Shown in pieces: positions 1 to 36,288 of a stretch of 36,288 nucleotides of DNA. The notes beneath the pieces are model-generated. The model did not search any database and was not told the DNA's origin. It saw only the letters and a list, made by a program, of their open reading frames with translations. The position numbers and the translations under genes were made by a program. This stretch comes from Candidatus Heimdallarchaeota archaeon (GTDB taxonomy: Archaea > Asgardarchaeota > Heimdallarchaeia > Heimdallarchaeales > Heimdallarchaeaceae), in the NCBI GenBank assembly GCA_021399345.1, contig JAAFKI010000057.1, positions 1-36,288 on the forward strand, written 5' to 3'. Position 1 is the first letter of the stretch; the number at the start of each line of letters is the position of its first letter.

Positions 1-3000
1 AATATTGATTCAGTTCAATATAATTGGGATAATAATGGGAGTTGGTTTTCTTTACTAAATCCGTACGATATAACTACGGGCATGTATTCGGGATGGAGAG
101 ATTTAACAATCAATACAACGGATTTCTATGAAACTAACTCTTATTTCTATACCTTCTTTTTTGATTCTGATACTCCAATAATTACATTAACTGATGCAGT
201 GAATAATTCTATATATGCACCTGGTAAATTTCTAGAATTCTTAATAACAGATGGTACAGGTTTAACATCTTTAAATTATAGTTGGGATGCTGGAACTGTT
301 CAAAGTTGGACTCCTGACCCAAGTGAACTTTACTCCACAAACTTACCCGATGTTGTAGGAACACATTTCTTAGAAATCTCTGTTAGTGATGGATTTGAAC
401 ACTTTTCCTACGCTTATTATGAGTTCTTCACAGACAATGACTTCTTCAATGTAGATTTACTGAATATTATTGAGAACGGGTACTATCAGGGAGATAATGA
501 AGTTGAACTTATTGTTCAAAGAAGCAATGGTACAGTTTACTTCAAATGGGATAGTGGAGTAGAAAAACTTGGAACGCTAGATGGAACATATTTGAAATTA
601 AATGGTTCAGATTCTTTACCTAGTACTGAAGGATTGCACGTTCTTTACATTAGAACATTTAATTTAACTTATGACGAACATTTATTCAACTTCAATTTTT
701 ATGTTGATAACACCAGTCCGACAATTAGTAATATACAAACATATGATGATGGGAGATATCTAAACAATCAAGATTTTATAATTTACATCAATGATAATTT
801 TGCAGATAATTTGACAGAGTTAGTTGTTGAATATTCGCTAAATGGAACAATATACCAAACACTAGAATATCCATTTACTTTTTCTTATCCATATTTAGAT
901 GGTTTTTATACTCTTGATATTAGAGCTCAAGATCTTGCAGGAAATATAGGAAACTACACAATTAGCTTCATTATTGATAATACTGCACCTAGTATTGAAG
1001 TAATAATTAACGAGTTAATAGATAGAATTGGTGCTGATGGTAATTATTACATTCCTCCTGATAGTCTTATTGAATTTTCTATTATTGATATTGATGCTAA
1101 CATAAATGTTTTTTACAGCTGGAATGGTACATGGACAAACATAACTGGACAGAGTAGTTTCACTTTATCTTCAGTAGATGATGGAGAAGCTATTCTGCTT
1201 GTGAGAGCTTATGATTCTTTGCTGAATGAAGGAGAATGGTTTAACATTACTTTAGCATATGATAGTACTCCTCCCGATGTAACACAAACATTTCCAACAG
1301 ATATATTTCGTATTAATGATTTCTCAAATCTTGAATTTGATATAGAAGATTTTACTCTAAAAAATATTGAATCAGTGCTCTTTCATTGGGATGATGCAGT
1401 TGGATTAGGAGAATTTGATGTTAAAGATATTGAACCATATATAGATGGACATTTTCGATTAGAACTCAACACATCAGCTAGAGTACTATACTCATATTAT
1501 GGATATAATTTAGCTAATCTTACTATATTTGCTGAAGATATTCTTGGAAATAATAAAACCTATGTGTATCACTATGAAATAGACATTACTCCTCCAAATG
1601 CTTCTTTAGAATATTTTGATCTAACCTGGATTCCAATGGAAGAAAACAATGATCCTGATTATGAAATAGCAGGTGGCTCAGCAATAAGGTATGATAACTC
1701 AACAGCTATTGATCAGTTATTTATAAGAATTCAGTGGGAAATAAATGGTGAGCTGCTAGGCTGGGAAGAACTAGATATAAATCTAAATCCTGAATTCTAT
1801 TTAGGAAATGTAGATGGTAATCATACATTGATTTTTGAGATTCATGATGATACAGGTCAAGGGGAGACACCCAATATAAAAATAGCCACTTTTAATTTTT
1901 ATGTAGATGATATGCTAATAGATTTTCTCTATCCTATTGATTTTGAAGATGATTACCCCTATAAGATAGATTATAATGACACTTTTACTTATCAAGTAAA
2001 CATCACAGACGCAGTTGATAATGAACCCATTCCAGGTCTTGTGTATGAAGTCTTCATTGATAATGAGTTGAATCTATCAGTCATAGTAACTAACATTAAT
2101 ATCACAGTTTATGAAATTACAATTCACGCTTCAAACGTTACAGACTATAATGAAACTGTAATAGATGTGTATTTCTATCGAGCTGGTGGTGGGGGACAAA
2201 CAATCCGTGTTCTTCTTAGAGTTGATAAAGTAATCGGAGTACTTAATGTTTTGGACACAATTGATACTCAAATAATGTATGAAGAAGACTTGATTATACA
2301 AATGTATATGGAAAATGATATTGGACAAAATCAGACGATTAACAACGTTCTTGTTAATGGTACGGAAATAGAAAGTTTCAGTTTCAATCTTACTACTTTC
2401 ATTTGTAGTTTCAATTATTCTTCATTCAATATCGAATCTAAGGGGAACTTTTCATTAAACATTTTTACAGATTCAACATTTTACAATGCAAGTACAAATA
2501 CTAATACAACCATCAACTTCGAAATTTTACCCTTACCCATACTAATTACAATCAGTGTTTCAAATTATACGATTTTAGAGGGAACTGCTGTAATCATTAA
2601 TGTATTGATAACTTATGAAAATGGAACACCAGTTGAATATGCGCTATTTGACTTGTATATACATGTTTATCTGAAAAATATTACAGAAACGGACACCTTT
2701 ACCCTCAATTTAGCTTATGAAGATGCTAATTATACTGAATCATTTACTGATTTAGAAACTGGACGGAATGGCAGATTTGTTACCTCTTTCACATTAAACT
2801 CTTCAATGGATTATATCATAATCGAAGGCAGCTATGAAGGTCAAGATACAACTGATGATGCTTCGTTTGTAGTAGAAGACCATATCATCACAATTCCGCT
2901 GCCTGAAGCAGTGAAATTCCCTCAATGGTTGTTATACCTTATTATAGGTGGAAGTATAGGTGTGGCTGCTATTATCTCACTCATAATCTATAAAGTTACA

Positions 3001-3564
3001 AGACCTAAATCATTTGAAGAATTGATGGAGAGAGTTACTGGTGAAGATATGGCATTAAATTATTCGATTATGTCACCCGGAGTCATTCTAACTATTTTCG
3101 ATCAGAGAAAAGGACCGATTCCATTAGTTGCTGACCATAGTTTAGATATTGGAAGATATATCGGCAGGATGAGAATAGGCGTTGAAAACTTCCTTCTTAA
3201 AATAGCTGATCAAGCTTATAGCTCACTTGGTTTTGAGGAACATGATGCAGGTAGAAGAGTAGGGTCAATTATTCTTCCATCAGAGAAGATGGTAGCTTTT
3301 GTTCATGGTGTTCAGCTAGAAAATAAAATGGCCAGAGGTGGGTTTGAAAATCTTTCTCTTATTGTTCTAGCTGATTCTGAGTTTGGTAATTTATTACTCA
3401 ACTATCAAGAATATCTTTATGGGCTTGTTGATGATTTAGGTAGTGCTTTGAAATCTAAGAAAAATCTCAAAGTTGTTGAAGATTTTATAGTTGATATTCG
3501 AAAACAATCTGTAATTATAATGCTTGCTGCTCAAGAAATGGAAAAATCACAAGGTGGAGATTAA
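1..3564 (+). CDS. Large single-pass cell-surface protein (5'-truncated): Ig-like repeats, TM helix, cytoplasmic longin/uDENN (FLCN/SMCR8-like) domain
   Basis: The frame is open from base 1 (NIDSVQYNWD...), so the start lies upstream of the window. Repeated D-x-T-x-P, Y-x-W-D and D-x-x-G-N Ig-like motifs with many N-x-S/T sequons. TM WLLYLIIGGSIGVAAIISLIIY at 2926-2991. The tail has 'VILTIFDQRKGP' and 'ENKMARGGFENLSLIVL'. Confidence 0.85.
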   Translation, partial: NIDSVQYNWDNNGSWFSLLNPYDITTGMYSGWRDLTINTTDFYETNSYFYTFFFDSDTPIITLTDAVNNSIYAPGKFLEFLITDGTGLTSLNYSWDAGTVQSWTPDPSELYSTNLPDVVGTHFLEISVSDGFEHFSYAYYEFFTDNDFFNVDLLNIIENGYYQGDNEVELIVQRSNGTVYFKWDSGVEKLGTLDGTYLKLNGSDSLPSTEGLHVLYIRTFNLTYDEHLFNFNFYVDNTSPTISNIQTYDDGRYLNNQDFIIYINDNFADNLTELVVEYSLNGTIYQTLEYPFTFSYPYLDGFYTLDIRAQDLAGNIGNYTISFIIDNTAPSIEVIINELIDRIGADGNYYIPPDSLIEFSIIDIDANINVFYSWNGTWTNITGQSSFTLSSVDDGEAILLVRAYDSLLNEGEWFNITLAYDSTPPDVTQTFPTDIFRINDFSNLEFDIEDFTLKNIESVLFHWDDAVGLGEFDVKDIEPYIDGHFRLELNTSARVLYSYYGYNLANLTIFAEDILGNNKTYVYHYEIDITPPNASLEYFDLTWIPMEENNDPDYEIAGGSAIRYDNSTAIDQLFIRIQWEINGELLGWEELDINLNPEFYLGNVDGNHTLIFEIHDDTGQGETPNIKIATFNFYVDDMLIDFLYPIDFEDDYPYKIDYNDTFTYQVNITDAVDNEPIPGLVYEVFIDNELNLSVIVTNINITVYEITIHASNVTDYNETVIDVYFYRAGGGGQTIRVLLRVDKVIGVLNVLDTIDTQIMYEEDLIIQMYMENDIGQNQTINNVLVNGTEIESFSFNLTTFICSFNYSSFNIESKGNFSLNIFTDSTFYNASTNTNTTINFEILPLPILITISVSNYTILEGTAVIINVLITYENGTPVEYALFDLYIHVYLKNITETDTFTLNLAYEDANYTESFTDLETGRNGRFVTSFTLNSSMDYIIIEGSYEGQDTTDDASFVVEDHIITIPLPEAVKFPQWLLYLIIGGSIGVAAIISLIIYKVTRPKSFEELMERVTGEDMALNYSIMSPGVILTIFDQRKGPIPLVADHSLDIGRYIGRMRIGVENFLLKIADQAYSSLGFEEHDAGRRVGSIILPSEKMVAFVHGVQLENKMARGGFENLSLIVLADSEFGNLLLNYQEYLYGLVDDLGSALKSKKNLKVVEDFIVDIRKQSVIIMLAAQEMEKSQGGD

Positions 3565-3673
3565 TCCGTCCTTTATCCTATTTCCCAGCGTCATTAACGA
3601 TATATTGATATGTATTTTTCCTGTCTATTACTTATAGATACTATTTAATAGTTATAACAAGGGGAAAAATCTC

Positions 3674-5710
3674 GTGTCCTATCTCTTCGATGAATTATCT
3701 GGAAAAAAAGGAAGTGCTACAGAGATCGAAGACAAAATTTTACTAATGGGTCTTCAGGCTGCTGGCAAAACTGCGATAAAAGATGTTGTCTTCTTCAACA
3801 AAGAACCAGAAGAGGTCAACGGATACATGGCTACTGTGCATTATCAAAGACAATTTTTAGATGAAGAACAAACCAGCATGATTATTGATTCGGGTGGACA
3901 AGAATCCTATTGGAACGAAGCTGTTACTCATTTCCGCCATCTTGTTTTTTCAAATGTAAAACTGTTAATATGGATTGTTGATGTCACTAAACCTGAATTA
4001 TTTGAAGAGTCTGAGAGACGTTTCAGTTTTACTATACGCCAATTCAAAAAAGAAAATCCTGATGGTAGTATTACTGTTTTATGTCACAAAGTAGATTTAG
4101 TTACTCCTGATCAGATGGTTGTAATTCACCAGCATGTTAGAGAGATGTTTGCTGAATCAAAATTCGAAGTTGATTTTGAAAATACTAGTATTTACTACAA
4201 AGATAGCTTAAGAGAGCTGCTTTTTACTATAATGGCAGAAGCTGGTATTAATACAAAAAGATTTGAGCTTGTTTCCAATGTTGGACAAAAAGTCGAAGAG
4301 AGCGAAGAATTCCAAAGCTATGTTTTGGAACATGCTGAAGATGAAAAAGTCGAAATTTTGAGAGATTATCTGAATCCTGAACCAACACCTCTATTGCCTA
4401 CTTTTGGAAAACTCAATTTTCAACTTGATTTAACAGACTATGACATCATCGAAATAGTTCTCATTGATAAGAAAACTCACTCACCTATTACAGGTGCTTC
4501 TTCCAATGCATCAATCTCTGCAGAGAATTCAATGGAATATCTAGTAGCTTTGCATGATTTCAAATCTAGAATTAAAGATAATACTGAAGAAATTGATCCT
4601 TCTGGTGATATTCTAACTTCTGACAGCGGTAAAGTTCATGCAATGTTGTTCGATTTAGCAAACAACTATCTCTTAATTACCTCTTTTTCCTCAATTACTG
4701 ATGAAAGAAAAGAGCTGCTTTTTCAGTTGATCCTTAAATTTGCTCAATCAACAGCTGGAGTTAGTCCACCTGAACCTACAGAACAAGTAGTGGAAGAGCC
4801 AGCTGAAGAAATTGTACCTGAACTTGAACCAATTGTTGCAGAAGTTGTAGAAGAACCAATAAAATTAACTGAAGCTGCATCCTCAACTAAAATAGAAGTA
4901 GATACCTTAGTAGACAAAGTTGTTTCTCAACCAACCAGCAAGACAGAAGAAGTTGAGATTTTTGAAGAGATTCCAGTTGTTGAAGCTGAACCAGTTCAAG
5001 CTGAAGATGAATCATTCTTCAAAAAGGAAAAAATTGTGATAACTGAGGTTGTTGTAGAACCAGAAGAAATCGTTTCAGCTCCTGTAGAAGTTCCTGAACC
5101 TGAACCAATCTCTGAAATTATGGAAGCTGTTAAAGAAGATGTTGAAGAATATCCTCCTGTTCCCGAAAAACTTGAGGAAGTTGTAGAACTACCTGAAACT
5201 CCAACTGTAGAAGTGGAAGAAATCGTTAGAGAAGAAAAACTTGGCCCTTCACCAGAATCATTAGATATGAAATTAAAACAACAATTTTCAGACATAGTGG
5301 AAGAAAGGGAAGTAAAAATCGAGGAACCCTCGGAATCAATGACTCCACCAATTCCACAAGTTATGAAAGTTGTTGAAGAAGTTACAGCTCAAGACACTAT
5401 TTCAGAACCAGTAGTTGTGGAAGAAGCAGTTCCTGAACCAGAACCAGTAGTAGTCATGGAAGATCCTTCTCCTGAACCAGTTCAAGAAGAAGCTAGTACA
5501 ACAGATACTTCTATAGATTTTTCTGCAGCTGATATTCAAGATTTCGCTAGTTTTCTAGTTCAGAAAAAAGAGATTATTTTAGATGAAGATTTCAAACTAG
5601 AAGACATGGAAATAAAGATGGATGATATCAAGAGTTTGTCAGCTTACTTATTCAGTGGATCAGAAAAGAAACCAGAAAAAATTAAAGAAGAAATAAAAAC
5701 AACTGACTAA
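3674..5710 (+). CDS. Rag/Gtr-like small GTPase with roadblock/longin-like domain and long acidic Glu/Pro/Val-rich tail
   Basis: KILLMGLQAAGKT (G1), ATV (G2), DSGGQ (G3), HKVD (G4) and TSI (G5) follow the Gtr1/RagA pattern. GTG start. Confidence 0.85.
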   Translation: MSYLFDELSGKKGSATEIEDKILLMGLQAAGKTAIKDVVFFNKEPEEVNGYMATVHYQRQFLDEEQTSMIIDSGGQESYWNEAVTHFRHLVFSNVKLLIWIVDVTKPELFEESERRFSFTIRQFKKENPDGSITVLCHKVDLVTPDQMVVIHQHVREMFAESKFEVDFENTSIYYKDSLRELLFTIMAEAGINTKRFELVSNVGQKVEESEEFQSYVLEHAEDEKVEILRDYLNPEPTPLLPTFGKLNFQLDLTDYDIIEIVLIDKKTHSPITGASSNASISAENSMEYLVALHDFKSRIKDNTEEIDPSGDILTSDSGKVHAMLFDLANNYLLITSFSSITDERKELLFQLILKFAQSTAGVSPPEPTEQVVEEPAEEIVPELEPIVAEVVEEPIKLTEAASSTKIEVDTLVDKVVSQPTSKTEEVEIFEEIPVVEAEPVQAEDESFFKKEKIVITEVVVEPEEIVSAPVEVPEPEPISEIMEAVKEDVEEYPPVPEKLEEVVELPETPTVEVEEIVREEKLGPSPESLDMKLKQQFSDIVEEREVKIEEPSESMTPPIPQVMKVVEEVTAQDTISEPVVVEEAVPEPEPVVVMEDPSPEPVQEEASTTDTSIDFSAADIQDFASFLVQKKEIILDEDFKLEDMEIKMDDIKSLSAYLFSGSEKKPEKIKEEIKTTD

Positions 5711-5727
5711 ATTTCTTTTAATTATTT

Positions 5728-6978
5728 TTAAACAGGTCTGCTATCATCATAACGGCGATATTCTAATTGCCCATCAAGGAAGATAGGTACTTCTCTTATT
5801 CCTTCAACACATTCATGTGAGGGAAATAGTTCAACTGATATCGCTCCAAAACCTTTTTGGATCTTTATTCCTCTTTCTAGCTGTTCAGCATTCTCTACAG
5901 CTACATCGATAATGGACTTCTGGAGGTTTCTTCCACAAACATCGCATTTGTAATTAATATTTTGTTCAATCCTTCTTTCGAGCAGATCAGTTTTTTCAAT
6001 TCCATTCTTTACGAGATAACTTTCTAAAGATCCTTTAACTTTAATTCTTGCACGGCCAATTAGTTCATCGGTTTGGAATAATTGTTTCATTTCTGTAGCA
6101 AGTGTGTTAAAGTACTCTATCTCTCTATCTACATCTAAATTAGGCGGAAAAACAGTTGTTAAAACTAAATCTGTATCAATTTCCTTCATGTAAACTCGGC
6201 TGTCATCAAAGGAGAAAGTAGCATATTCCAGCATTAAAGTTTGAGAAAACATCTTTGCTAAATCGTTTTTAAGTTTAACAAAATTAAAGCCTGTATATTT
6301 TTCAGGTTGAGAATATAACATTAAACCTTGAGCTGTAGAAAGAGAAAGAAATGCTAAATCTTGCTTGCTGAAAGTTTCTTTTATTTTAACTGATTTTGTG
6401 TCATCTTTTGGATAAACAAAGGCTAGTATTTGTTGCATTGCATCCCAGATTGTTTCTTCGAAGATTGAAGTTCCCATCAGTTCTGCATTTGGGAAATCGT
6501 CTATCTCAAAAATATCTTTAATAGATTGTAAAACAGGTTCTCGTTTATTGGGCGCAACAACATCCATCTTATGTGCAAAAACATAAATTTTAGATCCTTC
6601 TGCCAATTTGACAGCATTTTCCATAGTTAGATCGAAATAATACTTGGATCTCATAATATTGGATGCATCGGATATATCAACTACGAAAATGAAAGCTTTG
6701 GTGTCACTGAACGTTCTTTCTTGGTATTGCTCAAAAACTTCGTTTAAATAGTTAGATTGACCACCAACATCGAACAAGTTAATGGAACTCCCTGCAAGGT
6801 TGAACAGTTTTCTGTTGATACGTACAGTTGCTGGATTCATAGATGTTGCTTCAGGTGCAAAACCTTCAAAAACAACTTGTCGAATGGAAGTCTTTCCAGA
6901 TTGGGATAACCCTAGTACTACGATTTTAGACTCTAATTCATTCTCTCCTGCATACATAAGCTTCACGTTTTCTTTCAT
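5728..6978 (-). CDS. Rag/Gtr-like small GTPase with roadblock-like domain and C-terminal CxxC...HxC Zn-ribbon
   Basis: GLSQSGKTSIRQVVF, ATV, DVGGQ, HKMD, TSIF. Roadblock-like segment 'LSLSTAQGLMLY...VYMKEIDTDLVLTTVF'. C-terminal CDVC...HEC. Confidence 0.85.
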   Translation of the reverse strand: MKENVKLMYAGENELESKIVVLGLSQSGKTSIRQVVFEGFAPEATSMNPATVRINRKLFNLAGSSINLFDVGGQSNYLNEVFEQYQERTFSDTKAFIFVVDISDASNIMRSKYYFDLTMENAVKLAEGSKIYVFAHKMDVVAPNKREPVLQSIKDIFEIDDFPNAELMGTSIFEETIWDAMQQILAFVYPKDDTKSVKIKETFSKQDLAFLSLSTAQGLMLYSQPEKYTGFNFVKLKNDLAKMFSQTLMLEYATFSFDDSRVYMKEIDTDLVLTTVFPPNLDVDREIEYFNTLATEMKQLFQTDELIGRARIKVKGSLESYLVKNGIEKTDLLERRIEQNINYKCDVCGRNLQKSIIDVAVENAEQLERGIKIQKGFGAISVELFPSHECVEGIREVPIFLDGQLEYRRYDDSRPV

Positions 6979-7279
6979 TTTTTCATTATAAAATATTTGT
7001 GATATTCCTACTTGAACAGTATTAGGTTTAAATTTTAGTTGGAACTAAAGCCGGAAAAAATTCTAGATATATTGTCTGAAGGTCTCCTTCTTGGATGATG
7101 GGGTTTAGATTATCATAGGTCTGAAACTTGACTCCCCTACCTTCTTGAATAGGGCACATTCTTATAAGGTGGGCTTGTTTGCAGCAAAATGAAAAATTTC
7201 ACTTAAGAAATTATTCTGCATATACGATCAAGAAATTTTTAGGAATTCTAACACAAAAATAATAAACAACGCCTATTAC

Positions 7280-8734
7280 ATGATAATAATGAGTTATGAT
7301 GTTGCTATCATTGGTTCTGGCTTAGGTGGGTTAATAGTTGGGGCAAAACTTACCAAAGAAGGAAGAAATGTTCTACTAGTTGAACAACACTCAAGTATTG
7401 GAGGTTATGCTACTTGTTTTACTCAAGACAATTTTACCATAGACGTAGGCTTTCATTCAATGGATGGTCTGTATGCACAAGACCCCAAAATTAAAGTATT
7501 CGAGGATTTGGATGTTTATTTCAACATTGAGTTTGTTGATATTCCAACAGGTTGTTATAGATTTACAAACAACAGGATAGATTTTACTTTACCTGATAGA
7601 GTTGAGGATGCCATCAACGTGCTCATTGAGAAATTCCCAAAAGAAGAAAAAGGAATTCGTCTTTATTTTGAAACAATAGATGAGATTTTCAGTTCTAAAT
7701 GGAAAGACAAAACAGCCGGTGAAATGCTTGACTCTATGTTTGAAAATGACAATCTAAAACTTGCATTAGCTGGATTTATTCAATATTATGGAGATGATCC
7801 TTATACTCTGTCAGCTTTATCTTTCGCAGCAGCAATATCTAGAAATCTTAAAGGTGGAAAGCATTACATTAAAGGCGGATCTATTAAATTAACACATTAT
7901 TTAGCAGACTATATTAGAGAACATGGAGGTACAGTACTTCTTAACCAAGAGGTTACCAAAATAATAGTAAATCAAGAAAAAGAAACTGTTGAAGGCATTG
8001 AGTATAAATCAACAAGTGATGAAAGTAGTGAAACTACATTTATCGAAGCAAAGCATGTTGTCGTAAATGCTCCTTTACCAATAGCTACTAAGCTTCTATC
8101 TTCTGAAAGAGAAAATGTTCAGAGACTAAGAGAAACTATTAATTCCTTGAAAATTGGGCATTCTGTACTAAATATCTATTTTGGGTTTAATACCACTCTT
8201 GATAAATTAGGTCATAATAATTATTTTACAGTTGTTAATGATGAAAGTGTATTTAGTTTAAGTGATATCTTTGGAAATAACAATGGAGGATATTCTCGTA
8301 AGAATTATATTTTTGTAGATTATGGACAAACAGATACAGGAATGGCTCCCTTTGGAAAAAGTACAGGAATAATAAGCACGGTTGATTATATTGATAACTG
8401 GAATCATCTGAATAAAGAAGATTATAACAACAAGAAAAAGGAAATTGAAACTATTTTCACAGAAAGGCTGAATAAATTGATTCCAGATGTAGTAGATCAT
8501 ATTGAGCACATAAGTGTTGCAACTCCAAAAACAATGGAAAGATATACCCATAATCCAAAAGGATCTGTGATTGGATTTGCAAGAAATCCAAAGCAAGTAG
8601 GAATATATCCATTGACTTCACCTTTCAAGAATCTTTACTTTGCTTCAGCTTGGTCAATTCCTGGTGGAGGATTTACTTCAATCATTGATGTTGGATGGCA
8701 AGTTGCTACTTCAATCTTAAAGAAACGGAGATAA
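7280..8734 (+). CDS. FAD-dependent oxidoreductase, phytoene desaturase (CrtI/CrtD)/retinol saturase family
   Basis: DVAIIGSGLGGL dinucleotide-binding motif, E-x-H-x-x-x-GG, TPKTMERYT...GSVIG, NLYFASAW-x-x-PGGG. Confidence 0.8.
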   Translation: MIIMSYDVAIIGSGLGGLIVGAKLTKEGRNVLLVEQHSSIGGYATCFTQDNFTIDVGFHSMDGLYAQDPKIKVFEDLDVYFNIEFVDIPTGCYRFTNNRIDFTLPDRVEDAINVLIEKFPKEEKGIRLYFETIDEIFSSKWKDKTAGEMLDSMFENDNLKLALAGFIQYYGDDPYTLSALSFAAAISRNLKGGKHYIKGGSIKLTHYLADYIREHGGTVLLNQEVTKIIVNQEKETVEGIEYKSTSDESSETTFIEAKHVVVNAPLPIATKLLSSERENVQRLRETINSLKIGHSVLNIYFGFNTTLDKLGHNNYFTVVNDESVFSLSDIFGNNNGGYSRKNYIFVDYGQTDTGMAPFGKSTGIISTVDYIDNWNHLNKEDYNNKKKEIETIFTERLNKLIPDVVDHIEHISVATPKTMERYTHNPKGSVIGFARNPKQVGIYPLTSPFKNLYFASAWSIPGGGFTSIIDVGWQVATSILKKRR

Positions 8735-8742
8735 AATCTAGT

Positions 8743-9738
8743 TTAAACAAATTCTAGTTTGTTAATTTTTAAGAATCCCTCATAAACCAAATGACTCATT
8801 ACAAAGAGAAATTCGTTGAAACTTTGATTTATGTCCATTTCTTTGTATGAATATAGAATTGATTTTTCCTGATTAGTTAAGAAATATACCATAATATCTT
8901 TGCAGAGAATTCTTAGGTTAGGACTCATTTCACTAAAAAGAATAGCTTGTTCAGTATTAAATCTTCTAAACTCATCAGATGAAGATTTTGGAAAGGCAAT
9001 TGTAGAACTAACTAGAAGATCCAATTCAACTAAATTTCTTTCTGTAGGTTCCTCAATGATATTCTCATCAATGAATTCAGCAATTAATTTTAAAAAAATT
9101 TCATCGAGAAAAACTGAGGTTTCAAGGATGTTTGCAGCATGTTGAATCCACTTTCTTGTTCCAGCAAATGGAAAAGACTTTTTTCTCGAATCTTGGGTAG
9201 ATTTAAGCTTTTGTTTCCACTCCTTATATATTCTATTTGTAACCTTTTCAGAGATGAAAACTTGCACTTCAATGAACCCTAAGATTGACTTAATGGTAAG
9301 TTTCTTACCTTCTTCACTCTTCTCAAAAATATACGTTACATTTCGAATTTTGTCTTTTATCTCAAGACCAGTAATATTTATTCTTTTAAAATTTGGAGCT
9401 TCAAATACTTTTTTTGACATAGCAACCTTTTGGGGAATTGGTATTCCAAGAGATTTATACATTTCATTTTCATCAGGAACTGAGGAAAAATCTCGATCAG
9501 TCTCATATCCATAGTGAGTCGATTTTATATGTACTTGTGATCTAACCGTTCGAGAACTGTCTATAAAGCATTTAACAGCTGATAAATTATTTTGATCACA
9601 TTTGTGAACATCAACGAATTCTAAGATAGTTGATAGTGTATCTGTTTGCAACAACCTTGATGGGATGTTTAAGTTTCGTTGCTTCTGGCATTTATTGCAT
9701 TGATATTCAATATTTTTTATGCCACTCTCACTACTCAA
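8743..9738 (-). CDS. Hypothetical protein with N-terminal CxxC...HxC Zn-ribbon and possible C-terminal winged helix
   Basis: 331-aa ORF with TTG start. YQCNKC...VHKC...FID...VR at the N-terminus. Ends 'FLFVMSHLVYEGFLKI'. Confidence 0.65.
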   Translation of the reverse strand: MSSESGIKNIEYQCNKCQKQRNLNIPSRLLQTDTLSTILEFVDVHKCDQNNLSAVKCFIDSSRTVRSQVHIKSTHYGYETDRDFSSVPDENEMYKSLGIPIPQKVAMSKKVFEAPNFKRINITGLEIKDKIRNVTYIFEKSEEGKKLTIKSILGFIEVQVFISEKVTNRIYKEWKQKLKSTQDSRKKSFPFAGTRKWIQHAANILETSVFLDEIFLKLIAEFIDENIIEEPTERNLVELDLLVSSTIAFPKSSSDEFRRFNTEQAILFSEMSPNLRILCKDIMVYFLTNQEKSILYSYKEMDINQSFNEFLFVMSHLVYEGFLKINKLEFV

Positions 9739-10040
9739 GGTTGAATCCCCACTTATTTCTGAAGTTAGTAAGGAGTATTTTGTATATATCCTTTTAGTTA
9801 CTAAAAAGACATATAAGTGTCATTACAAGCTCTCTTAAGATAAGGTGTTTGAATGTTAAGATCTAATAAATTTCTCGTTCTTTTTCTTATTTTGTCTTCT
9901 ATGTATTTGATTACAGCTTATATCTCAGCAATATATAGAAAGAAAAAGAAGTAGATTCTTAATCTTTCTTTCTTTTTTACAGAAGATTTGAGTTTTTGAT
10001 TGTAAGAATCTTATGTTTCGTATAACTCTTTTTAAATTAG

Positions 10041-11171
10041 TTGTTTTCTTCAAATCTACAAGGTGCTCGAGGGTTGACAAAAGCAGTTAAGAAGCAAGTT
10101 TCTCCATACGAAAAACTCTCTAAAGTACTAAATACAATACCAAATGGTTTTCCAGAAGTTGAAGATGGTTCTCATTTGCGAGTTCTAGAGTGGATTTATG
10201 AGCCTGAAGAGGCGGAATTAGCAAGTAAACTAAAAGTGAAAGCTGAATCAGTTGAAAAGATTGCAAAGAGACTCAAGATTCCTGAAGATGAGCTTGCCAC
10301 TAAACTTGAAAGAATGGAATCCAGAGGACAACTTCGTGTCAGTAGATCTAGTGAGGAAAAGAAATTTGGACTCCTCCCCTTTGTAGTAGGAATTTACGAG
10401 GAACAAATCCATAGAATGGACGCTGAATTCGCAGAGTTATTTGAAGATTACATCCAAAAATGTCAAGGAAGGGTTATATTCTCAACTAAACCGGCTATAC
10501 AGAGGATTGTTCCTGTGAATAGTGTAATTAAAACAGAACTGGAAATACACCCTTACAATCAAGCTGAACAGATGATTAGAAGTGCAAAAAGTTGGGGAAT
10601 ACGTGATTGTATTTGTAAGAAACAACAGGTATTGATTGGTGATTCTTGTAAATATCCCGAAAAGGTTTGTCTAGTTTTTTCAAAAAGTGAGAATAGATAC
10701 GAAGGTAGTCATCAGACAACTACAATAACAAAGGAAGAATCTCTCAAAATTTTAAAGGAAGCAGAAGAAGCTGGATTAATTCATTCTTCTATGAATGTGG
10801 GTAGTGGGCATTCCTATATTTGTAATTGTTGTACCTGTTGTTGTGGAGTACTAAGAGGTTTGGTAGAATGGGGACAACCCCAAGCATTTGTTAAATCCGA
10901 CTATGTAATGTATGTAGAAGAAGAAGCTTGTATAGGTTGTGGAAAGTGTATTGATAGATGCCAATTCAATGCATTGGAGTTAGTCAACAAGAAAATTACA
11001 ATTAATGAGAAATGTATTGGTTGTGGAGTATGTGCACTAGTCTGTCCCAAAGATGCTCTCAATCTGATAGATCGAAAACCTAAGGATGTAAAGAAACCTC
11101 CTAAGAATATACTTACTTGGATGTTGAAAAGAGCTTTTTCAAGAAAAGTAAATATATTCAAGTTATTCTGA
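10041..11171 (+). CDS. 4Fe-4S dicluster ferredoxin-domain protein with N-terminal HTH-like region
   Basis: CICKK, ICNCCTCCCG and two CxxCxxCxxxC motifs. The real start may be the in-frame TTG at 10074. Confidence 0.8.
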   Translation: MFSSNLQGARGLTKAVKKQVSPYEKLSKVLNTIPNGFPEVEDGSHLRVLEWIYEPEEAELASKLKVKAESVEKIAKRLKIPEDELATKLERMESRGQLRVSRSSEEKKFGLLPFVVGIYEEQIHRMDAEFAELFEDYIQKCQGRVIFSTKPAIQRIVPVNSVIKTELEIHPYNQAEQMIRSAKSWGIRDCICKKQQVLIGDSCKYPEKVCLVFSKSENRYEGSHQTTTITKEESLKILKEAEEAGLIHSSMNVGSGHSYICNCCTCCCGVLRGLVEWGQPQAFVKSDYVMYVEEEACIGCGKCIDRCQFNALELVNKKITINEKCIGCGVCALVCPKDALNLIDRKPKDVKKPPKNILTWMLKRAFSRKVNIFKLF

Positions 11172-11364
11172 CAACACTTCTTTCTAATTCAAATATAAGA
11201 CCTTTTTAGATTCTTTTCTTTAGAATGAAACTGAATCTTGAAATTTATGATTTCTGTTAAAGAATCCTATTTAGTTTATCCTGATTCTAATGATTAAAAT
11301 GACGTAAGAACATTTAAGACTTTCAAATTCTTACATTTTAGCTAGCTGATAAAGAGGGTTTCGT

Positions 11365-13155
11365 ATGAAGAAAAGAAAAATAGTTCTTTTTATAATTTTT
11401 TTCCTAATTATTACACCTTATTTAGTTGCAGGGCAAGAAACAGAGATACCAATTCGTTTTAGTATTAGCCTTCTTTCCCCCAATGATAATGCTGCTAGAA
11501 AGCAGTTTTCACTTCTTATGCAGCATCAATTACCCAAGATAGGCATTGGAGTTCACTTGCATGAATCGACAACTTGGGGCAACATAGCTGATAGGTCGTG
11601 GTCATATCCGTTGATAGATTATGATTATATCCCAACTTATGCTGAAGGTGGGTATGATATTCTTTTTGTAAAATGGTCATGGGATTTAGAATGGGACCCA
11701 ACTGGGGTTTTTGATTGCTCTTACTTAAGCTGTCTACTTCATGGGGACAATTTTTATCAATATCATAATCCTAACTATGATACCAAATTAGCTCAATATC
11801 TAACAGAACTGGACCCTTTCCAGAGAACAGCATACTCTCATGAAATGCAAGCAATGCTCTATGAAGATCTTCCAGCTATTAGTATTGTATATCCGAAATC
11901 ATTAGCTGCTTCTAAGGAGGGTTTAGTAGGAATTGATTATCTTCTGCTATCACTTGCTAAACATCGTTCTGAAAAATGGGATGATCCGTCAGATCATATT
12001 ATAAAAACTGCAGTCCCAGAAACAATGAATGCTTTCAATGATTTCAATGAGAGAACCATAATCGACAGAAAATGGTTAACATCTGTGTATGGTTCTCTTT
12101 TCCAAAGAGGTCAAAATCACCACGGATGGGAACCAATAATTGCTTTGAATTATAGCTTAAGTACAGATGGAAAAAACTACACAATAGCAATTGATCAAAA
12201 TGCTATGTTTTCTGATGGTTCTCCACTTCTAGCAGAAGATATTAAATATACTTACAATCTTCATATGACACCTGCAGTTAATTCAGTAAATTATGGATAT
12301 TTTAACAGATGGTTAGCATCAAATGATTCAATAGAGATTATTGATTCACATACTTTGAATTTCAATCTATCTTCAACTTATGCTTTTTCGATGAATTTAT
12401 TCTCAATCGGAATTCTAGATAAAAGTAATGTAGAACCAGCAATTAGTACTTATGGTTATTCAATATTCGAAGAAGAACCTCTTACCGGAGATGTTCAAGA
12501 CACTCTTGTGACCTCATGTGGTCCATTTATGTTAGAAAACTACTCAAGCACTAACGTTAAGCTAATACAGAATCCATATTGGAATAAGTTGAATTCATCA
12601 CAAGGTTCGCAACCATACTTAGATGAGTTATCCTTTATCTATTACAAGGGTAAGGATAGTACACTTGCAGATTTAATTTCAAATAAAATAGATTTAATTG
12701 ATCCAGAATTAGGAATAACACCAAGTGCAGATTTTTGGGGTTATGATATAGAAGGGCATCTAGTTCAGAAACTAGAAAACCAGGAACTAGCTGTTAACAT
12801 GAAACATCCTGTTTTTGGAACAGGTGAACTGACTCCCGTAGGAACTCCAGCTGCAGCTAAAAGTGTAAGAAAAGCTATTAGTCATGCAATCCCGAGAAAC
12901 GTAATAGTTGACCAAATCTATGAGGGACTTGCATCTCCTGGTGTGTCTCCAATACCCAAAGGTTGTATAGGTTTTGACCAATCATTAGAACCGTATGCCT
13001 ATGATTTAGATATAGCTGTTGAGCATATAGAGGATGCTGGATTTGTAACAATGTGGAGCGGGACTGATTTTACACCAACATCTGGTTTTACTATTTCAGT
13101 TTTGCTCTTTGTCTTGATAGGCTTAGCATATCTTAGTTTTACAGGGAGAGGATAA
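11365..13155 (+). CDS. ABC-type peptide/nickel solute-binding protein (family 5), circularly permuted, with C-terminal membrane anchor
   Basis: Signal peptide MKKRK plus a hydrophobic run. Family motifs S-x-DGK-x-YT, FSDGSPLLAEDIKYT, GPF, NPYW and VRKAISHAIPR. C-terminal SGF, TM and basic end. Confidence 0.85.
   Translation: MKKRKIVLFIIFFLIITPYLVAGQETEIPIRFSISLLSPNDNAARKQFSLLMQHQLPKIGIGVHLHESTTWGNIADRSWSYPLIDYDYIPTYAEGGYDILFVKWSWDLEWDPTGVFDCSYLSCLLHGDNFYQYHNPNYDTKLAQYLTELDPFQRTAYSHEMQAMLYEDLPAISIVYPKSLAASKEGLVGIDYLLLSLAKHRSEKWDDPSDHIIKTAVPETMNAFNDFNERTIIDRKWLTSVYGSLFQRGQNHHGWEPIIALNYSLSTDGKNYTIAIDQNAMFSDGSPLLAEDIKYTYNLHMTPAVNSVNYGYFNRWLASNDSIEIIDSHTLNFNLSSTYAFSMNLFSIGILDKSNVEPAISTYGYSIFEEEPLTGDVQDTLVTSCGPFMLENYSSTNVKLIQNPYWNKLNSSQGSQPYLDELSFIYYKGKDSTLADLISNKIDLIDPELGITPSADFWGYDIEGHLVQKLENQELAVNMKHPVFGTGELTPVGTPAAAKSVRKAISHAIPRNVIVDQIYEGLASPGVSPIPKGCIGFDQSLEPYAYDLDIAVEHIEDAGFVTMWSGTDFTPTSGFTISVLLFVLIGLAYLSFTGRG
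12796..13023 (+). repeat. Copy 1 of a 228-bp near-identical direct repeat inside the SBP paralogues
   Basis: Manual alignment to 14588-14815 is ungapped, with about 20 mismatches. Confidence 0.9.
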
Positions 13156-13159
13156 GAAA

Positions 13160-14947
13160 ATGAAAAAAAAGAACAAATTAACTATTTTAGCTTTAGTTTT
13201 ATTAATTTTGGCACCTTGTTTGATTGCAGGACAGGAAACTCCGATGCCAATTTATTTCAGCATCAACCTTCTTTCCCCCAATGATGATGTTTTTAGAAAT
13301 CAGTTTTCAATACTTATACAAGAACAATTACCATTAATTGGTATAGGTGTTGATATACATGAATCAACTACTTTGGATAAAATAGCTCCCAGAACATGGT
13401 TTTATCCTCTTATTGATTATGACTATATTCCTACTTATGCTCAGGGGGGATTTGATGCCCTCTTTGCAGGATATTCCTGGGATTTGGATTGGGATTCAGG
13501 AAATATCTTTACCAGTGGATGTATGGCTAGCAGAGCAAACTTCTATCAATACAATAATCCACAATTAGATGCAAAATTAATTCAGTATCTTAGTGAACCA
13601 GATTCTGTATTAAGAACAGAATATTTGCACGAAATCCAAGCAATACTCTATGAAGACCTTCCATCAATTAGTTTGGTTTATCCAAAATTAATGTATATAT
13701 GTAAAGAGGGTTTAACTGGAATTGACCTTTTGTTATTATCTTTGTCAAAATTCCGAGCTGAAAATTGGGATGATCCTGCAGATCATATTATTAAATATCC
13801 TATCCCTATAATGCTAGAAGCCCAGAATGTTTATCGCGAAACATCCGATTATGACAGCAAATGGATGGCAGCTGTTTATGGCTCACTCTTTGAAAGAAGT
13901 CAAATATTTCATGAATGGGAGCCAGTAATTGCCACTAATTATAGTTTAAGTTCAGATGGAAAGAATTATACAGTGTATTTAGATCCAAATGCGAAATTCA
14001 GTGATGGCAGTTCTGTTTTGGCAGAGGATGTAAAATATTCGTATGAACTCCATATGACACCACTAGTTAATTCGCCAGACTATTGGTATTTAGATGCTAA
14101 TTTTGCATCTAACAATTCAATAGAAATTGTCGACACTCATACATTGAATTTTAATTTATCAAGTTTTTATGCATTCGCGATGGATTTACTTTCTTTTGGT
14201 GTTGTGGATAAGAGCAGTATAGAACCTGCTATTAGCACTTTTGGGTACTCAATTTTTGATGAAAATCCTTTATCTGGAAACGTTCAAGACATTTTGATTA
14301 AATCTTGTGGTCCATTTATGCTAGATAATTACTCTACAACAAAAGTTGAACTTATACAAAATCCCTACTGGAATGATTTGAGTTCTTCAAATGGTTTCCA
14401 ACCAAAACTTACTGATTTGCAATTTATTTATTATGGAGTAGGAAGAGATTCAGTTATAGCTGATTTGATTGCTGGTATAATTGACTTTTATGATCCAGGT
14501 TTTGGAATCTGGTGGTATGTAGAATTTTCTTACTATGGTTTAGAAGGAGGAATAGTAGGAAGCCTAACAAACCAAGAATTGGCTTTGAACATGAAACATC
14601 CTGTTTTTGGAACAGGAGAACTGACTCCCGTAGGAACTCCAGCAGCAGCAAAAGCAATACGCAAAGCTATCAATCATGCAATCCCGAGAGACGTAATAGT
14701 CGATCAAATCTATGAAGGATTGGCATCTCCTGGTGTGTCTCCAATACCCATAGGTTGTATAGGTTTTGACCAATCATTAGAACCCTATGCATATGATTTA
14801 GATATAGCTGTTGAGTATATGGAAGATTCAGGTTTTGACACGATAATTATATTCACTCGTGTAACACCATCATCAGGATTTACTATATTTCTTATTCTCT
14901 TTACTCTGATAGGTTTAACTTATCTTGTATTCACAAGAAGAAGGTAA
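13160..14947 (+). CDS. Tandem paralogue: family-5 solute-binding protein, circularly permuted
   Basis: Same motifs and motif order as 11365-13155. C-terminal 'TPSSGF', TM and RRR. Confidence 0.85.
   Translation: MKKKNKLTILALVLLILAPCLIAGQETPMPIYFSINLLSPNDDVFRNQFSILIQEQLPLIGIGVDIHESTTLDKIAPRTWFYPLIDYDYIPTYAQGGFDALFAGYSWDLDWDSGNIFTSGCMASRANFYQYNNPQLDAKLIQYLSEPDSVLRTEYLHEIQAILYEDLPSISLVYPKLMYICKEGLTGIDLLLLSLSKFRAENWDDPADHIIKYPIPIMLEAQNVYRETSDYDSKWMAAVYGSLFERSQIFHEWEPVIATNYSLSSDGKNYTVYLDPNAKFSDGSSVLAEDVKYSYELHMTPLVNSPDYWYLDANFASNNSIEIVDTHTLNFNLSSFYAFAMDLLSFGVVDKSSIEPAISTFGYSIFDENPLSGNVQDILIKSCGPFMLDNYSTTKVELIQNPYWNDLSSSNGFQPKLTDLQFIYYGVGRDSVIADLIAGIIDFYDPGFGIWWYVEFSYYGLEGGIVGSLTNQELALNMKHPVFGTGELTPVGTPAAAKAIRKAINHAIPRDVIVDQIYEGLASPGVSPIPIGCIGFDQSLEPYAYDLDIAVEYMEDSGFDTIIIFTRVTPSSGFTIFLILFTLIGLTYLVFTRRR
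14588..14815 (+). repeat. Copy 2 of the 228-bp direct repeat
   Basis: Matches 12796-13023 at about 91% by hand count. Confidence 0.9.
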
Positions 14948-15025
14948 ACAAAACAAGTAGAACTAATTAGGTTACCAAATAAGATAGGAGGTAAACTCAT
15001 ATAGAAAACCAACCATTTCTCCTTA

Positions 15026-15643
15026 ATGATAGAGTTAGCTGAACTTTCAAACTACTTTTTCCTTTCTTACATCTCTATCTATATTCTAACTCATTTCCCT
15101 TTTGACATTTACATGTTAGTAAAAAAAAATGAAGCATCATACCCAACACCAAATTTCCAGTCTACTTTAGAAGGCTTGTTAGTTGTTTTACCAACTTTTC
15201 TTTTCTGGTTTTATTTGTTGTTCAGTCCAATAGTTGTACTTAGCTCAGGTAAGAATGTCTTTGTAATTGAACAGGTTTCTGACACAATTAAGTTTCCTTT
15301 TATCTTATTTGGAATTATAATTATGTCAATCGGGTTAATAATAGGGTGTTTAGGAAGAATAGGAAGAGGTGCATATTTAGCTAGACAAGAAGCTAAACTC
15401 TCCACAACTTGGGGTCATGCAATTGTTCGACACCCCTCTTACTTCTTGTATATTACTGGTTTCATTGGTTTATCTTTTGCAGCTTTTTCACCATATCTCT
15501 TTATTCTCTTGTTAGGAATACCAGGATACATTATGATATCCAAACATGAGGAAGAAGTTCTCATAGGCAAATTTGGTGAGGAATATAAGATGTATATGAA
15601 AAAAGTGGGAAGCTTATTCTTAAAAATTCGAAGAGAAAAATAG
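15026..15643 (+). CDS. Isoprenylcysteine carboxyl methyltransferase/PEMT-family membrane protein
   Basis: Multiple TM helices. G-x-x-x-x-VRHPSY and EEEVLIGKFGEEYKMYMKKV. Confidence 0.85.
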   Translation: MIELAELSNYFFLSYISIYILTHFPFDIYMLVKKNEASYPTPNFQSTLEGLLVVLPTFLFWFYLLFSPIVVLSSGKNVFVIEQVSDTIKFPFILFGIIIMSIGLIIGCLGRIGRGAYLARQEAKLSTTWGHAIVRHPSYFLYITGFIGLSFAAFSPYLFILLLGIPGYIMISKHEEEVLIGKFGEEYKMYMKKVGSLFLKIRREK

Positions 15644-15644
15644 T

Positions 15645-17003
15645 CTATTTAAATGGCCATTTTTCCAGAAGTTTCAATTGATCTTCTAATTTAGTATCTC
15701 TCAATATTTTGATAATTTCATTTTCGCTTAACCTTTTTGGGAATTTTTCTATTCTACTAAAAACATCAATGAAAACAAATGCAAAAGCAAGAGAAAGCTT
15801 GGCATCTAAGCGTGTTATCTTATCAAAGGTATCAGCTGAAGTGTGACCATATCCTCTGCCAACTCGAGGATCAGGTTTTTCACCAAATATACAAACATTC
15901 GGAATTCCTTTCAGAAAGAAAGGATAGTTGTCGCTTGCTGTAACAATGTTTTTTGATATTTTTGGATCATACAACAGTTGATTCTTCAAAATATTTATTT
16001 CAACAAATAAATCCTCAATTCCACTACAAGTAATGTGCTTAGGAATGTGTCCAACAAGACCATCTAGATTGATCATAGCCACTACATCCGATAAATCCAC
16101 GTCATTTGCATAAATAGTTGAACCTACAACACCGAATTCTTCAACAGCAAATGCAATGAATCTCAAGGTTCTCTTGGGAACATAATTGAATTTTTTGTAC
16201 AAACGAGCAAGTTCTAGAATCGCGGCTATAGATGCAGCATTATCAACAGCTCCTTGCCCGATATCATGACCATCGTAATGCCCACCAATTACGATAACTT
16301 CATCTTTTATTTCACCAGGAATTTCCCAAATGATATGTTTTGAAGTTAATCTTGGGGTTTCATTCGATACTTTCACTTTACAATTTACATGATCTTCTTT
16401 AGTTATAATTTCCTTGACCAATTCATATGTTTCCTTCGAAATGCCAATTGCGGGGATCTCTCCTATTCTGTTAGACCTAACTGAACCTGTTGGAAACAAT
16501 TGACCAGGATTATGATTGGCAAAGACAAACACTTTAGCTCCAAAGTCGACTGCATTGGCATATTTTATTCTCCTATGCAACCATCCTTCCTCTGTGTCAC
16601 CTGAATTGATCATCAGAATTTTTCCAGGAATTGAATCCTTGATTCGGTTTAGCTCGGTTTCAGAGCCACCTTTTCCGTCAATTATGTTTCCCTCAACAGT
16701 TTCACCATGTGTAGAAGGAGCTAAAACTAAGGAAATAGCTGGAAATTCCTTCTTAAACTTGCTACTTTCGATATCAAATGAACATTCTCCTCTAATCCAT
16801 CCCTGATACTCAAATTCATGAGTAAAAGCATCAATACCTTGGGCTTTTAAGAATTTCAACATATATTGTTGAGCTTCTTTTTCACTTTCTGTTCCAGCAA
16901 ATCTGCTTCCCATTAGGCATAAATCTTTAATTCTCTCATAAATAGCGTCTTCAGAAAAAATTCTTCCAAGAATTCTCTCTTTTAACTCTAGAGCTTTATT
17001 CAT
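15645..17003 (-). CDS. M28 family metallopeptidase with PA domain
   Basis: GSRFAGT, IGGHYD, GAVDNA, FAVEEFG, NLD, SDN and H-T-x-x-DT. Confidence 0.9.
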   Translation of the reverse strand: MNKALELKERILGRIFSEDAIYERIKDLCLMGSRFAGTESEKEAQQYMLKFLKAQGIDAFTHEFEYQGWIRGECSFDIESSKFKKEFPAISLVLAPSTHGETVEGNIIDGKGGSETELNRIKDSIPGKILMINSGDTEEGWLHRRIKYANAVDFGAKVFVFANHNPGQLFPTGSVRSNRIGEIPAIGISKETYELVKEIITKEDHVNCKVKVSNETPRLTSKHIIWEIPGEIKDEVIVIGGHYDGHDIGQGAVDNAASIAAILELARLYKKFNYVPKRTLRFIAFAVEEFGVVGSTIYANDVDLSDVVAMINLDGLVGHIPKHITCSGIEDLFVEINILKNQLLYDPKISKNIVTASDNYPFFLKGIPNVCIFGEKPDPRVGRGYGHTSADTFDKITRLDAKLSLAFAFVFIDVFSRIEKFPKRLSENEIIKILRDTKLEDQLKLLEKWPFK

Positions 17004-17034
17004 AATATAGAATATGAATGAAGAGTTTTTAATA

Positions 17035-17298
17035 TTAACTCATCATAATCAAAAACTGATCCATTTGTTTGCGTAAGAACGCTTCGTCAACGCTTCCTAT
17101 AATTCTTTGATTGTTTGGCAAGATAATTGTTGGAATTGCAACAATATGGTATTCTTCAGCTTTTTCCACATTTTCCGTTACATCAATCACTTCTAAAGAT
17201 AACTCTTTAGTATTTCCTATAATATTTCTCAAAACCCCTTCAAGATAAGGACACCAGCTGCATGTCGGGCTTGTGAAGAATATTATTTGTAAACTCAT
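17035..17298 (-). CDS. Small thioredoxin-fold protein (CxxC), KaiB-like in its C-terminal half
   Basis: TSPTCSWCP and VIDVTENVEKAEEYHIVAIPT. Lies 10 bp downstream of the KaiC-like gene. Confidence 0.8.
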   Translation of the reverse strand: MSLQIIFFTSPTCSWCPYLEGVLRNIIGNTKELSLEVIDVTENVEKAEEYHIVAIPTIILPNNQRIIGSVDEAFLRKQMDQFLIMMS

Positions 17299-17308
17299 TT
17301 CTCATCAC

Positions 17309-18715
17309 TTAATCAAGAATTTCAATTAAAGGCATTTTATCTCTAAATTTAACTACTTTAGGTAAGAATGTTGCACCTAATGAGCTCTTTAGACACTCAA
17401 TATAAGTTGTATAATCTGACCTCGAGAATCGAATAATAATGTCTGCTGTGTTGCGTAATCTTGCTAACATTTCTCTACTTATAGCATTAAAGTTAATAAA
17501 AGAATAAGCTATCGCGCTTTGTTCTTTAATATTGAATGATTGTAAAGCAAAATATCTTAAGAAATTGGGTTCTGTGAGTATATTTGTATCATCTGTGAGA
17601 TCTCCAAAGAGAATTACTTTTTGCTCTGATTTCTGAAATGCTTGCATTAATTCAACCGTTACTGAAATCATATCATCAGTAGTCATCAGCTGACTCATTT
17701 CTCTTGCTTCAACAGCTGTTACAGATCGATTATATTTGTCAATGAAAACAACATTACCTTCATTTAAATGGGGAGTAATGTCACATTCAACTCTCTTGAA
17801 TTCTTCTACTATGCGAGCAGAATACATATGAACATTAGAATGAATAATTACACCTGTACCTCTTTCAAGATTGCAACACATAATTTGTAGGAATAAAGGA
17901 AAATAATTTGTTTCCCCATCTGTCTCAATAAGAACAACGCTTCCAGCAGGAATGCCCCCTCCAAGCATTTTATCTAGTTTTTCAACACCTATCTTCTCAG
18001 CATCTATTATAGATAAAGGAGGTTGTTCAGAGCGTAATATCGATACACCATCTCTGTCAATAATGAATCTATTTTCGAATTTGATAGGTTTAGCAGATCT
18101 TAGTTTTGGTACAGAAATTCTCTTTATCATCTGATTGTTTTTCAATTCTGTTCGAATCTTAATTACTCCATCAACAAGGTATTCTTCTAATGTTGAATAT
18201 TCTTCATTTACTTGAGATTCAGAAGTTAGTACAAGAACTGCCTTCTTATCAGTGATTTCTCTAATAAAATCCATGAAGCTGCTTCTAGCTGTTTTTTCAT
18301 AAACAAATTCAGCAAAAAATGCAGAAATGGAATCAAAGATTACAAGCTTTGCATTTAGTGATTTCATCTTACTTTGAGTTCTAGCAATAATCCCTGAGAG
18401 ATCAAATTTATCAGTTTGAACTAAACTTGTACTTTTTGGTTTTAAAGACATTTTTTCAAAGCTTAAAAGCCCTTTGTCAATATATGATTTAAGATTCATA
18501 TCGAATGAATCTCCATACATTATCAATTTTTCAGGATCAACTTCTGTAGAAATGAATAATACAGGAATATCTTTCTTTAGAGCTCCAAGTGCCATAAATA
18601 GTGAAAGAACTGTTTTGCCTGATCCAGCAGATCCCTTAATAGCATAACAAGAACCAGTTCTTAAACCACCATCAATCATATTGTCTAGCTCTTCAATCCC
18701 AGTTGAAATAATCAT
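17309..18715 (-). CDS. KaiC/RAD55-like double-domain RecA-fold ATPase, second domain degenerate
   Basis: STGIEELDNMIDGG, Walker A GSAGSGKT, Walker B VIFDS, EEYLVDGVI and KLR. The second repeat starts GVEKLDKMLGGGIP and has no Walker A lysine. Confidence 0.85.
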   Translation of the reverse strand: MIISTGIEELDNMIDGGLRTGSCYAIKGSAGSGKTVLSLFMALGALKKDIPVLFISTEVDPEKLIMYGDSFDMNLKSYIDKGLLSFEKMSLKPKSTSLVQTDKFDLSGIIARTQSKMKSLNAKLVIFDSISAFFAEFVYEKTARSSFMDFIREITDKKAVLVLTSESQVNEEYSTLEEYLVDGVIKIRTELKNNQMIKRISVPKLRSAKPIKFENRFIIDRDGVSILRSEQPPLSIIDAEKIGVEKLDKMLGGGIPAGSVVLIETDGETNYFPLFLQIMCCNLERGTGVIIHSNVHMYSARIVEEFKRVECDITPHLNEGNVVFIDKYNRSVTAVEAREMSQLMTTDDMISVTVELMQAFQKSEQKVILFGDLTDDTNILTEPNFLRYFALQSFNIKEQSAIAYSFINFNAISREMLARLRNTADIIIRFSRSDYTTYIECLKSSLGATFLPKVVKFRDKMPLIEILD

Positions 18716-18858
18716 ACTCTTCAGTAAAGAAATTTAGCAAACTTCTATAAAACAATATTGAAAGTTGTAGGTGGAGGAAGTGTTTTTTACTGTAGTTAAC
18801 GTTTCTTCTTCTAATTAATCTCAATCTATTTATATTATCGTGAAATTTCAGAACTATA

Positions 18859-19410
18859 ATGGCTCCGAAATATAAGGCTCAAATGATAGGGCGAAGGATT
18901 ATTGTTTGGGATATTGGGCAGGGAACGGAGCTATATTCTAATGGATTTTATGGCAAACCAATGGGTGTTAGAAAACCAAATTTAGGAGATGAATTTAGAG
19001 ATCCTTGTGAACTCTCCTCCTTTGAAGCTTTGTATCTTTTCGAAAAAAAGAAACTATCAGTTATTGATGCAGAAGGATTGAAAGTTTCCAAAGCAGATTT
19101 TGTTATGAAATGTCATGAATTTTATATGAATTTTGAGAATAAAATGGTTGTATATCGCTATCTGCGTAATCTAGGATATATTGTCAGACCAGGATTGAAA
19201 TTTGGAGTGGACTTTGCTGTATACACGAAAGGACCAGGTTTAGAACATAGTCCATACATGATTCAGATAATTGACAAGGATGGAAAGATTGACCCTATTG
19301 AGTTAGTTAGAGCTGGAAGATTGGCAACAACTGTTAGAAAGAATTTTGTTCTAGTTTCTATGATTAAGAAGAAATTGCACTTTTTTGTCTTTAACAGATA
19401 TAAACCTTAG
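18859..19410 (+). CDS. endA: tRNA-intron splicing endonuclease, catalytic subunit
   Basis: LSSFEALYL, VYRYLR-x-x-GY, GLKFGVDFAVY, HS and VRK give the Tyr-His-Lys triad. Confidence 0.92.
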   Translation: MAPKYKAQMIGRRIIVWDIGQGTELYSNGFYGKPMGVRKPNLGDEFRDPCELSSFEALYLFEKKKLSVIDAEGLKVSKADFVMKCHEFYMNFENKMVVYRYLRNLGYIVRPGLKFGVDFAVYTKGPGLEHSPYMIQIIDKDGKIDPIELVRAGRLATTVRKNFVLVSMIKKKLHFFVFNRYKP

Positions 19411-19481
19411 AAATTTTTCATATCTTTCAATAACACTCTATCATCACCACAAAAGATTAAAGGAAAAAAAATATTCTGTTA

Positions 19482-20675
19482 TTGTTCATGAGTTCTTCAA
19501 CTGATTGGCATGTAGATTTGCTAGAAATAGCTCAGAAATGCGTTTATTGCGGGTACTGTTCTTTGTGTCCAACTTTCAAAGAACTCAAGTGGGAAACATA
19601 CCATCCTAGAGGGATTCTAGAGCAAATTAGGATGTACTTTTCTGAAGGTTTAAAGGAAGAGAAGAAGGTAGAAGTATCAAAAACTCTCTTTGAAGCAGTT
19701 TTTGCTTGTACCATGTGTAAAGCATGCGAAAATATTTGTCTTGTTGATCTTCCTCTGCTCAAGGTTTGGGAGCAAGTTAGACAAGAAGCATTCAAGAAAG
19801 GTAGATGGAGTCCATTATTATTATCATTGTATAACAAAGTCAAAACAACTCAAAATATCTATGGTTTACCTGCAGAAGAAAGGTTAACATGGGCAGGTTT
19901 AGCTGGGTTAAATATGAGTAGAAGGACGAATAAGAAGGCTTCTATTGCTTATTTTGTAGGCTGTCAAGCTTCGTATTCAGGTAAAATGGGCAATGTAGCT
20001 CCAAGCGTTGTAAAAATTCTTCGTAAAACTAGAGTAAATTTCACCATTCTAGGTTTAGATGAATGGTGTTGTGGATCTCCTTTGTTTCTTGCTGGGGGTT
20101 ATTCTGTTGGAAAAACCTTTGCAAAGCATAATCTTGACAAACTAAAGGAATTAGGAGTAAAGAGGATTGTTACCGCATGTTCAGGATGCTATAGAGCTTT
20201 TAAAATCGGTTATCCTAGAGTTCTTGGGGATAAATGGGATATCGAAGTCCTACACATCACTGAATTAGCAGATGAGCTAATCAAAAATGGTAAACTCAAA
20301 CTAAAGCATTCAATCAAAGAAAAGATAACGTTCAAAGATCCCTGTGAGTTAGTCAGACACTGCGGTTTAGTTGAAGCTCCAAGAGAAGTAATCAAACAAA
20401 TACCAAATGTTAGATTTGAGGAGCTTCCTTCAAATAAAAATGATGCTCTTTGTTGTGGGGGAGGAGGATTACTCAAACTAAATGATTCTGATTTAGTAAG
20501 TCAGGTGAATTCTCATTTAATCTCAGAAATAGAATATTCAGAAGCAGAAATTGTAGCTAATGGTTGTCCAACTTGCAAAGACACAATACTAGCTGGAGTG
20601 AAGAAGAAAGGTTTGAATGTTGAGGTTTTAGACATCTCAGAATTAATAGTAAGAGCAATGGAGGGAGAACAATGA
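19482..20675 (+). CDS. Fe-S oxidoreductase, GlcF/HdrD-like (4Fe-4S clusters plus two CCG domains)
   Basis: CVYCGYCSLCP, CTMCKACENIC, EWCCG, CSGC, DPC and CCGGGG. Confidence 0.88.
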   Translation: MFMSSSTDWHVDLLEIAQKCVYCGYCSLCPTFKELKWETYHPRGILEQIRMYFSEGLKEEKKVEVSKTLFEAVFACTMCKACENICLVDLPLLKVWEQVRQEAFKKGRWSPLLLSLYNKVKTTQNIYGLPAEERLTWAGLAGLNMSRRTNKKASIAYFVGCQASYSGKMGNVAPSVVKILRKTRVNFTILGLDEWCCGSPLFLAGGYSVGKTFAKHNLDKLKELGVKRIVTACSGCYRAFKIGYPRVLGDKWDIEVLHITELADELIKNGKLKLKHSIKEKITFKDPCELVRHCGLVEAPREVIKQIPNVRFEELPSNKNDALCCGGGGLLKLNDSDLVSQVNSHLISEIEYSEAEIVANGCPTCKDTILAGVKKKGLNVEVLDISELIVRAMEGEQ

Positions 20676-22084
20676 CTTTAAAGAAAACTACTCGTACTCG
20701 TTTCACTCGATATTTAAGTAAAAATTTCAGAGATGACTATACAACATTGCAAATATATTCAAGAGATATGTCAGATCTACCTAAAGTTGTAAAACTATTT
20801 GTTGGGAATCTTCCTGATGGTGTTATCCAAGTGAGAAACACAGAAGATATGCAGAAGATCTATGAAATAGCTAATGAAACTCGTGTTCCGATCACTCAGA
20901 GAGGTGGTGGAACTGCAGGTTTTGGTGGTTGTGTTCCTTACAAAAAAGGAGTTGTTGTTGATACAAAAGGTTTAGAAAGTCACTTTTTGGTTGACCCTCT
21001 TGAACTGACAGTTACTACCTCTCCATCCATAGTATTTTCTGATCTTCAGCGTCAATTAAATCTCGAAGGTTTTTCTTTATGTTCTTATCCTTCCAGTTTT
21101 CACTCAGCAACTGTAGGTGGGTGGATAGCTCATGGTGGATATGGTATAGGAAGCATACAATATGGTGGAGCTAATGAACAGATTGCTGCTTTAGAAGTAG
21201 TGCTTCCAAATGGAGAAAGAAAAAGATATACAGAATTTGATGATATTTCATTATTTGTTGGATCACATGGAACACTAGGCACAATTACTGAAGTTGTATT
21301 AAAAATCAAATTTGATATTCCGTTAAAACACCAAGGATGTACATTTGATTCACCTTCAGAAATGCTCAAGGGATTGGAACAATTATCAAAAATTAATCCA
21401 TTCTCCATATGGTTTCTTAATCCTGATCATGTTGCATCATTCAATGAGGTATTTGGATACAATTTACCAAAAAGCTATGTGGCTATAATATCAAAAGAAG
21501 TAAGTTTCGAAGAAGAGGAGAAGGAATTCAATAACCTTTTCAACAACGCAATAAGAGCTTCTGGAGGGCAAATTCTAGATAAACGATATATTAAAGACAT
21601 TTGGGATTTCCGATTCAAAGGTTTTTCACTACTAGGTGAATGTGCTGATTATCTTGTTACTGAAGTAATTTTACCTGTAGAAACTAGTGAAAAATTCTTC
21701 AGAAAAATAGTCTCAAAATTCAAAGGGGAACTTCACTTAGAAGGTGAAATGATATCTCCAACCCATTATTCTTTGCTGATTTATCTCCTCTTTAAAGAGA
21801 AACTTTCAGAAATGAAGAAGACTATTCTGAATTTGAAACTTTACAAAATCACAACAAAGAAAAGTAGAGCAAAAGGATTCCCCTATTCAACTGGATTATG
21901 GTTTTCTGGCTACTACAGTTCAATCTATGGAAAAGAGCAATACAAAAGATACCAAGAATTTAAAAGGAAAGTAGACCCCAAAAATGTTAGTAATCCAGGA
22001 AAAGTTATATCTCCAAGAATAAGGTTTTTTCCACTTGTAAGATTAAAAGCAATTGTGAAAATAGCAAGTAGGTTGATTATATGA
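20672..22084 (+). CDS. FAD-binding oxidoreductase, GlcD/D-lactate dehydrogenase-like
   Basis: RGGGT, YPSS-x-x-SATVGGW, GSHGTLGTITE and DPKNVSNPGK. ATGA overlap with the upstream gene. Confidence 0.85.
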   Translation: MTLKKTTRTRFTRYLSKNFRDDYTTLQIYSRDMSDLPKVVKLFVGNLPDGVIQVRNTEDMQKIYEIANETRVPITQRGGGTAGFGGCVPYKKGVVVDTKGLESHFLVDPLELTVTTSPSIVFSDLQRQLNLEGFSLCSYPSSFHSATVGGWIAHGGYGIGSIQYGGANEQIAALEVVLPNGERKRYTEFDDISLFVGSHGTLGTITEVVLKIKFDIPLKHQGCTFDSPSEMLKGLEQLSKINPFSIWFLNPDHVASFNEVFGYNLPKSYVAIISKEVSFEEEEKEFNNLFNNAIRASGGQILDKRYIKDIWDFRFKGFSLLGECADYLVTEVILPVETSEKFFRKIVSKFKGELHLEGEMISPTHYSLLIYLLFKEKLSEMKKTILNLKLYKITTKKSRAKGFPYSTGLWFSGYYSSIYGKEQYKRYQEFKRKVDPKNVSNPGKVISPRIRFFPLVRLKAIVKIASRLII

Positions 22085-22518
22085 AAATAAATGATTATGA
22101 ATTCCCTGACGATTTGTTCTATGTTCTGGGAGAACCAGGCCATATGTGGATCAGAAAAATGAACGAGACTAGCATAAAAATAGGTATTGATAGTTATGCT
22201 TCATCAAGAGCTGGTACGATTGAATTTGTTCGCACAATGAAAGTTGATAAACGAGTTAAGAAAAATCAAGTAGTAGGAACATATGAAAGTGGAAAATGGG
22301 TTGGTCAAATAAAATCTCCAATTGATGGTACTATTCTAGAAAAGAATGCTGCACTTAAGGATCAACCTGAATTGATAAATTCAGATCCATACGGAGATGG
22401 ATGGTTGTTGATTATTGAAGGTAAGACCATTGATTCTCAGCTAGACGAAGATGAAAAAATTGTTTCTTCAGGGGAACAATTAGAAGAATATATCCAATGG
22501 AGAATAAGTCAAGAATAA
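22081..22518 (+). CDS. gcvH: Glycine cleavage H-like lipoyl-carrier protein
   Basis: HMW, IGI, ESGKWVG (lipoyl Lys), SPIDG and INSDPYGDGWL. Confidence 0.8.
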   Translation: MKINDYEFPDDLFYVLGEPGHMWIRKMNETSIKIGIDSYASSRAGTIEFVRTMKVDKRVKKNQVVGTYESGKWVGQIKSPIDGTILEKNAALKDQPELINSDPYGDGWLLIIEGKTIDSQLDEDEKIVSSGEQLEEYIQWRISQE

Positions 22519-22559
22519 GTTGTAATTTAGATTTAAGGTTTAGAAAATAGGAGACAATC

Positions 22560-23387
22560 ATGTCAAGCTGGTTCATTTTATTATTTGCTTTAGTTCAAGG
22601 AATATTAGAGTGGTTACCAGTCAGTTCACAAGGACAAACAGTTTCACTTTTAGTATACATTACTAAATTACCCCCTCAATTAGCTCTTGAAATTTCTATA
22701 TGGTTACATTTAGGGACATTAATTGCTGTTCTAGTTAAATATAGGAAGGAAATTTTTCAGTATCTCAATTATAAGAATAGAGAAGAGTCTGTAATTCAGT
22801 GGAGATGGTTTCTATTTTATAGTACCCTTGGAACTGTAATTACAGGAGTTCCTTGCTTTTTCCTAGTTAGATACTTCATTACAAGTCCCAGTATAGGTGA
22901 GTATGTGATGCTGGTGATTGGACTAGCTTTAATTATTACAGCATTCTTACTCTATTATTCAAAAAAACAAAAGCGAATTGGAAAAAAAATCGAAGAGTTA
23001 AACAAACTACAAATGACTTCAAGTGGCCTTCTACAAGGATTTTCCATTATCCCGGGAATAAGTAGATCAGGAATAACCATGAGTGGGTTGTTATTAATGT
23101 CCACTAATAAGGAAGATACTGTGAAAGGGAGTTTTCTAATGAGTATTCCTGCTGTTTTTGGTGGATTTATTTTGAATCTTATCGTAGTTGCTATAGAAGG
23201 GGGAAACATTTTTCCAATTGAATGGTGGCTATTACTTATCGTAGTACTATTAACCGCAATTATCGGTTATCTTACTATGGAGCTTTTCATTTTCATTGCG
23301 AGGAAGTATAACTTTGCTTTTATTTGTATGGTTCTAGGTATAATTACTCTAGTTTTGTTCTCTCTAAGATTCATAGCTATCCCATAA
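22560..23387 (+). CDS. uppP: Undecaprenyl(polyprenyl)-diphosphate phosphatase, BacA family
   Basis: QGILEWLPVSSQG, HLGT, PGISRSGIT and SFLMSIP. Multi-TM. Confidence 0.9.
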   Translation: MSSWFILLFALVQGILEWLPVSSQGQTVSLLVYITKLPPQLALEISIWLHLGTLIAVLVKYRKEIFQYLNYKNREESVIQWRWFLFYSTLGTVITGVPCFFLVRYFITSPSIGEYVMLVIGLALIITAFLLYYSKKQKRIGKKIEELNKLQMTSSGLLQGFSIIPGISRSGITMSGLLLMSTNKEDTVKGSFLMSIPAVFGGFILNLIVVAIEGGNIFPIEWWLLLIVVLLTAIIGYLTMELFIFIARKYNFAFICMVLGIITLVLFSLRFIAIP

Positions 23388-23589
23388 TGAAATTTTCCCC
23401 AAATACCACCCAATGTGCTTTAGGCTGGTTTTACTATGTGAATGTTTAAATAACTCTGATTGAATAAGCGTTAATTACTAGTTACTAGATGTTACAGTTA
23501 GCGAAAACATTAAAATAGAAAAAACTATATTAGAATTGTTCAAAATAGTACTATTCCAGTTCGCAAATCTGAAAGAAAAAGGTGAATGA

Positions 23590-24600
23590 ATGTCCTTCTA
23601 TGAATTCCGAAAACGTATTTTAGAGGAGAAGCAAAAACGAGAAAAGCAACAACGTAAACAAGAGCGGACAGGGGGAGAAAAGCAAGAATCAGTTGTAGGG
23701 AGAAACAAGTTTAGTGTCGCATTATTAGGTCTAGAAAGAGCTGGTAAAACATCTTTAGTAAAGAAATTGCTTAAGCAGGAAGATATTGTGGTTAGACCCA
23801 CATATGGAGTTAATCTAGAAAACTATCAATATCGTGATCTGAATTTCACATGTTTTGATCTAGGAGGGCATCAACCCTTCAGACTAAGTTTATGGAAGAA
23901 ATTTATTGAAAGAGCTGATTCAGTAATCTATCTAGTTGATTCAGCTGATCATGTAAGATTTGAAGAATCAAAACAAACATTTTGGCATTACATAAACTTT
24001 GCAAAACAAAGTGCTCCTGTGCTATTTCTAGCAAACAAAAGTGATTTACCGAATTCAAAAGAACTAACTGAGATTAACGAAGCTTTCGAATTAGACAAGT
24101 TCTTGAGAAATCTTAGACCATTTAACATAAAGAAAGTTTCAGCGCTAACTGGTCAAGGAGTATATGAAGCGTGGGACTGGGTAGTGGACGTTTTGTGTGG
24201 CGCGCAACAATGGAAAGTTAAGATTGGTGCTGCTGTTTTAGCTGATATAAGTGGTAATATTATCTCTGAAGCTATCTTCGGCAGACCTACTGATCAAGCT
24301 GAAATTGCTAATGATTATAAGAAGTTAAAAGAATTAACTAGAATGTTTGCTATTGATTCTAAAGAAAGCATACAATCTGTTAAATTGGAAAGTTTGTTTA
24401 AAAAGCATGTCAGTCACGTTAAGAGAGGTGCTTACTGTTTATCCGTTATGATTGATCCTATTGATCCTGTCACAAGAGCTCAACAAATCCAACTTAGAAT
24501 TCTTGAGAATTTTAGTCGAAATCCTGTAGAAGTTAAAAAGAATCTCAATGATGTGTTTGAGAGTAAGTTTCCACTAGAAGTTGAAGGAGGAAGACGTTAA
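23590..24600 (+). CDS. Arf/Sar1-family small GTPase with C-terminal longin-like domain
   Basis: GLERAGKT, PTYG, DLGGH, IYLVDSAD, NKSD and SALTGQG. Confidence 0.88.
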   Translation: MSFYEFRKRILEEKQKREKQQRKQERTGGEKQESVVGRNKFSVALLGLERAGKTSLVKKLLKQEDIVVRPTYGVNLENYQYRDLNFTCFDLGGHQPFRLSLWKKFIERADSVIYLVDSADHVRFEESKQTFWHYINFAKQSAPVLFLANKSDLPNSKELTEINEAFELDKFLRNLRPFNIKKVSALTGQGVYEAWDWVVDVLCGAQQWKVKIGAAVLADISGNIISEAIFGRPTDQAEIANDYKKLKELTRMFAIDSKESIQSVKLESLFKKHVSHVKRGAYCLSVMIDPIDPVTRAQQIQLRILENFSRNPVEVKKNLNDVFESKFPLEVEGGRR

Positions 24601-25596
24601 TTGAGTAATTATCTTTCCTTTATCAGAGACAAGTTGATTTCTTCTCAAGAACAGAAAATTCCCCAACTTGTTATATTAGGACTTGAAGGGTCAGGAAAAT
24701 CCAGTGTTGTTAGTCGTTTAATATATGGAACTATTTCTGATGGACAACCTCCTCAGTTAACTTGTTACATTAACGTTACTTATGGTAAATCTGTCATTAC
24801 TGTTCTTGAAGCAGATGAAGAAACTGCTAGAGAAAGCCCTTATTTCCAAGATATTTTAGGTAAAATTGATGGGATTGTCTTTGTTATTGATGGGCAATCC
24901 GTACGCCACATAGAGGCATCATTTGAGTATATTTTTAGTCTATTTGATAAAATTCCTCAAACAACCTCTATATTATTCTTGGCGAATAAAACAGATTTAC
25001 CAGATTCAGTACCTTTCCCAGATTTACTTCAGGATCCAGCATTTCAAGTAATCATGGATGATATTAATCGTTCAGTTTCTATTTATCCTGTAAGCATTAA
25101 AACTGGTGAAAATTTCTATACAGCTTTTGACTGGATTATTTCCAGGATGACAGGCAGAACACCATTGAGAGAAGAAGTTAATCCTAAAAGAGTTATCATT
25201 CTTCAAGAAGGCGGTGTTCCTGCATTTGATCATACTTTTGATAAATCAATAGAAGAGCATGACAGTACTTTACTGGGTGGTTTAATTAGTGCTCTAAACA
25301 TTATGGCTTCTACTATTTTTGAAAGTGAATCAGTAATGGATGTTGTCAAACTTGGTTTGATTAAAATGGTAATTCGAAAGATGAACTCTTGGAGTATCGT
25401 ATTATTCGTTGATCGAGATGATAGTGAATCAAAAGCACAATCTCTAGCAGAAGAGATTCTTAATGCTTTCATTGAAGATAAAGAACGTGATCCAACGAAA
25501 GAGATGCCAAGACAAATCAAATATGAATTTTTGTCTAAAATCCCTGAAATAGCTATATTGCTAGATCAACAACCATTAAAAAAAGAAGAATATTGA
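24601..25596 (+). CDS. Degenerate Arf-like GTPase (pseudo-GTPase candidate) with C-terminal longin domain
   Basis: GLEGSGKS, NKTD and SIKTGE are present, but G2 PT and G3 DxxG are lost (EADEE). Longin-like 'IILQEGGVPAF...DSTLLGGLISAL'. TTG start after GAAGGAGG. Confidence 0.8.
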   Translation: MSNYLSFIRDKLISSQEQKIPQLVILGLEGSGKSSVVSRLIYGTISDGQPPQLTCYINVTYGKSVITVLEADEETARESPYFQDILGKIDGIVFVIDGQSVRHIEASFEYIFSLFDKIPQTTSILFLANKTDLPDSVPFPDLLQDPAFQVIMDDINRSVSIYPVSIKTGENFYTAFDWIISRMTGRTPLREEVNPKRVIILQEGGVPAFDHTFDKSIEEHDSTLLGGLISALNIMASTIFESESVMDVVKLGLIKMVIRKMNSWSIVLFVDRDDSESKAQSLAEEILNAFIEDKERDPTKEMPRQIKYEFLSKIPEIAILLDQQPLKKEEY

Positions 25597-25605
25597 GGAA
25601 AAAAA

Positions 25606-26376
25606 ATGATAAATCCAAATGTAAGTAAAGAGCCAGTTTTGGTATTTAGTATCTTTAAAGACTATGGCCCTGAAATTTTGTTTAATAATTCTACACTTGA
25701 AGAAAATGTAGCTCTTACTCTGGTAATGCAAGGAATGACATTAGTTGAAATGGACAAAGGTTCAATTGGAAGAGTGGATGGAACTAAGAATCCAAAGATG
25801 CTTGGACCGCTTCCAGTACCTGAAAATGAACAACTGAAAGCAATAGTTATTCCTTTTGAAACAGAAATAACCTCCTCAACAGATGAAAGAATTGCAGCAG
25901 CTGGGTATCGTCTATGTGTAGCTTATTTCCTTTTTGAAGGAAGTGCTGTTAGAGATGTTTTAGATAGTTATGGACTAATAGAACCGTACTTCACTCTTAT
26001 TGGTAGAAGTCTGCAAAAAGAATCTGCCATCAACCCCACCTCAATTAAGCAGCTCTACACAAGAATGATAGATATGTTCTCTGGAAAAATACCTAGAATT
26101 TACGCTATTAATTCTGATAATTCTCTTAAAGAAATGATTGGTAAAAGATTGGAATATGCTGATACTTATCTTCTATGTGATTTGGATAAGAAAATAATGT
26201 ATATTCTATTGTATAACCCCTCAATGGATGTTTGGAGAAGAAGAGATATCTTCAAAGTTGCTTCAGAACTTAACTCAAGCATGTTCAGAAGCTCAATGAG
26301 AATAAATACCATAGACGATGTTAAAGAAATGGTAAGGATACTTGAAATTCTGAATATAGAAATTGCTCCCGTTTAA
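25606..26376 (+). CDS. uDENN/longin-like domain protein with possible C-terminal gelsolin-like domain
   Basis: LVFSIFKDYGP...MLGPLPVP...DER. C-terminal DTYLLCD...IMYIL...RRDIFKVASELN. Confidence 0.6.
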   Translation: MINPNVSKEPVLVFSIFKDYGPEILFNNSTLEENVALTLVMQGMTLVEMDKGSIGRVDGTKNPKMLGPLPVPENEQLKAIVIPFETEITSSTDERIAAAGYRLCVAYFLFEGSAVRDVLDSYGLIEPYFTLIGRSLQKESAINPTSIKQLYTRMIDMFSGKIPRIYAINSDNSLKEMIGKRLEYADTYLLCDLDKKIMYILLYNPSMDVWRRRDIFKVASELNSSMFRSSMRINTIDDVKEMVRILEILNIEIAPV

Positions 26377-26419
26377 TCCTTTTCTTTTTCATACTGCTCA
26401 ATTGGCACAAGGATATGAG

Positions 26420-26836
26420 TTAAGAGTTAGGCACAAAACTCATCATTGCTAAATCTTCTCGAGGGTGCCATCCTATTTTCTTGTAAAAATCAATTACACC
26501 TTCATTGTCAACTTCAATAAATAGGTGAACCTTCACTATCTCTTTCTCTCTAAATCGGTTATGAAGTTCTTCCATCATTTCTTTCCCTATTCCAAACCTT
26601 TGGTATTCAGGATCTACTGCTAAATGATGAACATAACCTCTTCTTCCATCAAAAGCCCCCATAACTACTGCAACAATTCTGTCTTGTTTTTTCCCAACTA
26701 TAAATAGATCTTTAGTATAACTTAATGCACGTTCAACTTCTTCTTCTGTATCAGATTTCCCCAAAGTGAGTCCTGTTTTTTCCCATATCTGTTTCACTTC
26801 TTGATACATTTCCATTGTGAATTGTTCAATTTTCAT
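26420..26836 (-). CDS. GNAT N-acetyltransferase (YpeA-like)
   Basis: DGRRGYVHHLAVDPEYQRFGIG and N-x-x-V-x-x-FY-x-x-x-GW. Confidence 0.9.
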   Translation of the reverse strand: MKIEQFTMEMYQEVKQIWEKTGLTLGKSDTEEEVERALSYTKDLFIVGKKQDRIVAVVMGAFDGRRGYVHHLAVDPEYQRFGIGKEMMEELHNRFREKEIVKVHLFIEVDNEGVIDFYKKIGWHPREDLAMMSFVPNS

Positions 26837-26904
26837 TAAGTAAAATTCCCTTATTTGTTAAAATATTTTTCCTATCTAAACATTCTAAAAGACCTAAATC
26901 TTTA

Positions 26905-27543
26905 GTGTTTAATATGATATCCAAAAAGGTCATTTTACTTCTTAGCGGAGGTTTTGATAGTGGTCTTGCCGGATATTTATTACAAAAAGTAGGATATGAA
27001 ATCATACCATTACATCTCTCCAATGTTGATTTTGCTGGAGAAGAATCAATAGAGAAGAGTATTGAACTGTCTAAGAAATTTGGTTGGGATAAATTTTATG
27101 TTATTGATATAGCGGATGCATTGCAATCATTTGTTGATAATTGCAAGCATTCTTACTATTTTGTTTTGATGAAAAGATTCATGCTTCAAATTGCAGGAGA
27201 AATCGTTAAAATAGAAGATGCAGAGTATATAGGAACTGGAGAAAGTCTTGGTCAAGTTTCAAGTCAAACACTGGCAAATATTTCTGTGATAGAGCAAGCA
27301 GCTAGTTTTCGAGTACTTAAACCTCTCATAACATTTGATAAAGACAAAATAGTTTCTATGACCAGAGTAATTGAAACATTTGATATTTCATCTGGTCCAG
27401 AAATATGTGATCTTCTAGGTCCTAAACATCCAATAATTAATGCTACTCTTGAGTATGTATTAAATGAAGAAATGAAGATTCAAGAATTGAATATAATCTC
27501 AAACTCTCTTGAAAATTTACGTATAATAGATTTAACGAAATGA
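26905..27543 (+). CDS. ThiI-like PP-loop tRNA thiolation protein without THUMP domain
   Basis: LLSGGFDS, TGESLGQVSSQTLAN, KPL and C-x-x-x-x-PKHP. The start may be the ATG at 26914. Confidence 0.8.
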   Translation: MFNMISKKVILLLSGGFDSGLAGYLLQKVGYEIIPLHLSNVDFAGEESIEKSIELSKKFGWDKFYVIDIADALQSFVDNCKHSYYFVLMKRFMLQIAGEIVKIEDAEYIGTGESLGQVSSQTLANISVIEQAASFRVLKPLITFDKDKIVSMTRVIETFDISSGPEICDLLGPKHPIINATLEYVLNEEMKIQELNIISNSLENLRIIDLTK

Positions 27544-27546
27544 ATT

Positions 27547-28455
27547 TTATTTAATTAGTTCTTTAGTATTAAGAATCTCCTCTGCAATCTTGCTATAATT
27601 TTTAGAAGATAAAGTGCGAATTTTGCTATATTGAACCTTTTCAGCGGCTAGAGCCATTCCGAAAGCTATACAGAAATCAACATCTTTGTTTTTAATAATT
27701 TCTGCTAATATTCCTGTCATCAGTACATCTCCTGCACCTGTTGGATCAAGTTCATCTCTGGTTGGAGATTTAAGACTGTAAATCTTTTCACCTTCATTAA
27801 ATACCACACCTTGTATGCCTGATGTAATGACATTGGTTACATTTATTGGAAGAGATTTGAATATGTCCGAATAGGATTTCTTCAGTGTAAATGCCTCTGC
27901 TTCTTTTAAAGAAAATTTAACAATATCAACATCTTCTAAGATGCTCTTAACATATTTATTATCAAATTCCAAAACAATTTTTCTATTTCTATCTGTGTTC
28001 CTAACTAAGCCTTGAACATCAAGTCCTATATATTCATGGTTATTATTAGCCCATTTAACAGATAGATTAGATATCTCTCTGAATACAGGGGAAATCAAAC
28101 AAGCTTTACCCCCCTTCTGTTCTTCTACAAATTCATCAAGGCTGTCTGCTTGCGCCAACAAAAACATCGTCCTTTTATTTTTGTAAATTTTATGTAAAAA
28201 TTTAGTTGACTTTTCACCTATGAGAATCTCTAATTCCAACCTGTTTATAGAAGAAAGATAGTGTAGATAAACTTCTGGGAAATCTTTGCCAACAGAAGTG
28301 ATTATTTTAGTTTTCAAAGAGAGAAGAGGTGTAACCATTGTTGCATAAGCTGGTGGTCCTCCAAGAACTGATTTCTCCCTCTTAACTGGTTTAACATCTA
28401 AGAATTCTTTATCATCCAAAACTAGATGACTAATCACATTCAAATCAGCAGACAC
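27547..28455 (-). CDS. PfkB/ribokinase-family kinase
   Basis: LGGPPAY, VGKDF, DVQG, K-x-S-x-x-EA and DPTGAGD. Confidence 0.88.
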   Translation of the reverse strand: MSADLNVISHLVLDDKEFLDVKPVKREKSVLGGPPAYATMVTPLLSLKTKIITSVGKDFPEVYLHYLSSINRLELEILIGEKSTKFLHKIYKNKRTMFLLAQADSLDEFVEEQKGGKACLISPVFREISNLSVKWANNNHEYIGLDVQGLVRNTDRNRKIVLEFDNKYVKSILEDVDIVKFSLKEAEAFTLKKSYSDIFKSLPINVTNVITSGIQGVVFNEGEKIYSLKSPTRDELDPTGAGDVLMTGILAEIIKNKDVDFCIAFGMALAAEKVQYSKIRTLSSKNYSKIAEEILNTKELIK

Positions 28456-28543
28456 AAAATTCCTTTATAAGGAATGTACTTAAGTTTTATTACCTTAAAA
28501 CAAATGGAAAAGATTTTTGAAGGAGGTAAGTTAATATGTAGAC

Positions 28544-30037
28544 ATGACTACAGAAGAAAGAAAAGTAAGAGATTTTGGATTAATCTTTTACTTCTGGTTT
28601 TTACTAGTAATAGCTGCTTACGCCTTTGGATTTTATGCAATCTATCAACTGGTTGTTAAAAATACAGATTTAGTCCAATGGGTTCTTGAGAAATTTAACT
28701 CTGTTACAACCGTTTTAGGAGATTATCTTTGGTGGGTGGTAGGTGTTGCTGGTGCTTTATTTGTAATAGGTATAGTATTTGCTTATTTGCAAGTATGGTT
28801 AATGAGTTATATTGGCGCAGAAATTGTCAATACAGTTATTTTTGGTATTCCATTGGTACTCACTGGAGCTGGAATTTACTCCTTCATCGCTTTTAGTGAA
28901 GTGTGGATTGGAATTGTTCTAATTGCACCGGCTGCTATCTTGTTAATAATAGCACTACTAGTAGGAAAACGGGTAATTCTTGGTTCCAAGATATTTGAGA
29001 TGAGTAATGAAGCTGTAAATGATGAGAAAAGTTCTTTGACTCCTGTCTTCTTTTTTGCACTTATGTCTCTAATTACCATTTTAACTGGTATTGCAGCTGC
29101 AGTATTTACAAGTGCAAATATCGATCAGTGGCTAACTGGAACTACAGCCGGTAAATGGGTAGAATACGTTATATTCTTTATTCTGATATATGTTTATTTA
29201 GCTATACATTATACGATGTTACATTTCAGTGATGCAATTAATATTTGTATTTTCAAAAGATGGAATAATTACAAAGATTCTTCCTTGAAAATAGCAATTA
29301 GGGAAATCTGGAAAGTTAAAGGAAGCATCGTTTTATTTGGAATGTTCATAGCATTTTTTGATGCAATAATTAAAACAATCCAATTCTTTGCTAACAGAAA
29401 TTTCTTCAAGAAATGGAAGAAGAATAAAGTTTGGACAAGAACTATGCTGGTTTTGAGAATAATATTCTTTATTTTCATAATAATTCTCAAAGGATTATTC
29501 AAAATCCTCAAATTCCTTAACTATTATACTTTAACAATTATAGTAGTAGAAAAACGAGGTTTCATTCGAAGTGTAGCTAGATCAGCTGATTTGTCTCTAG
29601 ATTCAGCTGCTGATATTATTATTGGAAAAACTGGTGTAAATATAGCTAAAGGTCTATTCACTTTGCTAACTATAGGATTCTTCTCATCTGGAGGCTTCTT
29701 CCTTGGTTATTATTGGCTGGCTGATCAGCTAAGTATACCTGATACCGAGTTTGCATTAGGAATTAGCTATAAAATAGTGTTTTCACTAGCAATAGGTGCT
29801 CTGTTCTTCCTATTTGGATATTTACCAACATCAGCTATTCTAAGACCCATTTCCACAGCTTACAAGACAATACTTTTCTTCCACATAGCAGACCCATTTA
29901 GAGGTAATCCTGGTCGAAGAAGTAGAATTTCTAAAGATATTCAAAAGAATATTGATGGAATACAAGCCGAAGTTATGGAAACTTACGATAAAGAAGAACG
30001 GCCAACTTGGGAAAAACCACAAGAAGCAAAAGCATAA
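28544..30037 (+). CDS. Multi-pass membrane protein resembling the choline transporter-like (CTL/SLC44/Pns1) family
   Basis: About 10 hydrophobic segments. 'GSIVLFGMFIA' and 'LKFLNYYTLTIIVVEKRGFIRSVARSADL'. Confidence 0.55.
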   Translation: MTTEERKVRDFGLIFYFWFLLVIAAYAFGFYAIYQLVVKNTDLVQWVLEKFNSVTTVLGDYLWWVVGVAGALFVIGIVFAYLQVWLMSYIGAEIVNTVIFGIPLVLTGAGIYSFIAFSEVWIGIVLIAPAAILLIIALLVGKRVILGSKIFEMSNEAVNDEKSSLTPVFFFALMSLITILTGIAAAVFTSANIDQWLTGTTAGKWVEYVIFFILIYVYLAIHYTMLHFSDAINICIFKRWNNYKDSSLKIAIREIWKVKGSIVLFGMFIAFFDAIIKTIQFFANRNFFKKWKKNKVWTRTMLVLRIIFFIFIIILKGLFKILKFLNYYTLTIIVVEKRGFIRSVARSADLSLDSAADIIIGKTGVNIAKGLFTLLTIGFFSSGGFFLGYYWLADQLSIPDTEFALGISYKIVFSLAIGALFFLFGYLPTSAILRPISTAYKTILFFHIADPFRGNPGRRSRISKDIQKNIDGIQAEVMETYDKEERPTWEKPQEAKA

Positions 30038-30069
30038 TTTCCTCTTTTTTCTCCTTTTTTCTCCTTTCC
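30038..30069 (+). terminator. Pyrimidine/oligo-T tract after stop codon (putative archaeal terminator)
   Basis: A run of T and C only, with several oligo-T stretches, immediately after the TAA at 30037. Confidence 0.45.
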
Positions 30070-30118
30070 GATAGGCAAATTTTTTTATCTGTTATGTTCC
30101 TTTTATATTTGTGAGATA

Positions 30119-31525
30119 ATGTCATCAAGGTCACCTCGAAGAAGTTTGATAGGGAGTCATAGATATAGTGTTGTCATTAAATCCACTGAAACTGAATATA
30201 CAGCCAGTTTGAGCGGAGTTTTGGATTTGTATGATGGTAAACACGTTGTGGAAACTCATAAATTTTCTACATTTAATCAACTTGCAGAGACAATAATCAA
30301 TTATTGGGAGAAAAAATTGGGATCTGAAGTGAATGTTCATAGATTCTCAAATTGGTTGTCAGAATACTTCTCTGATATTGGGATATCAAACATAAATTTC
30401 TATCAGATGATAGAAGCTGTTAGAAACTTAGGAACAGGAACATCTTTACATTCTTCAGGCGTTGCAGTACGAGAAGCAAAAGTAAGATCTAATGATTTTG
30501 ATCCGCTTGATCCCAAACCAGCTAAAGCAACTGGTGCACATATGTTGGGAGAACTTGTAAAACCAGATGAAGAGGTCATTGTAGAGAAAGCTCGTCCAGA
30601 TAAACCACCAGATGATACTGTTGTTAAACCTAGTGAACTTTTCAAAACCGAGGAAACAGTTTCTCCAGAAGTTACTCTGTTACCACCTGTGAAAGTTGAA
30701 GCTAAGGAAGAAAAAGAAGAACCACCTGTCAATAATCTACTCAAACCTAGTGAAATATTGAAAACACGGGAAACAGCATATGAATTTGTAGAAGAAAGAA
30801 CAGAAGATTATCCAAAGGTATCAGGGGATCCTGTGGTTACAAAGCCATTAGAGAAAACAGAAAAAGAAGAACCTCCAATTAGTAATTTGCTTCGTCCAAG
30901 TGAATATTTAAAGAAAAGAGATATAATTGAAGTAATTTCAAAATCAATTTTCGATGAACCCAGACAAATACCAGAAGAAAAAAAAACTAGGGTAACTGCT
31001 CCTAAAAAGGAAATAAAACAGCATAAATTAGTTCCTCCTTCAGAAATTTTACTCATACAAGAAGAGGAAGAAGTGTTGAAAAAACCCTCAGAAGTTGTTA
31101 AAGAACAGGAAAAGAAAATTCAAGAAGTAAAACCGTCTGCAAAAATAGATCCTAAAGAGCATGAAATCCCAGTGCCACCTTCAACAAGAAAGAAGGAAGT
31201 TAGAATAACTGATAAAATTGAAGCTAAAGCTTCAGTCAAGGAGAAAGAGATTTTACCATTTGAAATCGAAGTTATGGATGATGGTACTCCGATAGAGGAT
31301 TCTTCAGCTTTGGAAAAAAGAACAATAGCTGATTTGAAGGTTACAGATATAATGGGCGTTGGTGATAAAATTGCAATGCTTCTCAAAGATGGTGGATATG
31401 ATTCTTTAGAGAAAATCCTTGCATCTACTCCTGAAGAACTGAGTAAAATCCGTGGAATAGGCATAACATCAGCTAAGAAACTACTTTATGGGGCTAATGC
31501 GATCAAAAAAGAAATAGAAGAGTAA
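30119..31525 (+). CDS. Protein with small N-terminal domain, disordered E/K/P linker carrying repeated (K/R/P)PSE motifs, and C-terminal HhH domain
   Basis: IMGVGDKIA...GYDSLEKI...EELSKIRGIG...AKKL gives a double HhH. Confidence 0.75.
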   Translation: MSSRSPRRSLIGSHRYSVVIKSTETEYTASLSGVLDLYDGKHVVETHKFSTFNQLAETIINYWEKKLGSEVNVHRFSNWLSEYFSDIGISNINFYQMIEAVRNLGTGTSLHSSGVAVREAKVRSNDFDPLDPKPAKATGAHMLGELVKPDEEVIVEKARPDKPPDDTVVKPSELFKTEETVSPEVTLLPPVKVEAKEEKEEPPVNNLLKPSEILKTRETAYEFVEERTEDYPKVSGDPVVTKPLEKTEKEEPPISNLLRPSEYLKKRDIIEVISKSIFDEPRQIPEEKKTRVTAPKKEIKQHKLVPPSEILLIQEEEEVLKKPSEVVKEQEKKIQEVKPSAKIDPKEHEIPVPPSTRKKEVRITDKIEAKASVKEKEILPFEIEVMDDGTPIEDSSALEKRTIADLKVTDIMGVGDKIAMLLKDGGYDSLEKILASTPEELSKIRGIGITSAKKLLYGANAIKKEIEE

Positions 31526-31589
31526 AGGAGATTATTCTTTTAACAACTCTATTTTATTTTATACTGTTAAGAAATAATAGACAAAATAA

Positions 31590-32123
31590 ATGTGTAATCT
31601 TATGATCAAACCGAAAATTCTGCAAATCATAGGGTATGCTGGTACCGGAAAAACATCTATAATTTGCTCAATATTAGAGAAACTATCGAAGGAAAATTTT
31701 AACTGTGCTACAATAAAATCGTCGAGGAAACATTCTTACTCTTTTTCCAAAAAGGATTCAGATGAGTTTCTTAGATCAGGTAGTAATCTCTCAGTCGTGG
31801 TTTTTGACAACACCACCCAAATTACAATAAATGAGCAAATTAATTTAGAGCGGCTAATAACTGAAATTTCAAATATTTCTGATCCTGATTTTCTTATTAT
31901 TGAGGGATTTAAAGATGAAAAATATCCTAAATTATTAATCTGGACCGAGAAAATACTCGATGAAGCAATTGATTTTACCACAATCAAATTTTTATATTGT
32001 GATTCTAATGACTATGAAAGTAACAAACTGGTTATAGATGAATTTGTTAGTAAATATGATGTTCTCTTTAATACTGAAGTAAATGAAACATTACAGAATA
32101 TCTTGGAATATTTCATCAGTTGA
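31590..32123 (+). CDS. mobB: Molybdopterin-guanine dinucleotide biosynthesis protein B
   Basis: IIGYAGTGKT, ATIK, KDS and IIEGFK...PK. Confidence 0.8.
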   Translation: MCNLMIKPKILQIIGYAGTGKTSIICSILEKLSKENFNCATIKSSRKHSYSFSKKDSDEFLRSGSNLSVVVFDNTTQITINEQINLERLITEISNISDPDFLIIEGFKDEKYPKLLIWTEKILDEAIDFTTIKFLYCDSNDYESNKLVIDEFVSKYDVLFNTEVNETLQNILEYFIS

Positions 32124-32132
32124 GGAAAGTAA

Positions 32133-33236
32133 ATGCATAGTTCATTAAAGAATTTGCTTGAAGAAGTGGGAAAGAAAACCTCCAAACATGAGCATTCAAA
32201 AGAGAATACCACAGGTTTGATCATAGGCTATGAAAACAATTCTCAGGAAAGGGAGCACTTCATTACACATCAAATTAGAAAAATGAAGAAATTTGTTAAC
32301 GAGATAATTATCTCTCTTCCATTTAATTATGAAATTCAAGATATTCATTTAGCAAATGAGATAAAAGATTTCCCTATTCATATCGTAAACAGTGATGAGA
32401 ATCATTCTGGGAACTCTCTACTAGTGTTTGACAATTTAGTCAAAAAAAGCCTAAATGATAAAATTATCTTTCTCCCTTATGATTTAGAAATATCTGTTTC
32501 AAAAATGGAAAACTTAGTGAAGCACAATCATACATTGCTAACATATTTGGGTTCCAGTGGTAACTTCTGCCCATATCTAGGCTTCTTAGATAAATGGTCA
32601 AACCGTTTCAGTTTGCAGATGCTCAAATTTAATAAGAAGGAAAGATTGGATGATCTCTTCAGAATATGTTCCGAACTAGTTTTCTTAAAACTAACAAAAG
32701 AGGACCATATCAAGAAGAAAACCTTAATTTCAGAAGAGAAAATCTTAGATGTTGATTTAGAAGAAATACAAAATTATTTTCCTCAGAGGATTCATTATCC
32801 CTTAGATGAACAATCCTTGGTAAAAATGATTGCTTTGATACATATTTTAACAAAGGAAATAGAAGAAAAGAAGAAAATTTCTTCTTCATTCAAAGTACAA
32901 CAATTTATTTCTTTGAGTAATCGATTTGCTAATTCGGGACATTATTTCTTAGCATTTCAAGCTCCTTATTTTTTTATCAATAATAAAGAATCTGAAATAA
33001 AGTTTCCTTTAGATTGGTCATTTTCTAAAGTTTGTGAAAATGGACGTCATCTACTTTTAGAGGAATCAAGCCTTTATGCGGGCAAAGGATTAGAAAGGTT
33101 AAGGTATGCTAGTCTTAGTGATTTGATTACATATAACTTATACAAAGATAGTGAAATTGAATGGATCAAGGAAGAGTTATCCAAAATTTCAAAACTTCTT
33201 ATAGCGGATAATATAGACCATCAAGCATTTATATGA
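32133..33236 (+). CDS. Hypothetical protein; N-terminal half possibly a degenerate MobA-like fold
   Basis: 367-aa ORF 9 bp after mobB. 'VNEIIIS' and 'KIIFLPYD' are weakly MobA-like. Confidence 0.55.
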   Translation: MHSSLKNLLEEVGKKTSKHEHSKENTTGLIIGYENNSQEREHFITHQIRKMKKFVNEIIISLPFNYEIQDIHLANEIKDFPIHIVNSDENHSGNSLLVFDNLVKKSLNDKIIFLPYDLEISVSKMENLVKHNHTLLTYLGSSGNFCPYLGFLDKWSNRFSLQMLKFNKKERLDDLFRICSELVFLKLTKEDHIKKKTLISEEKILDVDLEEIQNYFPQRIHYPLDEQSLVKMIALIHILTKEIEEKKKISSSFKVQQFISLSNRFANSGHYFLAFQAPYFFINNKESEIKFPLDWSFSKVCENGRHLLLEESSLYAGKGLERLRYASLSDLITYNLYKDSEIEWIKEELSKISKLLIADNIDHQAFI

Positions 33237-33255
33237 CCTACTGATTTTTTTATCA

Positions 33256-34698
33256 ATGACTTATCAAGCTTTGACTAGTTCTAAACCTGGTGTTAATATT
33301 TGGAATATGTTGCTTAGAGTATTATTTGGTTTAATTTTACCTTTCCTTATAGAGATTTTTGTATATATAATTTATACAGGGTTACGAACTCAAGATTATC
33401 AATTTTCCTCGCTACTTTTATTCTTCTTTCTAATAATACCAATTATTTTCCTCTATATTATATCACCAAGATTGGTTTTCTTCTTTGGAGGAGTTAAAAA
33501 ACACATAACTAATAATCTGAAAACCAATCTAGAAAGTATATTCCTTAAGCCAAGACGATTAAAGATTCGTGATAAAGCTGTTCCTCTTGAAGATATGGAG
33601 CATATTCTCAAAGATAAGGAAATAAAGCTTTTGAAAAACAAGATTGAAACAAAAGTTATTCCAGATTTGGTTAAGGAAGCAAGGAAACAATATTCTCAAA
33701 ATTTCATTGATAGAAACCATGGTTCAAGAAATCAAAGGTTGTTAACATATAATGAATCACTATTCCTGTTTAGTGGAGTTACATCTGCATTACTCTTCAT
33801 GAACTTGATACTGGTCATTATTCTGCGAGGAACGAGTATTAAACTTGATTTCATTGAATTGGATCAAATCACAAATTCAGTTAATGTACTTATATTCTCT
33901 CTGATTTTTGGATTGTTACTTTTCTTTGGTTTATTTCTCTTCTTTACATCATCTAGAACATTATGTCGTCTAATTCCAAGGATTGTTCCAATTATCTATT
34001 ATGAACCTGAAATTGAGAGAGAAAGACGATTGATTCAAATTTTGTCTATTGCTGAATTTCCAATAAGTAATCTTTTTGTTCGAAGAACTCAAAGGGAACT
34101 ATCGGGTGTAATCTATGAAGCCAAGAAGAGTTTGCTTCTCTCGAAAATGGTTGAAACAATATCTTGGTATTATAGAGATGGAATGGCTAAATCTATAGCG
34201 TGGAAACTATACAAAGAAGTATTAGAAGAAATTAAAATACCTGAAGAAGCAAAAGAACAGATTGAGAAACAATTCAAATATGACCCTCTGTTACAGATTA
34301 TTTCCAGTCAAATATTGACTTCAGAAGAAGAACAAGCAATCAAAGCAGATTTAGATTATATTCAGGAAAAGATTTCTAAATGGGATAAAATCAGAAGTGA
34401 AGAACAAACATTGTCCTTCCTACTTATTTATCGAACACTTGAAACTGTTTTCAGAAAAACCTTAATCAACTTAAATCCAGAACTAGAGAAAGAAGACGTT
34501 AATTTCATAAAATTAATCGATATTTTAGAGAAGAACAGATTGATTACAAAAGATGCGGTTTCTTTACTCCATGAAATCAGATTCAAAAGGAATGTATTAT
34601 TTCATGAACCGGGAAAATCTTTGGACATAGGGAGGAAAACAATGGATCAATTACTTTATCTAATAAAAGAGATAATAGATAAAGCAGAAGAGAAATAG
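33256..34698 (+). CDS. 4-TM membrane protein with C-terminal HEPN (DUF4145-like) domain
   Basis: Two TM hairpins. C-terminal YRTLE...LIDIL...LHEIRFKRNVLFH carries an R-x4-H motif at 34588-34605. Confidence 0.7.
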   Translation: MTYQALTSSKPGVNIWNMLLRVLFGLILPFLIEIFVYIIYTGLRTQDYQFSSLLLFFFLIIPIIFLYIISPRLVFFFGGVKKHITNNLKTNLESIFLKPRRLKIRDKAVPLEDMEHILKDKEIKLLKNKIETKVIPDLVKEARKQYSQNFIDRNHGSRNQRLLTYNESLFLFSGVTSALLFMNLILVIILRGTSIKLDFIELDQITNSVNVLIFSLIFGLLLFFGLFLFFTSSRTLCRLIPRIVPIIYYEPEIERERRLIQILSIAEFPISNLFVRRTQRELSGVIYEAKKSLLLSKMVETISWYYRDGMAKSIAWKLYKEVLEEIKIPEEAKEQIEKQFKYDPLLQIISSQILTSEEEQAIKADLDYIQEKISKWDKIRSEEQTLSFLLIYRTLETVFRKTLINLNPELEKEDVNFIKLIDILEKNRLITKDAVSLLHEIRFKRNVLFHEPGKSLDIGRKTMDQLLYLIKEIIDKAEEK

Positions 34699-34726
34699 TT
34701 TACAATAACAGATAATGTGAACTAAC

Positions 34727-35548
34727 ATGAAAAGTTCTGTTTATTTGAGAAGTGACATTCCATTTCTAAGAAATGATCGCCCATTAATTATGGCACATAG
34801 AGGGAGAAGTGCTTACACTCCAGAGAGTTCATATCAATCCTTCAAAGAAGCTTATGATTTGGATGTAGATGTTTTGGAAACAGATATTCGGTTGACAAAA
34901 GATGGTATTCCTGTGATTTTTCATGATGAATCTCTAGATCGTACTACCAATGGAATAGGTCCAATTATTGACTATACTTTTGATGAATTGCAAGCATTTG
35001 ATTTGGGTTATTGGTATCAAGATTCTATTAGTGGGGAATATCCTTATAGAAACAAAGAATTCAAGATTCTTTCGCTTGTTGAATTTCTTGATAAATTTCC
35101 AAAAATTCGAATTAATTTGGACATCAAAGACGAATTAAAAGAAGCTCCTGAAAATATACTCGATGCTATAATTTCTTCAAATGCTATTGATAGGGTTTTG
35201 CTAGGTTCATTTCATCATAAACAAATTAGAAAATTTAGAGATATTTGCATCCAATGGCGTATTCCAACAAGTGCAAGCCCTCTAGAAGTTTTAGCTTTTC
35301 TTGGTCACTTTACATTATTCTCACATAAAAAATTTTGTGCTTTTCAAGTGCCTATAAAATATAATTTTCTGAAAATTGTTACTCCAAGAAGCATTAAAAG
35401 AGCTCATAAATGGAATTTAGCTGTTCATCCATGGACAATTAATGATGAACAAGCTATGATGAATCTCCTTAACTTGGGAATTGATGGTATTTTTACAGAT
35501 GACCCTGGATTATTGCTAAAGGTATGGAATTCCTATAGGTTAAAATAG
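34727..35548 (+). CDS. Glycerophosphodiester phosphodiesterase (GDPD)
   Basis: AHRG, PE, ETDIRLTKDG, FHD...RTTNG, WTIN and GIDGIFTD. Confidence 0.92.
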   Translation: MKSSVYLRSDIPFLRNDRPLIMAHRGRSAYTPESSYQSFKEAYDLDVDVLETDIRLTKDGIPVIFHDESLDRTTNGIGPIIDYTFDELQAFDLGYWYQDSISGEYPYRNKEFKILSLVEFLDKFPKIRINLDIKDELKEAPENILDAIISSNAIDRVLLGSFHHKQIRKFRDICIQWRIPTSASPLEVLAFLGHFTLFSHKKFCAFQVPIKYNFLKIVTPRSIKRAHKWNLAVHPWTINDEQAMMNLLNLGIDGIFTDDPGLLLKVWNSYRLK

Positions 35549-36288
35549 GAAAAAATATTTTCTATTTCTTCTCTTGGAATGAAAACGGAACCCAATCTTC
35601 CTGATTCTCCATGAAAATCTGTCCCCCCAGTTATTAGAAGATCATTTTTCTTACAATACTTGATTAGAAATTTAATTCCTGAATTGATTTGCCGTTTTGA
35701 TAAAAATGATGGAATATGATCATAATTATAATAAACTTCAATTCCCTTTAATTTCCACGATAATAGTAGTTCTAGGTATTCTTCCAACTTCTGTAGATTT
35801 TTCCCCTCAACAAGCAATGGATGAGGAAGAACGGCTGTACCATTTCCACTCAAAATCAAATCAATTGCTTCTTGCGGGGTTATTGTTTCTCTTTGGACAT
35901 AAGCTGGTTTTTCGTTTCCAATATATTTCTCAAAAGCTTCATTTATTGTTTTTACAATTTTCTTATCAATCATCGCTCTGGCCAAATGAGGTCTTCCGGG
36001 ACTAACTCCACTTCCTATTTGTTTTAAGATATCATCATAAGTAACATCTAGATTCATTTCGTTTAGTTTCCCTAAGATTTTGAAGATTCTTTCATTTCTT
36101 TTTTCCTGAAGAAACATCATTTTCTCGTGTAATCTTGCATTTGTAGAATCAAAATTATATCCTAAAATTTCTATTTTTGTTTGTTCATGTCTTGCAGATA
36201 ATTCAATTCCTGTAAGATAAGCAAAAGAATAATTATTTGACATCTTCTCAGCAACATTGGTTCCTTCAATTGTATCATGATCAGTAAT
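35533..36288 (-). CDS. PHP-domain phosphoesterase (TrpH/YciV-like), 5'-truncated
   Basis: The frame is open to the window edge (ITDHDTIEG). Motifs GIELS, GRPHLA, PHP and GGTDFHG. The 3' end overlaps the GDPD gene. Confidence 0.88.
   Translation of the reverse strand: MTDHDTIEGTNVAEKMSNNYSFAYLTGIELSARHEQTKIEILGYNFDSTNARLHEKMMFLQEKRNERIFKILGKLNEMNLDVTYDDILKQIGSGVSPGRPHLARAMIDKKIVKTINEAFEKYIGNEKPAYVQRETITPQEAIDLILSGNGTAVLPHPLLVEGKNLQKLEEYLELLLSWKLKGIEVYYNYDHIPSFLSKRQINSGIKFLIKYCKKNDLLITGGTDFHGESGRLGSVFIPREEIENIFSYFNL

Follow-up and report, generated by a model that had tools for sequence, protein, structure and literature searches.

A giant surface protein, here called the receptor, and two Rag/Gtr-type GTPases, RagL and RagS, are encoded side by side at the beginning of the stretch of DNA that was analysed (36,288 nucleotides, the window), which comes from a Heimdallarchaeia archaeon of the family of Ca. 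Heimdallarchaeum (Table 1). Base 1 of the window is also base 1 of its contig, and the receptor reading frame is therefore open at the 5' end. Since the full-length relatives are about 1600 aa long (1590-1605 aa), approximately 420 N-terminal residues are missing from this copy. The first-pass annotation had described a surface protein of more than 1180 aa with an Ig-like ectodomain, one transmembrane (TM) helix and a tail of about 190 aa, and this description was borne out, the Ig-like assignment corresponding to a Big_13 match at aa 267-327 (nt 799-981).

Table 1. Features of the receptor-RagL-RagS locus (positions refer to the window)
Feature	Residues (aa)	Position (nt)	Strand	Remarks
Receptor gene (type-I giant surface protein)	1187	1-3564	+	ORF with 5' end off the contig
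Ectodomain	1-975	1-2925	+	Repeated Ig-like modules
Single TM helix	976-997	2926-2991	+	One hydrophobic segment, basic residues C-terminal of it
Cytoplasmic tail	999-1187 (189 aa)	2995-3561	+	N-terminal helix and predicted FLCN/SMCR8-type longin domain
F-D-Q-x-x-G-P-x-P motif	1033-1041	3097-3123	+	Where strand 1 ends and strand 2 starts; includes the 'GP motif', G1038-P1039
A-R-G-G-x-E-N loop	1111-1117	3331-3351	+	Between strands 4 and 5
RagL, Rag/Gtr-type GTPase	678	3674-5710	+	GTG start; 109-bp gap to the receptor gene
RagL G domain	about 21-190			
RagL middle domain	190-365			Conserved
RagL linker	366-603			Acidic/Pro-rich
RagL C-terminal motif	604-678			Conserved
RagS, Rag/Gtr-type GTPase	416	5728-6978	-	Convergent with RagL
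RagS G domain	17-190	6409-6930		
RagS roadblock-type domain	193-300	6079-6402		
RagS C2HC zinc-type module		5731-5961		C345, C348, H388 and C390; preceded by a helix

The ectodomain contains 38 N-x-S/T sequons, as compared to 13.8 ± 3.2 in shuffled sequences, and this enrichment is restricted to the ectodomain. The hydrophobic segment is directly followed by K-V-T-R-P-K, and most full-length relatives carry a signal-like hydrophobic N-terminal segment, the N-terminus of this copy lying off the contig. On the basis of its sequence, the protein has the layout of a type-I single-pass protein, with an ectodomain, one TM helix and a cytoplasmic C-terminus, and we conclude that it is a giant, predicted N-glycosylated ("sugar-coated") type-I surface protein. 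The rate of divergence in the ectodomain is about double that in the tail (for example, 37% conservation in the ectodomain with respect to 76% in the tail).

The AF2 model of the cytoplasmic tail (pLDDT 92.8, pTM 0.89) has the b-b-a-b-b-b-a-a topology of longin domains. A Foldseek search of the PDB with this model retrieved the Loki longin 8yqg (5.6e-6), FLCN (8dhb_J, 7.5e-4, 23% identity) and also Lst4. In the VIA comparison, 8yqg and Lst4 formed the top tier (Z-scores of 12.7 and 12.0), together with entries of the C9orf72-SMCR8 complex (11.5-11.7) and FLCN (11.4-11.5); GATOR1-complex entries gave 8.5-9.7 and the longins of SNARE, TRAPP and adaptor proteins about 8-9. An Atlas shape search with the tail led to Asgard GTPase-longin fusions and to the eukaryotic clusters 'uDENN FLCN/SMCR8-type', C9orf72 and SMCR8. 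At the sequence level, Folliculin (PF11704) was the sole recurrent Pfam match; 18 of the 35 tails showed it, the best E-value being 1.8e-4. The tail of this receptor scored 12 bits, under the gathering cut-off of 23.3, in a match that spans tail residues 102-157 and has the arginine-containing loop inside. Asgard homologues that are soluble or Rag-fused are recognised by the tail HMM at 1e-11 to 1e-13, and two soluble ones, L109 (24.0 bits) and L112 (27.7 bits), pass the Folliculin cut-off; the sequence link between the tail and Folliculin is thus transitive. When the PDB sequences were searched, neither the tail by itself nor a 35-row profile nor a profile of a distant subfamily reached FLCN, SMCR8 or NPRL2. 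The predicted fold assigns the tail, with high confidence, to the longin domains of the FLCN/SMCR8/C9orf72/Lst4 class, in agreement with the longin fold proposed at first pass.

This longin domain stands alone after the TM helix: the protein ends 189 aa further on, without a C-terminal DENN domain, and no FNIP/NPRL3-like partner domain was found in the tail. This genome (88.6% complete) yielded no further clear member of the tail family. The homology to the tail that had been suggested for the ORF at 25606-26376 was not confirmed by hhalign (probability 0.2%).

G1038 and P1039 are the first residues of predicted strand 2 (tail residues 40-48). In a wide alignment of 12 rows, spanning TM-anchored, Rag-fused, Ras-fused, HTH-fused and free longin forms, the only invariant columns are this G-P pair and the R-G pair in the loop between strands 4 and 5; G-A replaces G-P in a few close paralogues. 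A GP motif before strand 2 and a conserved arginine are the two defining marks of GAP-type longins (PMC12290439), and in FLCN the finger, R164, is inserted in the pocket of RagC (PMC9473554). R1112 (nt 3334-3336), invariant in every aligned relative, is the candidate arginine finger of the tail.

Most longin/DENN and roadblock platforms, such as DENN, Mon1-Ccz1 and TRAPP, are exchange factors (GEFs). The longin fold is held in common with the tail, and DENND1 and TRAPP longins are present among its VIA matches with Z of about 8. The tail might accordingly be a GEF for the Rag-like GTPases, or a stabiliser of their nucleotide-free state; we consider this very unlikely, because the GAP class makes up the top structural tier and non-GAP longins lack both the GP motif and the arginine (PMC12290439).

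The Gtr1_RagA profile recognised both GTPases well above its cut-off of 22 bits (RagL, 3.9e-26 and 92.3 bits; RagS, 2.4e-31 and 109.4 bits). The best solved relatives of both are Gtr1 and RagA, followed by RagC/D and Gtr2, so that both proteins are closer to RagA/Gtr1 than to RagC/Gtr2. The G1 motif, the switch II glutamine (D-x-x-G-Q) and HKxD are intact in RagL (GLQAAGKT, DSGGQ, HKVD) and in RagS (GLSQSGKT, DVGGQ, HKMD), and are invariant in the orthologues. The identification of two Rag/Gtr GTPases next to the receptor in the first-pass annotation was therefore correct, but the second gene does not follow in the same direction, being on the minus strand and convergent with the first.

The roadblock domain that had been attributed to the C-terminal part of each GTPase is supported for RagS only. 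RagS residues 193-300 have the predicted topology a-b-b-a-b-b-b-a (AF2, pLDDT 67), and Foldseek aligned RagS over ~300 columns to full-length RagA/Gtr1/RagC (E 6e-14). As regards RagL, a profile-profile comparison of its middle domain with the roadblock domain of RagS gave a probability of 0.2%, the whole-protein comparison of RagL and RagS aligned only the G domains, and a Pfam scan of 20 RagL orthologues returned no roadblock or longin match. Atlas feature matches for the RagL middle domain are a lead only. We also observed some features absent from the earlier description, namely the acidic/Pro-rich linker and the conserved C-terminal motif of RagL, and the C2HC zinc-type module of RagS. 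A zinc module common to RagS and the ORF at 8743-9738 had been suggested; BLASTP gave only a 16-residue CxxC match (E 0.03), and the suggestion is unsupported at this sensitivity. A complex prediction with RagS, RagL residues 1-365 and the tail, carried out with custom alignments, gave a score of 0.00, which speaks neither for nor against binding.

Conservation of the gene neighbourhood had been set beforehand as a test of the proposal, as had the longin fold of the tail, and the proposal withstood both: the order receptor, RagL, RagS proved to be retained in 19 of the 20 orthologous loci, which come from two Heimdallarchaeia families, at identities down to about 50-57%. In addition, 15 paralogous receptors directly adjoin Rag-like genes, in several arrangements. 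In a sample of five genomes, a Rag-like gene lies within 3 kb of 9 of the 34 listed tails, as compared to about 0.6 expected; the other 25 have no nearby Rag gene, nor have the loci L015 and L016, which encode more distant proteins with this tail. Seven relatives in family f1 lack both the tail match and the RagS orthologue; one of them, G007, is a single-contig genome of about 92% completeness, and in its congener G006 both are present. In other Asgard lineages the same longin and a Rag-like GTPase are fused in one protein. The many paralogous tails without a Rag neighbour might suggest that the genes are adjacent merely by descent or chance. This is hardly credible, considering that the trio is retained across two families, that independent arrangements recur in the paralogues, and that joint absence, also in a single-contig genome, and single-protein fusions point in the same direction. 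The conserved trio, the arrangements of the paralogues, the joint presence and absence and the fusions thus make a functional link between the tail and Rag well supported. Since fusions of this longin type to a Ras-family GTPase and to a winged-helix domain also occur, it may have clients other than Rag.

The reading that we prefer, and which we hold about evenly balanced, is that the receptor is a membrane-anchored regulator of Rag-type GTPases whose tail acts as a GAP; for GAP activity, binding and outside-in signalling alike, this is what we infer from the sequences and models. The tail would dock on the nucleotide face of RagS or RagL, RagS being the more likely client because RagS-type GTPases are the more constant neighbours. 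R1112, held beside G1038-P1039, would then serve as the arginine finger and accelerate GTP hydrolysis. Since there is no FNIP/NPRL3-like partner domain and no clear paralogue in this genome, a two-longin platform like that of the eukaryotic GAPs would need the pairing of two receptor tails. A ligand or cell contact could cluster the ectodomains and in this way set the nucleotide state of the membrane-proximal Rag pair. The parts are small, soluble and easily expressed, so that the GAP hypothesis is directly testable.

The GAP reading is weakened by the fact that GEF or scaffold roles are commoner among longin and roadblock platforms, and that the tail is without two elements used by all three eukaryotic GAP complexes, a DENN domain and a second longin subunit. 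It is also weakened because most paralogous tails have no Rag neighbour and both GTPases are RagA/Gtr1-like, and because the tail falls below the Folliculin threshold and the PDB profile searches missed FLCN. The tail may instead be an anchor, a tethered longin platform that brings the Rag pair to the membrane with no catalysis, as Ragulator/Ego does for Rags and as the SRX longin domain of SR-alpha holds SR-beta. Linkage and fusions indicate partnership, not catalysis, a second longin subunit was not found in this genome, and the longin and roadblock folds are close, with Ego3, LAMTOR and the MK-D1 roadblock further down the VIA list of the tail at Z 7.2-7.7. However, the residues that are invariant across the varied architectures are the GP and arginine marks of GAPs, rather than a hydrophobic dimer or platform surface, and the nearest folds are the longins of GAP complexes, not Ragulator or SRX; on this ground we judge a purely scaffolding tail unlikely.

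A further question is the direction of control. This type of tail terminates adhesin-like proteins of 1,450 to >10,000 aa, often in tandem arrays, their ectodomains evolve fast, and gene linkage is silent on direction. The Rag-like GTPases might thus control the export, placement, clustering, turnover or adhesion of the receptor through its tail. Such inside-out control seems to us quite unlikely, as it leaves unexplained why catalytic-type marks are the most conserved residues; it is compatible with a GAP tail and is therefore a rival on direction only. Returning to the GAP tail, a wider proposal, which we advance tentatively and regard as rather doubtful, is that the FLCN-type longin/Rag module had its beginnings at the cell surface as a signalling device, in which tail pairing driven by a ligand or by contact would form the two-longin GAP platform and switch a membrane-proximal Rag heterodimer from outside in. 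If so, an archaeal receptor-GAP pathway would be older than lysosomes and TOR, and the eukaryotic Rag nutrient switch would have been derived from it later.

With respect to known systems, the tail resembles in several traits Folliculin-FNIP (yeast Lst7-Lst4; the longin-DENN GAP of RagC/D and Gtr2; 8dhb, 6nzd, 6ulg, 4zy8; PMC9473554), sharing a top-tier longin fold, the GP motif before strand 2, the conserved loop arginine and the association with Rag-family GTPases. It differs in having no DENN domain and no FNIP-like partner, and in its sub-threshold sequence similarity; moreover, Folliculin-FNIP is soluble and recruited to lysosomes, whereas our longin domain sits at the cytoplasmic end of a giant surface protein with a single TM helix. 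By virtue of its GP motif and arginine, the tail also falls within the catalytic-longin class of GATOR1 NPRL2-NPRL3 (RagA/B) and C9orf72-SMCR8 (Arf) (PMC12290439). Structurally, the C9orf72-SMCR8 entries are as near to the tail as FLCN and the GATOR1 entries are further, and both are soluble multi-subunit complexes, unlike the membrane-tethered tail. Asgard archaea have 'FLCN/SMCR8-type' GP-motif longins, for which a Rag or an Arf-related partner was left open (PMC12290439), and MK-D1 has longin-GTPase-roadblock fusions (PMC10933270). These and the Loki Roadblock-Longin protein 8yqg, the best structural match, belong to the same domain family; they are soluble or GTPase-fused, whereas our longin domain is joined to a TM helix and a very large ectodomain and has the GTPases as separate neighbouring genes. 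An Asgard Rag-like GTPase pair is encoded in an operon of MK-D1 (PMC10933270), and structures are available for LokiRagO and LokiRagM (8yl2, 8zla, 9m28). Our locus similarly has two adjacent Rag-type GTPases, of which RagS combines a G domain with a roadblock, but RagL has a long acidic tail, RagS a C2HC module, and a receptor gene accompanies the pair.

Plexins are single-pass receptors with a cytoplasmic Rap GAP domain that is activated by dimerisation. The principle of an ectodomain, one TM helix and a GAP working on dimerisation would be the same for our putative receptor-GAP, but plexins are only eukaryotic, and their RasGAP-like fold and client GTPase are unrelated. The earlier remark that these parts are fused in no known eukaryotic protein is reasonable for FLCN-type longins, although receptor-GAPs as a kind are known. 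The Streptomyces conservon CvnA-D combines a membrane sensor, a roadblock protein and a small GTPase. MglA-MglB is likewise a module of a small GTPase and a roadblock regulator (PMC9481161). In both, as at our locus, a small GTPase is encoded with a regulator of the roadblock/longin superfamily, and the conservon has a membrane sensor as well; unlike here, the roadblock regulator is free, the membrane sensor kinase-like and the GTPases of the MglA/Ras type.

Eukaryotic TORC1 is under the control of the Rag GTPases and of the longin GAPs that act on them, FLCN and GATOR1. We found no description in the literature of a TM-fused FLCN-type longin or of this receptor-Rag system, and a receptor-tethered FLCN-type longin is an architecture with no known eukaryotic counterpart. 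As to which GTPases the Asgard GP-motif longins serve, a question asked previously (PMC12290439), this locus points to Rag. Gene order seldom pairs Asgard GTPases with regulators (PMC10933270); here and in the related loci the two do occur together, as seen in the retained neighbourhood, in their shared presence and absence, and in the fusions.

The topology of the receptor can be read from its sequence. The window covers bases 1-36,288 of contig C182 and therefore the receptor ORF, which comprises 1187 aa, is cut short by the contig end (the assembly is of 3.27 Mb in 199 contigs, with a completeness of 88.6%). Full-length relatives are about 1590-1605 aa long, and the window copy aligns with them from their residue ~420 onward. 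The only hydrophobic segment is followed by basic residues, and the ectodomain contains 38 N-x-S/T sequons, as compared to 13.8 ± 3.2 in the shuffled sequence; 2 are found in the tail, and 2 and 0 in the two GTPases. Moreover, a signal-like hydrophobic stretch opens most full-length relatives. Taken together, these features indicate a type-I surface protein, probably N-glycosylated, with a 189-aa cytoplasmic tail. The tail is far more conserved than the ectodomain (e.g. 76% vs. 37%), the pattern to be expected of a cytoplasmic module under constraint beneath a fast-evolving surface part. Open frames of 8,800-10,400 aa also end in this tail (genome and contig: G066:C193, G061:C10, G048:C87, and G065:C52), and tandem tail-bearing genes are frequent, for example a run of three on G013:C160 and pairs in loci L048 and L053.

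Coordinates of the features described in the text (L-handles are loci of related genomes; aa positions refer to the protein named)
Feature	Location	Strand	Description
Receptor	1-3564	+	truncated ORF
Receptor, Ig-like match	aa 267-327		Big_13 (Pfam scan)
Receptor, hydrophobic segment	aa 976-997		sole such segment
RagL	3674-5710	+	109 bp downstream of the receptor, same strand; 678 aa; Gtr1_RagA 3.9e-26
RagL, C-terminal part	4769-5707 (aa 366-678)	+	acidic, Pro-rich linker, then short conserved C-terminal motif
RagS	5728-6978	-	convergent on RagL; 416 aa; Gtr1_RagA 2.4e-31
RagS, C-terminal module	5731-5961 (aa 340-416)	-	small, beta-rich, after a helix; invariant C345, C348, H388, C390
Longin-Rag fusion	L109:1538-2947		Folliculin 24.0 bits, Gtr1_RagA 3.4e-23
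Longin-Rag fusion	L110:1613-3052
Longin-Rag fusion	L114:1155-2012
Same longin type	L113:229-1302		fused C-terminally to Ras-family GTPase
Same longin type	L111:1030-1767		fused N-terminally to ArsR-type winged helix
ORF without Pfam match	8743-9738	-	331 aa
Solute-binding proteins, family 5	11365-14947		tandem pair; SBP_bac_5 1e-49 and 1e-43
KaiC-type double-domain ATPase	17309-18715	-	KaiC 7.9e-51
Arf-family GTPases	23590-26376		two adjacent genes (Arf 6.5e-39, 1.5e-14), then a 256-aa ORF

An exhaustive HMMER search gave 49 cluster representatives with the tail domain, which is C-terminal in every representative longer than ~900 aa, the remaining ones being short or partial sequences. In an alignment of 35 tails, F-D-Q-x-x-G-(P/A)-x-P, D72, S76, F80, R-G-G-x-E-N, and R169 are invariant, and the alanine preceding R-G-G-x-E-N is nearly so. 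The AlphaFold2 model built on this alignment (pLDDT 92.8, pTM 0.89) shows an N-terminal helix followed by b-b-a-b-b-b-a-a, which is the longin topology. When it was compared to the PDB with Foldseek, the best match was the longin domain of a Lokiarchaeota Roadblock-Longin protein (8yqg, 5.6e-6), followed by FLCN (8dhb_J, 7.5e-4, 23% identity) and then by Lst4, a chain of the GATOR1 complex, and one of the C9orf72-SMCR8 complex. The longin fold proposed in the first-pass annotation was thus recovered. After VIA realignment, the top tier consisted of 8yqg (Z 12.7), Lst4 (12.0), C9orf72-SMCR8 complex entries (11.5-11.7), and FLCN (11.4-11.5), with GATOR1-complex entries (8.5-9.7) and SNARE, TRAPP, and adaptor longins (~8-9) beneath it. 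A shape search of the ESM Atlas returned Asgard GTPase-longin fusions, a Heimdall cluster annotated in part as Folliculin, and eukaryotic clusters named 'uDENN FLCN/SMCR8-type', C9orf72, and SMCR8.

At the sequence level, this tail scores 12 bits with Pfam Folliculin, under the cut-off of 23.3, and profile searches of PDB sequences with the tail did not reach FLCN. Folliculin is the only recurrent Pfam family among the tails (18 of 35 matched, best E-value 1.8e-4). The link is transitive, since the tail HMM picks up soluble Asgard proteins (1e-11 to 1e-13), and two of these homologues exceed the Folliculin cut-off (24.0 and 27.7 bits). The tail is a longin domain of FLCN/SMCR8 type. Among 201 sampled Asgard genomes, strong matches as a C-terminal tail were found only in the Heimdallarchaeia families f1, f5, and f7, and in one further family.

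GAP-type longins (FLCN, NPRL2, SMCR8, C9orf72) are defined by two marks, a GP motif that lies at strand 2 or immediately ahead of it and a catalytic arginine nearby; both are present in one class of Asgard longins, for which Rag or Arf-related GTPases were left open as partners (PMC12290439). In the sequence of the tail both marks are conserved: predicted strand 2 begins with G1038-P1039, and R1112 lies in the loop joining strands 4 and 5 of the model. A wide alignment, which combines membrane-anchored tails from several subfamilies with homologues that are free or fused to Rag, Ras, or HTH domains, has G-P and R-G as its only invariant columns. R1112 would be equivalent to FLCN Arg164, which is received by the nucleotide pocket of RagC (PMC9473554), and through it the tail may act as a GAP. 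Rival readings are that the tail is a GEF, or a membrane anchor without catalysis.

The partners of this longin in other proteins bear on its possible client. Elsewhere among the Asgard families, the homologous longin forms the N-terminal part of proteins of ~470-500 aa, the rest of which is a Gtr1_RagA-type GTPase. Most genomes of family f14 appear to encode a protein of this build, and a longin-GTPase(-roadblock) build was described for MK-D1 (PMC10933270). These fusions are independent evidence that a tail-type longin works with Rag-type G domains. Rag may not be the sole client, considering that a Ras-family GTPase and a winged helix also occur as fusion partners of the same longin.

Genetic coupling of the tail to Rag-type GTPases is recurrent, though not universal. 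Twenty loci around RagS orthologues, from three genera of family f1 and from family f7, were compared. The order and orientation of the window (receptor tail, RagL on the same strand, RagS convergent) is shared by 19 of them, with identities dropping to ~50-57%, so that the conserved neighbourhood expected by the first-pass annotation was borne out; in the twentieth, RagS directly follows the receptor. In class-wide scans, nearly all RagS orthologues either had a tail no more than ~3 kb away or were at a contig end. Seven f1 genomes lack both a tail match and a RagS orthologue, including G007 (single contig, ~92% complete), whose congener G006 has both. In addition, 15 paralogous receptors (1,450-3,670 aa; families f1, f5, and f21) directly adjoin Rag-like genes, arranged as a trio with a 650-740-aa RagL-like and a 300-aa RagS-like gene, or with either a RagS-like or a RagL-like gene alone, or with a 180-199-aa G-domain-only gene. 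In five genomes, related and hence not independent, a Rag-like gene (PF04670 at E ≤ 1e-10, ≤ 3 kb between gene ends) was found near 9 of 34 listed tails, with ~0.6 expected from gene density. The tail tree groups tails by partner type (4 label changes vs. 13.8 in shuffles), taxonomy being a partial confounder. Most paralogous tails of family f5, as well as loci L015 and L016, are without a Rag neighbour.

Both GTPases have intact G1, D-x-x-G-Q, and H-K-x-D motifs, invariant in their orthologues, and their best solved relatives are Gtr1 and RagA, then RagC/D and Gtr2. The RagS model, of modest confidence (pLDDT 67, shallow alignment), aligns over ~300 columns with full-length RagA, Gtr1, and RagC (E 6e-14), and its residues 193-300 are predicted as a-b-b-a-b-b-b-a. 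The RagS C-terminus is near-invariant (L-E-Y-R-R-Y-x-x-S-R-P); in family f5, the RagS-like paralogues of 300 aa are without the cysteine/histidine module. A zinc module common to RagS and the 331-aa ORF of the window, as previously claimed, was not confirmed, the initial CxxC segment of the ORF matching weakly (E 0.03). In the related locus L013, a 330-aa gene without Pfam match occupies the position of this ORF, following the amine oxidase gene. In RagL, residues 190-365 are conserved, and the linker that follows (20-29% D/E, 50-246 aa in orthologues) is probably disordered.

Of the two GTPase types, the RagS type is found beside the tail more constantly, and for this reason RagS is more likely to be the client that the tail would bind. 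Signalling may run from the receptor to the GTPases; the rival reading is inside-out control, with the surface protein governed from inside. Eukaryotic longin GAPs have two longin subunits. The receptor tail has one longin domain, not two, and no clear tail paralogue was found in this genome, which is 88.6% complete. If the tail is a GAP, pairing of two receptor tails would speculatively be the simplest route to a two-longin platform, and might tie activity to receptor clustering.

Receptor-GAPs, such as plexins, and prokaryotic sensor-roadblock-GTPase modules exist as kinds. In our literature search, no account was found of a giant single-pass surface protein ending in an FLCN-type longin, or of conserved linkage of such a receptor with a Rag pair. 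Among the elements already known are Asgard longins with the GP motif, pairs of Rag-like GTPases, and fusions of a longin to a GTPase (PMC12290439, PMC10933270; PDB 8yqg, 8yl2, 8zla).

As for the other genes in the window, the 256-aa ORF following the two Arf-family genes gave no Pfam match, and hhalign, run on a single sequence, lent no support to its suggested homology to the receptor tail. Neither permease nor ATPase genes lie beside the pair of solute-binding proteins, in which the Pfam match begins only at about residue 255. A KaiC-type ATPase gene is located between these two groups of genes.
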